Shown here in pieces: positions 1 to 64,000 of a stretch of 64,000 bases of DNA. Source of the stretch: an uncultured Gemmatimonadales bacterium (GTDB taxonomy: Bacteria > Gemmatimonadota > Gemmatimonadetes > Gemmatimonadales > GWC2-71-9); NCBI GenBank assembly GCA_963828735.1, contig CAWHFW010000003.1, positions 128,001 through 192,000 on the forward strand, read 5' to 3'. The first letter of the stretch is position 1; each line of letters begins with the position of its first letter. The notes beneath the pieces are model-generated. The model saw only the letters and a list, made by a program, of their open reading frames with translations, searched no databases and had not been told where the DNA came from. The translations under genes were made by a program, and so were the position numbers.

Positions 1-1936
1 AATCGCGACGCAGGTGCGCGGGACCGTCTCGGCGGCGCGCGACACCATCCGCGCGGAGCTGCAGCGACTCACGTTGGACGAGGGCGGTCGGGCGTGGGCA
101 CTCCAGCACCCGGCGGCCCTCACGTTCGGGCCGCGCGTCGAGGTGAACGGGCTCGCGCTCCGCGCCGGCGATCGCAGCATCGAGATAAACGGGGTGGTCG
201 ACCGCCAGGGGACGAGCGACCTGACCCTGCGCATCGCCTCGCTCGAGCTGGAGACGCTGCGCGCGGCGGGGCTGGTGCCGGTCGGTGGCCGGGTGGACGG
301 CCAGTTCCACCTCACGGGGCCCGCACGGAATCCTCGGCTCCAGGGGGGCGTGACCCTGGCCATCAGGTCGAGCCGCAGACGTGACGTGGGGACGGTCGGC
401 ACCAAAGTCGACTGGCGCGGCAGCGCCCTCCAACTGTCGGCCGCAGCAAAGCCATTGAAGGGCGGCGCACTCACCGTCGACGGCTCCCTGCCCTATCGCT
501 TGACGCTGGCCCCGGGCGACACGACGCCCGCCGCCGCGGACACGGTCTCGCTCGCCGTACGCGCCGACAGCTTCGATCTCGCCCTGTTCGAGCCGCTGCT
601 CCCACCCGATGCCGCGAAGGGCCTCGGCGGCCGACTCCGGACGGACGCGCGCATCGGGGGAACGGTGCACGCCCCTCGGGCGACGGGAACCGTCAACCTC
701 GCGCGCGCCACGCTCGAGCTGCCGCCCATCCGCATAGCGTACGAGCGAGGCGAGCTGGCGGGCACCCTCGACGGTGACGTGCTCCGCATCCAGAAGCTCC
801 GGCTGCTGACCGGCAAGCACGAGGAGCTCCTCGCCTCGGGGGCGATTCGCCTGACGCCGCTGAGCGATCCCGGCCTGGGGCTGGAGGGAACCCTTCGCGA
901 CTTCCGGCTGGTCAACTCCGAGCAGCTTCGCACCTCCGCCTCGGGCCAGGTCAAGGTCGCCGGGACGCTACTGCATCCCGAGCTGAGCGGGCGCGTCAAG
1001 CTCGGCCGTACCGATTTCTTCGTCGGAGCGGGCGGCACGCAGGTGCGGGTGGAGCAGGTAGAGCTCACCCCGGCCGAGCTGCGTGACCTGGCGCGCGACT
1101 TCGGTCCAGGCGTGCTCACGCAGGGCGAGCAAACGCCCGGCCTGATGGACCGCGTCAAGCTGGATCTCGCGGTGCAGATGCCCAGACAGGTGTGGATCCG
1201 ACGAACCAGCACTCCGAAAACCAACATCGAGCTGATGGGGAACCTCCGGGTGAGGCAGGAGCCCGGCCAGGAGATGCAGTTCTTCGGACACGTGGAGCCC
1301 GTGCCGAACCGCGGCACGCTCGAGCTCAACGGCAAGCAGTTCCGCCTGACCGACGGGGACATCAACCTCGCCGGTCCGGTGGACTCGACCAAGCTCGACG
1401 TGAACGCCTCGTACGAGGTCCCGACACAGGGCGGTGGCAACGACGAGGGCATCCTCATCAGCGTGCACGCGCGCGGCCGGCTGGACAGTCTCGGGCTCGG
1501 CTTCACGTCCGATCCCTCGATGAGCCAGGACGACATTCTCTCGTACATCGTGACGGGCCGGCCGGCTTCCGATAATCCGCTGTTCGAGCGCACCGGGGGA
1601 GGCGGCGGCAACACCGGCGAGCAGGTAGCGCTCGGCACGCTGACCGGCGCGATCTCCAACACGGCCGGACAACACCTGGGCCTCGACGTGTTCCAGATCC
1701 GACAGGAGCCGGCCCGCGGACTGACGCTCACGGCCGGCCGGTACATGGGATCGCGCCTGTTCCTGGATTTCCAGCTTCCTCTTCAGCTCAGCAGCCTGGC
1801 CCAGCAGTCGTCGTCGGGCACCAATCTGGGACCGGGCTTCGAACTGGAGTACACCCTGGAGCGCTGGCTGCGGGCGAGCCTCCGTGGCGGCAGCCTGTCG
1901 CCGGGCTTCCTCTTCCTGGGCCGCCGTGCGTACTGA
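1..1936 (+). CDS. tamB: TamB/DUF490 translocation and assembly module protein (5'-truncated by window)
   Basis: Repetitive beta-taco-like sequence; C-terminal DUF490-like motifs (F-TSDP-MSQDDILSYIVTGR, LGLDVFQI, LTAGRY); lies directly upstream of an Omp85-family gene. Confidence 0.85.
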   Translation, partial: IATQVRGTVSAARDTIRAELQRLTLDEGGRAWALQHPAALTFGPRVEVNGLALRAGDRSIEINGVVDRQGTSDLTLRIASLELETLRAAGLVPVGGRVDGQFHLTGPARNPRLQGGVTLAIRSSRRRDVGTVGTKVDWRGSALQLSAAAKPLKGGALTVDGSLPYRLTLAPGDTTPAAADTVSLAVRADSFDLALFEPLLPPDAAKGLGGRLRTDARIGGTVHAPRATGTVNLARATLELPPIRIAYERGELAGTLDGDVLRIQKLRLLTGKHEELLASGAIRLTPLSDPGLGLEGTLRDFRLVNSEQLRTSASGQVKVAGTLLHPELSGRVKLGRTDFFVGAGGTQVRVEQVELTPAELRDLARDFGPGVLTQGEQTPGLMDRVKLDLAVQMPRQVWIRRTSTPKTNIELMGNLRVRQEPGQEMQFFGHVEPVPNRGTLELNGKQFRLTDGDINLAGPVDSTKLDVNASYEVPTQGGGNDEGILISVHARGRLDSLGLGFTSDPSMSQDDILSYIVTGRPASDNPLFERTGGGGGNTGEQVALGTLTGAISNTAGQHLGLDVFQIRQEPARGLTLTAGRYMGSRLFLDFQLPLQLSSLAQQSSSGTNLGPGFELEYTLERWLRASLRGGSLSPGFLFLGRRAY

Positions 1937-4070
1937 GCACTGGGCCGCGGTCGTTATGGCCCTGGTCGGAGGCGCGGGTCCGCTCGCCGCGCAGGATCCC
2001 CTCAGTCTGGTCGGTCCGAAGACGCAGGTGAGGTCGGTCGAGTTCGCGTTCACGGAGAAGTCGTCGCTCGACGAGGACCAGCTCCGCCAGAAAATCGCGC
2101 TCAGCGGCCAGGGCGGCATGGTCGGACTGCGGCGGGCGCTCGGCTGGGTGCCGCTCGTGCCGCCCGTCGGCTCGCACCCGTTCGATCCGACGGAGATGGC
2201 CCGGGACGTGGTCCGGCTCCGACGCTACTACGAGCGCTCCGGCTTTCCCAAAGCCGACGTGGACTATCGCGCCACGTATGAGGCGAAGGCCGACGTGGTG
2301 AACGTGACCTATCGCATCGCCGAGGGCCCGCCGCTCACCGTGGATACGCTGACCTTCACGGGCGCGAATGGCGCGCTCACCGTCCCCGACTCCCTCGGCC
2401 CGAGCTGGCAGCACTTCGTTCGGACCGCGCGGCAGTGGACCGCTCGGGCCGGTGAAGATGAGCGTCGCGCGCTCGCCGACAGCACGGTCCGCTGGTTCCG
2501 TGCGAACGGGTACCCGTTCGCGTCCGCACAGACGGTGGCGCGCGTCGACAGCGCGGCCAACCACGCCGACCTCGACGTGCAGGTGGACCCCGGCCAGCGC
2601 GCCAGGGTGGAGCGCGTCGAGGTCACGGGCAACCGGACGATCCCCGAGCGTGAGGTCGTGAGGCAGCTGTCCGTCCGCCCGGGCGATTGGTACGACGCGC
2701 AGGCGCTCGAGCGGACGCGCCAGCAGCTGACCCAGATGGACATCGTGCGACTCGCGTCGCTGGACGTGCCGCGCGACTCCGCGAAGGATACGAGCGTCGT
2801 CGTCATGCTTCGCGTGGACGAAAGTCCCGAGCACCTGATCAAAGGGGAGGCTGGCTACGTCTCGGCCGGCGGGCTGACGTCGCAGGTGACCTGGACGGAC
2901 CGGAGCTGGCTCGGCGGCCTGCGCACCTTCACGGTGGCCGCCACCGCGCTGACGGGGATCGGGGCGCTGGAGAATCCGGCACAGCAGCTCTTTCGGCTGA
3001 ACCTTACCGCGTTCCAGCCGTACGTCGGTGACCGGCGCCTCTCCGCCGCGGGGGGACCCTTCATCGAGTATCGCAACGATCTCCGCGACCGGAGCTGGGC
3101 CGTGGGCTTCGAGGGGTCGCTGGTGTGGGCCCCGGCCCCGCTCCGCTCGATCTCCCTCGGCTATTCCATCTCGCGGCGCCGCGTGTTCGACTACGGCCTC
3201 GGCGCCGACCTGCCACCCGAGGAGTATCTCCCGCTGCTCAACCTCGCCGATCCGAGCACGGTCGGCAGCCTGGAGCAGGACCGCGACCAGAGCGTCCTCA
3301 CGCTCGAAGGGACCTACGGGCGACTGGACCGGATCGCCAACCCGCGCAAGGGGTACGTGCTGCGGCCCCGCATCGCGACGACGCTGCCCGGCTTCAACAC
3401 CAGCGAGTATGCCCTGGTCGATTTCGGCGCCACGGCCTATGTCCCGTTCACCAAGGCCCTGGGCCTGACGCTGCGGGCGGGGGCCGGACGCATCTATCCT
3501 CGCGGGAAGAGCGTCGAAGGCGTGGGCAGCGAGTCCCCGTTCGTTTCCATGCTCAGCCTGAGCGACGTGACGTTCACGGCCGGCGGAACGCGTGACGTCC
3601 GTGGCTGGGGCACGTTCCTGCTCGGGCCCAAGATCCCGCAGGCGCAGCTGGAGCAGCAGGGCGACAGCATCGTCACCCTCGCCGACCGGTATACGCCCAT
3701 CGGTGGGCTCGCCCGACTGGTGAGCAGCGTCGAGCTTCACTTCCCAATGCCGCTCCTGGGTGAGGCCTTTCAGCCGTTCCTATTCTGGGACGGCGGACGG
3801 ATCTGGACGCCCGACAGCCGGTTCGCGCTCGATGCCGGCGCGATCGGCGAGGACAAGTTCTATCACTCGATCGGCGCAGGCATCGGCTATCAGACCCTCG
3901 TGGGCGCGATTCAGGTGGCCGTGGGGTACAAGCTGAACCCATCGCCACTCGACCTGCGCTCCCCGCAGGACGTCGCGACCGCGCTCCAGAACGGCGCGCC
4001 CGTCGAGGCGGCCCCGACCTCCTCGTCACGGCGGTTTCACCTGCACTTCTCGATCGGCGCGACTTTCTGA
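1926..4070 (+). CDS. tamA: TamA/BamA (Omp85) family outer membrane protein
   Basis: GTG at 1926 gives a signal peptide ending AQ; POTRA-like motifs (YYERSGF, GN-RT-IP-E); GG-RDVRGW loop motif; C-terminal FHLHFSIGATF beta-signal; overlaps tamB. Confidence 0.85.
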   Translation: MRTEHWAAVVMALVGGAGPLAAQDPLSLVGPKTQVRSVEFAFTEKSSLDEDQLRQKIALSGQGGMVGLRRALGWVPLVPPVGSHPFDPTEMARDVVRLRRYYERSGFPKADVDYRATYEAKADVVNVTYRIAEGPPLTVDTLTFTGANGALTVPDSLGPSWQHFVRTARQWTARAGEDERRALADSTVRWFRANGYPFASAQTVARVDSAANHADLDVQVDPGQRARVERVEVTGNRTIPEREVVRQLSVRPGDWYDAQALERTRQQLTQMDIVRLASLDVPRDSAKDTSVVVMLRVDESPEHLIKGEAGYVSAGGLTSQVTWTDRSWLGGLRTFTVAATALTGIGALENPAQQLFRLNLTAFQPYVGDRRLSAAGGPFIEYRNDLRDRSWAVGFEGSLVWAPAPLRSISLGYSISRRRVFDYGLGADLPPEEYLPLLNLADPSTVGSLEQDRDQSVLTLEGTYGRLDRIANPRKGYVLRPRIATTLPGFNTSEYALVDFGATAYVPFTKALGLTLRAGAGRIYPRGKSVEGVGSESPFVSMLSLSDVTFTAGGTRDVRGWGTFLLGPKIPQAQLEQQGDSIVTLADRYTPIGGLARLVSSVELHFPMPLLGEAFQPFLFWDGGRIWTPDSRFALDAGAIGEDKFYHSIGAGIGYQTLVGAIQVAVGYKLNPSPLDLRSPQDVATALQNGAPVEAAPTSSSRRFHLHFSIGATF

Positions 4071-4136
4071 CCACGTTGCTGCCCGGATCACCGTGACCAC
4101 CGCCACCGCACCGCCGTTTCCCCCATCCCAACGTTC

Positions 4137-4805
4137 GTGATGCCGGCTCGCATCTTCCTGCTTTCTCCGGCGCACCTGGGCGGAAAGCGAGCGGACCTGC
4201 TCCTGAGCGGGCGCGGCCGGTTTCCGCTGGCGGAGCGTCTCCGCGCCGGAGAGACGGTGACGATCGCCGAGGCGTTCACGTTCCTGAGCGGGCTCTACTT
4301 CCGTGGCAAGGTGACGTATGCCCGCCGGTTCGCCCGCCCACCGGCCGACGTGCCCGGCGTCCTGGTGATCACGAGCAATCAGGGGTTGCTCCCGGCTGAC
4401 ACACCGATGACGACGCACGAGCTCCTCGCCTTCGCGGGGACGGACATCCGGGCCGGCGAAGCGGGGTATCAGGAACCGCTGCGGCGCGACATCGCGGCGC
4501 TCGACGCGGGAGCCGCGGGAGCATCGACGGAGGTCGTGCTGCTGGGAAGCATCGCGACCGGCAAGTACGTGGATGTCCTGTTCGACGTTCTTGGGGAGCG
4601 GCTCCTCTTTCCCACGGCGTTCGCGGGCCGCGGGGACATGAGCCGGGGCGCCCTGCTGCTCCGGGCGGCACGCGCCGACCAGGAGCTCGCGTACGCACCT
4701 GTGGCGACCGGCGTGCGCCGTGGGCCGCGGCCGAGGAAAGGAGGACCGGGCGATGGCAACGACGGCCAGAGCGCGGACCGGGGTGCGGATTCCGGCCGGA
4801 GTTAG
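4137..4805 (+). CDS. Conserved hypothetical protein, DUF6884/YaaA-like by motif pattern; first gene of split-LigD operon
   Basis: Coding-like ORF with IFLLSPA, SGLYFRGKVTYARRF, VLVITSNQGLLPADTPM, VVLLG..GKY motifs; overlaps downstream polymerase gene. Confidence 0.75.
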   Translation: MMPARIFLLSPAHLGGKRADLLLSGRGRFPLAERLRAGETVTIAEAFTFLSGLYFRGKVTYARRFARPPADVPGVLVITSNQGLLPADTPMTTHELLAFAGTDIRAGEAGYQEPLRRDIAALDAGAAGASTEVVLLGSIATGKYVDVLFDVLGERLLFPTAFAGRGDMSRGALLLRAARADQELAYAPVATGVRRGPRPRKGGPGDGNDGQSADRGADSGRS

Positions 4806-5700
4806 GAGCGCCGAGCTCCGGGCCGGTCGCCATGCGGTTCCGCTCAGCAACCTCGACAAGGTCTTCTGGCCCGAGGCCGGGTATACCAAGCGGCATCTGC
4901 TGCAGTACTACGCGGACGTCTCGAGCGCGCTCGTGCCTCACCTTCGTGACCGCGCGATGGTCATGAAGCGCTACCCGAACGGCATCCACGGCAAGTGCTT
5001 CTTCATGAAGCGCACGCCCTCGCCGCACCCCGAATGGCTCGAGACCTGCTCGATCGAGCACAAGTCGGCCAGCGTGATCGCCTTTCCGATGATCCAGGAC
5101 GTGGCGTCGCTGCTCTGGGTGGTGAACCTGGGCTGCATCGACCTCAACCCCTGGTACGCCCGCTGCGACGACACCGACCGGCCCGACCATCTGCACTTCG
5201 ACCTGGACCCCGGCCCCGGCGTTCCGTTCGCGCGGGTCCGTGAAACGGCGCTCGTCGTGCGCGACGCGCTGGAGTCGCTGGGCATGAGCGCGCTGGTGAA
5301 GACCAGCGGCTCGACCGGCATGCACCTCTACGTGCCGATCGTCCGCGGACCCGCTCAGAAGACCGTGTGGCAGTTCGCGAAGAGCCTGGCGAAGCGGCTC
5401 GAGCGCCGACACCCGAACCTGATCACCGCCGAATACCGCATCGCCGACCGGCCGCGGGGGCGCGTGCTCGTGGACTACAACCAGAACGCGTGGGGACGGA
5501 CGTTGGCCTCGGTCTACTCCGTTCGGCCCACCGAGCGCGCCACCGTCTCGACCCCAGTCACCTGGGCCGAAGTGGAGCGCGGCTTCGACGTAGAGGCGTT
5601 CCGGTTGGACAACGTGCCCGGTCGCCTGCGCCGCCTGGGCGACCTGTGGAGGCCCCTCCTGGTCGCTCGCGGTCGATTCCGACTGGATGATGTCCTGTGA
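4753..5700 (+). CDS. Stand-alone LigD-type primase-polymerase (AEP; Prim-PolC/PolD-like)
   Basis: LSNLDKVFWP, RYPNGI, FDLDP (DxD), KTSGSTGMH, VDYNQN, YSVRP, VSTP.TW motifs; AGGAGG upstream of ATG 4753. Confidence 0.93.
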   Translation: MATTARARTGVRIPAGVRSAELRAGRHAVPLSNLDKVFWPEAGYTKRHLLQYYADVSSALVPHLRDRAMVMKRYPNGIHGKCFFMKRTPSPHPEWLETCSIEHKSASVIAFPMIQDVASLLWVVNLGCIDLNPWYARCDDTDRPDHLHFDLDPGPGVPFARVRETALVVRDALESLGMSALVKTSGSTGMHLYVPIVRGPAQKTVWQFAKSLAKRLERRHPNLITAEYRIADRPRGRVLVDYNQNAWGRTLASVYSVRPTERATVSTPVTWAEVERGFDVEAFRLDNVPGRLRRLGDLWRPLLVARGRFRLDDVL

Positions 5701-6695
5701 GCCTGCCGCTGCGATTCCCCTATGCCCCGATGGAAGCGGAGAGCGTCCCCACGCTTCCCACCGGACGCGAGTGGCAGTACGAGCCCAAGTGGGACGGCTT
5801 CCGCTGCCTTGCGTTTCGCGATGGTGACACGGTGCGCATCCAGAGCAAGGCTGGCAAGCCGCTCGCGCGGTACTTCCCCGACATCGTGGAATCGTTGTCG
5901 TCGCTCGCGGCCAGACGCTTCGTGCTCGACGGCGAGATCGTGATCCCGGTGGACGGCCGGCTCTCGTTCGACGAGCTGCTCCTCCGCGTGCATCCCGCCG
6001 CCAGCCGGGTCCGGACGCTGGTGGAGGCGCATCCCGCGCGGCTCATGGTGTTCGATCTGCTGGTGGACGAGCAGGGCCGCTCGCTCGTCGCGAAGCCGCT
6101 GTCGGAGCGGCGCGTGCGACTGGAGGCATTCGCGAAGCGATACTTCCGACGCGGGGGCGCGATCGTGCTGTCGCGGGCCTCGCGCCGTCAGGGCACGGCA
6201 CGCGGGTGGCTCACCGGCGGCAAGGGAGACCTCGACGGCGTGGTGGCCAAACGGCTGGACCTTCCGTATCGATCCGGCGACCGCCACGGGATGGTGAAGG
6301 TGAAGCGGCGGCGCACGGCCGACTGCGTCGTCGGCGGATTCCGGTACGCTTCCAAGGGCGGGGGCATCGGCTCCTTGCTGCTCGGGCTGTACGACGACGC
6401 GGGACGGCTCGACCACGTTGGGTTCTGCTCCAGTTTTTCGGCGGTCGAGCGTCGCGGCCTCAAGGCGAAGCTCGAGCCCCTTCGAAAGCCACCCGGCTTC
6501 ACGGGCCGAGCGCCGGGCGGCCCGAGCCGGTGGAGCACCGAGCGGTCGGCGGCATGGGAGCCGTTGGCGCCCAAGCTCGTCGTCGAGGTCGAGTACGATC
6601 ATGTGACCAACAGCCGATTCCGGCACGGCACCGGCTTCGTCCGGTGGCGACCGGACAAGACCCCCGGCCAATGTACCCTGGAGCAGCTGACATGA
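5697..6695 (+). CDS. ligC: ATP-dependent DNA ligase, LigC type
   Basis: Motifs EPKWDGFR, DGEIV, FDLL, DGVVAK, KVK; LigC-like PGGPSRWS and RFRHG..F.RWRPDK; GTGA overlap with Pol gene. Confidence 0.92.
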   Translation: MSLPLRFPYAPMEAESVPTLPTGREWQYEPKWDGFRCLAFRDGDTVRIQSKAGKPLARYFPDIVESLSSLAARRFVLDGEIVIPVDGRLSFDELLLRVHPAASRVRTLVEAHPARLMVFDLLVDEQGRSLVAKPLSERRVRLEAFAKRYFRRGGAIVLSRASRRQGTARGWLTGGKGDLDGVVAKRLDLPYRSGDRHGMVKVKRRRTADCVVGGFRYASKGGGIGSLLLGLYDDAGRLDHVGFCSSFSAVERRGLKAKLEPLRKPPGFTGRAPGGPSRWSTERSAAWEPLAPKLVVEVEYDHVTNSRFRHGTGFVRWRPDKTPGQCTLEQLT

Positions 6696-7369
6696 GTGAG
6701 AAGAAGAGCACCACGGGCCGGAAGCGGAAACCGCAGACGAGGCTCGCCGAATACCGTCGCAAGCGCGATTTCAACCGCACCGCCGAGCCACGAGGCGGAC
6801 CGCGCAAGGCGGCCGCCAAGCTGGCGTACGTCATCCAGAAGCACGCCGCGAGCCACCTGCACTTCGACCTGCGGCTCGAGCTCGACGGCGTAATGAAGAG
6901 CTGGGCTGTGCCGAAGGGGCCGAGCCTCGACCCGGCGGTGAAGCGACTTGCGATGCAGGTCGAGGATCACCCGATCGAGTACAACGCGTTCGAGGGGACC
7001 ATTCCCAAGGGAGAGTACGGCGGCGGCACGGTGATGATCTGGGACCAGGGAACCTACTCGTACGGTGGCGACGACGACGCCGAGCCCGTCGAGAGGCTGC
7101 GGGAGGGCTATGCCCGCGGCGACTTCAAGTTCGTGCTCGACGGGAAGCGCCTCCGGGGCTCGTGGGTGCTCGTGCGCACCCGTCGCGGAGACCCCAGCCG
7201 CGCCCAGTGGCTCCTGATCAAGCACCGGGACGAGTTCGCCGAGCCGGGATCGGAGGTCGTCGAGGAGTATCTCAGCTCGGCGACCACCGGCCGCACGATG
7301 GAGGAGATCGCAGCCGGACGAAAGCCGCGGCGGAAGACGACCGATGGTCGCGCCCGATCGCGGCGGTGA
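6692..7369 (+). CDS. Stand-alone LigD 3'-phosphoesterase (PE / LigD_N) domain protein
   Basis: YRRKRDF..T.EP, VIQKHAASHLHFDLRLE, SWAVPKGPS, EDHPIEY..FEG, YGGGTVMIWD.G; ATGA overlap with ligase. Confidence 0.93.
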   Translation: MSEKKSTTGRKRKPQTRLAEYRRKRDFNRTAEPRGGPRKAAAKLAYVIQKHAASHLHFDLRLELDGVMKSWAVPKGPSLDPAVKRLAMQVEDHPIEYNAFEGTIPKGEYGGGTVMIWDQGTYSYGGDDDAEPVERLREGYARGDFKFVLDGKRLRGSWVLVRTRRGDPSRAQWLLIKHRDEFAEPGSEVVEEYLSSATTGRTMEEIAAGRKPRRKTTDGRARSRR

Positions 7370-7466
7370 CCGTGTGCGGCGCGTCACTGCCGGCGCCGGG
7401 TTCCACAGGCGATATCCATGGGGCATGTCCGCCATGACGGCCCAGGCTTCGATTCCCGGAGGAACG

Positions 7467-8069
7467 ATGGCAGCGACGACTCGGGTGGGAATTCTCATGA
7501 TGCTGGCCGCCTGCGGCGGCGGCGAGCGAGCCGCACGCTCGGACAGCGCCGCCATGTCCAGCTCGTCCGGCTCGGCGCCGGCCGAGACCACGGCCATGGC
7601 CTCGGCCGCGGTGAGCGACACCGCGACGACGGCTCTAACGCCCGCGGCCACTGCGGACCAAGACACCGCGAAGAAGGGGGCGGCCCAGGATACGTCGAAG
7701 AAGGCCGCGGCGGCTCAGGACACCACGAAGCCGAAGGCCGCGGCCGCGAAGCCGGCCTCGGGTGGCGCGCCGACGCCCCAGCAGATCGCGCTGGGCGACA
7801 GCATCTTCCACGGCCAGACGGCCGGCGGCACCTGCACGGCCTGTCACGGACAGGACGCCAAGGGGACCGCCGTCGCGCCGAATCTCACCGACAGCCAGTG
7901 GCTGAATGGAGACGGCAGCTACCAGTTCATCGTCAATACGGTCACCACCGGCGTGCCCAAGCCGAAGGAGCACCCGGCGCCGATGCCGCCGAAGGGCGGT
8001 GCCACGCTCAGCGACGACCAGGTGAAGGCGGTCGCCGCGTACGTCTATTCGCTGAGTCACAAGACCTGA
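7467..8069 (+). CDS. c-type cytochrome lipoprotein
   Basis: Lipobox LAAC; CTACH heme-binding motif; APNLTD and distal MPPKGG; Ala/Lys-rich linker. Confidence 0.88.
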   Translation: MAATTRVGILMMLAACGGGERAARSDSAAMSSSSGSAPAETTAMASAAVSDTATTALTPAATADQDTAKKGAAQDTSKKAAAAQDTTKPKAAAAKPASGGAPTPQQIALGDSIFHGQTAGGTCTACHGQDAKGTAVAPNLTDSQWLNGDGSYQFIVNTVTTGVPKPKEHPAPMPPKGGATLSDDQVKAVAAYVYSLSHKT

Positions 8070-8115
8070 GTCGCCCGGCCCCTCTCGGTCTCCCGCGAGG
8101 GGCGCGCCGCCCGCC

Positions 8116-9174
8116 CTAGCGCAGGCTCGCCAGCTCGCCTTCGATCCGCTTCTTCTGGGTCTCGTTCGTCACCATCCCGAGCGCTTTCGAGTAGTTCGCC
8201 ACAGCCTGCTTCTTGTCACCCTTTCTGACGTACGCCTCCGCCAGGCTGTCGTAGGTGTTCCACGACTTGGGGTAGTCCTTCGTGTTCTTGCGGAAGACGG
8301 CGATGGCCGAGTCCACCTTTCCCTGCCCCATCAACAAGTACCCGTAGGTATTGACCTCGGCCTCGTTGGCGACGGCAAGCGAGCGTTGTGCCGAGGAGTC
8401 GGCGCCGCGCTGATCCCCGCGCAGGCCGAGCAGCGCCGCCTTCACCCGAAGGTTGGTGAAGTTCTCGTTCAGGCCGATGGACTGGTCGGCCCAGGCACTG
8501 GCCTCCTCCAGATTCACCTTGTTGGCCGCGCACCAGGCCGCCGCCTGGCTCCACGGCTGCCAGAAGAACCGGCCCAGGCCCCGGAGCTGCTGCCGCAGAC
8601 TGTCCACCACGACCACCTTGCTGTCCACCTCGATCGTGAAGGGCACCGCGAGCTTCTCCCACCGCAGGGTGGCCACGACCCCGTCATCGGTCGGGTCGTC
8701 GAAGGTGTACGTCAGCCGTTCGTGCATGTTTCCCGGTGCAGGCGTCGCGTGAATGCGAAGGGCGTCCTCCGATGAGTCGTAGCTGAAGCTCCCCCAGGCG
8801 TTCGCCTCGCGACTGAAGATGATGGTCCAGTCCCCGGCGGTCGGGATCATGTGCAGGCCGTAACGACCGGCCTCGAGCGCGTGGCCGCCGATCCGCACCG
8901 GCGAGCTGAAGCTGATGACGGTGTTCTCGTTGGCGCCCGCCCGCCACACCGTGTCGAAGGGCACCAGCTTGCCCCAGATCTCGCGTCCGTTCACGCCGGG
9001 GCGGTCGTAGGTGATCGCGATGTCGGTGAGCCCGATGACCTGGCTCACCGAGGCGCGCGGACTCTGCTTCGGGAGCACCAGCGGTGGCGCCTGCGCGTGG
9101 GCCCCGGCCGGGAGGACGGCGGACGAGGCCGCGAGCGTGGCGCATGCGAGGACAAGCGAGCGGAGGTGTCGCAT
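8116..9174 (-). CDS. DUF2911 domain protein with C-terminal TPR, exported
   Basis: Signal peptide AHA-Q; SP.ASVSQ.IG.T.I.ITY.RP, LVPF..VWRAGANE, WG.F.YD...D motifs; TPR (NTYDSLAEAY). Confidence 0.88.
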   Translation of the reverse strand: MRHLRSLVLACATLAASSAVLPAGAHAQAPPLVLPKQSPRASVSQVIGLTDIAITYDRPGVNGREIWGKLVPFDTVWRAGANENTVISFSSPVRIGGHALEAGRYGLHMIPTAGDWTIIFSREANAWGSFSYDSSEDALRIHATPAPGNMHERLTYTFDDPTDDGVVATLRWEKLAVPFTIEVDSKVVVVDSLRQQLRGLGRFFWQPWSQAAAWCAANKVNLEEASAWADQSIGLNENFTNLRVKAALLGLRGDQRGADSSAQRSLAVANEAEVNTYGYLLMGQGKVDSAIAVFRKNTKDYPKSWNTYDSLAEAYVRKGDKKQAVANYSKALGMVTNETQKKRIEGELASLR

Positions 9175-9203
9175 AGGCGCTCATGGGGAAGGGATGCTCT
9201 CTC

Positions 9204-9229
9204 TACGGACGGAGGCCACGACGGTTTCC
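9204..9229 (-). promoter_or_regulatory. ECF-type promoter GGAAAC-N16-CGTA(G) upstream of DUF2911 gene
   Basis: Minus strand reads GGAAAC cgtcgtggcctccgtc CGTAG, 30 nt upstream of ATG 9174. Confidence 0.6.
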
Positions 9230-9318
9230 CGCCGCGCGGGGGCCGGTTATGATGCGAATTCCTGCGACCCTCCCACGCCCGTGGAGGCGCGCTCATCGCC
9301 CGGAGGCGCGCCACTCCG

Positions 9319-10587
9319 ATGAACATCGCCACGACGTTGGAGGGCGACACCGCGGCCCAGGTGCGCCTCGCCGGCCGGCTCGACGGTGAGGCTGCCGCCC
9401 AGCTCGCCGACACCCTGGAGCGACTGCTCCGTGACGGCCGCCGTGCCGTGGTCCTCGAGATGAGCGGCGTGACCTACCTGAGCTCGCCCGGCGCGCTGGC
9501 GATCCAGCAGGCGTCCCAGGACTGGGGCTCGCTTCGCAGAGAGCTCCGCATCCAGGCGCCGTCCCAGGCAGCCCGGGACGCGCTCGCCCCGGCGGACCTG
9601 CTTCCCCGGCTGCTCGAGTCCGCGACCGCCGACCGCCGTGCCGCGTTTGGCCCTCCGCCGATCGATCAGACCAGTGAGTCCTGGCGGGTCCCCGCCGCGC
9701 ACGACACGCGAGGCACCTACGAGGTGACCTCGCGCGAGCCGGGTGCGGAGCTTTCGTGCCGGGTCTACGGCCGCCCGGAAAGCGCCATGCGCGGGTGGAT
9801 CCAACCGGCGGACTATCACCAGGTCGAGTTCCCGGAGGCTTCGTTTGGTCTGGGACTGGGTGCCCTGGGCTCGTCGCGCCCCGAGGCGGCCGCGCGACTA
9901 GGGGAGCTGGTCGCGGCCGCCGGCGCCGTCGCCCACCTGCCCACGCTGGGCGCGCAGGTGCCCGACTTCGACATGGGCCTGGGAGGCCGAGCCCCGCTGG
10001 CCTACGTGGTTTCGGGGATGATGTGCAGCGGCGGGTTCTCCCTCCTCACGCGCTTCTCCAGCGCGACCGAGGCGGCCCCCGTGCCCCTGAGCGAGCTTGC
10101 CCGCGTCTGCCTCGACGGCGTCGCCGGGCACACGGCGGGCCTCGTCATCGTGGCCGAGGCGACCGGACTGGTGGGAGCGTGGCTTCGGCGCAGTCCGGGC
10201 GTCGAGCCGCCCAGCCTGCATCTCCACCTCCAGGGCGTGCGCGACTGGCTCGGCACGACTCCGCAGCCCATCCACCAGGGAACTACCGTGCTCGCCGCGG
10301 GCGTGGTCACCCGGCGCCCCGACGCGGCTCTCGCGCCGTTTCTCCGGCCGATCGCGCCTGACAGCGACATGCTCGGCCACTTTCATGCGGTGGCGTTCAC
10401 CTATCGACCCGTGCCGCAGCGCACGGTCGCCCTTCGCGCCGTCGTCACTCGGCTCTTCGGGCAGCAACGCGTTCGCGGACTGCTCCATCTGATCGGCGAT
10501 GATCGTGGCCCGGCCGGCGCGGGACAGAGTGCCTTCCGGCGGGGCCTGTGCTGGGCAGGTCCGGTTACGCGGGTGGCAGGCGCGTGA
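9319..10587 (+). CDS. STAS (anti-sigma factor antagonist) domain protein with large uncharacterised C-terminal domain
   Basis: N-terminal LAGRLD, VVLEMSGVTYLSSPG STAS signature; about 300 aa extension with GHFHA motif. Confidence 0.8.
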   Translation: MNIATTLEGDTAAQVRLAGRLDGEAAAQLADTLERLLRDGRRAVVLEMSGVTYLSSPGALAIQQASQDWGSLRRELRIQAPSQAARDALAPADLLPRLLESATADRRAAFGPPPIDQTSESWRVPAAHDTRGTYEVTSREPGAELSCRVYGRPESAMRGWIQPADYHQVEFPEASFGLGLGALGSSRPEAAARLGELVAAAGAVAHLPTLGAQVPDFDMGLGGRAPLAYVVSGMMCSGGFSLLTRFSSATEAAPVPLSELARVCLDGVAGHTAGLVIVAEATGLVGAWLRRSPGVEPPSLHLHLQGVRDWLGTTPQPIHQGTTVLAAGVVTRRPDAALAPFLRPIAPDSDMLGHFHAVAFTYRPVPQRTVALRAVVTRLFGQQRVRGLLHLIGDDRGPAGAGQSAFRRGLCWAGPVTRVAGA

Positions 10588-11522
10588 ACCTCCTTGTCGG
10601 CGCCCTATCCATCGGTTTTCTCCTCTCTCTGCTCACCCTGGGCGTCTTCATCACCTACCGGGTGATGGGCCGCCTCGACCTGACGACCGACGGCTCCTTC
10701 GGGCTGGGTGGCGCGGTAGCCGCTGCCCTGCTCGCGCACGGGGTGCATCCCATCCTCGCGACGGTGGCGGCCGCGGCCGCGGGCTGGCTCGCCGGCGCTA
10801 CCACCGGGCTCATCTACGTGATGCTGGGCATCGACACGCTGCTCGCCGGCATCCTGGTGACCACCGCGATCTACACCGTCCAGCTCTACGTCATGGGCGG
10901 CGGGAACCGCTCGCTGGGGGCGCTGGACACGCTGCCTGCCGTCGCCGAGCGCGTCTGGCACGCACTCCACCTGCCCGACGCGGTGATGCTCGCGGGCACG
11001 AGCGTGCGCGCGGGACTGTTCTCGTCGCTCACGGTGTTCGTAGCCTGGGTGCTGTTCAGCGTCTGGATCCTCGCGCGCTTCCTGCGTACCGATCTCGGGC
11101 TCGCGATGCGGGCCGCGGGCGGCAACGCTCAGGCGTCGCGCGCGCTCGGGGTCGACACCGGGCTCATGGTGACCCTCGGTCTGGTGCTCGCGAACGGCCT
11201 CGTCGCGCTCGCAGGCGCCCTCTTCGCGCAGTACGAGGGGTTCGCGAACGTCTCCATGGGGATCGGGATGATCGTCTCCGGGCTCGCCTGCCTGGTGTTG
11301 GGCGAGGGATTGCTCGGTCGCGGAACACTGCGCCGCCAGATCGCGGGCACCATGTTCGGCACCATCGCGTTTCGACTCCTCGTGGCGCTCGCGCTCGTGG
11401 CCGGCCTTCCGGCCGACGCTCTCAAGCTCTCGACGGCCGCGTTCGTGCTCGCGGCGCTGGTGGTGCCGGGCGCCGCCAGCCGGCTGTGGCGGCGGCTGGA
11501 CCGCGTGGGGGTGCGCCCATGA
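10584..11522 (+). CDS. ABC transporter permease (putative aromatic amino acid / BPD_transp_2 type)
   Basis: DLTTDGSF.LGGAV, LLAGILV, T.LGLAMRA.G.N, LANGLVALAGAL.AQ motifs; hydrophobic; GTGA overlap with STAS gene. Confidence 0.9.
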   Translation: MNLLVGALSIGFLLSLLTLGVFITYRVMGRLDLTTDGSFGLGGAVAAALLAHGVHPILATVAAAAAGWLAGATTGLIYVMLGIDTLLAGILVTTAIYTVQLYVMGGGNRSLGALDTLPAVAERVWHALHLPDAVMLAGTSVRAGLFSSLTVFVAWVLFSVWILARFLRTDLGLAMRAAGGNAQASRALGVDTGLMVTLGLVLANGLVALAGALFAQYEGFANVSMGIGMIVSGLACLVLGEGLLGRGTLRRQIAGTMFGTIAFRLLVALALVAGLPADALKLSTAAFVLAALVVPGAASRLWRRLDRVGVRP

Positions 11523-12346
11523 CGGAGCCGGCGCTCGCGGCCACCGGGCTGTCTCACACGTTCTTCCCGGGCACGCCCAGCGAGCAGGTCGCGCTGGAGG
11601 AGGTGGACCTCACGATGGAGCCCAAGGCCTTCGTCGTGGTGCTGGGGGTCAACGGCTCGGGCAAATCCACACTGCTCAACGCAATCGCGGGGACGCTGCC
11701 GGTCGACCGCGGCACCATCCGCCTGGGCGGTCGCGACGTCACCGGCTGGCCCGAGTGGCGCCGCGCGGGCCTGATCGGACGCGTGTTCCAGAATCCGGTG
11801 AGCGGCAGCATCGCGAACCTCACCGTGGCCGAGAACCTCGCCGTCGCGGCCAAGCGCGGCGGTCAGCGCGGCGTCCTGCGCAACGCCCTCGGCCGGGGGC
11901 GGCGCGGAGAGCTGGGCGATCGGGTTCGCGAGCTCGGGTTGGGCCTGGAGGATCGACTCGACACGCCGGTCGGGGCGCTGTCGGGAGGACAGCGACAGGC
12001 GCTTACGCTGCTGATGGCGACTCTGGTCCGCCCCGAGCTCCTCCTGCTCGACGAGCACACGTCGGCGCTCGACCCGCGAAGCACCGAGCAAGTGGTTCAG
12101 CTGACCGCCGAGATCATCCGCAAGGAAGGGCTCACCACGCTCATGGTCACCCACTCGATGCAGCAGGCCGTCGCCCTCGGGGATCGGGTCGTGCTGATGC
12201 ACCGCGGCCGGATCGTCGAGAGCATCGGCGGCGCACGGAAGCGGCAGCTCCGGGTGGAGGAGCTGCTCGACAGCTTCGACCGCCTGCGCAATGCGGATTT
12301 GGTGGACGACTCTGCCGCGGACATGCTACGGCGGTTGTACGTCTGA
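11519..12346 (+). CDS. ABC transporter ATP-binding protein
   Basis: Walker A GVNGSGKS, LSGGQRQ signature, LLLLDEH, VTH; ATGA overlap with permease. Confidence 0.95.
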   Translation: MTEPALAATGLSHTFFPGTPSEQVALEEVDLTMEPKAFVVVLGVNGSGKSTLLNAIAGTLPVDRGTIRLGGRDVTGWPEWRRAGLIGRVFQNPVSGSIANLTVAENLAVAAKRGGQRGVLRNALGRGRRGELGDRVRELGLGLEDRLDTPVGALSGGQRQALTLLMATLVRPELLLLDEHTSALDPRSTEQVVQLTAEIIRKEGLTTLMVTHSMQQAVALGDRVVLMHRGRIVESIGGARKRQLRVEELLDSFDRLRNADLVDDSAADMLRRLYV

Positions 12347-12476
12347 GGACGGGGTCGGCATGCTTCAGGGCCGTGCGGGCCTTGGGGAGTGAAGCTTGTT
12401 GACGGGCGGAGATGTCGGCGGCGGTGGGCGGAAGCCGATCGGATCGAGGGCGGCGGCGTCCGAACAGAGGAGTCTC

Positions 12477-12499
12477 AAGGGTCCCCGGGGGAGACCCTT
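12477..12499. terminator. Hairpin between convergent genes
   Basis: AAGGGTC-cccggggga-GACCCTT inverted repeat abutting the stop codon of the minus-strand gene. Confidence 0.45.
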
Positions 12500-13613
12500 A
12501 CCAGCTCAACGTATACTGCCCTCCCAATGTCATCAGCGTTTCATTGGCGCGGAGGTCGTCGCTCGGGTGGTCGCTCGGCCACGCGCTTCGGTGTGAGGTG
12601 AGTCCGAAGTTGACCGCGAACGCGTTCACGATGTGCACGCTCGCCAGCAGCCGCTCCAGGTCGTCCCGTCGCCGCGACACGATGGCACCGCCGCCGAACG
12701 CGAACGTCTTCTCCGCGGTCAGGCTGACCGGAAGCCGCACCTCGGTCAGGTTGCCGTTGAGTCTGAGACGCGTGCTCACGATCTGGAGCGTCTGCACCCC
12801 ATCGGTATAGATGCCGAGCTGGGAGCTCGCGGTGACTCCTCGAAGAATGACGCTGGGACCGATGCCGACACGCCACGTGGTCCGGTCGCTCACCACGGGA
12901 CTCTCTGCGTCCGCCAGCCACTCGCTCTGATAGGCGTCGACGTGCACGGCCACACCGTAGCTCAGATCGCCGCCGTGCTTCAGAACACGGGCCACGTCGA
13001 GCGACGCCGCGCGCTCGCCGCGGCCGGTGTAGCCCTCCACCCGCCCGCTCCACTGGCGTCCGCTCAGCTCCGCCTGCACCGAATAGATGCCGCTGTTGAG
13101 CGCCTCACGAAACAGCACCGCGCTGTGCGAGCCGACCAGGGACCGCCGGGCGAAGATCGTGTTGTACGCGGCAGTGATCGCGACCGTCCGATGGTTCGCC
13201 TCGGGCAGCACGACTGGAATCTCGTGATAGATCGTCCGGCACACGCCCTGCCGGCACACCTTGATCTCCGCTGGCTTCATGAGCCGCGACAGCAGCTGCC
13301 CCTCGAAGCGCGTGGCGTAGCGCTCGGTCGGCCCCGACTCGCCGAAGTTGGGATCGATGCGCACCCGCAGAGTGTCGTGGGTAGTCCAGTACCGATCGAG
13401 CCCGTTCTCCGAGGCGAAGATGATGCTGTCTACCCGGGGGCTCGTGATCATGAGATCGGCGGGCTGGCCGACGCTGGGCGTGGCCGGCTCCATCCGAATC
13501 GTCACAGGCAGAGGATCGCCCGTGACCTTGGTGGTCTGGGTGGGGATACCGCAACCGATCGCAGCGGTCGCCGAGGCGACGAGCCCGATCCGGGAGATGG
13601 CTCTCTTGAGCAT
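12498..13613 (-). CDS. Hypothetical exported lipoprotein with possible C-terminal beta-barrel
   Basis: ATG 13613, signal ending AAIGC; alternating amphipathic strands; C-terminus LGGQYTLSW. Confidence 0.7.
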   Translation of the reverse strand: MLKRAISRIGLVASATAAIGCGIPTQTTKVTGDPLPVTIRMEPATPSVGQPADLMITSPRVDSIIFASENGLDRYWTTHDTLRVRIDPNFGESGPTERYATRFEGQLLSRLMKPAEIKVCRQGVCRTIYHEIPVVLPEANHRTVAITAAYNTIFARRSLVGSHSAVLFREALNSGIYSVQAELSGRQWSGRVEGYTGRGERAASLDVARVLKHGGDLSYGVAVHVDAYQSEWLADAESPVVSDRTTWRVGIGPSVILRGVTASSQLGIYTDGVQTLQIVSTRLRLNGNLTEVRLPVSLTAEKTFAFGGGAIVSRRRDDLERLLASVHIVNAFAVNFGLTSHRSAWPSDHPSDDLRANETLMTLGGQYTLSW

Positions 13614-13979
13614 CTGGCTGCTCGGGGAAGGACATCCGTGTGGCGACGGCCTGACCACAGTGTAGCGCGAAAAACGCAACCCGGCCAGAGGGTTGGCGCA
13701 AGATTGTGCGGTCCTGCGCTGGTCACCGTTGCTCGGCATGCCGCCTCCACGCACCGTTCACGGCCTCCTGGGAAGCCCGGCGGCACGCCCCCGCCAAGTC
13801 GCGGGGCCGCTGCGCGCTGCTCGAGCACGGACGGATGTACAATGAGATCCCGGCGGTGTCCCGCCGGCTGGTGCGGACAGTCGGCGCGCCGACGGTTGCA
13901 GCGCGACGACCACCCTGTAGAGAGGCTGGGGGGCAAAAGGGCAAGCGGCGTGCCGAGACGGCACGGCGGTGGGAGGCGC

Positions 13980-14708
13980 ATGGCGCAGGTCTGGATCGGG
14001 ACGTCGGGGTACGTCTACCGGCACTGGCGAGCCGGGGTGTTCTATCCGCCGGGCATGTCCGCCCGCGACGAGCTCACCTGGTACGCCGACCGCTTTCGCA
14101 CGGTCGAGCTCAACAATCCTTTCTATCGACCACCGTCACGCGCGACCTATGCGCGCTGGGCGGAGGCGACGCCGAGGGATTTCGTCTTCGCGGTGAAGGT
14201 GAGCCGCGTCATCAGTCACTACCGCCGGCTCCGCGAGGTCGGCGAGCCGCTCGCCCGTTTTCTCGACGACGCCGAGGCCCTGGGCCCGAAGCTCGGCCCG
14301 CTGCTGGTGCAGCTCCCGCCGCAGTTCCAACTCGACCTGGCGGCGCTGCGAGCATTCCTGGCAGTGCTGTCCGAGTCGTTTCGGTGGGTGCTCGAAGTCC
14401 GGCATCCGAGCTGGCAGGTCCCGGCGGTCTACGAGACACTGGCCACCCGTGGGGTGGCCCTCTGCGTTCCGGTCGGCGGGCGTGTCCAGCCGGACCTGGT
14501 AACGACCGCCGCGTTTACCTACGTGCGGATGCACTCAGGAGCCGAAGCCGGGAGGTTCGGTGACGAGGAACTGGCGGTGTGGGCCAGGAGGGTGCGCGCG
14601 CTGGTGCGCTCAGGCAAGGAGGTGTTCGTTTACTTCAACAACGATCGGGAAGGGCATGCGCCGCGCGATGCGGCGAGGCTTCGGGACCGGTTGGGTCTGA
14701 TCCGCTGA
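13980..14708 (+). CDS. DUF72 (YecE-like) TIM-barrel protein, copy 1
   Basis: IGTSGY.Y.HW, FYP, TVELNNPFYR, FAVK..R.ISH, LGPLLVQLPP, YVRMH, VFVYFNND; GGGAGG RBS. Confidence 0.93.
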   Translation: MAQVWIGTSGYVYRHWRAGVFYPPGMSARDELTWYADRFRTVELNNPFYRPPSRATYARWAEATPRDFVFAVKVSRVISHYRRLREVGEPLARFLDDAEALGPKLGPLLVQLPPQFQLDLAALRAFLAVLSESFRWVLEVRHPSWQVPAVYETLATRGVALCVPVGGRVQPDLVTTAAFTYVRMHSGAEAGRFGDEELAVWARRVRALVRSGKEVFVYFNNDREGHAPRDAARLRDRLGLIR

Positions 14709-14888
14709 AAAGCGCGGCGGTCACGACGCGTGCCATCACATCGTCGCGCGCGTCCCGCGGGGAAGGCTCACGGAAGCTCGCGAAAGTTCACCGCCTTCGA
14801 CGCGGCTGCACTGGTCCCTCCTCGGCTCCCCTCAGATCATCCCGACGCAACCGTCGCCCGCACCGACCGTGACACACCGAGAGCCGCG

Positions 14889-15443
14889 TCAGCCGCCGTG
14901 GCGCTCGGGGCCGGGTTCATGCTCCAGTCCGCCGCTGCCCGCCGAGCCGAACTTGGCCGCCGTGAGATGGGCCGTCGCGTTGAACGGCGGTTCGTGCCGC
15001 TCGACGTCCACATAGCGGCCCGGGTCCGCCCGAAAGGCGTCCCGGCAGGTCTCGGAGCAGAAGAAGAACTCCCGGACTCCGTTGCTCGTCCGGGCGCCGG
15101 CCGTAGTCCGATGCACCTCCGCGCCGCAGACGGGATCCCGCGACGGCTGCATGCTGGCCTCCTGTCGAGTCTCGACCGTGCCGGGCACGAGCTCGGGGAC
15201 CGGGTTGAGCTCGTGCACGCCGCACCAGTTCAGCAGCCCGGCTACCTCGGCGGCGTGCTCGCTCGTGTCCACGAGCACCTCGGTGTGCTCGTTCGTGATC
15301 ACGCGGCCTGGACGCGATGCCCGCTTGCTGGCCGGCCGCCAGGGGCCCAGGGCCTGCGTCAGATCGATGCCCCTGGCCTTCATCCGCGCCGCGAGCTCGT
15401 ACACCGTGGTGGGCTCATAGCGCCCGCGCTGCCTGCGTCTCAT
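14889..15443 (-). CDS. Hypothetical N-terminal domain fused to YHS domain (possible internal start at 15152)
   Basis: DPVCG..V, FFFCSETCRDAF..DP.RY YHS motif; RBS-like sequences before both ATG 15443 and ATG 15152. Confidence 0.7.
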   Translation of the reverse strand: MRRRQRGRYEPTTVYELAARMKARGIDLTQALGPWRPASKRASRPGRVITNEHTEVLVDTSEHAAEVAGLLNWCGVHELNPVPELVPGTVETRQEASMQPSRDPVCGAEVHRTTAGARTSNGVREFFFCSETCRDAFRADPGRYVDVERHEPPFNATAHLTAAKFGSAGSGGLEHEPGPERHGG

Positions 15444-15540
15444 GATCGCCTCCCCGAGTGTTCGCTGCTGCAGGATGGCGTCACCGGACGGGGACAAGCG
15501 GTGAGGCCGATCACTCTCCAGACATCCGGGGAATACCCCT

Positions 15541-15579
15541 AAAACGACGGAGCCGCCGCGCCCGAAGGCGCGGCGGCTC
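15541..15579 (-). terminator. Rho-independent terminator of OMP gene
   Basis: 13-bp perfect stem (15550-15562/15567-15579) with cUUCGg loop on minus strand, followed by a short U-run. Confidence 0.75.
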
Positions 15580-15601
15580 GTCACATCCTGTACCGAAGCG
15601 A

Positions 15602-16159
15602 CTAGAAGCGCAGGCCGACGGTCAGCGGAATCATGTAGGCGGTCTTCTCCTCGCCGGTCGTGACGTCGGCGATCCCCTTCATGATGCCGTGGAACCGAGC
15701 CTCGGCGAAGAGCTTCGCCTTGCCCATGCCGAAGTCGAAGCCGGCGCCCGCATTGAAGCCGAACTTGGTCTGCGAATCCGACGAGCCCAGGCCATCGACC
15801 GTGGTCTGGCCGTTGTAGACACCCAGGCCACCGATCAGGTACGGACGGGCCACGCTCGCGCCCGGGAAGGCGAACACCGCGTTGGCAGTGCCACCGACCA
15901 TGCGGCTGTGGCCATCGATCCCGCCCTCGAGGCCGAAGCGGGTGTAGAACGCGTCCACCTGGAAGCCGAGCGGGCTGGCCGGCGGCTGCAGGCGCACGAG
16001 CGCGCTACCGCTGTAGCCGGTCGAATTCGCGTCACTCATCGAGCCGCTCGGGAGCACCACACCACCACCAACGCCAAAGCTCAGGCCCTGCGCATTCGCG
16101 GCCTGCGCCCCGAGCATCACGGCCAGACCAAGGACGGCACCACGGATCGTGCTCTTCAT
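15602..16159 (-). CDS. Outer membrane beta-barrel protein (OmpA/OMP_b-brl-like)
   Basis: Signal ANA-Q; RPYLIGGLG, FGFNAGAGFDF, FAEARFH, terminal GLRF. Confidence 0.88.
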   Translation of the reverse strand: MKSTIRGAVLGLAVMLGAQAANAQGLSFGVGGGVVLPSGSMSDANSTGYSGSALVRLQPPASPLGFQVDAFYTRFGLEGGIDGHSRMVGGTANAVFAFPGASVARPYLIGGLGVYNGQTTVDGLGSSDSQTKFGFNAGAGFDFGMGKAKLFAEARFHGIMKGIADVTTGEEKTAYMIPLTVGLRF

Positions 16160-16231
16160 GGGATCTCCCTCACAAACGGGTGGCTTGAACGCAAGCTCGC
16201 GGAGACGAGCGGACATCTGGCGCGGTGGTCG

Positions 16232-16246
16232 GCAAGCGGCCTGCCA
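16232..16246 (-). promoter_or_regulatory. Sigma54 (-24/-12) promoter for OMP gene
   Basis: Minus strand TGGCAGGCCGCTTGC = GG-N10-GC with TGGCA and TTGC, 73 nt upstream of ATG. Confidence 0.6.
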
Positions 16247-16363
16247 GCCGGCGTTGCAGATGGAAAACATTTAGCCAACCGATTGGGGGGCTTGCTCTTC
16301 TGAGATCGCGGGAGGCCCCGTCGTCGAGCTTTCGACTGTCAGCTTCCTTACAGGTGCGAACGG

Positions 16364-16381
16364 TTGCAGCGCGCGCTGCAA
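16364..16381. promoter_or_regulatory. Perfect 18-bp palindrome, candidate enhancer/operator
   Basis: TTGCAGCGCGCGCTGCAA in divergent intergenic region, about 120 bp upstream of the sigma54 motif. Confidence 0.45.
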
Positions 16382-16482
16382 TGAGACGTGGACAGGCGCA
16401 AGACGGGCCCCTCGGCGCCGAGGGGGCGTCCGGGCCTGATCGGAACCGTGATAGCTTTGGGACGACTCCTCTCCGGACGTCC

Positions 16483-18051
16483 ATGGCCCTCTTCGAGCTC
16501 GTCATCGCCCTCCTGCTGGCCGGCGCAATACTGGCCGCCGTGGCCCGGCGGCTCAACGCGCCCTACCCTGCCCTTCTCGCACTGGCCGGCGCAGCGCTCG
16601 CCCTGATGCCGAACGCGCCGACCGTGACGCTCGATCCCGAGCTCGCGCTCACACTCCTCGTCGCGCCGGTGCTGCTCGACGCGGCCTTCGACTCCTCACC
16701 CCGCGATCTCAGGCAGAACTGGCGCGCGGTGACGGCGCTGGCGCTGGTGGCCGTCGGACTCACCGTCGCCGGTGTCGCAGTCGTCGCGCGCTGGATCCTG
16801 CCCGGCCTGCCCTGGGCCGCCGCCGTGGCGCTCGGTGCCATCGTGGCGCCGCCCGACGCGGCCGCCGCGACCGCGGTGCTCCGGCAGCTTCGGCCCCCGC
16901 ACCGGATCCTGGTGGTTCTCGAGGGCGAGAGCCTGTTCAACGACGCGAGCGCGCTGCTCGTCTACCGGCTTGCCGTCGCGGCGGCGATGACGGGGACGTT
17001 CGGCGGCTGGGCCGCGGTCCCCACGCTCCTCGCGGTAGCGATCGGCAGCGTGCTGCTCGGCGCGGCCCTCTCGCGCGTCCTCATCTGGCTCGCGCCCCGG
17101 ATCACCGACGTGGCAACGGCCGTGGTCGTCCAGTTTCTCGGCACGTTCGCCGTGTGGATGATCGCCGAGCGGCTGCACCTCTCGGGCATCATCACGGTGG
17201 TGGTCTTCGCCATCCTCGTCGCTCGCACGGTGCCCGACCTCATCTCGGGCCGGCTCCGCATCCAGAGCTACGCGGTGTGGGAAGTCGCGGTCTTCGTGCT
17301 CAACGTGCTCGCGTTCATTCTGATCGGGCTCCAGCTCAAGCCGATTCTCGCGCGCCTCACCCGGAGCGAGCTCGAGCTGTACGCCTGGGCGGCGGTCGCG
17401 ATCTGCGTCGCGGTGATCGTGATCCGGATCCTCTGGGTCACGATCTACGCGGCGACGGCGAAATCGCGCCACGAGCGGATCGGCAAGGGCGAAGCCGGCG
17501 TCGTCGCCTGGTGCGGCATGCGCGGCATCGTGACCCTGGCCGCGGCGCTCGCGCTGCCGGATGGGGCGCCCGGCGCGGCATTTCCCTACCGGGACTTCAT
17601 CCTGTTCACCGCGTTCTGCGTCGTGCTCGGCACGCTCGTGATCCAGGGCATGACCGTGCGGCCGCTCATGCGCCTGCTCCGACTCAAGGACGACGGCACC
17701 GTGGACCGGGAGGTTCGCATCGCCCGAGCGGAGACGGCGCGGGCCGGCCTCGCGGTCGTGGACGGCGCCGGAGACAGCGAGATCCTGGCCTTCCTCCGCC
17801 GGAAGTACGTCGCGCGCGTGCGGCGCGTCGAGCAGGACGGGGGCGCCCAGGACGATCCCGAGGTGGAGGGATGGCGCGACTTCAGCGTGGTATTGCAGCA
17901 CGCGCAGGCGGCGGAGCGACGGACGCTGTCGGACCTTCGGGCGCGCGGCGTCATCGGTGACGACGCGTTCCACATGGTCGAGGAGGAGCTCGACTGGTCG
18001 GAGGCGAACACCCAGGCGCGACAGTCCGAGCCCAGGGCGAGGGTCGAGTAG
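16483..18051 (+). CDS. Na+/H+ antiporter, CPA1 (NhaP/YjcE-like)
   Basis: ALGAIVAPPDAAA, LEGESLFNDA, HLSGII, GMRGIVTLAAAL motifs; many TM helices. Confidence 0.93.
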   Translation: MALFELVIALLLAGAILAAVARRLNAPYPALLALAGAALALMPNAPTVTLDPELALTLLVAPVLLDAAFDSSPRDLRQNWRAVTALALVAVGLTVAGVAVVARWILPGLPWAAAVALGAIVAPPDAAAATAVLRQLRPPHRILVVLEGESLFNDASALLVYRLAVAAAMTGTFGGWAAVPTLLAVAIGSVLLGAALSRVLIWLAPRITDVATAVVVQFLGTFAVWMIAERLHLSGIITVVVFAILVARTVPDLISGRLRIQSYAVWEVAVFVLNVLAFILIGLQLKPILARLTRSELELYAWAAVAICVAVIVIRILWVTIYAATAKSRHERIGKGEAGVVAWCGMRGIVTLAAALALPDGAPGAAFPYRDFILFTAFCVVLGTLVIQGMTVRPLMRLLRLKDDGTVDREVRIARAETARAGLAVVDGAGDSEILAFLRRKYVARVRRVEQDGGAQDDPEVEGWRDFSVVLQHAQAAERRTLSDLRARGVIGDDAFHMVEEELDWSEANTQARQSEPRARVE

Positions 18052-18493
18052 GACCGCACGAGACCGGGCCGGACGCGGATGGCGCCCGGCCCGGCGGCGG
18101 CTCGTTCGTCGAGCTAGTGCGCCTGCTTGTTGTTGTGGTCGTTGTCATTCATGGTCGGAATCCCTCTTGGCATAGGTGGTGTCCTGGCCCGGCGCCGCCG
18201 GGCTCGCGCGGCCGGTCTCACCGGGCCGGAGACGCGCGACGGACGTCCCCACCCATTCCACGATCCATGCCATGGCCGGCGCCAGTCCGCCGCGAGTGCT
18301 CAAGCGGTTCGGGCAGTGCCGCTTGCGATCCCGGGGCTCGGCGGGGCGACGCCGTCGGGCAGGCCTGTCCGACGACAAGTTTGTCGGTTCGTCGCGCCGG
18401 CGACGACGCGAATGTCGTCGCTGGTGTTCGTTCGCGCGCCGTCTCAGATTACCTGTTGTCTCGAAGCCCGGTCCCCGCTCATCAGGAGCTCAA

Positions 18494-19108
18494 ATGGAAG
18501 CCGCCAGCGACGAACCCGGCATCTCCCGCGCTCTGATCGCGCTCCGCTCGCTGCTCATCCCCGGCGAAGAGCTCGAGACCCACGCGATTCAGCGCCGCCT
18601 GTTCGCCCTCACTCATCGCCGCACCATCGTCGGTGCCACGTCCGGTCGCCTGATCGTGGTGGCCCGCGGTCTCTTCGGCGACTACACCCCGCAGGACGTC
18701 CGGTGGCAGGACCTGCAGGACGCTCAGCTGCGGGTTGGCGTGTTCGGTGCGACGCTGTCGGCGAGCGTGCATGGCACGGCGGATCTCGCCTCTGCGGAGG
18801 GTCCGCGACGCGTAGTGCGCGTCGACGGCCTCCGGAAGGAGGAGGCGCAGCAGGTCTATCGGGCCTGCCAGTCGCAGGAACAGGCCTGGCGCGAGAAGCG
18901 CCGCGTGCGCGAGTTGGAAGAGCTCCGCGCCAAGTCGGGTGGCATCAATCTCGCCGGCGGCATGGGCACGGCCCCCGCGTCGGCCGGCGACGACGGCTCA
19001 CAGGCGCTCGCCGGGCGCCTCCAGCGGGCCAGGGAAATGCTGCAGCAGGGCCTCCTCACCGACGCCGAGTTCGAGCAGGTGAAGGCGCGGATTCTCTCCG
19101 AGCTGTAG
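18494..19108 (+). CDS. Bacterial PH-like domain protein with C-terminal SHOCT domain
   Basis: AGGAG RBS; LIPGEE, ATSGRLI PH-like segment; C-terminal L..G.LT.AEF...KARIL SHOCT motif. Confidence 0.78.
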   Translation: MEAASDEPGISRALIALRSLLIPGEELETHAIQRRLFALTHRRTIVGATSGRLIVVARGLFGDYTPQDVRWQDLQDAQLRVGVFGATLSASVHGTADLASAEGPRRVVRVDGLRKEEAQQVYRACQSQEQAWREKRRVRELEELRAKSGGINLAGGMGTAPASAGDDGSQALAGRLQRAREMLQQGLLTDAEFEQVKARILSEL

Positions 19109-19110
19109 CG

Positions 19111-20670
19111 CTGACGCTCGCCGAGCTGGTCGAGGCCTCCCGCGCGGTCGCCGCCACGCGCGCGCGACGCGAGAAGATCGCCCGCCTCGCCGCCGTGCTC
19201 GCGTCCGCGCCACCCAACGAGGTGGCTCTCGCCACGTCGTACCTCTGCGGCATCGTTCCCCAGGACAAGCTCGGCGTCGGATGGGCCGGACTTCAGGCCG
19301 CGGCCGCCGCCACGCCGGTACCGGCCGAGCGGTCGGACGCGCCGGAGCCCGTCGTCCTCGGCGAGCTGGACGCCGCCTTCGGGCGAATCGCCGGGACGAC
19401 GGGCAAAGGATCCGCCGAGGCCAAGCAGCGGATCCTCCGCGAGCTGCTCGCGCAGCTCGGCGAAGAAGAACGGCGTTTCCTGTTCGGGCTCGTCACCGGC
19501 GAGCTTCGCCAGGGCGCGCTCGAAGGAATCGTGATTGAAGCCGTCGCCCGGGCCGCCGACCTGCCCGCCGACGATGTTCGCCGTGCAGCGATGCTGGCCG
19601 GCGACCTTCCGCGGGTTGCCCACGCGGCACTCACCGAAGGCGCGAGCGGATTGGCGGGATTTGCAGTGCAGCTCTTCCGGCCGGTGCTTCCGATGCTCGC
19701 CGGCACGGCCGAGACGGTGGAGGACGCGCTCGCCGAGGTGGGCGAGGCCGCGCTCGAGTGGAAGCTGGATGGCGCACGGGTCCAGATCCACAAGTCGGGT
19801 GACGAGGTTCGGGTGTATTCCCGCCTGCTCAACGAGGTGACACCCGCCGTACCCGAGCTGGTCGAGGTCGCGCGGGCGCTGGGGCCGAGAGAGTTGATCG
19901 TCGAAGGCGAAGCAATCGCGCTCCGCCCCGACGGGACGCCCCATCCCTTTCAGACGACGATGAGCCGCTTCGGCCGCCGGCTCGACGTGGTGGAGGCGCG
20001 GCGCACCACGCCGCTGACGCTGGCGCTGTTCGACATCCTCTATCTCGATGGCGCCTCGCTCATGGACGAGCCGCTCATCCGCAGGACGGACGCCCTCGCG
20101 GGTGCGGTACCCGAGGCGCTGCGCGTGCCGCGTCTCGTCACCAACGCACCCGAGCCGGCGCGGGCATTCCTCGAGCACGCGCTGGCGCGCGGCCATGAGG
20201 GGATCATGGTGAAGGCGCTGGACGCGCCCTACGAGGCCGGGCGTCGGGGCCGGCGGTGGCTCAAGGTGAAACCGGTGCGGACGCTGGATCTCGTCGTGCT
20301 GGCCGCCGAATGGGGCCACGGCCGCCGCCGCGGCTGGCTCAGCAATCTCCACCTCGGCGCGCGCGATCCCGAGCGGGGGGGCTTCGTGATGCTCGGCAAG
20401 ACCTTCAAGGGCATGACGGACGAGATGCTGGCGTGGCAGACCATGAAGCTCCAGGAGCTCGAGGTTTCCCGCGACGGCCACACCGTGCATGTGCGCCCCG
20501 AGCTGGTGGTGGAAGTGGCGTTCAACGACCTGCAGGCGAGTCCGCACTATCCGGGCGGCCTCGCCCTGCGGTTCGCGCGGGTCAAGGGCTACCGTCCGGA
20601 CAAGTCGGCCGCGGACGCCGACACGATCCAGACGCTCAGGGAGATCTGGCGGCGACAGTCCGGCTCCTGA
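19111..20670 (+). CDS. ligB: ATP-dependent DNA ligase, LigB type (apparent CTG start)
   Basis: N-terminal DNA-binding domain (SRAVAAT.ARREKI, GELRQGALEG), EWKLDGAR, EGIMVK, WLKVK, ALRFARV..YRPDK. Confidence 0.92.
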   Translation: MTLAELVEASRAVAATRARREKIARLAAVLASAPPNEVALATSYLCGIVPQDKLGVGWAGLQAAAAATPVPAERSDAPEPVVLGELDAAFGRIAGTTGKGSAEAKQRILRELLAQLGEEERRFLFGLVTGELRQGALEGIVIEAVARAADLPADDVRRAAMLAGDLPRVAHAALTEGASGLAGFAVQLFRPVLPMLAGTAETVEDALAEVGEAALEWKLDGARVQIHKSGDEVRVYSRLLNEVTPAVPELVEVARALGPRELIVEGEAIALRPDGTPHPFQTTMSRFGRRLDVVEARRTTPLTLALFDILYLDGASLMDEPLIRRTDALAGAVPEALRVPRLVTNAPEPARAFLEHALARGHEGIMVKALDAPYEAGRRGRRWLKVKPVRTLDLVVLAAEWGHGRRRGWLSNLHLGARDPERGGFVMLGKTFKGMTDEMLAWQTMKLQELEVSRDGHTVHVRPELVVEVAFNDLQASPHYPGGLALRFARVKGYRPDKSAADADTIQTLREIWRRQSGS

Positions 20671-20751
20671 GCACGCCTCTCGCGCATCGTTGGCGCGAGC
20701 GCTATCGTAGGGCCCTCGCATGTCATCGGCGATTTCCGACAAGGAGACAGC

Positions 20752-21633
20752 ATGGTCTTCCGAGCAAAGCATGGTTCGTTTCTGATTCTCGTGAGCGTAG
20801 CGACCGCGTGTCGAAGCGATCGACCCGCCCCGGACGCGGCCGGCTCGGCCCCACCCGCCGCTGCCGAGCCGGCGGCCGCCCCGTCGTCGCCGGAGCTGGT
20901 TCACGTCAAGGCCACCGATTACAAGCTCGACCTGCCGGCGAAGATCACCGCCGGGGCCGTGACGATGCATCTCATGAACGAAGGCAAGGAGCTGCACCAC
21001 GCCATGGTCGTCCGGCTGGAGGACGGCAAGACCGTGGCCGACCTCGGCCAGGCGCTGAAGACCGAAGGACCGCCGCCCCCGTGGGTCAAGTTCGTCGGCG
21101 GCCCCAATGGCATCGTTCCGGGCGCCACGACGACGGCCACGATGGTCCTGACGCCCGGCAACTACGCCGTGATTTGCATGATTCCCGGTCAGGACGGGAT
21201 CCCGCACGCGGCGAAGGGTATGGTGCAGCCTTTCGAGGTCACCGCGTCGAGCGGCGCCGAAGCCGCTCTGCCGGCAGCGACGGACACGGTGCTGATGAAG
21301 GACTACGGGTTCGAGGGGCGGCCGCTCGCCGCCGGGAAGCACACCATCTACGTGGAGAACGGCGGACCGCAGGTCCACGAGCTGGTGCTCCTCAAGCTGG
21401 CGCCGGGCAAGACGGTGAAGGACTTCGGCAAGTGGGCCACCTCGGGCGGCATGAAGGGGCCGCCGCCTGCCCTCCCGATCGGGGGCATCGGCCCACTGGA
21501 CCTGGGAGCGCACGCCGAGTTCGATGCCGACCTCGCCGCGGGCGAGTATGCCTTCATCTGCTTCGTACCGGACATGAAGGACGGCAAGCCGCATCTCGAG
21601 CACGGGATGACGCAGCAGTTCAGCGTGAAGTAG
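20752..21633 (+). CDS. Lipoprotein with two tandem cupredoxin-like domains
   Basis: Lipobox ATAC; duplicated N.G...H ... G.Y..IC..P....G.PH...GM pattern (type-1 copper ligands H/C/H/M). Confidence 0.8.
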   Translation: MVFRAKHGSFLILVSVATACRSDRPAPDAAGSAPPAAAEPAAAPSSPELVHVKATDYKLDLPAKITAGAVTMHLMNEGKELHHAMVVRLEDGKTVADLGQALKTEGPPPPWVKFVGGPNGIVPGATTTATMVLTPGNYAVICMIPGQDGIPHAAKGMVQPFEVTASSGAEAALPAATDTVLMKDYGFEGRPLAAGKHTIYVENGGPQVHELVLLKLAPGKTVKDFGKWATSGGMKGPPPALPIGGIGPLDLGAHAEFDADLAAGEYAFICFVPDMKDGKPHLEHGMTQQFSVK

Positions 21634-21675
21634 TAAGTTGGAGCCGTCCCCACCCCACCGATCCCGGAGGTTTTC

Positions 21676-22236
21676 ATGGTGTCGCTTGGCGCGCTCTGGC
21701 TTCCCGTGCTCCTCTCCGCCGTGTTGGTGTTCGTGACCAGCAGCATCATCCACATGGTGCTGCGCTATCACAGCAGCGACTACACCAGGCTCCCGAACGA
21801 AGATGTGGTCCGCGAGGCGATCCGCAGTGGAAATCCCGCGCCCAAGCAGTACATCATCCCGTACGCCATGGGTCCGAAGGATCTGGAGTCGCCGGAGATG
21901 AAGCGCAAGTTCGAGGAGGGGCCGGTGGGCGTGCTCAACATCAGGCCGTCGGGCGCGCCCGGCATGGGCAAGAACCTCGTCCAGTGGTTCGTGTTCGCGC
22001 TGGTCGTCTCGTTCTTCGTGGCGTACGTCGCATGCCACGCCCTGCCGTCCGGCGCCGAATACCTCCGGGTGTTCCAGCTGGTCGGGGCCGTCGCCTTTCT
22101 CGCCTACGCGGCCGGCCAGCTCCCGGCCGCGATATGGATGGGCAAGCCGTGGGCGATTGCGTGGAAGGAAGTATTCGACGGACTGCTCTACGGACTGGTG
22201 ACCGCGGGGAGTTTCGGGTGGCTCTGGCCGAGGTGA
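21676..22236 (+). CDS. Hypothetical integral membrane protein
   Basis: GGAGG RBS; about four hydrophobic helices; follows the cupredoxin gene on the same strand. Confidence 0.8.
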   Translation: MVSLGALWLPVLLSAVLVFVTSSIIHMVLRYHSSDYTRLPNEDVVREAIRSGNPAPKQYIIPYAMGPKDLESPEMKRKFEEGPVGVLNIRPSGAPGMGKNLVQWFVFALVVSFFVAYVACHALPSGAEYLRVFQLVGAVAFLAYAAGQLPAAIWMGKPWAIAWKEVFDGLLYGLVTAGSFGWLWPR

Positions 22237-22243
22237 CCTGCTA

Positions 22244-22271
22244 GCGGTGAGCGGTGAGCGGTGAGCGGTGA
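22244..22271. repeat. Heptamer tandem repeat (GCGGTGA)x4
   Basis: Four perfect copies directly after the membrane protein gene. Confidence 0.9.
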
Positions 22272-22282
22272 GGCTGCTCGAA

Positions 22283-22317
22283 ACGAAGGGGGCATGCACC
22301 TCGCATGCCCCCTTCGT
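22283..22317. terminator. Bidirectional terminator hairpin
   Basis: 15-bp perfect stem ACGAAGGGGGCATGC / GCATGCCCCCTTCGT with 5-nt loop, between convergent genes. Confidence 0.8.
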
Positions 22318-22344
22318 ATTATCTCCGACGAGGACACGCCGCGG

Positions 22345-23523
22345 TCAGACCACCATCAGGTCCGACTGGTACACCTGGGGCGTGATCTCGACTTCGCCCT
22401 CGCCCACGACCACGTTGACCTCGCTGCGCACGCCCGCCTCGCCGGGGAAGTAGACGCCGGGCTCGACCGAGAACCCGACGCCGGGAATGAGCAGGCGATC
22501 GTCGTGGGTCTCGGTGTTGTCGATCGGCGGGCCGAACCCGTGCAGCCCGTAGCGGTCGATCGAGTGGCCGGTGCGCGCGATCGTCCGGTCGGCGTAGCCG
22601 GCCGCGGTGATGACCTCCCGCGCCGCCGCGTCCGCCTCCGCGCCGCGAACGGCCGCGCCGCCGCGGACTCGCGAACGGATCAGATCCAGGGCGGCGTCCC
22701 GCGCCCGTCGCACCACGGACCACAGGTGGGCGTCGCGCTCCGATGGAGGGCCGATCGCCGCCATCCAGGTCTGATCCGCATAGATCCCTCCCGGCTCCGT
22801 CGCCCAGAGGTCCAGCAGCAGCATGGCCCCGCGCACGATGGGCGCGCTCTCCTCCGGCGTGGGGTCATAGTGCGCCCGCGCCGCATTGGGTCCCCAGCTC
22901 ACGCTCGGCCCGCTTTCCGTCACGAGACCGGCGCGGTCGAAGCGCTCGCGCACCCAGACGGCGAGCGCATGCTCGTTGAGCGGCTCCGCGGTCGCGGCAC
23001 GACTCCCGGCCAGCGCGAGCGCCTCCCGCGCGATTGCCGCGATCGCCTCCGCCGCCCGGCGGTGCGACGCGACGTCCGCCGCCGACCACACCGAGCAGTA
23101 TCGCGTCACCAGCTCGGCCGACGGCACCAGCGTCGCGCCGAGGCTGCGCAGCAGCTCGGCCACGCCGAGCGGCACACCGTCGAGATACGGGATGGCGCCG
23201 TCGGGGGACCAGTCGACCGCCAGCCGCTTGCCTCGCACGAGCGTCCCGAGCTCCGCCGCGAGCTGCTCGCGCGTCACCCAGACTCGCTTGGGCCACGACG
23301 AGGGCCAGGCCCGCCAGAGCTCGGCGTCCACCGCGTGCACCAGTGCGATCGGGAGACCCGTGGGCGGGATCAGCACGTAGACGCGCCGGGAGCCCACGAT
23401 CTCGGGGCCCAGCACGGCCGCGGCGATGGGATTGCGGCCGCGAAAGTCGAACAGGAGCCATCCGTCCACGCCGAACTGGGCAACGAGGGGCTGGAGACGG
23501 GCCAGGTCGGTCGGCGTGATCAT
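22345..23523 (-). CDS. M24 family (Xaa-Pro) aminopeptidase
   Basis: Metal ligands LLDLW, YADQT, RTGHSI, FSVEPG.Y, GVRSE; N-terminal creatinase-like domain. Confidence 0.9.
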   Translation of the reverse strand: MITPTDLARLQPLVAQFGVDGWLLFDFRGRNPIAAAVLGPEIVGSRRVYVLIPPTGLPIALVHAVDAELWRAWPSSWPKRVWVTREQLAAELGTLVRGKRLAVDWSPDGAIPYLDGVPLGVAELLRSLGATLVPSAELVTRYCSVWSAADVASHRRAAEAIAAIAREALALAGSRAATAEPLNEHALAVWVRERFDRAGLVTESGPSVSWGPNAARAHYDPTPEESAPIVRGAMLLLDLWATEPGGIYADQTWMAAIGPPSERDAHLWSVVRRARDAALDLIRSRVRGGAAVRGAEADAAAREVITAAGYADRTIARTGHSIDRYGLHGFGPPIDNTETHDDRLLIPGVGFSVEPGVYFPGEAGVRSEVNVVVGEGEVEITPQVYQSDLMVV

Positions 23524-23537
23524 CGAGACCTCGGGCC

Positions 23538-25232
23538 TCAGCGCGCCCCGGTCGCGTGCGGCGCGTCGCCGGGGCGGTCCACCCAACGGGTGAACACGTA
23601 GTAGTTCTCGTCCACTCGAAACGCGTCCGGCGGGTCGAGTGCCAGAGTCGCCGTCTGCCATTGCTCCGTGGGCTTGAGCGTCATCGAGCTGTCCTTGGCC
23701 GCGTGCACGCGGATCGGCATGTCGAACCCGGGCACGACGTCCGCCCAGCGGTAGGTGAGCGTCGAGCCGTCGAGCCGGTACTCGAGCGTCGGCACCCTGG
23801 TGGTCGTGAGGTACTGCTGGAACACGTGGCGCAGGTCCACGCCCGAGTGCGCGCTCATGTACTCCTGGATCTGGCGCCCGGTCACGACCCGGTGCGCGAA
23901 GGTCGCGTTCACGCCGCGCAGCACCGCGCGCCACGTGCTGTCGTTCCCGACGACCTGGCGGATGGTGTGCAGCATGTTGCCGCCCTTGTAGTACATGTCG
24001 AGCGGCCCTTCCGCGTTCACGCCGAACGGCCCGACGATCGGCCGATCGTTCTTGATCAGCTTCCGCGTTCCCATGACGTAGGCCGCCCCCGCGGGTGTGC
24101 CATACAGGCACTCCGTGTAGAGCGACTCCGAGTAGTTCGCGAAGCTCTCGTGTACCCACATGTCTGCGATGTCGGCCGTCGTGATGCTGTTGCCCCACCA
24201 CTCGTGCGCGCTCTCGTGGATCACGATGAAGTCCCACGTGAGCCCCCAGCCCGTGCCCGAGAGATCGGTGCCATGGTAGCCGTTCTGGAAGCCATTCCCG
24301 TAGGCCACGGCGCTCTGGTGTTCCATGCCCAGGTGGGGGGCTTCGATGAGTCGGTAGCCGTCGCGATACCAGGGGTACGGCCCGAACCAGCTCTCGAAAC
24401 ACTTGAGCATCGGCTTCACGTCGTCCCACTGCCGGAGGGCATCCTCGCGGTGTACTTCCAGCGGTCGGAGGTCGAGCGTGAGCAGGCCGCCTTCGCCGGC
24501 GTAGGTGTCCGAGATCTGCGCGTAGCGCCCGATGTACGGCGCCACGTCGTAGTTGTTGATCGGGCTCGTGACGAACCATTCCCACGTGGCCCATCCGTCC
24601 GGCAGCTTCGTCATCCCGCGCAGGCGTCCGTTGGCCACCACCTGGAGCGAATCGGGGGCCGTGATGGCCACCCGCTGGCTGTCGGGCTCGTCCGCCTGCG
24701 TGTCCTTGGTAGGCCACCACACGCTCGCGCCCAGCCCCTGGCACGCGGTCGAGATCCAGGGACGGCCGTCGGGGTCACGCGCCCAGATGAGTCCGCCGTC
24801 CCATGGCGGCTTCACCGCCACGGTGGGACGGCCATGGTAGAAGACCGTGATGGTGCGCGTGGCTCCCTTGGCCTGCTTGCCAGCCATCGTCACGAAGAAG
24901 GCATTGCCGTCGCGCCGATACGTGAGGCGACGTCCGTCCTGAACCATGCTGTCGACCTCGAGCGGCGTCTGCAGGTCGATCTGCATTGCTCGCGAAGGGC
25001 CGGTCACGCGATACGTGATCCCATTCCACCCGCTGATGGTGCTGTCCGCCGGATTGATCCTGACGTGCAGATCGTAGAACACGACGTCCCACCAGGCACG
25101 CTCGGCCGTGATGCTCCCCCGCAACGTGTCGGCGCGGGTGTAGACGTGCTCCTGCTCCTGGGCGGAGACGGGCGACCCGGCCGCAGCAACGAGGAGCAGG
25201 GCGAACGGCATGAATCGGCGGAGTCGGTTCAC
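23538..25232 (-). CDS. M1 family zinc aminopeptidase, exported
   Basis: GMEHQ exopeptidase motif; HESAHEWWGN...WVHESFA (HEXXH-18-E); YYKG; signal peptide. Confidence 0.93.
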   Translation of the reverse strand: MNRLRRFMPFALLLVAAAGSPVSAQEQEHVYTRADTLRGSITAERAWWDVVFYDLHVRINPADSTISGWNGITYRVTGPSRAMQIDLQTPLEVDSMVQDGRRLTYRRDGNAFFVTMAGKQAKGATRTITVFYHGRPTVAVKPPWDGGLIWARDPDGRPWISTACQGLGASVWWPTKDTQADEPDSQRVAITAPDSLQVVANGRLRGMTKLPDGWATWEWFVTSPINNYDVAPYIGRYAQISDTYAGEGGLLTLDLRPLEVHREDALRQWDDVKPMLKCFESWFGPYPWYRDGYRLIEAPHLGMEHQSAVAYGNGFQNGYHGTDLSGTGWGLTWDFIVIHESAHEWWGNSITTADIADMWVHESFANYSESLYTECLYGTPAGAAYVMGTRKLIKNDRPIVGPFGVNAEGPLDMYYKGGNMLHTIRQVVGNDSTWRAVLRGVNATFAHRVVTGRQIQEYMSAHSGVDLRHVFQQYLTTTRVPTLEYRLDGSTLTYRWADVVPGFDMPIRVHAAKDSSMTLKPTEQWQTATLALDPPDAFRVDENYYVFTRWVDRPGDAPHATGAR

Positions 25233-25490
25233 TCGGGGAAAATCCTGGGTCGGGCGGTGAAAGTGCATGGAGACGGGCGTGCGCGCCGTCGTATCCTACA
25301 TCAGCCGGCGGGGCCCCGGTAGCACGTCCTGCTCCTACGAACGCGGTGGCCGGCAGTTTCGGTCGTCGCCGCCTGCGAGCTGGCGGCCCGGAGCGAGACG
25401 ACTCAGGTCTGGCGCACGGATCGCGGCTCCGGCGCGACGAGCCCGCTTGCCGACCTCTTCCCCAGCCGACACATTTCGTCGCGAACGAAC

Positions 25491-28487
25491 GTGCGCGCCC
25501 GTTCCCTCCCCCTCCATTCGAGTGACCGGTTGATTCGAGCGCTTCTGCTGGCCGGCGCCCTGCTGGCGACGGCCGCTCGCGCGGCGGTCGGCCAGGCTCC
25601 CGACGATCCCCGCGCCCTGACACGCGCCGCCCTGCGCGCCGTCGAAGGCGACAGCGGCGCCGCGCTCCGCGCCCAGTGGGCGGCGCGGCTCGGCAGCCGG
25701 GCCGACGATCGCGCCGCCGAACTGGGTCTCGCGACGCTCGACCGCCTCGAGTACGACTACACCTCCGCCGACGGGCGCTACGCCCGCCTCTCGGCGGATA
25801 CCGCCTCGACCGATCTGTACGCCATCTACGCCCTCATCGGCGCCGGACAGGGCCTCGATACCCGCGGCCACTTGAGCGAGGCCGGCGAGCGTCTCGGACG
25901 CGCGCGCACCGCCGCGCATCGCCGCGGCGACCACTGGGCCGAAGGCGAAGCCCTGCTCGCCCAAGCCTTCATCCGGGCTCAAGCCGAAGGCGTTGCGGCG
26001 GGATTCGCGATTCTCGATACGGTGAACCGGCTGTTGCCGCGGTCCGCGCTCGCGAGCCGGGCCGCGCTGCTGGGACGCCGCTCCGGCCTCTTCGCCATCT
26101 CCGGGCAGGGCGACAGCGCCGCGGCCCTCTCGATCGCCTGCGGCGATCTGGCGAGCCGGGCCGGCGAGCCACGCACCGAGGCCACGTGCCTGCGCGCACA
26201 GGCGTACAGCCTCTCCGCGCAGAATCGAGCCGACTCCGCGCTCGCGATTCTCGCGCAGGTCGAGCGACTCCAGCGGGAGGCCCATGATCACGGTGGGCTC
26301 GCAATCACCCTCCTGTTCGCGACCGATCCCTATCTCAACACCGGCCGCTACGGCGCGGCCAAGGCGATGCTCGAGCGGGCGCTGGTCGAGGCGGAACGGT
26401 CGCACGACGACAACTCCATCGCCGCCGTTCATCTCGGACTGGGGTCCCTTGGCATTCGCTTCGCCGACTACGTCTCGGCCGACGCCGAGCTTCGCCAGGC
26501 GGCGCAGATGTTCTCGGCGCAGGGCGACACCAATGACGCGACGAACGCCGTCTCATTCCAGGCGTATCTCGCCGCGGCGACCGGCGACCTCGCCCGGGCG
26601 CGGGCGCAGTACGGGCAGGTCATCGCGTGGCAGCAGCGGATCGGGAATGTACGCGCCGAGTACGACGACCGGCTGCAGCTCGCCGAGATCGAGCTCCGTG
26701 CCGGCGACGTTCCCGCGGCGGCCACGACGTTGAGCGCGGCCCGGCGACTTGCCCGGCGCATCGAACAACCGCGGTGGCTGACGGAGCTTGGCTACGAGGA
26801 AGGGCGGCTCGCCATGGTCCGGGGCGATCTCGCGACCGCGAAGCAGCGCCTGGACAAGTACATCCGGACCCGTGATTCGACCGAGCACCTCCAGCGCCAC
26901 CTCGGACGAACGCGCCTCGCCGAGGTCTACGCGATGTCGGGCGACGTGGAGCGCGCGGAGCACGAGCTCACCGCGGCCGGCGACGAGCTCGACCACTGGC
27001 GAGCCTCGCTCGCCGACCCCGACCTGCGGGTGCTCGCCTTCCAGGCCAGCGCTGGAGACCACCGGAGCCGCGATGCCAGCGTGGCCCGGGTACTCGCGGC
27101 CATGGTGCAGGCGGGCCGGGCCGCACCGGCGTTCGAGCTCGCCGAGCGGCGCCGGGCGCGCGAGCTGGTCGATCGGCTCACGCAGGCGGAGGCGCTACGG
27201 ACGGACAGTGCGCCGACGGCGTCAGCGAGCGCCCCGCTCCGTCGCGAGCCGGTGGCCATCACCGCGGCGGCGGCCTCGGCCGCGCTGCCCGACAGCCTCA
27301 CCGCGTTGATCGAATACGTCACGGGCCTGGACGGGGCGCCGACGAGCGTGTTCGTCGTCACCCGCGACGGGGTACAGGGTCGCGTCCTGCCCGCCGCCGA
27401 CTCGGTGCTGCCATCCATCGACCGCTTCGTCGCCCTGCTCGAGGACGGGCAGGATCCCCGCGGGCCGGCCGCAACGCTCGGCCCCGCGCTGCTCGGCCCG
27501 GCGCTCGGACTTCTCGCGCCGACGGTCGATCGCCTGCTCGTGGTGCCCGACGGACCGCTTCACCGGCTGGCGTTCGACGCTCTCCGCCTGCCCGACGGAC
27601 GTCTCGTGGTCGAGCGGTACACGGTCGCGCTGGCCCCGTCGGCGGGCGTGCTCGCGACGCTCCGCACGCGGCCGGCTCGAGCCGAGCGGGCGGGAGGCGC
27701 CATGCTTCTCGCCCTCGGCGATCCAGCCTTCGCCAGGGAGCAGGGCGACCACACCGCCCGAGGCGAACTGTTCCGCGACGCGTTCGACCGGAGCGGCGGC
27801 CTACCCCGCCTGGCAGCCGCGGGCGACGAGGTTCGCGACGTGGCCCGGTACGCGCCGGAAGCCGTGGTCCGGGTTCGCGGGGACGCGAGCGAGGCGTTCC
27901 TCAAGCGCGCGCCGCTCGCGCGATTCGGCATCCTCCACTTCGCGACCCACGCCCTGGTGGACGAAGCGACCCTCGCCCGCACCGCGCTCGCGCTGGCGCC
28001 CGGCGAGGGCGAGGATGGGTTCCTCTCACCCGCGGACCTGGCCGCGCTCCACCTCGATGCCGACCTCGTGGTGCTCTCGGCGTGCCGAACCGCGGGGGGC
28101 GTCATCGTGGCGGGCGAGGGTTTGCAGGGACTGACCGGCCCGCTGCTCGAGGCCGGAGCGCGATCCGTGGTCGCGACGCAATGGCGCATCGGGGATCGCA
28201 GCACCGTCCAGCTGGTGGACCGGTTCTACTCCGCGATGGCGGAAGGGATGCGGGTGGCGGATGCCTTGCGTGAGGCCAAGCTGGCGGCCATGCGGCATGG
28301 CGCGCCGGCGAGAGACTGGGCTGCGTTTACCGTGGTCGGCGATCCGGACGTCCGCGTGCCGCTCACGCGGCCGGCGCCAGGTCCCTCGATGTTCTGGTTG
28401 GGCGCGGCAGGCGTGGCGCTCCTCTTGGGTGGTCTCCTCATCCGCCGCCGGGCACGGGATCCCGAGGACGAACCTTCCGGCGGCTAG
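25491..28487 (+). CDS. CHAT (caspase HetF) domain protein with TPR-like repeats, signal peptide and C-terminal TM anchor
   Basis: VVPDGPLH.L.F, LHFATH, LVVLSAC.T, G.RSVVATQW, WAAF.VVG; hydrophobic tail followed by RRR. Confidence 0.9.
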   Translation: MRARSLPLHSSDRLIRALLLAGALLATAARAAVGQAPDDPRALTRAALRAVEGDSGAALRAQWAARLGSRADDRAAELGLATLDRLEYDYTSADGRYARLSADTASTDLYAIYALIGAGQGLDTRGHLSEAGERLGRARTAAHRRGDHWAEGEALLAQAFIRAQAEGVAAGFAILDTVNRLLPRSALASRAALLGRRSGLFAISGQGDSAAALSIACGDLASRAGEPRTEATCLRAQAYSLSAQNRADSALAILAQVERLQREAHDHGGLAITLLFATDPYLNTGRYGAAKAMLERALVEAERSHDDNSIAAVHLGLGSLGIRFADYVSADAELRQAAQMFSAQGDTNDATNAVSFQAYLAAATGDLARARAQYGQVIAWQQRIGNVRAEYDDRLQLAEIELRAGDVPAAATTLSAARRLARRIEQPRWLTELGYEEGRLAMVRGDLATAKQRLDKYIRTRDSTEHLQRHLGRTRLAEVYAMSGDVERAEHELTAAGDELDHWRASLADPDLRVLAFQASAGDHRSRDASVARVLAAMVQAGRAAPAFELAERRRARELVDRLTQAEALRTDSAPTASASAPLRREPVAITAAAASAALPDSLTALIEYVTGLDGAPTSVFVVTRDGVQGRVLPAADSVLPSIDRFVALLEDGQDPRGPAATLGPALLGPALGLLAPTVDRLLVVPDGPLHRLAFDALRLPDGRLVVERYTVALAPSAGVLATLRTRPARAERAGGAMLLALGDPAFAREQGDHTARGELFRDAFDRSGGLPRLAAAGDEVRDVARYAPEAVVRVRGDASEAFLKRAPLARFGILHFATHALVDEATLARTALALAPGEGEDGFLSPADLAALHLDADLVVLSACRTAGGVIVAGEGLQGLTGPLLEAGARSVVATQWRIGDRSTVQLVDRFYSAMAEGMRVADALREAKLAAMRHGAPARDWAAFTVVGDPDVRVPLTRPAPGPSMFWLGAAGVALLLGGLLIRRRARDPEDEPSGG

Positions 28488-29167
28488 CGCTCCGCCAGCT
28501 GCACGGGCATGGCACTCACGAGGAGCTCGTGCCGGACGCGGCTCGCCCGCGCGAGCACGATCGACGGGTACCGCCGGCAGTTCGGCGTGTTCGTTCCGCG
28601 CACGCAGCCGTTGTAGCGAAGCAGGGCGGCCACGGGCGTGCGCGTTTCGCGCAGGTTCCGCGCGAGAATCAGCGTGCCGTGGCAGATGTTGCTGTCCACG
28701 TCCACGAGGTTGTCCGAGTTGCAGAGCCGCGCGCCCGCGTGGAACGGCATGACCTGCATCAGGCCCTGCGCGCCGACGTTGCTGGCCGCCTCCGGGCGCA
28801 GCGTCGTGTTTTCCGTCAGCAGCACCGCGGTGATCAGCGAGGGCGGCACCTGCTGACGGCCCGCCTCGCGAAGCACTGCTCGGCTGATGCGGCGGACGAG
28901 GAGGCGGTCGTCGCTGAACTGGGACAGGTAATTCTCGAGGGGACGGCGCATCGCAGCCGGCGAGAGCTCCCGCTCCGCCTCGACGCTGTCCAGTACGGCC
29001 ATCACCTCGGGGGTCGGTGAGGCAATCACGAACGAGTCCACCGTCACCGGATCACCAGGAGTGGAGGTCTGGGGCGGCGCACTCGGCTCTGACGCCAACA
29101 ACACGATTGCCAACACCGCGGCGGTCAGCTCACCCAGCCGCGTCGCATTGCGAATGACGATGTGCAT
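28484..29167 (-). CDS. Lytic transglycosylase (SLT domain)
   Basis: AVLLTEN (catalytic Glu), GAQGLMQVMP, NI..G, ALLRYNG; GGAGG RBS. Confidence 0.88.
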   Translation of the reverse strand: MHIVIRNATRLGELTAAVLAIVLLASEPSAPPQTSTPGDPVTVDSFVIASPTPEVMAVLDSVEAERELSPAAMRRPLENYLSQFSDDRLLVRRISRAVLREAGRQQVPPSLITAVLLTENTTLRPEAASNVGAQGLMQVMPFHAGARLCNSDNLVDVDSNICHGTLILARNLRETRTPVAALLRYNGCVRGTNTPNCRRYPSIVLARASRVRHELLVSAMPVQLAER

Positions 29168-29398
29168 GGTTCCTCCCGTGCATGGCCTCGGCGCCCTGGA
29201 AGTTGCACTTGCCGGCGGTGTGACCGGCGCCGGGACCATGGGGAGGCAGGTCCCGGGCTAGGGACCGGAAAACGGGCGGAAGCCGTTGCCAGGTGCGACC
29301 CTACGGGGACGGAGCGAAGGGGTGGGTTTCTGGCATCGGTGTGGCGGCGCTACACCAGGGTAGCGAAGCGAACTGCACTCGGATGACGTACGTCCGCA

Positions 29399-30718
29399 CT
29401 ATGGGCCTGCAGTCTCCTGCGCGATGGGAAAGAACTGGTCGGCGGTGGCTCCCGCCAGCATCTCGGGGGACTGCGGTCCGCGCGGCGCCTGTTCGACGCT
29501 CTGCAGGTCCGGCAGCGTCTGTCCCTCGGCGACCGCACCCAGCTCGCGAAATCGCCGGGCGGTGACGAGCACCCGGCTTTCGAGCGACCCGACCGCACGA
29601 TTGTAGCTCTCCACGGCCTTGTCGAGTCCACGCCGAAGCTCGTCGAAGTGTCCGGCCATCGATCCCAGACGCTCGTGGAGCTGCCGGCCGAGGTCGCTGA
29701 TCTCCCGTGCATTCCGGGCGATCTGCTCCTGCCGCCAGCCGTACGCGATGGCCCGGAGCAGCGCGATGAGCGTGGTGGGGCTCGCTGGGATGACCTGCTG
29801 GCCCACGCCGAACTCGATGAGCGACGGGTCCTGCTGACACGCGGCGCTGAAGAACGTCTCGCCCGGCAGGAACATCACCACGAAGTCCGGCGCGGGCTGA
29901 AACTGGTTCCAATAGGTCTTGCTGCCGAGGCCGACCATGTGGTCACGCACCTGGCGGGCGTGCTCCTTGAGAAGGAGCTCCCGCTCGGTCTCGTCGTCGG
30001 TGCCTTCGACCGCGTCGAGATAGGCGGCGAGTGGCGCCTTGGCGTCCACGATCACGGTCTTGTTACCGGGGAGCCGCACGACGAGGTCCGGGCGGAGGCG
30101 CCCGTTCTCACCCTCGACGCTCGCCTGTTCCTCGAAATCGCAGTAGTCCAGCATGCCGGCCATCTCCACCACGCGGCGGAGCTGGATCTCACCCCAGCGG
30201 CCGCGCACGTGCGGGGCCCGCAACGCCTTCACCAGCTTCCCGGTCTCCGACTGGAGGGACTGCGAGGCTCGAGCCATGGCGCGGACCTGCTCCAGCAGTC
30301 CCGCGTAGGACGTCAGGCGCTCCTTCTCGACCTCCTGCAGTTTCCCGTCCACCCGCGCGAGGGCCTCCTTCAACGGCCGCACCAGGTCGTCCACGGCACG
30401 CTGGCGCAGCTCGAGATCCGAAGCGGCGGTGTGTTGAAGCTCCCCGAGCTTGACCTGGGCGAGCGCGAGAAAGCTCTCGTTGTTCTGGCGCAGTGCGTCC
30501 GCCGAGAGCGAGGCGAACGCGTCCCGCAGGGTGACCTCGGCGCGCTCGAGCAGCGTGGTCCTGTCCGCGGCCGTGCGCCGCTCGGCGTCGAGCTGGGCCA
30601 TGAGTCGAGCGCGCTCTTCCCTGAGCGCGGGGGTTCGCGCGCGCGCGATGAGCCAGGCGGCCAGTGCGCCGATCACGGTGCCGATGGCGAGCCCGACCAG
30701 CAATGAGGAGAAATCCAT
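29399..30718 (-). CDS. rmuC: DNA recombination protein RmuC
   Basis: N-terminal TM and coiled coil; [40 protein letters not shown]. Confidence 0.95.
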
Positions 30719-30830
30719 GGCTCCTCCGGGACCGGAAGGCCTGCATGAGTGGCGGAATGGGTGAGGTCAGCGGGGGGAAAGGCCGACCGCATCAAGCTAA
30801 GAGCGTGCCCAGGCGGCGACAACTCGTTCC

Positions 30831-30856
30831 TGAAACCGTGTGAACCCGCGGGCGTA
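30831..30856 (+). promoter_or_regulatory. ECF-type promoter TGAAAC-N16-CGTA(G)
   Basis: Exact match to the SigW-like consensus, 75 nt upstream of TPR lipoprotein ATG. Confidence 0.62.
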
Positions 30857-30930
30857 GGTCCTGTGAGAGGCACCCACTCTCCGCTCCAATCCCGTCGTCT
30901 ACAATCGAAACGTCGCCGGAGGACCCGCAG

Positions 30931-32448
30931 ATGCCACGCGCACTGATTCCATCATTCCTCGGCTTCACCGCACTCGCCCTCGTGCTGTCCGGCTGCGAGT
31001 CCCGGAAATCGGAAACCGAAACGGCCAGCGCGACGACCACCGACGCCGTCGCCGGGGCGACGGTGGCGAATTCCGGAGCCGTGCCGATCTCGTCCGCTTC
31101 GGACGAGGCCCGGAAGCTCTACCTCGAAGGGCGCGCTTTGAGTGAGCAGCTCCGCGCCCACGATGGCCGCCAACGGTACGAGGAGGCGGTCGCCAAGGAT
31201 CCGTCGTTCGCGATGGCGCACTATCAGCTCGCCGCCAACGCGGCTACGGCCAAGGACTTCTTCGCACACCTCAAGGAGGCCGTGGCGCTGTCCGACAAGG
31301 CCTCCGAAGGCGAGCGCCTCACGATCCTCGCGCTCGAGGCGGGAGGGAACGCCCAGCCTGCCAAGGCGCTCGAGTATCAGCAGGAGCTCGTCGCGAAGTA
31401 CCCGAACGACGAGCGTGCCCACTTCCTCCTCGGCGGCGGCTACTTCGGACAGCAGGACTACGACAAGGCCATCGCCGAGTACAAGCGCGCCACCGAGATC
31501 AACCCGGACTACTCGCCCGCCTACAATCTCCTGGGCTACGCCTACAAGCAGGTCGAGAAGTACGACGAGGCGGAGACGGCGTTCAAGAAGTACATCGAGC
31601 TGATTCCGGGCGACCCGAACCCCTACGACTCCTATGCCGAGCTGCTGATGAAGACCGGCCGCTTCGATGAGTCCATCCGGCAGTACCAGAAGGCGCTCTC
31701 GGTGGACGAGCACTTCTCGCCGTCGCGGGTCGGCATCGCGAACAACCTGATGCTCCAGGGCAAGCATGACCAGGCAGCCGCGAAGATGGACGAGCTGTAC
31801 GGTCGCGCGCGCGACGATGCCGACCGCCGCACCGCGATGTTCGTCAAGTCCGTCATCCTCACGGACGCCGGACGCACCGACGCCGCCGTCAAGGAGGTCG
31901 AGCGGGAGTACGCCCTCGACGCCAAGCTCGCCGATTCGGCCAACATGAGCGGCGATGCCCAGCTCATCGGCAACATCCTGCTCAACGCCGGACGCTCCGA
32001 TGCGGCGGCCAAGCAGTTCGGGCAGGCGCTCGACCTGGTCGAGAAGTCGAGCCTCTCGGACGAGGTGAAGCAGGACACCCGGCTCGCCGACCACTACAAC
32101 AAAGGGCGCGTGGCGCTCGCCAAGGGCGATATCGCGACGGCCAAGACCGAGTCCAGGGTGTACGCGGACGGCGCCGCCGCACGGCAGAACAGCTTCCGCG
32201 TGAAGCAGGCGCACGAGCTCGAGGGCCAGATCGCGCTCGCGGAGAAGGGATACGACGAGGCGATCAAGCACTTCGGTCAGGCCAACCAGCAGGACCCGCA
32301 GGTGACTTACCTGACCGCGCTGGCCTACAAGGGAAAGGGTGATTCGGCCAAGGCGAAGGAGCTCGCGGGATGGGCGGCGAACGCGAACGTGCTGCCGCTC
32401 GCGTCCTACGCGTTCATCCGCGACAAGGCGAAGAAGCTGGCGGCCTAG
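30931..32448 (+). CDS. TPR-repeat lipoprotein
   Basis: Lipobox LSGC; multiple TPRs (AYNLLGYAY, PYDSYAELL); GGAGG RBS. Confidence 0.9.
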   Translation: MPRALIPSFLGFTALALVLSGCESRKSETETASATTTDAVAGATVANSGAVPISSASDEARKLYLEGRALSEQLRAHDGRQRYEEAVAKDPSFAMAHYQLAANAATAKDFFAHLKEAVALSDKASEGERLTILALEAGGNAQPAKALEYQQELVAKYPNDERAHFLLGGGYFGQQDYDKAIAEYKRATEINPDYSPAYNLLGYAYKQVEKYDEAETAFKKYIELIPGDPNPYDSYAELLMKTGRFDESIRQYQKALSVDEHFSPSRVGIANNLMLQGKHDQAAAKMDELYGRARDDADRRTAMFVKSVILTDAGRTDAAVKEVEREYALDAKLADSANMSGDAQLIGNILLNAGRSDAAAKQFGQALDLVEKSSLSDEVKQDTRLADHYNKGRVALAKGDIATAKTESRVYADGAAARQNSFRVKQAHELEGQIALAEKGYDEAIKHFGQANQQDPQVTYLTALAYKGKGDSAKAKELAGWAANANVLPLASYAFIRDKAKKLAA

Positions 32449-32479
32449 ACGGCGACGGCGTTCTTCGCGGAGGCAAACA

Positions 32480-32511
32480 GGAGAAGGGATGCCCGCGGGC
32501 ATGCCTTCTCC
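32480..32511 (+). terminator. Hairpin after TPR gene
   Basis: GGAGAAGG-GATGCCC-gc-GGGCATG-CCTTCTCC near-perfect inverted repeat. Confidence 0.6.
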
Positions 32512-32541
32512 GCTTCGGCTGGTGCGGACGCATCTCGACCC

Positions 32542-32600
32542 TTGACGCCGTTCCACCTTGTTACTACGATATATCGGCAGCTATATCGCCCGACATATCG
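32542..32600 (+). promoter_or_regulatory. Sigma70 promoter TTGACG-N17-TACGAT overlapped by three CGATATATCG-like operators
   Basis: -35 at 32542, -10 at 32565; 10-mers at 32567, 32579 and 32591 (12-bp period). Confidence 0.75.
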
Positions 32601-32620
32601 TACACCGAGTGGAGGCGTCT

Positions 32621-33193
32621 ATGTGTAGTCAGCGCAGCGGTTTCGACTTCGGCGCCGGGTTCCCCTTCTGGGGACGTGGCTGGGGTGAGTGGGGCCCCCG
32701 ACGAGGCCGAGGCCGCAGGCCGATGTTCGAGGCAGGCGAGATCAAGTTCGTCATCCTCCGGCTCCTCAAGGAGAAGCCGCGCCACGGATACGAGATCATC
32801 AAAGCGCTCGAGGAGCGTATGGGCGGCTGCTACACGCCCTCGCCGGGCACCGTCTACCCGACACTGCAGATGCTCGAGGATCAGGGCTACGTCCGTGGCG
32901 CCGCCGATGCCGCTGGCAAGAAGGTCTACGAGATCACGCCGGAGGGCGAGCGGTATCTCGAAGAGCATCGCGATCTGCTGGACGAGATCGTGGATCGGGT
33001 GCGCGAGACCGTCCGCGACTTCACCGGCGGCGCCATCGGTGAGCTGCAGGGGGAGTTTGCGCGACTCGCCAGGGGCACCTTCCGGCATGCCTGGCGTCGC
33101 GGGCCCGAGGATCCCGCCGTCAAGCGTGTCGCCGAGATCCTGAAGCGCGCCGCCGACGAGGTCGAACAGGCGTGGCAGACTTCAACACTATAG
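32621..33193 (+). CDS. PadR family transcriptional regulator (YqjI-like)
   Basis: PRHGYEII, PSPGTVYPTLQMLED.G, KKVYEIT.EG; GGAGG RBS. Confidence 0.95.
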   Translation: MCSQRSGFDFGAGFPFWGRGWGEWGPRRGRGRRPMFEAGEIKFVILRLLKEKPRHGYEIIKALEERMGGCYTPSPGTVYPTLQMLEDQGYVRGAADAAGKKVYEITPEGERYLEEHRDLLDEIVDRVRETVRDFTGGAIGELQGEFARLARGTFRHAWRRGPEDPAVKRVAEILKRAADEVEQAWQTSTL

Positions 33194-33203
33194 GGTAACT
33201 CCG

Positions 33204-33443
33204 ATGTGGTACCACATGTGGTGGTGGTTCATCCCGCTGATGTTCTTCCTGGCCGCGCGTGGCGGGCGCCGGCGCTACTACCGGGAGCGCGGGCGGGGCG
33301 GCGAGCAGGTGGCGGACCTACGACGCACCGTCCAGAGCCAGGGCGACTATATCGAGCAGCTCGAGACTCGGCTGGGCCGGGTGGAAGAGGGGTTGGACTT
33401 CGCCGAGCGGCTCCTGGCGGAGCGGTCGAGCCCGGCGCGCTGA
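33204..33443 (+). CDS. Small membrane-anchored coiled-coil protein
   Basis: Trp-rich N-terminal TM, basic patch, LETRLGRVEEGLDFAERLL coil; 10 nt after padR. Confidence 0.75.
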   Translation: MWYHMWWWFIPLMFFLAARGGRRRYYRERGRGGEQVADLRRTVQSQGDYIEQLETRLGRVEEGLDFAERLLAERSSPAR

Positions 33444-33467
33444 TCGGCGGTGCTGTGCGCCGGCCGA

Positions 33468-33749
33468 TCAGCTCGGATGGACCGCCGGCTCGAAGAACAG
33501 CTCATCCACGTAGCACCAGCTCCAGTCCTCGCCGGGCTCGAAGCTTCGCATGATGGCGTGCCGCGAGGCGTGGAAGTGTTTGGTGGCGTGCTTGCCGGGT
33601 GAGTTGTCACAGCACCCGACATGGCCGCACTCCTGACACAACCGTAGATGGACCCACCGGCCACCGGTGGCAAGGCACTCTTCGCAGCCGGCCGGCGTGT
33701 TTGGCTGAACATTGCGCACCTCGGCGAGATGCGGGCAGCGCACTGGCAT
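33468..33749 (-). CDS. UBP-type zinc finger protein
   Basis: C.HL, GCEECL, WVHLRLC..CGHVGCCD.SP.KHATKH, SFEPGEDW.WCYVD; GAGGAG RBS. Confidence 0.92.
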   Translation of the reverse strand: MPVRCPHLAEVRNVQPNTPAGCEECLATGGRWVHLRLCQECGHVGCCDNSPGKHATKHFHASRHAIMRSFEPGEDWSWCYVDELFFEPAVHPS

Positions 33750-33900
33750 AGATCGCTCCTCCTCGGAGTTGGCCCGACCCTCCTGGAACATAGCCAGGGC
33801 GCGACACGATGCATCCTGTCCGACCTGGTCCCGCGCTGTAGATTGTGCCCGACCTTCGGGACGGTCCCGTGGCCGTACGCTATGCTCGCGGAGGTGGCCG

Positions 33901-35553
33901 TTGAAAATCCCCATCCTTGTCTCTCATCTCGCGCTCGGCCTCGGCATCGCGGTCGCCTCGACCAGGCCGCTCGCGGGGCAGGACCACGAGCACCAGCACG
34001 CCGTCGGCCAGCTCGGCCGGGTGGTGTTCCCCGTCTCGTGCACGGCCAAGGCGCGCCAGGGATTCGAGCACGCCATGGCGGTGCTGCACTCGTTCTGGTG
34101 GGAGGAAGGCGAGCGGGCGTTCGGAGCCGTGCTCGCGGCCGACAGCTCCTGCGCGATGGCGTACTGGGGCCTCGCGCTCAACGCCTGGGGCAATCCGTTC
34201 GCGGGCGGCCCGTCAGGCCCCGCGCTGGCCAAGGGCGTGGCTGCGGCGGAGCGGGGCGCGTCGCTGCCGGCCCCCACGCCGAGAGAGCGCGGATTCATCG
34301 CCGCCACGACCGCGCTCTACCGCGACACGGACACGACACCCAATGCGGCCCGGCTCCAGGCGTACGCCGACACCATGAAGCGCCTGTATCGGGACTTCCC
34401 GGGCGACGTGGAGGTCGCGATCTACCACGCACTGGCCGAGCTCGCCACGGCACCGCGCACCGACACCACCTTCGCCCAGCAGCGCCGGGCGATCGCCATT
34501 CTGGATCCGCTCTTCGCGCGCTATCCCGATCATCCGGGCCTCGCCCACTACGTGATCCATGCGACGGACAGCCCTCGGCTCGCGTCGCTCGGGCTGGACG
34601 CGGCGCGACGGTACGCGCAGATCGCGCCGGCGGCGCCACACGCGCAGCACATGCCGTCGCACATCTTCGTGCGCCTCGGCCTGTGGGATGAGACCATTGC
34701 CGCCAATTGGCGATCGTACCGGGCGGGCTCGACCTACGCGAAGAGCATCGGCCTCCCGGGCGGCACGCCGGAGGAGCTGCACGCGCTCGACTACGCGGTC
34801 TATGCCTACCTCCAGCGCGGCGAGGATTCGGCCGCACGCGCCGCGGTCGCGAAGGTGGCCCACACCCTGACGACGAGCGCCCGCGGGATCATCGCTTCGT
34901 ACAACCGGACGGCCATGGCGGCCCGGATCCCGCTCGAGCGGGGCGACTGGGCCGCGGCCGCAAAGTTTCCACGGCCTCCCGACTCGCTCGCCCCGATCGC
35001 GAGCGCCCTCGCCCGCTTCACTCGCGCCATCGGGAGTGCCCGAACGGGCCAGGTGGCGTCCGCCCGTGATGAGGTCGCCGCGCTCGACTCGATCGCGAGA
35101 ATGCTGGACGCGAAGGGCGAGCCGTACTGGGCGCGGGTCGTCCACATCAAGCACGACGCGGCGGAGGCGTGGACCCGGCTCGCGGCGGGCGACTCCTCCG
35201 GCGCGCTGGCGCTCGCCACGGCGGCCGCCGACAGCGAGGAGGTGACGGACAAGCATCCCGTGACTCCGGCCGAGTTGCTCCCGGCGCGAGAGCTCGAGGG
35301 CGACATGCTGCTGGTGCTTGGACATCCGGCGGAGGCGCGGGTCGTCTACCTCGCCACGCTCAGGCGCGAGACGGGCCGCGCGCGCAGCACCTACGGCGCC
35401 GCACGGGCCGCGGAGCTCGCCGGCGACGATAGCGCGGCCGCCGCTGGATACCGCGAGCTGCTCGAGCTCATGGCCAGGGCGGATGCGGGACGATCGGAGG
35501 TCGCGGCGGCCAAGGCGTATCTGAAGACGAGGAAGGTGACGGGAACTCGTTGA
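33901..35553 (+). CDS. Exported TPR-like hypothetical protein
   Basis: TTG start after GGAGG; signal peptide; LG.V.FP.SC, LHSFW, HPGLAHY.IH, HAQHMPSHIF.RLG.W conserved pattern. Confidence 0.82.
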   Translation: MKIPILVSHLALGLGIAVASTRPLAGQDHEHQHAVGQLGRVVFPVSCTAKARQGFEHAMAVLHSFWWEEGERAFGAVLAADSSCAMAYWGLALNAWGNPFAGGPSGPALAKGVAAAERGASLPAPTPRERGFIAATTALYRDTDTTPNAARLQAYADTMKRLYRDFPGDVEVAIYHALAELATAPRTDTTFAQQRRAIAILDPLFARYPDHPGLAHYVIHATDSPRLASLGLDAARRYAQIAPAAPHAQHMPSHIFVRLGLWDETIAANWRSYRAGSTYAKSIGLPGGTPEELHALDYAVYAYLQRGEDSAARAAVAKVAHTLTTSARGIIASYNRTAMAARIPLERGDWAAAAKFPRPPDSLAPIASALARFTRAIGSARTGQVASARDEVAALDSIARMLDAKGEPYWARVVHIKHDAAEAWTRLAAGDSSGALALATAAADSEEVTDKHPVTPAELLPARELEGDMLLVLGHPAEARVVYLATLRRETGRARSTYGAARAAELAGDDSAAAAGYRELLELMARADAGRSEVAAAKAYLKTRKVTGTR

Positions 35554-35643
35554 GCTGCACCCGCTAGCCAGATATGGGTGGTCCTGCCCATCTTGCAGGC
35601 ACCCTCCCATGCGTCTACGCACACGCCCCTCGGCCCGAGCGTC

Positions 35644-36207
35644 GTGACCACGGCCTACCTGGAGTGCCCGGAATGCGGCAAGCGGGCGCTGAGCGTCGCG
35701 ACCCGCTGTCCGCACTGCGGCTTCAACTTTCCTCCTCGGCCCCTGCACCGGCCGGCGGAGGTGCCGCCGGTCGGCCGCTCCTGGACGGCGATCACGGTGG
35801 GCGGGGCCGTGGCGGCGATTGCGCTCATCGCGCTGCTGGCGCGTCGCACACCCAACCAGTCGACCCAAGTTCGAGGCGCTTCGCCGGCCCACGATTCCGT
35901 GAGCGCGGTGGAGCCGATGCCGACGCCGACGCCGACCCCACCACCGACGCACGACACCCTCCCCCCGCCTCCGAAGCCGGCTGTCCCCTCCACCGCCCCG
36001 AGCACGTCCGGGATTCGCCGTTATGCCCATACGTGGGTCAACGTCCGAAGCGAGCGCAATCGCTCGGCTCCGCCCGTCGCGGTGCTCAATCCCGGCGACT
36101 CGGTCCTCGTCGATTCGCTGGTTCGTGGATGGTACCGTGTACTCGTCGACGGCCGGACCGTCGGGTACGCATCCCGTTCCCTGCTCGAGGCCACGCCGCC
36201 CGAATGA
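35644..36207 (+). CDS. Zinc-ribbon / TM / Pro-rich linker / SH3-like domain protein
   Basis: CPECG...CPHCG; TM helix; PT repeats; WVNVRS...L.PG..V...GWY.V...GY SH3b pattern. Confidence 0.8.
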   Translation: MTTAYLECPECGKRALSVATRCPHCGFNFPPRPLHRPAEVPPVGRSWTAITVGGAVAAIALIALLARRTPNQSTQVRGASPAHDSVSAVEPMPTPTPTPPPTHDTLPPPPKPAVPSTAPSTSGIRRYAHTWVNVRSERNRSAPPVAVLNPGDSVLVDSLVRGWYRVLVDGRTVGYASRSLLEATPPE

Positions 36208-37109
36208 CGTCGATGTCTCGCCGCGACCTGCTCCGAACGGTTGCCACCGGGATGGTGACGCTGATGCTCCCACCGCCGCTCCTGGCATGCCGTCGAGGCG
36301 ACCCTGACGAAGTCCGCCTCGACGCCTGGACCGTGACGCTTCGCAACCAACGACTGGCAGTGCGGGACGTGCCCATCGGCCGTGCAGCGGTGCGGGTCGG
36401 GGAGGAGGCCGCGGGCACCCCGTATCGGGCCGGGGCTCTCGAGGCCTATCTGCGCGCCGGCGGAAGTCCCGCGAGCGAGCCGCTCACGGTGTCACTCACC
36501 CAGTTCGATTGTGTGACCCTGGTGGAGTCCTGCCTGGGGGTGGCCCGAGTGGCGGCGAACGGCGCGGCGCCGAGCTGGGAAGGCTTCGGCCGCCAGATCG
36601 AGCGCATGCGGTACCGCGGTGGCGAGCGCCGGGGCTACACGTCTCGATTGCACTACTTCAGCGAGTGGATCAGCGATGGTGCCCGGCGGGGACTAGTTCG
36701 GGATCTGGGCGCCGAGCTGGGAGGGGCCGAGGATAGGCGGCCACTCCGGTTCATGAGCGAGCATCGGGCCAGCTACCCTGCCCTGCGCGATGACGCGGCG
36801 TTCGCCGAGATCGCGTCGATCGAGCGTGGGCTCGACGCACGACCGAGGCTCGTGGTGCCCACGAAGCGGATTCCGCAGGTGGTGGACCGGCTGGAGAGTG
36901 GGGACGTGCTGGCGTTCGCCACGGACATCGCAGGCCTCGACGTCACCCATGCGGCCTTCGCGTACCGTGGCGACGATCGCGTGCTCCGGGTGCTTCATGC
37001 ACCGCTGTCGGGCGGCGTCGTCGAGGTCACCCACCGGACCCTTCCCGAGTACGTGGCCGCGATCCGGCGGGCAACGGGGATTCTCGTGGCAAGGCCCGCC
37101 TGGGGATAA
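36204..37109 (+). CDS. DUF1460 (NlpC/P60-like N-acetylmuramoyl-L-alanine amidase) Tat-exported lipoprotein
   Basis: SRRDLL Tat motif and LLAC; GTPY, FDCVTLVE, RLHYFSEW, GLDVTH, HA motifs. Confidence 0.88.
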   Translation: MTSMSRRDLLRTVATGMVTLMLPPPLLACRRGDPDEVRLDAWTVTLRNQRLAVRDVPIGRAAVRVGEEAAGTPYRAGALEAYLRAGGSPASEPLTVSLTQFDCVTLVESCLGVARVAANGAAPSWEGFGRQIERMRYRGGERRGYTSRLHYFSEWISDGARRGLVRDLGAELGGAEDRRPLRFMSEHRASYPALRDDAAFAEIASIERGLDARPRLVVPTKRIPQVVDRLESGDVLAFATDIAGLDVTHAAFAYRGDDRVLRVLHAPLSGGVVEVTHRTLPEYVAAIRRATGILVARPAWG

Positions 37110-37140
37110 GCCGGCCCGCGTCCGGTTCAGCCTGCCCGCA

Positions 37141-37818
37141 TCACCATCTGCCGATCCCATGCGTGCCACACCACTGGACAATCCCGTCCACCAGCTCGTC
37201 CAGCACCTCCGCATTGCTGCGCCCCGAGCGCTTGAGCACCTCGAACGAGTGGTTCCCACCCTCGACCACGTGGAGTGTGGCCAGTGGCCCGAGCTGCCCG
37301 CAGACACTCGTGATGAGATCGAGCGCTGCCAGGTCGTCGCGCGTTCCCTGAAGAAAGAGCATCGGCAGCTCGACGAGCGCGAGATGTTCGGCGCGGCCCA
37401 CACCAGGCTGCTTCGGCGGATGCAGAGGGAAGCCGAGGAAGACCAGTCCGGCCACTCGGGGCAACGGCGCGCGGGCCTGCGCACCCGAGGTCATGCGCCC
37501 GCCCATCGACTTCCCTCCGGCAATGAGCGGGAGTTCCGGCGCGACCTCGGCCGCGGTCGCCACGGCGGCGCGGACCGTGGCCTCGAGCACGGCCGGCGCG
37601 TCGGGGCGCCGCCCGCCGGCCTCGGTGTATGGGAACTGGAAGCGCAGGGTGGCGACGCCGCGGGCAGCGAGCAGGCCGGCGATCGCCTCCATGAACCGGT
37701 GCCGCATGCCGGCCCCGGCGCCGTGGGCCAGCACATAGAGCACCCGGGCGTCCCCGGGACGGGTGAGGATCCCGGAGACGCGCCCGATGCGATCGCTGAC
37801 GGCGATGTCGAGGTTCAT
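37141..37818 (-). CDS. Alpha/beta hydrolase (KANL3/Tex30 family)
   Basis: LAHGAGAGM, GGKSMGGR nucleophile elbow, GFPLHP, QGTRD, H-S-F catalytic His. Confidence 0.9.
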   Translation of the reverse strand: MNLDIAVSDRIGRVSGILTRPGDARVLYVLAHGAGAGMRHRFMEAIAGLLAARGVATLRFQFPYTEAGGRRPDAPAVLEATVRAAVATAAEVAPELPLIAGGKSMGGRMTSGAQARAPLPRVAGLVFLGFPLHPPKQPGVGRAEHLALVELPMLFLQGTRDDLAALDLITSVCGQLGPLATLHVVEGGNHSFEVLKRSGRSNAEVLDELVDGIVQWCGTHGIGRW

Positions 37819-37837
37819 GGACGGCCGAGCCGTGTCG

Positions 37838-40450
37838 TCAGGCCAACTCCTCCTGCAATCGTCCGAGTGCATAGCCCAGATCCGGCACCAGCTCCACCAC
37901 CTCCGCCAACGGGTCCGTCTTCAGCTTCTTCATCCGTTCCGGAACCGTGACCATCGTGTGCCGGCGGATATCCAGCTTCCGGTTGACCTCGCGCCATGCG
38001 AGCGGCGTGGACACCGGTGCGCCCAGCAGCGGCCGCACGCAGAACGGCGAGACGAGCAGCTTGCCGGACCCGTTCTGCAGATAATCGATGTAGACCCGGC
38101 CATCCCGCCGCGAAACCTGCCGGGTGATCGTGGCGATCTCGGGCAGCCGCCCGACCAGGCAGCGCGCCAGCAGCTCGCCCAGCGAGCGTGACTGTTCGTG
38201 CGTGCATTGGCGTCCGAGCGGAACCAGCAGGTGCAGGCCGGACGAACCGCTCGTCTTCACGTACAACGGGAGCTCGATGCGATCGCACAGGGCGCGCGCC
38301 TCGAGCGCCACGTCGACCACCTGGGTGAACGGCGCTCCCTTGGGATCGAGATCGAGCACGCACCAATCCGGGCGCTCGAGCGTGGGCGCTCGGCTGGCCC
38401 AGAGGTGAAGCGGGATCGAGCCCAGGTTGATGACGTACAGCAGTGAGGCCAGGTCGTCGCAGACGAAGTAGTCGATCTCGCGCTGCGTGTCCTCGCTCCA
38501 CATGCGCTCGGTGCGGATCCAATCCGGCGCGAAGCCCGGCGCGTCCTTCTGGAAGAAGGACTTGCCGCCGATCCCGTCCGGAAACCGCGTCATCACCAGT
38601 GGCCGATGTCTGAGATACGGCAGGAGCCACGGCGCGATCGCGCGGTAGTAGGCGACGAGGTCTCCCTTGGTGAACCCGTCGTCGGGCCAGAAGACCTTCT
38701 TGAGGTTCGTGAGCTCGAACGGGAGCTCGTCGCCATCGCGTGCCGGGCCTTTCTTCGCATGCTTACCCGGCACCTGGACCTTGCCGTCCGCCCCGGCCAC
38801 CGCGTCCATCCGGCGGCCATCGCCTGTGCTCCTCGCGTCGTCCGGCCCGGCGCCATTGCGATCGTCCGACCGCCCGACCTTCCGAGCGCGCCTGATACAC
38901 TCTTCCGGCCCCTTGTCGTCGCGGAACCTCAAGAACACCGGCTGCCGCAGCAACCCTTCCTCCGTCCATTCGGTGTACTCGACCTCGCATACGAGACGGG
39001 GCTCCACCCACGTCGTCCCCTTTTCCTTCGGCACCGGCCCGACGCACGGCGGATCGGCGCGGCGATCGTGCTCGAGCGAGCGGGTGACCTCGCCGAGCTG
39101 CTTCTCGGTGAAGCCGGTGCCGACCCGCCCGGAATAGGTCAGGGTGCCATCCACGTATTCGGCCAGGTGGAGCGCGCCGAACCCGCCCCGGGAGCCCTTC
39201 GGGGCCGTCGAGCCGACCACCACGAAATCACCGGTGAGGCGGGAGCGGATCTTGAGCCACACGGACGACCGCCCCGCCTTGTAGGGCGCGGTCGCCTTCT
39301 TCGCCACGACGCCCTCGAGTCCCAGCCGCTCAGCTTCACGGTAGAGCGCCTCGCCGTCATCCTCGACATGTTCCAGATAGCGGAGGGCGCCGAGGGACGG
39401 CAGGACGCGCTGGAGCAGGCGTTTGCGCTCGGTGAGCGGCAGCGGACGGAGATCGAAGTCCTCGAACCCGAGCAGATCGAACGCGTAGTAGATGACGGGG
39501 TTCCGGACAGCGGCGTGCCGGATGTCGATCGGCCGCCGCAGACGGGCACGGCCTTGCAGGCGTTGAAAGCTGGGAATGCCGTGGTCGTCCAGCGCAACGA
39601 CCTCGCCATCGAGCACCAGGCGATCGAACGGGAGCGCCGCGACCGCGCGCGCCACCTCGGGAAACGCCTCGGCACACTCGTTCCCATTCCGGGTGAAGAG
39701 TCGTGGCTCGCCGCTCCGCCGTGCGGCGAGGACACGGTAACCGTCGAGCTTGGGCTCGAACAGCCAACCCGCCCGGGAGAACGCCCGGTCCGCGGTCTCC
39801 GCGAGCATCGGACTCGCCGATTTCGCCTCGACCGGACGGCGCGGTGCGCCGAGCTTCGAGAGCTCGGCGCGGATGGCCTCGCCGCAGTCGCGTCCCGCCT
39901 CCAGATCCTCGACCGTGAGCCCCGACAGCACCGACTCGGCCGGAGTCACCCGGTCGGTCGAAGCCCAGCCGTCGCGCTCCTTGATGAGGAGCCACTCCTT
40001 CTGACCCTTCTTGATCTTCACCAGGGTCCAAAGGCCGTGCAGCTTGTAGCCCTTGAGCTCGAACAGCAGCTTCCCCTTTTCGAGCCCCTCCAGCGGATCG
40101 CCGATCGGCACCCATTCGCCACGGTCCCAGACGATCACGGCACCGGCACCGTAGTTGCCTTCGGGAATGAGTCCCTCGAAATCGCCGTACTCGATCGGGT
40201 GATCCTCGACGTGCACCGCCAGCCGCTTATCGGCCGTGTCATAGGACGGCCCCTTCGGCACGGCCCACGAGCGAAGCACGCCTTCCATCTCCAGGCGGAG
40301 ATCCCAATGCAGCCGGGTGGCGGCGTGCATGTGCACCACGAAGAGCTGGCCGGATGCCGGGGCCACGGCGCCCGCGGGCTCGGGCGTGCGCTCGAGCGAA
40401 CGCTTGGCGCGGTAGGCGGCGAGATGGTCGGGCGAGGACGGTCGGGGCAT
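37838..40450 (-). CDS. ligD: DNA ligase D (PE-ligase-polymerase)
   Basis: N-terminal PE (HAATRLHWDLRLE, EDHPIEY), ligase (EPKLDGYR, EGVVAK, WLKI), polymerase (LDLDP, KTSGSSGLH, IDYLQN). Confidence 0.96.
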   Translation of the reverse strand: MPRPSSPDHLAAYRAKRSLERTPEPAGAVAPASGQLFVVHMHAATRLHWDLRLEMEGVLRSWAVPKGPSYDTADKRLAVHVEDHPIEYGDFEGLIPEGNYGAGAVIVWDRGEWVPIGDPLEGLEKGKLLFELKGYKLHGLWTLVKIKKGQKEWLLIKERDGWASTDRVTPAESVLSGLTVEDLEAGRDCGEAIRAELSKLGAPRRPVEAKSASPMLAETADRAFSRAGWLFEPKLDGYRVLAARRSGEPRLFTRNGNECAEAFPEVARAVAALPFDRLVLDGEVVALDDHGIPSFQRLQGRARLRRPIDIRHAAVRNPVIYYAFDLLGFEDFDLRPLPLTERKRLLQRVLPSLGALRYLEHVEDDGEALYREAERLGLEGVVAKKATAPYKAGRSSVWLKIRSRLTGDFVVVGSTAPKGSRGGFGALHLAEYVDGTLTYSGRVGTGFTEKQLGEVTRSLEHDRRADPPCVGPVPKEKGTTWVEPRLVCEVEYTEWTEEGLLRQPVFLRFRDDKGPEECIRRARKVGRSDDRNGAGPDDARSTGDGRRMDAVAGADGKVQVPGKHAKKGPARDGDELPFELTNLKKVFWPDDGFTKGDLVAYYRAIAPWLLPYLRHRPLVMTRFPDGIGGKSFFQKDAPGFAPDWIRTERMWSEDTQREIDYFVCDDLASLLYVINLGSIPLHLWASRAPTLERPDWCVLDLDPKGAPFTQVVDVALEARALCDRIELPLYVKTSGSSGLHLLVPLGRQCTHEQSRSLGELLARCLVGRLPEIATITRQVSRRDGRVYIDYLQNGSGKLLVSPFCVRPLLGAPVSTPLAWREVNRKLDIRRHTMVTVPERMKKLKTDPLAEVVELVPDLGYALGRLQEELA

Positions 40451-40623
40451 GGGAATGGAATCTACGGATTCCGGCGAAGGACACACGTCCGGGGCCGGCC
40501 TGCCGGCTAGGCGAGGGAGGTGCTGCGACGTGCCACTGGCTCGGGCGAACCGACGTCCAGAGGAGTGAGCGGGGAGGCTCGGACGAGGCCTCGGCGCGCC
40601 GAAACAGCCACTAGGTGTCCGTC

Positions 40624-40648
40624 TAAGTTACTTGGCCGTTACAAGTTA
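40624..40648. promoter_or_regulatory. AT-rich imperfect palindrome between divergent ligD and ku
   Basis: TAAGTTACTTGGCCGTTACAAGTTA: TAA[G/C]T-N15-A[G/C]TTA with internal ACTTG-N7-CAAGT. Confidence 0.4.
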
Positions 40649-40749
40649 AGTAGCGCTGCAAAATCCTGCATTGTGTACCATGCACCCTCTCCTTGCGGCG
40701 GCCCGATTCTGCCGGTATATCAACTGCCCACACCAAACCGACTGCCTCT

Positions 40750-41616
40750 ATGACTGCCAGATCCATCGGGTCCGCGACGATCTCCTTCGGCCTGGTCTCC
40801 GTCCCGGTCAACCTGTTTTCCTCGAGTGAGTCCGCCGCGAGCATCAGCTTCAACATGCTGCACACCACCTGCGGCTCGCGGCTCAAGCAGCAGTACATCT
40901 GCTCGAAGGAAGGCACGGTGGTCGAGAAGGACGAGGTCGGGAAGGGCTACGAGTTCTCCAAGGGCCAGTACGTCCGCTTCTCGGCCGACGAGATCAAGGC
41001 CCTGGACGAGAAGGCGACCAACGCGATCGACATCGCCGAGTTCGTGCCGCTCTCGGCCATAGACCGGATCTACCTCGAAAAGGTCTACTTTCTCGGCCCC
41101 GACAAGGGCGGCGACCGGGCGTACGGGTTGCTGGCCAAGGCGCTCGAAGTGACCGGTCGCGCGGCCCTGGGTCAGTACTCCGCCCGCGGCAAGCAGTATC
41201 TCGTGCTGGTGCGGCCGATGGGCGACCTCCTCGTAATGGAGCAGCTCCACTATCACGCCGAGCTCAGGAGCGCGGACGAGGTGCCGCGGCCGGAAACGCC
41301 GGTGAAAGACGGCGAGCTCGCGCTGGCGCGGCTTCTCATCGAGCAGTCCGCGGTCGACGAGTTCCGTCCCGAGAACTATCGCGACACCGTGCGCGAGCGG
41401 ATACTCGAAGCCATCCAGCAGAAGGTGGACGGCCAGGAGATCACGGCTGAGCCCGAGGCGCCGCAGACCAAGATCATCGACCTGATGGACGCGCTGAAGG
41501 CCAGCCTCGCCAAGCGCGGCGCGACCGCCGAGAAGCAGTCCGATCGAGCGGTCGCGACCAAGGCCGCCAAGGAGATGGAAGCCAAGCCGCGGCGGAAAGC
41601 GAGCGGAGCGCGATAG
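40750..41616 (+). CDS. ku: Non-homologous end joining protein Ku
   Basis: RSIGSATISFGLVSVPV, KGYE, I.I.EFVP, AY.LL..AL, Y.D, IIDLMDALKASL and basic tail. Confidence 0.96.
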   Translation: MTARSIGSATISFGLVSVPVNLFSSSESAASISFNMLHTTCGSRLKQQYICSKEGTVVEKDEVGKGYEFSKGQYVRFSADEIKALDEKATNAIDIAEFVPLSAIDRIYLEKVYFLGPDKGGDRAYGLLAKALEVTGRAALGQYSARGKQYLVLVRPMGDLLVMEQLHYHAELRSADEVPRPETPVKDGELALARLLIEQSAVDEFRPENYRDTVRERILEAIQQKVDGQEITAEPEAPQTKIIDLMDALKASLAKRGATAEKQSDRAVATKAAKEMEAKPRRKASGAR

Positions 41617-41649
41617 GCTGCCCGCCGTCTCCGTCCACGCCGATCCCCG

Positions 41650-42354
41650 ATGCGCATCCTCACCGGCACCAGCGGCTGGTCCTACAAGGAGTGGAAGGGG
41701 ATCTTCTACCCGGCCGACCTTCCCGCCGACGGCATGCTGCGATATTACGCCACGCGCCTGCCGAGCGTGGAGATCAACAATTCCTTCTACCGCATCCCCA
41801 AGGAGACGGTGCTGCTCGAGTGGGCGGCCCAGGTCCCCGCCGGCTTCCGGTTCGTGCTCAAGGCCTCACGCAGGATCACCCACATCAACCGGCTCGCCAA
41901 CGAGGACGGATCACTGGAATACTTTCTCCGCACCGTCAACGTGCTGGGCGAGCGCCTCGGACCGACGTTGTTCCAGTGCCCGCCCTCGCTCCGGAAGGAC
42001 ATGGACCGGCTGCGTGCCTTCCTCGCGTCGGTGCCGCGGACGTGGCGCGCGGCGATGGAGTTCCGCCACGCATCGTGGTTCACCGATGAGGTCTACGACG
42101 CGCTCCGGGAGCACGATATCGCGCTCGTCGGCGTGGAGGAGCACGAGAGTGAAGGCCCCGGCGCGCCGCTCGTGCCGACGGCCACCTGGGGCTATCTGCG
42201 GCTCCGCCGCACGGACTACACCGACGACATGCTGAAGGGGTGGGTGGAGCGCATCCGCGGCCAGCCGTGGCAGGAGGCGTACGTGTTCCTCAAGCACGAC
42301 GAGGACAAGCCGACGGGGCCGGACGCGGCGGTGAAGCTGGCGGCGATGGTATAG
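41650..42354 (+). CDS. DUF72 (YecE-like) protein, copy 2
   Basis: GTSGWSY.EW.G.FYP, VEINNSFYR, LGP.LFQ.PP, EFRH.SW, YLRLRR; directly after ku. Confidence 0.93.
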   Translation: MRILTGTSGWSYKEWKGIFYPADLPADGMLRYYATRLPSVEINNSFYRIPKETVLLEWAAQVPAGFRFVLKASRRITHINRLANEDGSLEYFLRTVNVLGERLGPTLFQCPPSLRKDMDRLRAFLASVPRTWRAAMEFRHASWFTDEVYDALREHDIALVGVEEHESEGPGAPLVPTATWGYLRLRRTDYTDDMLKGWVERIRGQPWQEAYVFLKHDEDKPTGPDAAVKLAAMV

Positions 42355-42372
42355 GGGACTTCGGCTTCCGGC

Positions 42373-42398
42373 TGCAACCGGTCGCGCTGCGGGGCGTC
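42373..42398 (+). promoter_or_regulatory. ECF-type promoter TGCAAC-N16-CGTC
   Basis: 46 nt upstream of hybrid kinase ATG. Confidence 0.45.
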
Positions 42399-42444
42399 AC
42401 ACGGTTATCTTCGAAGCGCTCCCTGCATCCAGCCGAGTAGGTCC

Positions 42445-45285
42445 ATGGTCTCTCGAGACGCGGTCGTCTCACGAATCCGCCGAGTCCCGGTTGTGGCCGG
42501 TGCCATCGCGATGGTGCTGGGCGTAGGCCTGCTGCAGGCCTACGTGTTCGCGGCAGTGCCCCTGGTCCCGACCGCGCTGTTCCTTCCGCTTGCCCAGCCG
42601 CTCGACGCAGTCCTGTTCGTGCTCACCGGCGCGGCCCTGCTCTCTCTCCAGATCCGCTCCGAGCGCCTGAGACAGACCTCCGCGCTGCTCGCCACCGTGC
42701 TCGCGGTACTGTTCCTCGTCGAGTACCTCTTCCGGGTCGACCTGCGGATCGATACGGTGTTGTTCGCCGACCAGGTGGCGCAGTTCGTCCCGGTCTTCCC
42801 GGGTCGGCCCGCGCCGCTCGGCTGTGTCGGTTTCCTGTTCCTCGGCCTGCTGCTGCTGTTCCCGCCGCCGGCCGCGGCCCGCCCCCGGCGCTGGTACAGC
42901 GCGCTGCTCATGACCGCGGTGATCGTCCCCATGCTCGCCATCGCGGGTCACCTCGGCGGGGTCCCGGAGCTGTACGGACTCGTGCCCGGCAGCGGCGTCG
43001 CGCTGTACGTGGCGCTCGGGCTCCTGCTTCTCGCGGCCGGCGTCACGGCCGCGACCCACGAGCCCGTCGTCGTCAACCTTTCCCTCAGCGACGAGCCCGG
43101 CACGGTGCTCCTGCGCCGGCTGCTGCCGGTCGCGCTCGTGCTCCCGGTCCTCTTCACCGTCGGCAGCGTGCAGGCGCTCCGGCTCGGGTTCTACCAGGTT
43201 CACGCGGGGCTCGTGGCGTACGTCACGGTCTTCATCGGGCTCTCGGTGTGGGCCGCGTTCCGCGCCACGGACCTTGCCCGCCGGGTCGAGGCCGATCGGC
43301 GCGCCGCGGAGCGCACCCGGGCGGACCTTGTGCTCCGCAACCGGCTGCTCGAGGCACAGGCCGCGGCGCAGGCGGCGCTTCGCGCGAGCGAAGAACACAC
43401 GCGCGAGCTGCTCGACATCCTGAGCCACACGCCGGTGACCGCGCGCGGCTTGGACCGCCGGATCCGGTTCTGGAGCGCGGGCGCGGAGCGCCTGTACGGG
43501 TGGACGTCGGAGGAAGCGGCGCAGGCGGGCACGCGCGACCTGCTCGAGACGCAGCTCCCGGTCCCGCTCCACGAAGCCGAGTCCACCCTGCTGGAGCACG
43601 GCGAGTGGCTCGGCGAGGTCAACCGCCGGACGCGCGACGGGGCCATGCTCCGTATCGCGACGCATTGGATCCTGCACCGCGATCCCGCCGGTTTGCCGGA
43701 CGCCATCATCGAAGTGGACGACGATGTGACGGAGCAACGGAACGCGGAGGCGCTGGTTCGCGGCAGCGAGGCGCGCTACCGCGCGCTGGTGGCCGCCACC
43801 TCGCAGATCGTCTGGTCGATGTCCGCCGACGGCCGGGAGGCCGGCGATCTCACCCAGTGGGAGGCGTTCACCGGACAGACGCCCTACGAGGCCTCCCACG
43901 GCGGCTGGATCCGCGCCCTGTCTCCCGAGGATCAGCCCGAGGCCGCGCGGATATGGAACGCGGCGGTCCGCGAGAAGCGGGTGCTGGCGACCATACACCG
44001 CGTCCGCCGGCGCGACGGGCAGTACCGGAACATGGAGGTGCGCGCGGTCCCGATCCTCGATCAGCATGGACGGGTGCGCGAATGGGTCGGCGCCCACACC
44101 GACGTGACGGACCGCGTGAAGGCGGAGGAGCAGCTTGCGCAGGCGCAGAAGCTCCAGGCCGTGGGCACGCTCGCAGGCGGGGTGGCCCACGAGGTGAACA
44201 ACCAGCTCATGGCGGTGCTCGGGTTCGGCGAGTTCGTCGTGAAGGAGCTCGGGCAGGATCACGCGCAGACGAAGGACGTGGAGGAGATGATCCGCGCTGC
44301 GATGCGGGCCGCGCAGGTGGCGCAGCAGCTCCTGACCTTCAGCCGGCGCCAGGTCAACCAGGTGCAGCCGCTGCGTGTGTCCAGCTCGGTCGCCGCGCTC
44401 GCCCCCGTCCTGGAGCGCATCCTGGGGGCGGACAAGGAGCTCACCCTCCTGCCCGACCGATCGAAGAGCAGCATTCTGGCGGACCCGACGCAGGTCGATC
44501 AGGTCCTAATCAACCTCGCGGCCAACGCCCGCGACGCGATGAGCACCGGAGGCCGGCTCACCATCTCGACCGACGAGGTGACGCTCGACGAGAGCTACGC
44601 CCGGGAGCATGGCCTCAAGCACGTCGCACCCGGAACCTATGTCCGCATCATCGTGTCGGACACCGGCTGCGGCATGGACCGACCGACGCTGGCCAAGATC
44701 TTCGAGCCGTTCTTCACCACCAAGCCCGTGGGCTCGGGAACCGGCCTCGGGCTCTCCACGGTCTACGGCATCGTGAAGCAGCACGATGGCTTCATCTGGG
44801 CGTACAGCGAGCCGGGTCACGGCACGAGCATCAAGATCTACTTTCCCGCGGCGAAGGCGGAGCAGTCCGCCGATGCCCCCCGCGTGGTGGAGGCACCATC
44901 CGAGCGGCCCAGGCTCGAGCCCGGGCTCGTCCTGGTCGTCGAGGACGAGGCCGCGGTGCGGCAGCTCGTCCGGCGATCGCTGGAAGCCGTCGGCCTCACG
45001 GTTCTCGAGGCCGAGAACGGTCAGCAGGCGCTCGACGTCGTCTCGCGTCGCCGCGACCTTCCCAAGCTGGTGCTGACCGACGTGGTGATGCCCGGCCTCA
45101 ATGGTCGCGAGCTGAGCGAGCGTCTCGCGCGCACGCAGCCGGGTCTCCCGATCCTCTTCATGTCGGGTTACACCGACGACGACGTGTTCGCGCGGAGCCT
45201 CCTGCCCGAGGAAGCCCCCTTCATCCAGAAGCCGTTCGGGCCGGAGGAGCTCGTGGCGAAAGTCCGGACGATGCTGTCGCAGTAA
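42445..45285 (+). CDS. Membrane-bound hybrid sensor histidine kinase (2 PAS, HisKA, HATPase, receiver)
   Basis: Several TM helices; PAS/PAC motifs; GGVAHEVNN H-box; NARDAM, DTGCGM, FEPFFTTK, GTGLGL; receiver LVVEDE, TDVVMP, QKP. Confidence 0.95.
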   Translation: MVSRDAVVSRIRRVPVVAGAIAMVLGVGLLQAYVFAAVPLVPTALFLPLAQPLDAVLFVLTGAALLSLQIRSERLRQTSALLATVLAVLFLVEYLFRVDLRIDTVLFADQVAQFVPVFPGRPAPLGCVGFLFLGLLLLFPPPAAARPRRWYSALLMTAVIVPMLAIAGHLGGVPELYGLVPGSGVALYVALGLLLLAAGVTAATHEPVVVNLSLSDEPGTVLLRRLLPVALVLPVLFTVGSVQALRLGFYQVHAGLVAYVTVFIGLSVWAAFRATDLARRVEADRRAAERTRADLVLRNRLLEAQAAAQAALRASEEHTRELLDILSHTPVTARGLDRRIRFWSAGAERLYGWTSEEAAQAGTRDLLETQLPVPLHEAESTLLEHGEWLGEVNRRTRDGAMLRIATHWILHRDPAGLPDAIIEVDDDVTEQRNAEALVRGSEARYRALVAATSQIVWSMSADGREAGDLTQWEAFTGQTPYEASHGGWIRALSPEDQPEAARIWNAAVREKRVLATIHRVRRRDGQYRNMEVRAVPILDQHGRVREWVGAHTDVTDRVKAEEQLAQAQKLQAVGTLAGGVAHEVNNQLMAVLGFGEFVVKELGQDHAQTKDVEEMIRAAMRAAQVAQQLLTFSRRQVNQVQPLRVSSSVAALAPVLERILGADKELTLLPDRSKSSILADPTQVDQVLINLAANARDAMSTGGRLTISTDEVTLDESYAREHGLKHVAPGTYVRIIVSDTGCGMDRPTLAKIFEPFFTTKPVGSGTGLGLSTVYGIVKQHDGFIWAYSEPGHGTSIKIYFPAAKAEQSADAPRVVEAPSERPRLEPGLVLVVEDEAAVRQLVRRSLEAVGLTVLEAENGQQALDVVSRRRDLPKLVLTDVVMPGLNGRELSERLARTQPGLPILFMSGYTDDDVFARSLLPEEAPFIQKPFGPEELVAKVRTMLSQ

Positions 45286-45368
45286 GCCGCTCCGAGTCGC
45301 TCCACACCGTTGCGATCCTCCCCCGCTTCCGATATCTCTCCCGCCGACCTTTCCGCACCGGATTTCGC

Positions 45369-46817
45369 GTGACCGAGCCCGCCGCACGACTCGATGCTCC
45401 CCCTTCGCCCGCGCCCGGCGGTGCGGAGTCGGTCAGCTTCTGGACCATCGTCAGGGAGTCGGTCCGCGGGGAGGTGCACCACGACTTCACCGAGGGGCCG
45501 ATCGGCCGCGCCATCCTGCTGCTCGCGGTGCCGATGGTGCTGGAGGTGGTGCTCGAGAGCATCTTCGCGGTCGCCGACATCTTCTGGGTGTCGCACCTGG
45601 GGCCCGACGCGGTGGCGTCGGTCGGGCTCACCGAGTCGTTGCTGACGATCGTGTACGCGCTGGCGATGGGCCTCGGGATCGGGGCCACGGCCGTGGTCGC
45701 GCGGCGGATCGGGGAGAAGGATCGGGACGGCGCGGCGCGAGCCGCGGCGCAGGCACTGGTGCTCGCGCTGGTCGTGTCGATCGCGTTGGGGACGGCCGGC
45801 GCGCTGCTCGCCCCTCGCCTGCTCGCGCTCATGGGCGCATCGCCATCGGTCATCGCGACCGGGCGCGGCTACGCGACGATCATGCTCGGCGGCGAAGCCG
45901 CGATCATCGTGCTCTTCGTGGTGAACGCGATCTTTCGCGGCGCGGGCGACGCGGCCATCGCGATGCGGGTCCTCTGGCTCGCGAACATCATCAACATCGT
46001 GCTGGGCCCGCTGCTCATCTTCGGCGTCGGCCCCTTTCCCCGTCTTGGTGTTACCGGGGCAGCCATCGCGACGACGTTCGGGCGCTCGGTCGGGGCGACC
46101 TACGCGGTGGTGCGGCTCTTCCGTCACGCGAGCCGCGTACCGGTCGCGCGCCGGCACATGCGGGTGGACCTCGGCGTGATGCGTCACATCCTCCAGCTCT
46201 CGGGCTCCGCCACGCTGCAGAACCTGATCGGCATGGCGAGCTGGATCGGCCTGGTCCGGATTCTGTCGGGATACGGCAGCGACGCGCTGGCCGGTTACAC
46301 GATCGCGGTGCGGCTCATCATCTTCGCGCTCCTGCCATCCTGGGGCCTCAGCAACGCGGCGGCGACGATGGTGGGACAGAGCCTGGGCGCCCGGAAGCCT
46401 GATCGGGCGGAGGCCTCCGTGTGGCGGGCCGGGCGGTACAACGCCTACTTTCTCACCAGCGTCGGCCTGCTGTTCTTCGTGGCCGCCCCACTCGTGATCC
46501 GGGCGTTCACGTCGGATCCGACCGTGGCGGGCTACGCGGTGGCCTGCCTCCGGATCGTCGCGCTCGGCTACCCCCTCTATGCCTACGGCATGGTACTCAC
46601 CCAGTCGTTCAACGGCGCGGGGGACACGTGGACGCCCACGTGGCTCAACCTGGCGTGCTTCTGGGTGTTCGAGCTCCCGTTCGCCTGGGCGCTCGCGCGT
46701 TCGGCCGGCCTCGGGCCGCCGGGCGTCTTCTGGGCCATCACCGCCGCGTTCTCGATGCTGGCGCTCGCGAGCGTGGCGGTGTTCAGACGAGGCCGATGGA
46801 AGACGAGGGTGGTGTAG
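45369..46817 (+). CDS. MATE family efflux transporter
   Basis: GPI.RAILLLAVP, D..WV..LG, FRGAGD, N..L.PLLIFG, LGV.GAA.AT; two-repeat hydrophobic structure. Confidence 0.93.
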   Translation: MTEPAARLDAPPSPAPGGAESVSFWTIVRESVRGEVHHDFTEGPIGRAILLLAVPMVLEVVLESIFAVADIFWVSHLGPDAVASVGLTESLLTIVYALAMGLGIGATAVVARRIGEKDRDGAARAAAQALVLALVVSIALGTAGALLAPRLLALMGASPSVIATGRGYATIMLGGEAAIIVLFVVNAIFRGAGDAAIAMRVLWLANIINIVLGPLLIFGVGPFPRLGVTGAAIATTFGRSVGATYAVVRLFRHASRVPVARRHMRVDLGVMRHILQLSGSATLQNLIGMASWIGLVRILSGYGSDALAGYTIAVRLIIFALLPSWGLSNAAATMVGQSLGARKPDRAEASVWRAGRYNAYFLTSVGLLFFVAAPLVIRAFTSDPTVAGYAVACLRIVALGYPLYAYGMVLTQSFNGAGDTWTPTWLNLACFWVFELPFAWALARSAGLGPPGVFWAITAAFSMLALASVAVFRRGRWKTRVV

Positions 46818-46865
46818 GGAGCCGGGGACCGGCACTCGGGCCGAGCTCGAGCGGCCGGCCGACCC

Positions 46866-48518
46866 CTACACGGGCCGCTGGATGTGGGCGTGGACGAAGC
46901 TCACCGACTGGGACCCCTCGCCGACCGCCGACGCCACGCGCTTCACCGAGCCGCTCCGCACGTCGCCCGCCGCGAACACGCCCGGCAGGCTGGTCTCCAG
47001 CAGAAACGGCTCGCGGCCCGCCAGCCGCCACCGTTCGGCGTGGCGGGTTGTCGGCGGCAGCGACGGCCCCGTGAGGACGAAGCCGCTGCGGTCGAGCTCC
47101 ACGCAGCCTCGGAGCCAAGCGGTGTTGGCGTCGGCGCCAATGAAGAGGAACAGCGAACTGGTCCGGATCGCCATCTCCTTCCCCGCCCCGTCGCGCGCGC
47201 GCACCTCGCTCAGGTGCCCGTCACCATCGAGCGCGGTGATCCTGGTGCCGAGATGAATGGTGACGTTCTCCGTGGCCTGGATGCGGTCGATGAGATAGCG
47301 CGACATGCTCGCGCCCAGGTCACTCGAGCGTACCAGCAGGTGCACCCGGCGGCAGGTGCGCGCAAGAAACACGACCGCCTGGCCGGCGGAATTGCCTCCA
47401 CCCACCACGATCGTATCCTCGCCGCGACACAGCCGCGCTTCCATCTCGGTGGCCGCGTAGTACATCCCGGCCCCGTCGAAATCGTCAAAACGGGCCACTT
47501 CCAGCTTCCGGTAGGCGACGCCGCTCGCGACCAGCACGCACCGGGTGTGAAGGCGCGTCCCGTCGACCAGGGTGACGATCCGGTCCCCGCCGTCGAGCCC
47601 GAGCGATCGGACGACGCACGGTACCGTGATACGCGCCCCGAAGCGCTGGGCCTGCACCATCGCATTCCGAGTCAGGTCCTTCCCCGAGATGCCGGTCGGG
47701 AAGCCGAGGTAGTTCTCGATCCTGGCACTGGTGCCCGCCTGACCGCCCGCCGCGAGCGCGTCCGCGGTGAGGACGTCGAGGCCCTCGGAGGCGGCATAGA
47801 CCGAGGCGGCGAGGCCGGCCGGCCCTGCGCCGACGACCACGAGATCGTAGACCCGGCCGGCCTCCATGGTGGCGGTCAAGCCCGCGCAGCTCGCGAACTC
47901 GGCGATCGTCGGGTTCTTCTTGACCTTGCCCGTCCGGCCGATCACCACCGGCGTCTCGGCCGGGGAGACGTTGAACTTGCGGAGCAAACCGTCGGCCTCG
48001 GTGTCGGACTCGAGATCGATGAAGCGATACGGGACGAGGTTGCGGGTGGCGAAGTCGCGCAGCGCGTGCGCGGCCGGCGAGAAGCGCGAGCCGATGATCT
48101 TCACGCCCTCGTAGCCCGAGCTCAAGAGCAGATCGCGGCGGGTCATGAACGCCTTGATGATCTCCTCGCCCAGGTCGGGCAGCTCGTCCACCGCGCGGAG
48201 GAGTTCGGGGCCGTCGAGCTCCAGCACTCGTCCCGCACTCTTCATGCTGGCGGTCACGAGTGCTGCACGTCCGGAGAGGAGACTCACCTCGCCGGTGAAC
48301 TGGCCGGGGGTCACGGTGGTGATGAAGCGGGCGTCGTCGCCTACACCGTCCACCACCTCGACCTCGCCCGCGAGCACGACGAAGAAGCCGACTACCGTGT
48401 CGCCGGCACTGTAGAGGATTTCGCCGGCGTCGACGGCGCGCTCGCGCCCCCGGGCGCGAAGGGCGGCGAGGTCATGATCGGAAAGAGTCGGGAAAGCGAT
48501 CTCGAGGTCGGTTGGCAT
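46866..48518 (-). CDS. cNMP-binding domain plus thioredoxin reductase-like FAD oxidoreductase
   Basis: FP.L, GQFTGE cNMP motif; GAGPAGLAA, IENYLGFP, GGGNSAGQA, PGVFAAGDVR. Confidence 0.92.
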   Translation of the reverse strand: MPTDLEIAFPTLSDHDLAALRARGRERAVDAGEILYSAGDTVVGFFVVLAGEVEVVDGVGDDARFITTVTPGQFTGEVSLLSGRAALVTASMKSAGRVLELDGPELLRAVDELPDLGEEIIKAFMTRRDLLLSSGYEGVKIIGSRFSPAAHALRDFATRNLVPYRFIDLESDTEADGLLRKFNVSPAETPVVIGRTGKVKKNPTIAEFASCAGLTATMEAGRVYDLVVVGAGPAGLAASVYAASEGLDVLTADALAAGGQAGTSARIENYLGFPTGISGKDLTRNAMVQAQRFGARITVPCVVRSLGLDGGDRIVTLVDGTRLHTRCVLVASGVAYRKLEVARFDDFDGAGMYYAATEMEARLCRGEDTIVVGGGNSAGQAVVFLARTCRRVHLLVRSSDLGASMSRYLIDRIQATENVTIHLGTRITALDGDGHLSEVRARDGAGKEMAIRTSSLFLFIGADANTAWLRGCVELDRSGFVLTGPSLPPTTRHAERWRLAGREPFLLETSLPGVFAAGDVRSGSVKRVASAVGEGSQSVSFVHAHIQRPV

Positions 48519-48780
48519 ACTGCGTTCCGGGGTTCGCGGTGATCGCGCGGTCGGGCCTGGCTATGCTGGAATCTATCGGGATCTCGGGGAGGTTCGGGCA
48601 CTGCTGGCGGGGGGTACGCAGAGAAGCCTGGCCTTCATCGCGAGTCAGGCGCGCCGGACCGACGACGAGCAACGCGAGGCTCGTGCTCCACCCGATCGGG
48701 GGCACGGTGCGTCGTTCCAGTATGGGGAATTGTTCCTGCGGGAGCTGCCGGCCTTGCTCGACGACTAGCGTGCGCCGGGG

Positions 48781-49041
48781 CTACTCCGTCCGCACGGCGG
48801 TTCGTCGGTCGAGCCCCTGCGAGCGGAGCCAAGTGACGAACGCGGTCTCCAGCTCCTCGGCGGTCTGACCCGCTACCTGCGGCATCACGGGCCAGCGCTT
48901 CGCGGGCCCCATCAAATACCACATGGCCGGCACGGCGGCCAGGCCGCGCCGCTCGTTGGCCGGCTCGTGGTCGTAGGAAACGAAGTGGAAGGTGCGCCCG
49001 CCGTAGCGGACGTGGCACTGCTCGACCTTATAACTGCTCAC
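48781..49041 (-). CDS. Small hypothetical protein
   Basis: 86-aa ORF with protein-like composition (RTFHFVSY, WYLM, KRWPV). Confidence 0.65.
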   Translation of the reverse strand: MSSYKVEQCHVRYGGRTFHFVSYDHEPANERRGLAAVPAMWYLMGPAKRWPVMPQVAGQTAEELETAFVTWLRSQGLDRRTAVRTE

Positions 49042-49210
49042 GGGAACACTCGGTTCAGGGCCTGGGCGTTGTAGGACACGGTGGCAAGCGAGCGCGTGAG
49101 CGAACCACCGGCGCGGCTATCGCCGCGGCCGGAAATCTACACCGGTTCGGTCCGAAACGGCCGCCGATCCGGACTCGGGACGCTACTGCCCGACGGGGCT
49201 CCGGGGGGCG

Positions 49211-49238
49211 GGCGGAGTGCCGGCGAAGGCACTCCGCC
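49211..49238 (-). terminator. Hairpin downstream of dehydrogenase
   Basis: GGCGGAGTGCC-ggcgaa-GGCACTCCGCC 11-bp stem. Confidence 0.55.
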
Positions 49239-49249
49239 GCAAGCCCGCC

Positions 49250-50473
49250 CTAGCTTTGCACCCCTACCGGCCGGGAGGAGCGTCGGCGCGACCGGTGTGC
49301 CGCCGTCTCGCCGTCGGCCCGCCTGCGTTGTCCGGCAGTCCGTGCCGGATGCAGCACCACCTTCGTCCACCCTTCGTCGCGGGCATCGAAGTGCTTGTAC
49401 GCCTCTGGCGCGTCGTCCAGCGCCAGCTCATGCGAGACGATGAACGATGGCGTGGCGCTCCCGGTCCGGATCAGCTCGCGGAGCCGCCGATTGTACCGCT
49501 TGACGTCGCACTGCCCCGTTCCGATCGTGAGCCCCTTCTCGAAGAAGGTGGCCACGTCGAAGGCCACCTCTCCTTCCTTCATCAGCTTGTCGGGGCTCTT
49601 CGGATCCTGCGTGAAGACGCCCACGACGCCGAGCCCGCCCGTGGCGCGCACCGACTTGACCAGATTGTTCAGCGTCACGTTGGGATGCTCGTGTCCCTGC
49701 GGGTCGTGCGCCTGCCACCCCACGCACTCGCACCCCCGGTCGACGCCGCGGCCGCCAGTAAGCTCCATCAACTGCTCCACCGGGTCACCCTTGGAGTCAT
49801 CGATGGGGACCACGCCGACGCTCTCGGCCAACCGAAGCCGGTCGGGGTGGCGGTCCACGATGAAGATGTTGCCCGCCCCGCGGATCACCGAGGAGTAGGC
49901 GGCCATCAGCCCGACCGGCCCACAGCCGTAGATCACCACCGAATCGCCCGGCTGGACGCCGGCCAGCTCGGTGGCGTGATAGCCGGTCGGCCAGATGTCG
50001 GCCAGCATGACGTAGTCGGTCTGCTTCTCCTCGCCATCCTCGGGAAGTCGCAGGCAGTTCACGTCACCGTACGGCACCTTCAGGTATTCGGCCTGACCGC
50101 CCGGGTACGGGCCCATTTTGGAATAGCCATAGGCCGCGCCGGCGTTCGGCGGGTTCATCGAGAGGCAGAACCCGGTGTAGCCTCGCTCGCAGTTGCGGCA
50201 GAAGCCGCAGCTGATGTTGAAGGGAAGGCAGACCCAGTCGCCCTTCTTGATGCGCCGGACGGCGCTCCCAACCTCGACCACCTGGCCGAGGTTCTCGTGG
50301 CCGATCACCTGCCCCGGCTCGAGATCGGTGCGACCCTCGTACATGTGGAGGTCTGATCCGCAGATATTGGTGCTGGTGATGCGCACCAGAACGTCGGTGG
50401 GCCATTCGATCTTGGCGTCGGGGACGTCTTCCACGCGAACGTCGCGGGGTCCCCTGTAGACCAGTGCTTTCAT
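49250..50473 (-). CDS. Glutathione-independent formaldehyde dehydrogenase (Zn-dependent MDR)
   Basis: ICGSDLHMY, GHE, CGFCRNC...C, GGQAEY, D..PTG, G.GPVG. Confidence 0.92.
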   Translation of the reverse strand: MKALVYRGPRDVRVEDVPDAKIEWPTDVLVRITSTNICGSDLHMYEGRTDLEPGQVIGHENLGQVVEVGSAVRRIKKGDWVCLPFNISCGFCRNCERGYTGFCLSMNPPNAGAAYGYSKMGPYPGGQAEYLKVPYGDVNCLRLPEDGEEKQTDYVMLADIWPTGYHATELAGVQPGDSVVIYGCGPVGLMAAYSSVIRGAGNIFIVDRHPDRLRLAESVGVVPIDDSKGDPVEQLMELTGGRGVDRGCECVGWQAHDPQGHEHPNVTLNNLVKSVRATGGLGVVGVFTQDPKSPDKLMKEGEVAFDVATFFEKGLTIGTGQCDVKRYNRRLRELIRTGSATPSFIVSHELALDDAPEAYKHFDARDEGWTKVVLHPARTAGQRRRADGETAAHRSRRRSSRPVGVQS

Positions 50474-50517
50474 TGCATCAGTTCCTTGCGGAGTTGCTGG
50501 ATCGATGTGACTGCCCG

Positions 50518-51033
50518 CTATCGTTCGGTCTCTCCCGCAGCCAGCGCGGCCTCGTTGATGCCGCCGTCGGCCAGTTCGGTGAGCGTGTCGTCCGCTGCTT
50601 CCTCCTCCTGCAGGGTCTGTTCGAGAAGTCGAACAATGTCATTGTGTCCCAGGAGTTCCGCGTAGCTCCGCAGGCAGCCGTAGGCCGCCATCTCGTAGTG
50701 CTCGACCCGCTGCGCCGCCGAGATGAGCGCCGCGTCCAGCACGCTCTCGTCGCCGTCGCCCTTCTCTTCTAGGATCTCCTTGCCTTCCTCCAGAAGCCCT
50801 TCCATTCCCTTGCATTTCTTACCCCGGGCCGGCAGGTCCAGCGACTGGAAGATTTGCTCCAGCCGGGCCACGTGCCCCTTGCTTTCTTCCAAGTGATTGG
50901 TGAAGGCCTGGGCCAAGTCGGGCGAACTGGCGGCCTTGGCCATCTTGGGAAGCGCGGTGACGATCTGCTTCTCGGCATTGTAGATGTCTTTTAACTCTTC
51001 GATGAATAGGCTGTTCAGGCTATCGAGCGGCAT
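50518..51033 (-). CDS. yciF: YciF/DUF892 ferritin-like stress protein
   Basis: EELKD.Y.AEKQ, H.EES..H..RL, C.GM.GL..EG, AAQRVEHYE.A.YG, TL.EE..AD. Confidence 0.93.
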   Translation of the reverse strand: MPLDSLNSLFIEELKDIYNAEKQIVTALPKMAKAASSPDLAQAFTNHLEESKGHVARLEQIFQSLDLPARGKKCKGMEGLLEEGKEILEEKGDGDESVLDAALISAAQRVEHYEMAAYGCLRSYAELLGHNDIVRLLEQTLQEEEAADDTLTELADGGINEAALAAGETER

Positions 51034-51226
51034 GGCACACTCCGACGATCACGAGAAAGAAGGACCTGTTTCCGATCACACCGGGAGTATCGGCAGGTGG
51101 GTGAGGCGCTGCTGTGATCTTGATCCCATGTCGAGGGCAGGAAAGGGAGCAGTATCGCCCCCCTTTCGTCGCCAAGTTATCAGGCCGTAGGCATTCCAGG
51201 CATATCAACCTGCCAATTTCAGCAGC

Positions 51227-52588
51227 CTATTCGTAGGGTCGATCCTTCTGCGTGAGCACCCAATGCGACACCTCGGGGTACTTCTGAGCGGTCGGCTTGG
51301 GGAACTTCCGCACCATATCGCGCGCGGCCTCCTCGAAGGTGCCCTCCAGCGGGGTCGCCGGGGGCCGATTCTCTCCGAGCGGCATCGCCAGGTTGATCGA
51401 GAAGTCGGGGGCGATCGGCAGGTCCGCGCGCGGCGCCGACAGGTCCAGGACCGCCGACACGCTGCCGATGCCGCGCTGACGCCTGGTTTCGACCGCGGGC
51501 GAGTAGGGGATGCCCGGCGTGAACTTCTCGGCCAGCAGCTGGAGGACCGAGGTGTGATCGAGCAGGACGTGGGAGACGTGCCTGGGGCTCACCAGCGGCG
51601 ACACCACGTGCCCTGGCACCCGAACACCAAGGGACTCGAATGCCTTCGTGAACGTGGCGCTCGCAGGCGGCACGTAGGGAACGGCCGGGGGCGGGACGTG
51701 GTCCCAGAATCCGCCGTGCTCGTCGTACATGACGAGAAGCAGGGTGCGGGCCCAGCGGGACGGGTTGCGGGTGAGCGCATCATACACGTTGCGGAGGAAC
51801 AGCTCGCCCGGTCCCACCGGGGCGGGCGCATGGTCGTCGTTGGGGATGCCGCCGACGATCCGGGCCGCGTCGCCGTAGAGCGGCTCGACGATGATGACCT
51901 GGGGAAAGTCGCCCGGCTGCTCGGCGGCGACGTCGGGCGCGAGGCGATCGATGCCCCGGAAATTGGGCCCGAACGCCGCGGTCGAGCCGAGCAGCAGGAA
52001 GAAGGAGAGGCCCGAGGTGTAGACCCGCCAGCGCACGCCGTTCCGCTCGAGCCAGTCGATCACCAGAGGATCGTGCGGCGGGAGGAACCCGTTGCCGTCG
52101 ATGTAGCTCGTTCCGCTCCAGGCCATGAGCCGGTTGGGCTGCGTCCCGGCGGGCAGCGAGGCGAACCAGCGGTCGCACACGGCGAAGTTGTCCGCCAGAA
52201 AGCGCGACATCGGCACGTCCTCGGACCCGAAGAAGCCCAGGGGGTCGGGCTTGGTCGTGCGGTTGATGGGATAGGCGCCGAACCAGCTCCGGGCGAAGCC
52301 GTTCATGGCGTACGTGCCGGTGACCGCGCTCCGGTTGAGCTGGGTGGCGATGGCGCCGCGGTCGTGGGGCAGGTCGTTCGCGAGCTGATGATCGCGCATC
52401 TGGAACGGATAGTACGGCTCGCCCTGGTAGACGTTGACCCATGCGTCCCGCCTGAGCGGCGACGTGATCCCGTCCACATCCGAGCCGTTGGCATACCGAC
52501 CGTAGCTCAAGTGGCCGAGCATGTGGTCGAACGAGCGGTTCTCCAGCATGACGAGCACGATCGTGTCGATCAGGTCGAGGGCGCTCAT
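51227..52588 (-). CDS. Phosphoesterase / phospholipase C family protein
   Basis: VMLENRSFDHMLG, VCDRWFAS, T.PNR, DDH.P, YDEHGGFWDHV.P, G.RVP, DHTS. Confidence 0.92.
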   Translation of the reverse strand: MSALDLIDTIVLVMLENRSFDHMLGHLSYGRYANGSDVDGITSPLRRDAWVNVYQGEPYYPFQMRDHQLANDLPHDRGAIATQLNRSAVTGTYAMNGFARSWFGAYPINRTTKPDPLGFFGSEDVPMSRFLADNFAVCDRWFASLPAGTQPNRLMAWSGTSYIDGNGFLPPHDPLVIDWLERNGVRWRVYTSGLSFFLLLGSTAAFGPNFRGIDRLAPDVAAEQPGDFPQVIIVEPLYGDAARIVGGIPNDDHAPAPVGPGELFLRNVYDALTRNPSRWARTLLLVMYDEHGGFWDHVPPPAVPYVPPASATFTKAFESLGVRVPGHVVSPLVSPRHVSHVLLDHTSVLQLLAEKFTPGIPYSPAVETRRQRGIGSVSAVLDLSAPRADLPIAPDFSINLAMPLGENRPPATPLEGTFEEAARDMVRKFPKPTAQKYPEVSHWVLTQKDRPYE

Positions 52589-53196
52589 GACGGCCCTCCC
52601 GCCCCGCACGCGAGGCTGATCCGGAGGTAGAGGTGCGCAGGCGGCGCCTGCGCCGGGTCGCCGGGCGTCTCGCCGGGGAGCATTCCAGCGCGGAGCTCCC
52701 AGGCGCCGCTCACGGGAAGGCCCTGCCAGGTGATGTTGCCGTCAGGTTCCGGGCCCACCACGTCCGCCTTCCCCGCGTGCCTCACCACCAGCGCCCGCCC
52801 CGAATCGGCAAACACCTCGTCGAGCCGGAGCGCGTCGGGCCAGACGTCCGGGCTCAGCGTATCGGCGGCGACGAGCGAATCCTTGCCGAGCAGACTGGTG
52901 TCGAACGCCAGCGCCGGCGTAGCGCTGGGCGAAAGCGTCACCACATCCATCGGGCTGTACGCGCGCTTGCCGCCTTTCTCGGCGACGAGAACGTAGGAGG
53001 TCGTGTCCGCCGTGGCGGTGCCGTGGCGGACAGCGAGGAGATGCGGAGTGCCGCTGGTCTTGAAGGTCATGCGCACGGTGTCGCCGGCGCAGACGCGGCG
53101 GGGGGTGACGGCGAACTCGGAAATCTTGGGGCCGCAGGCGGCGAGCAGCAGGATGGCGGCGGGGCCGGCGCGGCGGGGATCGGCTATGCGGGGCAA
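52585..53196 (-). CDS. Hypothetical lipoprotein
   Basis: TTG start, lipobox LAAC; ATGA overlap with phosphoesterase gene. Confidence 0.65.
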   Translation of the reverse strand: MPRIADPRRAGPAAILLLAACGPKISEFAVTPRRVCAGDTVRMTFKTSGTPHLLAVRHGTATADTTSYVLVAEKGGKRAYSPMDVVTLSPSATPALAFDTSLLGKDSLVAADTLSPDVWPDALRLDEVFADSGRALVVRHAGKADVVGPEPDGNITWQGLPVSGAWELRAGMLPGETPGDPAQAPPAHLYLRISLACGAGGPS

Positions 53197-53306
53197 GGTG
53201 GCCTCTGAGATCGGTCGGAGAACTGAACAAGGACTGCTCTCCAACATGGCCGGGAATGCCCCGCGCGGTCGAGGGCGCCGGCGGATCTTGTCCGTCCCCG
53301 GTCGTT

Positions 53307-55973
53307 TTACAGCCCGAGCCAGTAGCTCAGCTTCACCGCCAGCAGGTTGTCCGCCGGTGTCGTCCGCAGGCTCGCCCAATCCCGCCCGAGGTCGAAGTTC
53401 CCCACCCCGTCCGCCTCGTTGCTCCGGCTCTGCTGCCACACGAGAAAGAGCGTGGCGCCGGGACGGTACTCCCAGCGGAGCACGAGGTTGGCCCGGAGCG
53501 AGCGGAAGTTGAAGCTCTGGTCGGCCACCGTGAAGGGAGCGGCGGCGCCCGCTCCGTCTGGATCCACCGTGAACCCCCCGCTTCCGTCGGCGGCGATCGT
53601 CCCCTGATCGCGGCCGTACACGGCGAAGTCGTACGTCTTCGGCGCGCGGAGCTCCTTGTAGTCCGTGAACTCGTTCGCCGAGAGGAGCGGCTGGGCGTAG
53701 AACTGGAGGCTCAGGGTCGGCGTGAACGTCCAGCTGACCCGCGTCTCGAACCCCACCTCCGTCTGCTCGAGCTGGGCGAAGACGTAGCGGCTCCCGTAGG
53801 TCGCCGTCGCCAGCGGGTCCGCCTGGGTCTGCACGTACTGCGCGATCTGGTGATCGAACCTCACCGTGGGCGTGAGCGCGATCTGCAGGTTGGAGCCGGG
53901 ATTGAGCGTGAGCGACGGGGTGAGCGTCAGCCGGTGGGTCCCCGCCGTGGTCCAGAAGTAGTTGGTGCCGAGTCCGAACCGGTGGCGCCGCCGCGAGTCC
54001 GAGTCGATCTGGAGCGTCAGCTCACGTGCGGACGGCGCGAGCGTGAGCGGGCCGCCGCGCGTGAGATGGTCGTCGCTCGTGGTCGGGTAGAAGTCCGAGA
54101 TGAGCCTGGCCTCCCAGAAGTTCTTGAACCGGACCTCCTGGTTGAGCCCGATGTCGAAGGTGATGCGGTTCCAGTCGTAGTCCCACTCCTGGGTGGTGAA
54201 CACGTCCATCCGCCAATTCCGGAACAGACTGCCCGGCCGGTACTCGGCGTAGCCGATGTCGGTCGCCACGGCCCGCCGGTTGGTGAAGACCTCGGCGCCC
54301 ACGTCGTTGACCTCGTAGCCGGGGCTCTTGTCCTGCACGGTGACGCTGCCGAGCCAGCTGCCCGCGAGCTTGCTCAGGGAGACGACCCCGTTGTACCCCG
54401 CGAGCGAGGTGCGGGTCGTGTCCAGCGAGAAGTGCTCGGCGTCGGGCCGCTGGTAGTAGCGGGCCGGCGTGCGCTGGGTGGCGGTGATCGCGGCCGGGTC
54501 GCCCTGGACCACGCTCCCGGTCAAGAAGGCGTCGAGCGCCCAGCGCTGGCCGGCCCAGTAATGGTTGAGATCCACCCCACCGAGGTACGCCGACGAGCGG
54601 AGCATCGCGGCGAGGTCGGGGTCGTCGAGCCGGCGATCCACCGCGGTGACCAGGCCGCCGACCGCCGCGTTGCCGTCGGCCGACTCGTGACGGACCCGCC
54701 CCACGAAGTAATTGGAGAGCGGCTCGAGCGGCACCGTGTACTCCGCGCCGAGAGTGTCGACGTATCGGCCGCTCTCCTCGCGGGTCACGGCGTCGAGGAG
54801 CGCGACCGACCAGCCGGCGGCCGTCTTGCCGGTCAGCTTCACGGCGGCCGGGATGCGGCTCACGGGAGGCGCCTGGCTGTAGGCCAGGCTGTCGCCATCG
54901 AGACTTCGCTGGGGCGTCCGGCCGATGCGCCGCGAATTGAAGACCTGGGGAAAGCCGGCCACGTTCCAGGCGTTGACCTGGGCGAACGAGAACAGGCTAG
55001 CGCCCTCGAGGAAGAACGGCCGCTTCTCGTCGAAGAAGGTCTCGAACGCCGACAGATTCACGATCGCGGGGTCCACCTCCACCTGGCCGAAATCGGGATT
55101 GATGGTGGCGTCGAGCGACAGGTTCCCGCCCACGCCGAGCCTGAGATCGGCGCCACCGGTGGTGAAGTAGTCGCTGCCGTCGTGGAAGGGGTCACCGCTG
55201 CCGGGATGGGTGTACTCCCCCCGTCCCGTCACGTACGGTAAGGCCTCGAGGTGACGGGTGGCCGGCAGGTCCGCGAGCCCGGTGAGCCGGCCGAAGCGAC
55301 TCACGCTCACGTGCTCGGTCTTGGGCACGTAGGCGAAGACGTCCTCCTCGCCCCGGCGCTGGATAAAGCGGATGAACTGCACCCCCCACGTATCGTTGGC
55401 CCGGTTGAAGCGCACCTGCGACAGGGGAATGCGGAGCTCGGCCGACCAGCCCGAGCCATCGAGGTGGACCGCCCCTTCCCAGACCGGGTCGGGCGAATAG
55501 TCCACCTCGCCGTCCGACTGGAGGATCCCGTCCCGGCGGACGCCGCGCGGGTTCACCTCGAAGACGAACGCGGTGCGCCGATCGTACCGGGCGTCCAGCT
55601 CGACGGTGAACCGGTCACTCTCGCTGGTGGCGTCGCGGCGGGTGAGCAGGGCGCGGACCTGTGAGGGGTCGTGATCGGAGAGACGGGCGCCGATGTAGAG
55701 GGCGTCGCCGCCGAGGAGGACGCGGATCTCGGTCTGCTCGGTAGGAAGCGCGCCCTCGTCCGGGTCGCGCTGAGTCAGGCCGGTCGTGGGCACCGCCTCG
55801 GCCCAAGCAGGCTCGTCGAGGATACCATCGAGGTGAATGTCACCGTCGAGCCGCGCGGCGACGATCGAGGGCGCCGGCAGCGCGGAGGCCGTGTCCGGCG
55901 CCTGAGCGGCCAACCGGATCGACGGGCACAGCGCGACGAGCGCGCATGCCGTCAGGCCGGAGATGCGGCTCAC
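53307..55973 (-). CDS. CBM9-like plus DUF5916 outer-membrane protein
   Basis: LDG.LDE.AW, W.AE.RIP, INPDFGQVE.D, EKRPFF.EG, SRRIG, N.VLRWEY.PG, K.SYW; start may be 55973 or 55994. Confidence 0.88.
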   Translation of the reverse strand: MSRISGLTACALVALCPSIRLAAQAPDTASALPAPSIVAARLDGDIHLDGILDEPAWAEAVPTTGLTQRDPDEGALPTEQTEIRVLLGGDALYIGARLSDHDPSQVRALLTRRDATSESDRFTVELDARYDRRTAFVFEVNPRGVRRDGILQSDGEVDYSPDPVWEGAVHLDGSGWSAELRIPLSQVRFNRANDTWGVQFIRFIQRRGEEDVFAYVPKTEHVSVSRFGRLTGLADLPATRHLEALPYVTGRGEYTHPGSGDPFHDGSDYFTTGGADLRLGVGGNLSLDATINPDFGQVEVDPAIVNLSAFETFFDEKRPFFLEGASLFSFAQVNAWNVAGFPQVFNSRRIGRTPQRSLDGDSLAYSQAPPVSRIPAAVKLTGKTAAGWSVALLDAVTREESGRYVDTLGAEYTVPLEPLSNYFVGRVRHESADGNAAVGGLVTAVDRRLDDPDLAAMLRSSAYLGGVDLNHYWAGQRWALDAFLTGSVVQGDPAAITATQRTPARYYQRPDAEHFSLDTTRTSLAGYNGVVSLSKLAGSWLGSVTVQDKSPGYEVNDVGAEVFTNRRAVATDIGYAEYRPGSLFRNWRMDVFTTQEWDYDWNRITFDIGLNQEVRFKNFWEARLISDFYPTTSDDHLTRGGPLTLAPSARELTLQIDSDSRRRHRFGLGTNYFWTTAGTHRLTLTPSLTLNPGSNLQIALTPTVRFDHQIAQYVQTQADPLATATYGSRYVFAQLEQTEVGFETRVSWTFTPTLSLQFYAQPLLSANEFTDYKELRAPKTYDFAVYGRDQGTIAADGSGGFTVDPDGAGAAAPFTVADQSFNFRSLRANLVLRWEYRPGATLFLVWQQSRSNEADGVGNFDLGRDWASLRTTPADNLLAVKLSYWLGL

Positions 55974-56036
55974 CGTGAAGGCCCTCTCGGACACGCGTCG
56001 GAGATGCCGGGATCCTCTTGGGGGGTCGGTAATCCC

Positions 56037-56062
56037 TACGGGCCCTGCCCGGTCGGGTTCCA
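56037..56062 (-). promoter_or_regulatory. ECF-type promoter TGGAAC-N16-CGTA(G)
   Basis: Minus strand TGGAAC ccgaccgggcagggcc CGTAG, upstream of DUF5916 gene. Confidence 0.6.
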
Positions 56063-56333
56063 TCGGCGACGGGCCCCGAAGGGCCGACGCACACGCGTGA
56101 TACGATCGGCGTGCCAGGAGACCCAGGGCAGGCACACTACACGTTCGGCAAGGTACCCCTCGCCGTTCCTCTCGCCTACGTTCACTTGAGGATCGCCGCG
56201 CCCCGGGGCGGACCGACTGTGAGCCCCGGCGCCGCCAGGCGATCCGACAGGTCCGGAATGTAGCCAGACGTACCCCGTCCCCAACGCCACCACAGGACGG
56301 CCCGATGTGCCCCGGCGTGAAGATACGCGAATC

Positions 56334-57899
56334 GTGAAGGCGACCATCGCCACGAGGCTGGCCACCCTGGCCGTCCTGGCCTCATCGGCGTGCTCCCGAG
56401 CCCCGGACCGCGGCGACCCGGAGGTCGCGAGCGCGAACGCTGCGCCACACGACGAGACCGCCAAGGCCGACCGGGAGAGGCAGCCGGTCGTCTCCACCGA
56501 CACGTCGCCCTTCATCCGGCCGCTCGCCAAGACCTGGACCGGTGACCTCGATGGTATGATCGACCGCCGGGCCATCCGCGTCCTCATTACGCCCACACGC
56601 ACCCAGTACTGGATCGACAAGGGGCAACAGACCGGGGTCGAGTACGAGCTCCTCCAGGCGTTCGAGGGTTGGATCAACAAGAAGTACCGGGCCAAGCGGC
56701 ACGTGAACATTCACGTGGTCTTCATCCCCACGTCGCGCGCGGACCTGATTCCGGGCCTGCAGAAGGGGTGGGGAGACGTGGCCGCCGGGGTTCTGACCGT
56801 GACCCCCGAGCGGCTGGCGCAGGTGGACTACGGCGGCCCGCTGTATCGCAACCTCAAGGAGGTGCCGGTCACGGGCCCGCGGTCGCCAGCGATCGCCACG
56901 CTCGACGATCTTGCCGGCAAGAAGGTCGTCGTGCGCAGCTCGTCGAGCTACTGGACCCACCTGGAAGAACTCAACCGGCGCTTCGCGGCCGAGGGCAAGC
57001 CGCCGATCGTGCTGCAGGCGGCCCCGGAAGATCTGGCCGACGACGACCTGATGGAGCTGGCCAACGCCGGGCTGATCGGCGTCACCGTGGTCGATCGCTA
57101 CGCCGCGCGCCTCTGGAGCAAGATCTTTCCCCGGATCGTCGTGCACGACAGCGTCTTCGTGCACGATGGCGGCGACGTCGGCTGGATGATCCGGAAGGAC
57201 AGCCCGCTCCTCAAGACCGACATCGACGAGTTCGCCCGATCCCACGGACAGGGCACACTCCTCGGCAACACGCTGCTGAAGAAGTACACTGGATCGACCC
57301 GCTTCCTCCGGGACGCGATGTCGTCCAGCTCGACCGAGCGCTACAACCGGACCGTCGGCCTGTTCCGGAAGTACGGCGACGAGTACTCGCTCGACCCCCA
57401 ACTGATGCTGGCCCAGGGCTACCAGGAGTCGGGGCTGGACCAGACCCGGCGCAGCCGGGTCGGCGCGATCGGCGTGATGCAGATCATGCCGGCCACCGGC
57501 AAACAGCTCAAGGTGGGCGACATCAGCCAGCTCGAGCCGAACATCCACGGCGGCGTGAAGTACATCCGCTCGCTGATCGATCACAATTTCGCCGACCAGC
57601 CGATGGACGACCTCAACCGCACGCTGTTCGCCTTCGCCGCCTATAACGCGGGACCGACGCGAGTCCGGCGGCTGCGCGAGAAGGCGGCGCAGAGCGGGTT
57701 GGATCCGAACGTCTGGCGCAACAACGTGGAGCTGATTGCCGCGCGGGACATCGGCGCGGAGACGGTCACGTACGTCGCCAACATCTACAGGTACTACGTG
57801 GCGTACCGCCTCGCGATGGGCGAGCAGTCCGCGCGGAAGGACGCGCTGGAGCAGCTTCGCGGGCCGACGCCGGCACCAACGAAGAAGGACGCCAAGTGA
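56334..57899 (+). CDS. mltF: MltF-like lytic transglycosylase (periplasmic-binding plus SLT domains), lipoprotein
   Basis: WTGDLDGM..RR.IRVL, G.EYEL, LT.TPER; QGYQES, GAIGVMQIMP.T, AAYNAGP, ET..YV. Confidence 0.88.
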   Translation: MKATIATRLATLAVLASSACSRAPDRGDPEVASANAAPHDETAKADRERQPVVSTDTSPFIRPLAKTWTGDLDGMIDRRAIRVLITPTRTQYWIDKGQQTGVEYELLQAFEGWINKKYRAKRHVNIHVVFIPTSRADLIPGLQKGWGDVAAGVLTVTPERLAQVDYGGPLYRNLKEVPVTGPRSPAIATLDDLAGKKVVVRSSSSYWTHLEELNRRFAAEGKPPIVLQAAPEDLADDDLMELANAGLIGVTVVDRYAARLWSKIFPRIVVHDSVFVHDGGDVGWMIRKDSPLLKTDIDEFARSHGQGTLLGNTLLKKYTGSTRFLRDAMSSSSTERYNRTVGLFRKYGDEYSLDPQLMLAQGYQESGLDQTRRSRVGAIGVMQIMPATGKQLKVGDISQLEPNIHGGVKYIRSLIDHNFADQPMDDLNRTLFAFAAYNAGPTRVRRLREKAAQSGLDPNVWRNNVELIAARDIGAETVTYVANIYRYYVAYRLAMGEQSARKDALEQLRGPTPAPTKKDAK

Positions 57900-58025
57900 G
57901 GGCTACGCTGTTGCCCGGCGAGGGCGACGCCAGTGGCACCGTGTCCGCCTGGTGGCGGCCGGTCAAGCCCTAGCCAAATTCCCGACCCCTGCCCATCTTC
58001 CCGCGTCCCCACCCAAAGACGCTCC

Positions 58026-60719
58026 ATGCCCGAACTACTCGGCCGGCTCCAATCCGCCCTGGCGGACCGCTATCGTCTTGACCGCGAGGTCGGCGCCGGC
58101 GGCATGGCGACCGTCTACCTGGCGGAGGACGTCCGCCACGATCGCCGTGTCGCGCTCAAGGTGCTGCGCCCCGAGCTCGCCGCCGTGATCGGCGCCGAGC
58201 GTTTCCTGGCCGAGATCAAGCTCACCGCCAACCTCCAGCACCCGCACATTCTGCCGCTGTTCGACTCGGGCGAGGCCGACGGCTACCTCTTCTACGTCAT
58301 GCCGTTCATCGACGGCGAGTCGCTGCGCGACCGGCTCAACCGCGAGAAGCAGCTCCCCGTCCCCGACGCGGTGCGGATCGCCACCGAGGTGGCCTCGGCG
58401 CTCGACTACGCGCACCGGCACGGCGTGGTCCACCGGGACATCAAGCCCGAGAACATCCTGCTGCACGACGGCCGGGCCCTCGTGGCGGACTTCGGCATCG
58501 CGCTCGCGGCCAGCAAGGCGAGCGGCGCGCGCATGACCGAGACCGGCATGAGCCTCGGCACGCCGCACTACATGAGCCCCGAGCAGGCCATGGGCGAACG
58601 GGACATCACGGCCCGTTCGGACGTGTACGCGCTCGGTGCCGTGCTGTACGAGATGCTCACGGCCGAGCCGCCGTTCACCGGCGCCACGGCACAGGCCGTG
58701 GTAGCTCGAGTGGTGACCGAGAGTCCGCGGCCGCTCATTCCTCAGCGCCACACGATACCGCCGAATGTCGAGGCGGCGACGCTCACCGCGCTCGAGAAGC
58801 TCCCGGCTGACCGCTTCGCGACGGCCGCCGAGTTCGCCGAGGCGCTCGCCGGCCGGGGCTTCACGGCGGGCGCGACGGCGCCATCGGCGGCGGCGACGGC
58901 CAAACTACCTGCCGCCGGCCCCCCGGCCCGGCGCTCGAACGCGCCCATGGTGGGGGCGCTCGCCCTGGCGGCCGTGGCGACCGCCGCCGCCCTCTGGGGC
59001 TGGCTCCGCCCTGGCCCCGCGCCGGTGGTCAACCGCTACAGCCTTCTGCTCCGGCCCGCCGAAGGGCTTCGTCCCTCGGCGATCGCGGGCAACATCGCCA
59101 TCTCACCCGACGGCAACCGGATCGCCTACATCGGCCCTGCCGAGGGCGGCACCCGGCTCTGGCTGCGCGAGCACGACAAGCTCCGCCCCCTCCCGATCGC
59201 TGGCACCGACGGAGGCGTCAGTCCCTTCTTCTCGCCTGACGGCAGCCAGCTCGCCTTCATCGTCGGCGGACGATCCTTGCGGATAGCTCCGCTCGGCGGC
59301 GGCCCGCCGGTGACACTTTCCGACAGCCTCAACTCGTCCGGCGGCGACTGGGGAACCGACGGCTACGTCTACGTGGAGCTGCAGGAAGGGCTCGGGCGCA
59401 TTCGCGCTACGGGGGGACCGATCGAGGTGCTCTTCCGGCTCTCGGAGGAGCGGCACGAGGTCGGAGCGGAGTATCCCAACGTGATGCCCGACGGGAAGGG
59501 ACTCGTATTCCGGCGTCGCCTCTCCGGGCAACCGGCAAACGAGTTCGAGATCATGGAGATGGCGGTGCCGGCAGGCGTTCCGCGCCCGCTGGTTCGCGGC
59601 GTCTACGCCCGCTACGCATCATCGGGCCACCTGCTGGTCGTCACGAGCGACGGGAAGTTGCTCGCCATCCCGTTCGATCCGCGGAAGCGTGCCTTGAGGG
59701 GGGCGCCTGTCGCGGTAATGGACGGCCTGCTTCGCAGCGGACCGTTCGAGATGAACTTCGCGGTGTCCGCCACGGGGACGCTGGTGTATACGTCCGGCGG
59801 AAGCGCCGCCGCGAACAACGCCTGGTGGGTCAACCGCGATGGCACCGGAGCCACGCCCGTGGACTCGGCCTGGAATCCGCAGGGGAGCATCGGCGCGCTT
59901 GCCCTCTCGCCGAACGCCAAGTCGCTCGCGCTGACCGTGCTCCGTGGGGCGTCGCAGGACATCTGGGTCAAGCAGCTGCCCACGGGCCCGTTCTCCCGGA
60001 TCACCTTCGGCGACACGGTCCACTTCCGCCCGGCGTGGACGGCGGACGGGCGCTCGATCGTTTACATGAACGATCTAGGCTCCGGGGCCGGGCAGCCCAC
60101 GATGACGCGAGCCGACGGCACCGGGGCGCCCCGCGTGTTGTTGAACTCGTCCTTCCAATTCGCCCAGGCGTTCGAGACCGGCGACGGGCACTGGCTCGTG
60201 CTCCGCCGCTCGTTCGCAGAGGCTGGGAACGGAGACATCTACGCGGTCAAGACGGGCGACACGACACTCGTCCCGCTGCTCACGACGCCCGCGCGGGAGA
60301 TGAGCCCCGCCGTATCGCCCGACGGTCACTGGCTGGCATACGTCTCGGACGAGTCCGGGGCGAACGAGGTCTACGTGCGGCCGTTCCCGGACGTGGCATC
60401 GGCTCGATGGCAGGTATCGGTGAGCGGCGGGTCGCTTCCGGTGTGGGCCCGGAGCGGGCGCGAGCTGTTCTATGTGAACGGGCGCGGGGAGATGACGAGC
60501 CTTGAGCTCAAGCCGGGGCCGAGCTTCGCGGTCGGGGATCCGCGGGTGCTCTTCCCGACCGGTCCGTACGTGATGGCAGGGAACGCGGGGGTCTACGACG
60601 TGTCGCCTGATGGACGGCGGTTTCTAGTGGTGCGGCTGGCTGCCGGCGCGGGAGAGGTCGAGCTGGTGGTAGTACAGAACTGGTTCGAGGAGCTGAAGGC
60701 GCGGGTAGGAAAGAACTAA
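58026..60719 (+). CDS. Ser/Thr protein kinase with TM and PD40/TolB-like beta-propeller sensor
   Basis: GAGGMATVY, VALK, HRDIKPEN, DFGIA, GTP.YMSPEQ; SPDG repeats; VV.NWFEELK tail. Confidence 0.95.
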   Translation: MPELLGRLQSALADRYRLDREVGAGGMATVYLAEDVRHDRRVALKVLRPELAAVIGAERFLAEIKLTANLQHPHILPLFDSGEADGYLFYVMPFIDGESLRDRLNREKQLPVPDAVRIATEVASALDYAHRHGVVHRDIKPENILLHDGRALVADFGIALAASKASGARMTETGMSLGTPHYMSPEQAMGERDITARSDVYALGAVLYEMLTAEPPFTGATAQAVVARVVTESPRPLIPQRHTIPPNVEAATLTALEKLPADRFATAAEFAEALAGRGFTAGATAPSAAATAKLPAAGPPARRSNAPMVGALALAAVATAAALWGWLRPGPAPVVNRYSLLLRPAEGLRPSAIAGNIAISPDGNRIAYIGPAEGGTRLWLREHDKLRPLPIAGTDGGVSPFFSPDGSQLAFIVGGRSLRIAPLGGGPPVTLSDSLNSSGGDWGTDGYVYVELQEGLGRIRATGGPIEVLFRLSEERHEVGAEYPNVMPDGKGLVFRRRLSGQPANEFEIMEMAVPAGVPRPLVRGVYARYASSGHLLVVTSDGKLLAIPFDPRKRALRGAPVAVMDGLLRSGPFEMNFAVSATGTLVYTSGGSAAANNAWWVNRDGTGATPVDSAWNPQGSIGALALSPNAKSLALTVLRGASQDIWVKQLPTGPFSRITFGDTVHFRPAWTADGRSIVYMNDLGSGAGQPTMTRADGTGAPRVLLNSSFQFAQAFETGDGHWLVLRRSFAEAGNGDIYAVKTGDTTLVPLLTTPAREMSPAVSPDGHWLAYVSDESGANEVYVRPFPDVASARWQVSVSGGSLPVWARSGRELFYVNGRGEMTSLELKPGPSFAVGDPRVLFPTGPYVMAGNAGVYDVSPDGRRFLVVRLAAGAGEVELVVVQNWFEELKARVGKN

Positions 60720-60834
60720 TCCACTCACCATGATCAGGTCGGCACGACTGGTCGCCGCGGTCTGGCTCGCAGGACCGAGGAAGTCTGGAGCATCGCGTTG
60801 CCGTGAGGCCGGAGCCTTGAGTGACGTTGGACAT

Positions 60835-60925
60835 GTCGGACGGCCTGACGGTTAGTCGGTGCCCGGGCAGACGTCTCCGTTCCATTGAAGGCGCCGACCG
60901 TCAGACTGTCAGGCCGTCCGACTGT
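60835..60925. repeat. Octamer-based inverted/tandem repeat element between convergent genes
   Basis: 15-bp perfect IR (60835-60849/60908-60922); CCGACCGT-CAGACTGT-CAGGCCGT-CCGACTGT tandem at 60894-60925. Confidence 0.75.
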
Positions 60926-60930
60926 CCGGT

Positions 60931-61347
60931 CTACCTCGCCCCCAGCGCCCTCGCTGCCCGCGCATAGTCGCGCGGCTTCACCCACAAGAGCATGCCGTAG
61001 CGCCCCTGCCCTGCCGCGACGGCGTCGGCCGCCGTGACATTGATCTTCGCGTCCGCCAGCTTCTGCAGGTGGCGATGCACGGCACCCACCTGGTCGGCGC
61101 CCTGGATCAGAAATCCCTTCTTCACCTTGCTCAACCGCCACCCGTTCCGCCGCGCGACCCGGCGCAACGGCCCGATGTCCTCGACCACCAGATCGAGCTG
61201 CGACCTCCCCGCTCCGACGGGGAAGCCCGAGTAGGCGAGCAGGTTGATGCCCGCGCCGGTGATCTCGGCGAGAATGCGCGCGCCCTGGCCGGCGCGGTTG
61301 GGAACGATGGGATAGCAATAGTTGACCTTCTTCACCCGGTCCGGCAT
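60931..61347 (-). CDS. Tandem ACT-domain-like protein
   Basis: PNRAGQGA.IL......GINL and D.VGA....L.KLA...IN ACT-like motifs; CAGGAGG RBS. Confidence 0.8.
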   Translation of the reverse strand: MPDRVKKVNYCYPIVPNRAGQGARILAEITGAGINLLAYSGFPVGAGRSQLDLVVEDIGPLRRVARRNGWRLSKVKKGFLIQGADQVGAVHRHLQKLADAKINVTAADAVAAGQGRYGMLLWVKPRDYARAARALGAR

Positions 61348-61461
61348 GAGCGCCTCCTGGTCGAGGTGGGATACCGCCGCTCTGGCTGCAGGCAACCTAG
61401 CGCGTCCGCCGGTGATTCGTCGGACGGTCAGCCAGAACGTTTATCTCCGCCCTCTCTCACG

Positions 61462-61770
61462 CTACACCCTCCCCCGCGTTTCCCCCAGCACGATCGCCTG
61501 GCCGACCAGGTGCGCCACCCGGAGCGCGATCCACACGCGCGCGCCGACCCGCGCGAGGATCAGGTTGCTCGGCACCTCGAACAACACGTAGCCGAGGAAG
61601 AAGGCCCCGGCGCCGAACCCGTACACCGCCGGGCTCAGACCGAGGTCGTGGTTCATCTGGAGCGCGGCGAAGCCGACGTTGACGCGGTCGAGGAAGCAGA
61701 CGATGTAGAGCAGGAACAGGAACGGCAGCAGGCGCCGGCTCACCTTCGCCGGCGCGGTCGGCGTGCTCAC
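61462..61770 (-). pseudogene. Truncated MFS transporter (ACS family, TtuB/HpaX-like) remnant
   Basis: RRLLPFL, FLDRVNVGFA.L.M..DLGL, FEVPSNL.L.RVGAR.WIA, then stop after about 100 aa (full-length is about 430). Confidence 0.75.
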
Positions 61771-61771
61771 C

Positions 61772-64000
61772 CTACTTTCCGGCGGACAGCTGGTCCGCCT
61801 GCCGCCGCGCCGCGGCGAGCACGCTGTCGGCGCGCTGGTTCGCCTCGCGCACGACGTTCGCAGCCTGGTTGTCCGCCTGCTTGCGGACCTGGTCAGCGGC
61901 GGGCTTGGCCGCGGCCTGGAGGAGCGGATTGGTGCCCGCCTTGGCCATGAGCGAGTCAGCCTGCTTGTATCCCTCCAGCTTCACCTTGCTCGCCAGCGTA
62001 TCGGCCTGCTGCCGGATGGCCGCGGCTTGCTGGTCCGCCTGCGCCAGCAGCTGCGTCGCCTCGGCGGACAGCTTCTTCGTGGCCGCCTGCTCCACGCCCT
62101 GCGTCACCGACGAGGTGAGACTCCCGACATCGGCCTTGACGCTGGGATTGGTCACCGTGCCGCCGAGCTGGATGCCGAGCGGAATCTCGGACGCTGCGCT
62201 CAGGTCGACGCCCGCCTTGCCGGCCTGCGACATCACACCGGCGAGGGCCTGGTTCGCGCCGCTGCCGAGCAGTGAGCGCGGCACCTGCAGCTTGAGGGCG
62301 TACTGCAGCGACTGATCGAGGCCGTTGGAGCCGGAGACGTTCATCGTCGTCGGCCCGAGCTTGACGTCGAACGGGTCCACGCTCAAGCGGCCGTCCCGGA
62401 TCTTGAAGGCCGCCTTGATGGCGTTCAGGGTCGGGTCGTCGAGGAAGTTGAGCTTGGTCACGTCCACGACCTTGTCCAGCGGCGGGAAGTTCTGCAGCGC
62501 CACCTGCGAGGTCTGGAGCTTGCCGGCGCCGGTGAGCCCGGGGAACAGCGGCATCATGTCCTTGCCAAGCGCCCCGTTGAGCCGGAAGTCGGTCGTCACC
62601 TTCCCGATGGCGTACTTGGCCACCGGAGCCAGCATCTGAACCGTGTTGAAGGCCTTGAATGCGGACGGGATGTCCACCTTGGTCATCTTGAAGCCCAGGT
62701 CGAACGTCGGCTTGGCCAGGTTGGTAGTCTCGTAATAGCCGGTGACGCCGATCTGGCCGCCCAGCGTGTTCATTTCGAAATCCTCGAGCGTGACGCGCTG
62801 ATCCTTGAGGCGAAGCCGGCCGCGCGCATTGTTCATCACCAGGTTGCCGTACGTCAGCTGTGCGACGGTCACGCCCAGGCTGAAATCGATCTTGGGCGGC
62901 ACGGGAATCACCTGAAGATCGCTCTCGCCCGACTTCCACTCGTCCAGGTTGAACTTGTTGCTCCGCACCGTCGCGGTGCCGCGCAGCGTGTCGTCCCGGA
63001 AGGCATAGGACAGCAGGTTCTCGAGCGTGCCCGAGGCCTGAAGATCGCTGCTGCCGATGGTCCCGGCGAACGACTTGAGCTGCGCGTGCTGCGGCGCCAG
63101 CGTGAGCGAGGCCTGTTGGATCGAAAGTGGGTGCGGCAGCGTCTTTCCCTTCAAGGTGAGGCCGCCGACGTCCACGCTGCCGCTCGCATTCACCTTGTCG
63201 TACTGCTTCTTGTCCACGAACGACATTCGGGTCCGTACGGCCGCGTCCGCAGCGACGGTGCCGGTGAGCTGGTCGATCCCCTCGAGCTTCACCGTCCGGC
63301 GGACGTCGGCCAGATCCACCTTGCCCTTCACCCGAAGGTCCACGTCGGGATCCGACACCGGCGTCCGCATCGTCATCCTCGCGTCCACCGGGTTGCTGCC
63401 GAGGAGCAGGTGGAACCGGTCGAGCTTGACGAGCGTGCTGTCGACGCTGCCGCCGGGGTTGGTGAGCGCCAGGTCCATGAAGATGGACCGTGCCGGGAGC
63501 GGGAGATCGGGATACTTGAAGGCGGCGTCGTTCACCTTGGCGTTGAGCGCAAACGACGGGAAGGCGCTATCGCCGTATTCGCCCTTGACCTTGCCGTTGA
63601 CCGCGAAGGAGCCCGAGGTCTGCACCTTGTCGAAGTCGTGCGCATAGACCGCCGGCACGAGCGAGAGAATGCTGCGGAAGTTCGTGCTCGGGGCGCTGAA
63701 GGCGAGGTCGAGCCCGATATTCTTCCCGACGGTGCTCGCGGAGCCGGTCACGCTGAGCTTGAGGTCGTTGAGCTGGAGCTCGCTGGTCTTGAGCGTGTAG
63801 ATCTTCTTCGCGAGGTCCGCCTGGGCATCGGTATTGAGTGCGAGCCTCACGCGGTTGAGATACGGAACGCCGGCGAAGGTGACGCTCACCGTATCCGCGT
63901 CGGCCTTCGATCGGACCGCGACCAGCGTCTGGCTGAAGTCGCCCGACAGCGAGTGGTCGTAGCCGAGGACCGACGCGTTCAACTTCCCGTGGCGATCGTC
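61772..64000 (-). CDS. AsmA family protein (5' end outside window)
   Basis: Beta-taco repeats, F.I.DGR..V.PF, G....DQSL.Y, GGT.TNP.V; C-terminal helical A..EA repeats. Confidence 0.82.
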   Translation of the reverse strand, partial: DDRHGKLNASVLGYDHSLSGDFSQTLVAVRSKADADTVSVTFAGVPYLNRVRLALNTDAQADLAKKIYTLKTSELQLNDLKLSVTGSASTVGKNIGLDLAFSAPSTNFRSILSLVPAVYAHDFDKVQTSGSFAVNGKVKGEYGDSAFPSFALNAKVNDAAFKYPDLPLPARSIFMDLALTNPGGSVDSTLVKLDRFHLLLGSNPVDARMTMRTPVSDPDVDLRVKGKVDLADVRRTVKLEGIDQLTGTVAADAAVRTRMSFVDKKQYDKVNASGSVDVGGLTLKGKTLPHPLSIQQASLTLAPQHAQLKSFAGTIGSSDLQASGTLENLLSYAFRDDTLRGTATVRSNKFNLDEWKSGESDLQVIPVPPKIDFSLGVTVAQLTYGNLVMNNARGRLRLKDQRVTLEDFEMNTLGGQIGVTGYYETTNLAKPTFDLGFKMTKVDIPSAFKAFNTVQMLAPVAKYAIGKVTTDFRLNGALGKDMMPLFPGLTGAGKLQTSQVALQNFPPLDKVVDVTKLNFLDDPTLNAIKAAFKIRDGRLSVDPFDVKLGPTTMNVSGSNGLDQSLQYALKLQVPRSLLGSGANQALAGVMSQAGKAGVDLSAASEIPLGIQLGGTVTNPSVKADVGSLTSSVTQGVEQAATKKLSAEATQLLAQADQQAAAIRQQADTLASKVKLEGYKQADSLMAKAGTNPLLQAAAKPAADQVRKQADNQAANVVREANQRADSVLAAARRQADQLSAGK

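Follow-up and report, generated by a model that had tools for sequence, protein, structure and literature searches.

What is the task of an unnamed protein that heads an operon of three DNA-repair enzymes, and does it stand there in place of Ku? The operon lies in a window of 64,000 nucleotides (the whole stretch of DNA analysed) from an uncultured Gemmatimonadales bacterium. All three belong to known enzyme families; the role proposed for the lead protein (henceforth X) follows from its predicted fold and its gene context.

Operon anatomy

The relevant features of the window are:

4137..4805, + strand: X, unnamed 222-aa protein (core at about aa 4-198); GTG start, in-frame ATG at 4140
4753..5700, + strand: stand-alone AEP primase-polymerase (Pol), short subfamily without Loop 3; TIGR02778, PF21686
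5697..6695, + strand: LigC-type minimal ATP-dependent DNA ligase; NF006078, PF01068 + PF04679
6692..7369, + strand: stand-alone LigD-type 3'-phosphoesterase (PE); TIGR02777, PF13298
4093..4106, + strand: putative regulatory box GTGAY-N4-SSCAC, 44 nt 5' of the X start
37841..40450, - strand: full-length LigD (PE-Lig-Pol), outside the operon; Pfam LigD_N, DNA_ligase_A_M/C, LigD_Prim-Pol
40750..41613, + strand: Ku, divergent from ligD, outside the operon; PF02735 E 1e-44

The layout of four overlapping same-strand genes is exactly that described in an earlier, sequence-only reading: the X and Pol reading frames overlap by 53 nt, with a ribosome-binding site for Pol (GGAGGA) at 4740-4745, Pol is coupled to LigC by GTGA and LigC to PE by ATGA, and GC3 is 0.84-0.89 across all four frames. 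No sigma-70 promoter was found for the operon, and the single terminator-like match falls inside X at chance level. The box at 4093..4106, which we take to be CRP/FNR-like, probably serves a leaderless transcript. RNA runs, kept as contigs, contain only 7-12% of the words, and the cover from four of them is patchy on the operon and likewise on the flanking genes, which speaks neither for nor against transcription.

Of 141 X loci, 15, all from Gemmatimonadota, have a GTGA-N6-NCAC-type pattern in the 100 nt 5' of X, as against 19/1377 control 100-mers. A narrower form of the pattern precedes udgX in 8/22 genomes of the same genus and ku in 0/31 loci. Thus, a promoter-like box is common to X and udgX, and not to ku.

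Three enzymes of known kinds

The identities proposed earlier for Pol, LigC and PE all hold, each protein scoring above a curated cut-off: 246 bits against 214.7 for Pol (TIGR02778, ligD_pol), 440 against 296 for LigC (PRK08224/NF006078) and 216 against 144 for PE (TIGR02777). LigC consists of an NTase and an OB domain, with its KxDG motif at K31. PE matches PDB entries 2lj6 and 5dmp at E<1e-50, and also has an N-terminal Arg/Glu extension. Its translation was checked against the catalytic residues named in the excerpts of PMC4797286 and PMC8656161, and all six are present (H51, H57, D59, R61, H93, and Y97), including those of the Methanocella paludicola PE. As described in the available part of PMC4797286, M. 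paludicola has a split NHEJ set (Ku, Pol, Lig, and PE) in which, as is the case here, Pol, Lig and PE are distinct polypeptides encoded in an operon. In contrast to that set, the present operon lacks ku, its ligase is of the LigC family, and the genome has a complete Ku-LigD pair at another locus.

Pol carries the catalytic DxD, SxH and D motifs of LigD-family AEPs (D150, D152, D241, and S185/H191 in its translation), and the closest PDB entry is the mycobacterial Prim-PolC (6sa0/5op0, E 5e-56), the nearest solved polymerase. According to the excerpt of PMC7442782, the gap-filling Prim-PolC subfamily is defined by a C-terminal Loop 3 (residues 313-333). Pol ends just 14 aa past the core aligned to residue 285 of 5op0 and hence has no Loop 3; moreover, the ribose-sensing His is replaced by Asn in 54/58 X-linked Pol copies, the other four being unscorable. 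Strictly speaking, Pol is therefore not a Prim-PolC. Pol paralogs that adjoin X in other genera have a long C-terminal extension, which, on a motif match, we take to be Loop 3. We gave less weight to X acting in trans in place of Loop 3, since X also adjoins polymerases bearing the extension; a complex prediction of X with Pol scored 0.00, which has no bearing either way.

The nearest described system is short-gap excision repair by LigC and Prim-PolC in mycobacteria. There, as here, a minimal LigC and a stand-alone AEP are encoded apart from Ku-LigD and have genomic ties to base-excision enzymes (PMC5663958 and PMC7442782, in excerpt). Unlike the mycobacterial set, ours has a polymerase without Loop 3 and with Asn for the ribose-sensing His, an attached PE gene, and X in the lead, for which the excerpts of these two papers mention no counterpart.

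X tracks LigC in genomes that keep Ku

The sequence-only reading had cast X as present instead of Ku and had noted the lack of a ku gene. The latter is true of the operon and fails for the window, where the nearest ku lies 33 kb away with its own full-length ligD. A second ku in the genome adjoins a Lig-Pol LigD on contig C5, and the genome thus encodes canonical NHEJ. Across Gemmatimonadota, Ku was found in 56/58 X-bearing genomes, a positive association. LigC was found in 46/58 genomes with X and 12/243 without it, and among Ku-positive genomes alone in 44/56 and 12/151, respectively, counts for which Fisher P-values overstate the association because the genomes are related. X therefore tracks LigC, even among Ku-positive genomes, with exceptions on both sides: 12 of the 58 X-bearing genomes had no LigC match, and 12 genomes have LigC without X. 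Ku is not known to be required for LigC-type gap repair. Since, in addition, 56/58 genomes keep Ku and this genome has two Ku-LigD loci, the framing of X as a substitute for Ku is unsupported.

X is a large family with a predicted YaaA/DUF6884 fold

Profile searches gave no Pfam or NCBIfam match for X, although at least 7949 relatives, falling into 1449 50%-clusters, were found. A sequence search of the PDB gave nothing usable (best E 0.85), nor did a PHROGs search with X relatives (best recurrent family 5/110 at E 0.028) or the named ESM Atlas clusters; unnamed Atlas clusters did match. The motifs quoted in the sequence-only reading are present in X and conserved among its relatives: SPA (S10-P11-A12, invariant), SGLYFRGK, LLGS-A-KY and GRGDMSRG, together with IT(P/S)xxG. 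Near-invariant residues include K58, K143, S10, S51, S138, Y54, Y61, and Y144, and the conserved basic residues are R18, R56, K58, K143, and R170. Only one acidic residue, D167, is partly conserved (87%), and the family is mostly basic, with a median net charge of +6.

The likeness to YaaA and DUF6884 proteins that had been proposed from these motifs is supported. An AF2 model of X (pLDDT 95.3) finds DUF6884 proteins as its best BFVD Foldseek matches (E 4.6e-5 and 3.8e-4; TM 0.49 and 0.54; prob 1.0). Against a DUF6884 profile of only 14 rows, X scores 29.5 (E 5e-4), above the maxima of 44 decoys (20.1) and 40 shuffles (17.7). Among 48,161 PDB chains the top folds are AF0587 (2q07; Z 5.5, rmsd 4.3, 118 aligned) and YaaA (5caj; Z 5.1, rmsd 3.9, 135 aligned), a Z of about 5 being in the range that the structure-comparison tool calls common; a true DUF6884 control retrieves the same two folds first, with Z 9.5 and 10.2. 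By contrast, the hhalign score of X against the YaaA profile (18.3) is noise, below the shuffle maximum of 24.2, and a PDB Foldseek search of the model gave nothing at E<=0.001 (YaaA: E 0.11, TM 0.40). Ku80 rows in the Foldseek output were rejected as chance-level (TM 0.30, rmsd 10.7).

Membership in DUF6884 itself is a separate matter. X has no match to PF21818 at E up to 10, PF21818 has no match in this genome, and a search of X relatives gave 6/110, with a best E of 0.012, under the Pfam cut-off. X and DUF6884 (typified by Bacillus subtilis YfjM) share a predicted fold at TM ~0.5, and the core over which they align, 86 columns long, takes in the YFRGK helix, the IT-xx-GL strand and the LLG-KY segment. 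X does not keep the DUF6884 signatures CxxxK and LSAxxG (PMC11701544, in excerpt), having SPA and IT(P/S)xxG instead, and is ~60 aa longer, carrying additional helices at its N terminus and the GRGDMSRG motif at its C terminus. Unlike X loci, 19 loci from the DUF6884 model had no Pol, LigC, PE or Ku match within ~1.5 kb. With YaaA/DUF328 (PF03883), X has in common, by eye, an N-terminal (L/I)LSPA start, as well as its mostly basic character; it is smaller than YaaA and has no significant profile match to it. The 'cantaloupe' alpha/beta core shared by YaaA and DUF6884 is found in predicted models of X, and on these models X is a distant family of the YaaA/DUF6884 fold, not a member of DUF6884.

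X adjoins excision- and gap-repair genes across phyla

Linkage of X to ligase, polymerase or PE genes, anticipated from the single operon, is kept across phyla. Of 143 non-redundant X loci, 88 have Pol, LigC or PE at a distance of 3 kb or less, while only ~0.5% of positions in this genome are that close to one of them. Ku is equally close in 1/143 loci, and X is found within 1.5 kb of ku in 0/31 ku loci. The linkage is incomplete: 55/143 X loci have no Pol, LigC or PE within 3 kb and 42/143 no gene of the wider repair set nearby (some flanks being short), and in an even draw of Acidobacteriota only 5/12 X loci are linked. What recurs across phyla is X together with Pol and/or LigC, PE being a fourth gene only in some Gemmatimonadales. 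Seven X loci hold a different Loop-3 Prim-PolC/LigC paralog pair (39-47% identity) in other orientations. Deep nodes of a quick tree are unresolved, so we claim no order of events.

Other partners of X are also repair genes. We found xth 18-30 nt 5' of X in three loci (within 1.4 kb in six), PolX immediately 5' in four, a PNKP-like kinase immediately 3' in three, and udgX and lhr beside X in one locus each. X is fused to the PNKP-like kinase in four separate 50%-clusters, in both domain orders; the fused kinase resembles DNA PNKP (E 2.5e-11) more than bacterial Pnkp (E 5e-5). Long apparent fusions to PolX, Prim-Pol, RecQ, MurJ, sulfatase and DUF7790 were set aside as, for the most part, apparent frameshift or stop-loss read-throughs, indicating adjacency at most; the search for longer forms covered 589-2000 aa only and was weak. 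Stress genes (DUF72, trehalose synthesis) were also seen near some X loci.

A proposed role for X and its rivals

Since in several phyla the neighbours of X are genes of single-strand repair and not Ku, it is likely a damage-binding helper of gap repair, and its fold and gene context make it a candidate damage- or gap-binding factor of LigC-type repair. In the full form of this proposal, which we hold at about an even chance, this LigC-type operon would serve single-strand gap repair in non-growing cells, and X would bind damaged or gapped DNA and keep it in place for the repair enzymes. A glycosylase, an AP endonuclease or oxidation would first leave an abasic site, a nick or a 1-3 nt gap; UdgX and ExoIII, candidate enzymes of this step, adjoin X elsewhere. 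X would then bind the lesion in a predicted basic cleft lined by invariant residues (S10-P11, R18, S51, Y54-F55-R56-G57-K58, Y61, S138, K143-Y144, and R170). Because D167 is the only acidic residue with even partial conservation, binding would most likely proceed without metal catalysis, perhaps with base flipping as modelled for YfjM. Ends would be healed by PE, or by the PNKP-like kinase in other lineages, the gap filled by the AEP or PolX and the nick sealed by LigC, with double-strand breaks left to the separately encoded Ku-LigD. In line with such a role, the excerpts of PMC10220248 (Table 1) and PMC11701544 report that the DUF6884 member YfjM is enriched on abasic and ribonucleotide lesions.

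Could X instead process ends, acting between incision and PE, Pol and LigC as an AP/5'-dRP lyase through a conserved Lys, or as a metal-free 3'-end cleaner? The near-invariant Lys, Ser and Tyr residues named above exceed the needs of binding, the kinase fusion places X where PNKP has a second end-healing domain, and an active site has been proposed for DUF6884 by the Pfam authors (PMC11701544, in excerpt). However, X lacks an acidic metal-binding cluster, removal of 3'-phosphates is already covered by PE in the operon, and the excerpts of PMC11701544 and PMC8843374 report no catalytic activity for YaaA or DUF6884; we regard this role as unlikely, if worth keeping in view.

We give similarly little weight to a general role for X in stress response or DNA protection, comparable to that of Escherichia coli YaaA under peroxide, in which it would be co-regulated and co-clustered with stationary-phase repair genes and act outside their pathway. 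YaaA shows no sequence specificity in binding duplex DNA and gives protection from H2O2 (PMC8843374, in excerpt), and both the loci lacking a tested repair neighbour and the stress-type genes near some others would fit. Yet X specifically adjoins genes for excision and gap repair, whose enzymes are of several unrelated types, Ku is next to absent from X loci in genomes that nearly all encode it, and the presence of X follows LigC even within Ku-positive genomes.

That X replaces Ku as the end-binder of a split-LigD system for joining double-strand breaks is improbable. Such a system would account for an operon that brings the three LigD activities together without a ku gene, much as in the Methanocella split set apart from its Ku (PMC4797286, in excerpt), and for a polymerase without the gap-specialised Loop 3. 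The two Ku-LigD loci of this genome, the positive association of X with Ku and the chance-level Ku80 rows stand against it, as do the alternative partners ExoIII, UdgX and PolX, which are excision-repair enzymes. Least probable of all is that RNA is the target of X, either in RNA repair or as a modification-related substrate: this would draw on the best PDB Z of X, for AF0587, related to archaeosine/TGT-type proteins, and on the weak resemblance of the fused kinase to bacterial Pnkp, but that kinase is nearer DNA PNKP, the neighbours of X are DNA ligase, AEP, PE, PolX, ExoIII and UdgX, and no RNA ligase or Hen1 cluster is among the recurrent ones.

Returning to a lesion-binding X, we also consider, at somewhat less than an even chance, that it founds an undescribed lesion-recognising or end-processing class and adds a third branch to the YaaA/DUF6884 fold, serving as sensor of the LigC pathway, here alongside a new polymerase subfamily that lacks Loop 3, and being co-regulated with UdgX by way of a promoter box of its own. 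The sensor might be a base-flipping lyase, and the pathway a Ku-independent one in abundant soil phyla. A family thousands strong that keeps company with LigC, AEP, PE, PolX, ExoIII, UdgX and a PNKP-like kinase offers a handle on the job of the YaaA/DUF6884 fold. Its linkage to LigC also bears on how LigC-type repair finds its substrates, which is only partly known, and is of relevance to the oxidative and desiccation survival of slow-growing soil bacteria (Gemmatimonadota, Acidobacteriota, and Verrucomicrobiota).

An operon of known enzymes headed by a protein of no known family

The operon is real and its enzymes are of known kinds. The four genes, their overlap and their junctions agree in full with the sequence-only reading (L and G numbers below denote compared loci and genomes; G000 is this genome, C3 and C5 its contigs):

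4093-4106, GTGAY-N4-SSCAC box, putative regulatory element upstream of X
4137-4805, X, unnamed 222-residue protein, first operon gene
4753-5700, Pol, AEP polymerase, 53-nt overlap with X
5697-6695, LigC, minimal ATP-dependent DNA ligase, GTGA junction with Pol
6692-7369, PE, stand-alone 3'-phosphoesterase, ATGA junction with LigC

In profile searches, Pol, LigC and PE all scored above curated cut-offs, with catalytic residues retained, while X matched nothing in Pfam or NCBIfam. A tamB/tamA-like pair (14-4070, + strand) stops 66 nt before X, an adjacency restricted to the closest relatives (L007, L008, L037 and L056). An additional LigB-type ligase with A_N, A_M and A_C domains lies at 19195-20667 (+ strand), and the window therefore encodes three ATP-dependent ligases.

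The closest solved relative of Pol is Prim-PolC, but Pol terminates ahead of Loop 3, the defining element of the Prim-PolC subfamily according to PMC7442782. Moreover, where the Prim-PolC, Mtb and Pae polymerases carry a His tied to ribonucleotide preference, Pol has Asn, as do 54 of the 58 X-linked Pol copies (the other four are unscorable). By its sequence, the operon Pol belongs to a distinct subfamily.

X resembles DUF6884 in predicted fold

The AlphaFold2 model of X (pLDDT 95.3) retrieved DUF6884 proteins as its top matches in BFVD (E 4.6e-5, TM 0.49 and E 3.8e-4, TM 0.54), with a phage protein named YaaA also among the top matches. Against the PDB, Foldseek returned a weak signal to YaaA (E 0.11), and VIA-align over 48,161 chains ranked AF0587 (Z 5.5) and YaaA (Z 5.1) first, tied with unrelated rows; a true DUF6884 control again placed these two first, at Z 10.2 and 9.5. 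X scored 29.5 against a 14-row DUF6884 profile (E 5e-4, probability 32%), exceeding 44 decoy profiles and 40 shuffles. The DUF6884/YaaA likeness proposed from sequence thus holds for the BFVD matches and the DUF6884 profile. Against the YaaA profile the score of X lay within shuffle noise. The CxxxK and LSAxxG motifs, named as DUF6884 signatures in PMC11701544, are both absent from X. Because these matches come with both signatures missing, we liken X to DUF6884 in its predicted working, yet keep it outside DUF6884 membership. X conserves Ser, Tyr, Lys, Arg and Gly residues but no acidic cluster, a pattern that would point more to binding of the phosphate backbone than to a metal nuclease.

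X has at least 7949 relatives out of 8000 candidates scored and matches 1449 clusters formed at 50% identity. Close relatives with names put the host within Gemmatimonadales, and relatives are also found in Acidobacteriota, Verrucomicrobiota, Methylomirabilota, Binatota, Chloroflexota and Planctomycetota. X is split in two pieces at G121:C6:43760-44338 and G425:C13:87297-87924 (frameshift or sequencing error). No paper in the literature searched, with few subscription papers within reach, describes the X family or an X-LigC link, and X is undescribed in the accessible portions of PMC5663958, PMC7442782, PMC11701544, PMC10220248, PMC8843374, PMC4797286, PMC8656161 and PMC10140301, whose operon figures could show it unnamed.

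X is linked to single-strand repair genes

The linkage of homologues to ligase, polymerase and PE genes was borne out. Across 143 pooled loci (duplicates merged, X matches <150 aa left out), Pol, LigC or PE lies within 3 kb of X in 88, against a chance of ~0.5%; a wider repair set is near X in 101 and Ku in one. Among the best 80 GTDB loci, a set biased to close relatives, 55 have at least one of Pol, LigC and PE no farther than 6 kb away, and one has Ku. Even draws gave linkage in 33 of 58 X-bearing Gemmatimonadota genomes (hand count; flanks 1.5 kb or 4 kb) and, in Acidobacteriota, in 5 of the 12 X-bearing genomes among 150, one of the five being the unpublished G329. Gene orders include X-Pol-LigC, Pol-LigC-X, X-LigC, X-PE and X-Pol-PE; of the 104 loci that extend 3 kb downstream, only 3 show the complete four-gene order. 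At seven loci of two genera a different paralog pair adjoins X in other orientations: its polymerase is of the His type and extends far at the C-terminus, and its LigC shows 44-47% identity. The Prim-PolC-like polymerases of L153, L157, L159, L162, L164, L167 and L168 share a further conserved C-terminal extension past the presumed Loop 3.

Loci without the trio often place X beside other excision-repair genes, and many others have unrelated neighbours. Near X we found xth (six loci, 18-30 nt upstream in three), udgX (one), lhr (one) and DUF72 (L070, L085, L090 and L184); four loci have PolX as the immediate upstream gene, and in three the next gene downstream encodes a PNKP-like kinase. Moreover, 4 of 25 longer representatives scanned are X-kinase fusions, in both orders, whose kinase matches mammalian PNKP (E 2.5e-11). 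In Gemmatimonadales a small basic protein (L048:4934-5338; relatives in L015, L039, L043, L044, L052 and L054) often sits between X or Pol and PE; it has no Pfam or NCBIfam match and is presumably DUF6496-like.

X accompanies LigC in cells that possess Ku

In the reading we prefer, and to which we give about half our confidence, X would bind abasic, ribonucleotide or gap intermediates and keep them for the next enzymes, with end healing, filling and sealing then carried out by PE, AEP and LigC on a route parallel to Ku-LigD. PMC10220248 reports enrichment of the DUF6884 member YfjM on abasic and ribonucleotide lesions, and according to PMC5663958 LigC is active with Prim-PolC in excision repair. 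That X is instead a lyase or end-cleaning enzyme seems unlikely, and a co-regulated protective protein is an equally doubtful candidate.

The proposal that X stands in place of Ku is not supported, as this genome has two ku genes:

40750 (window), ku, divergent from a full LigD
Contig C5, second ku, beside a Lig-Pol LigD

The two Ku-LigD loci (L004 and L005, on C3 and C5) differ, with PE-Lig-Pol in the window and Pol then Lig on C5; their Ku proteins are only 37% identical, and both types recur across the genus. Two DUF72 genes lie in the window (13980-14705 and 41650-42351, the second directly after ku), as do, near the Ku-LigD locus, zinc dehydrogenase and DUF892 genes (49253-51033, - strand), typical general-stress genes. 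X matches came from 60 of 301 Gemmatimonadota genomes, and 58 remained after removal of weak partial matches in G147 and G152. Ku is present in 207 of the 301 and in 56 of the 58 with X, which makes a Ku substitute highly improbable. LigC (E<=1e-80), found in 58 of the 301, occurs in 46/58 genomes with X versus 12/243 without, and within Ku-positive genomes in 44/56 versus 12/151; these counts include kin genomes, so rows are not independent. By hand count, 26 genomes have the short Pol subfamily, and 22 of these carry X; the unpublished G157 has LigC and Pol and is X-negative. Thus, X goes with LigC in cells that also possess NHEJ, and does not replace Ku. An RNA-directed factor is the least credible alternative.

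A shared box upstream of X and udgX

X is preceded by a GTGA-N6-NCAC-type box in 15/141 loci, versus 19/1377 control windows with such a box. A genome scan found a similar one before udgX, ranked 17 of 63 matches:

G000:C3:114866, udgX box, similar to the X box

The X-derived pattern precedes udgX in 8/22 same-genus genomes, with under one expected from the flank rate, and ku in 0/31 loci. Most udgX boxes are followed by a TANCAT-like hexamer, with an ATG close by. Across Gemmatimonadales, a conserved GTGAY-N4-SSCAC box precedes both X and udgX by ~45-50 nt, and the start codon often has a -10-like hexamer immediately ahead of it (noted at the two window and C3 sites listed above and in L201, L202, L206, L208, L214, L217 and L218). 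Judged by the CRP/FNR consensus, the GTGA-type box is a putative CRP/FNR-type site, probably belonging to a leaderless promoter. The shared box may be the signature of a DNA-damage regulon, so far undescribed, whose transcripts are leaderless.

X thus appears, from its modelled fold, to represent an undescribed, widespread YaaA/DUF6884-fold family at the head of the operon, and it is strongly linked, via several partners, to single-strand repair.
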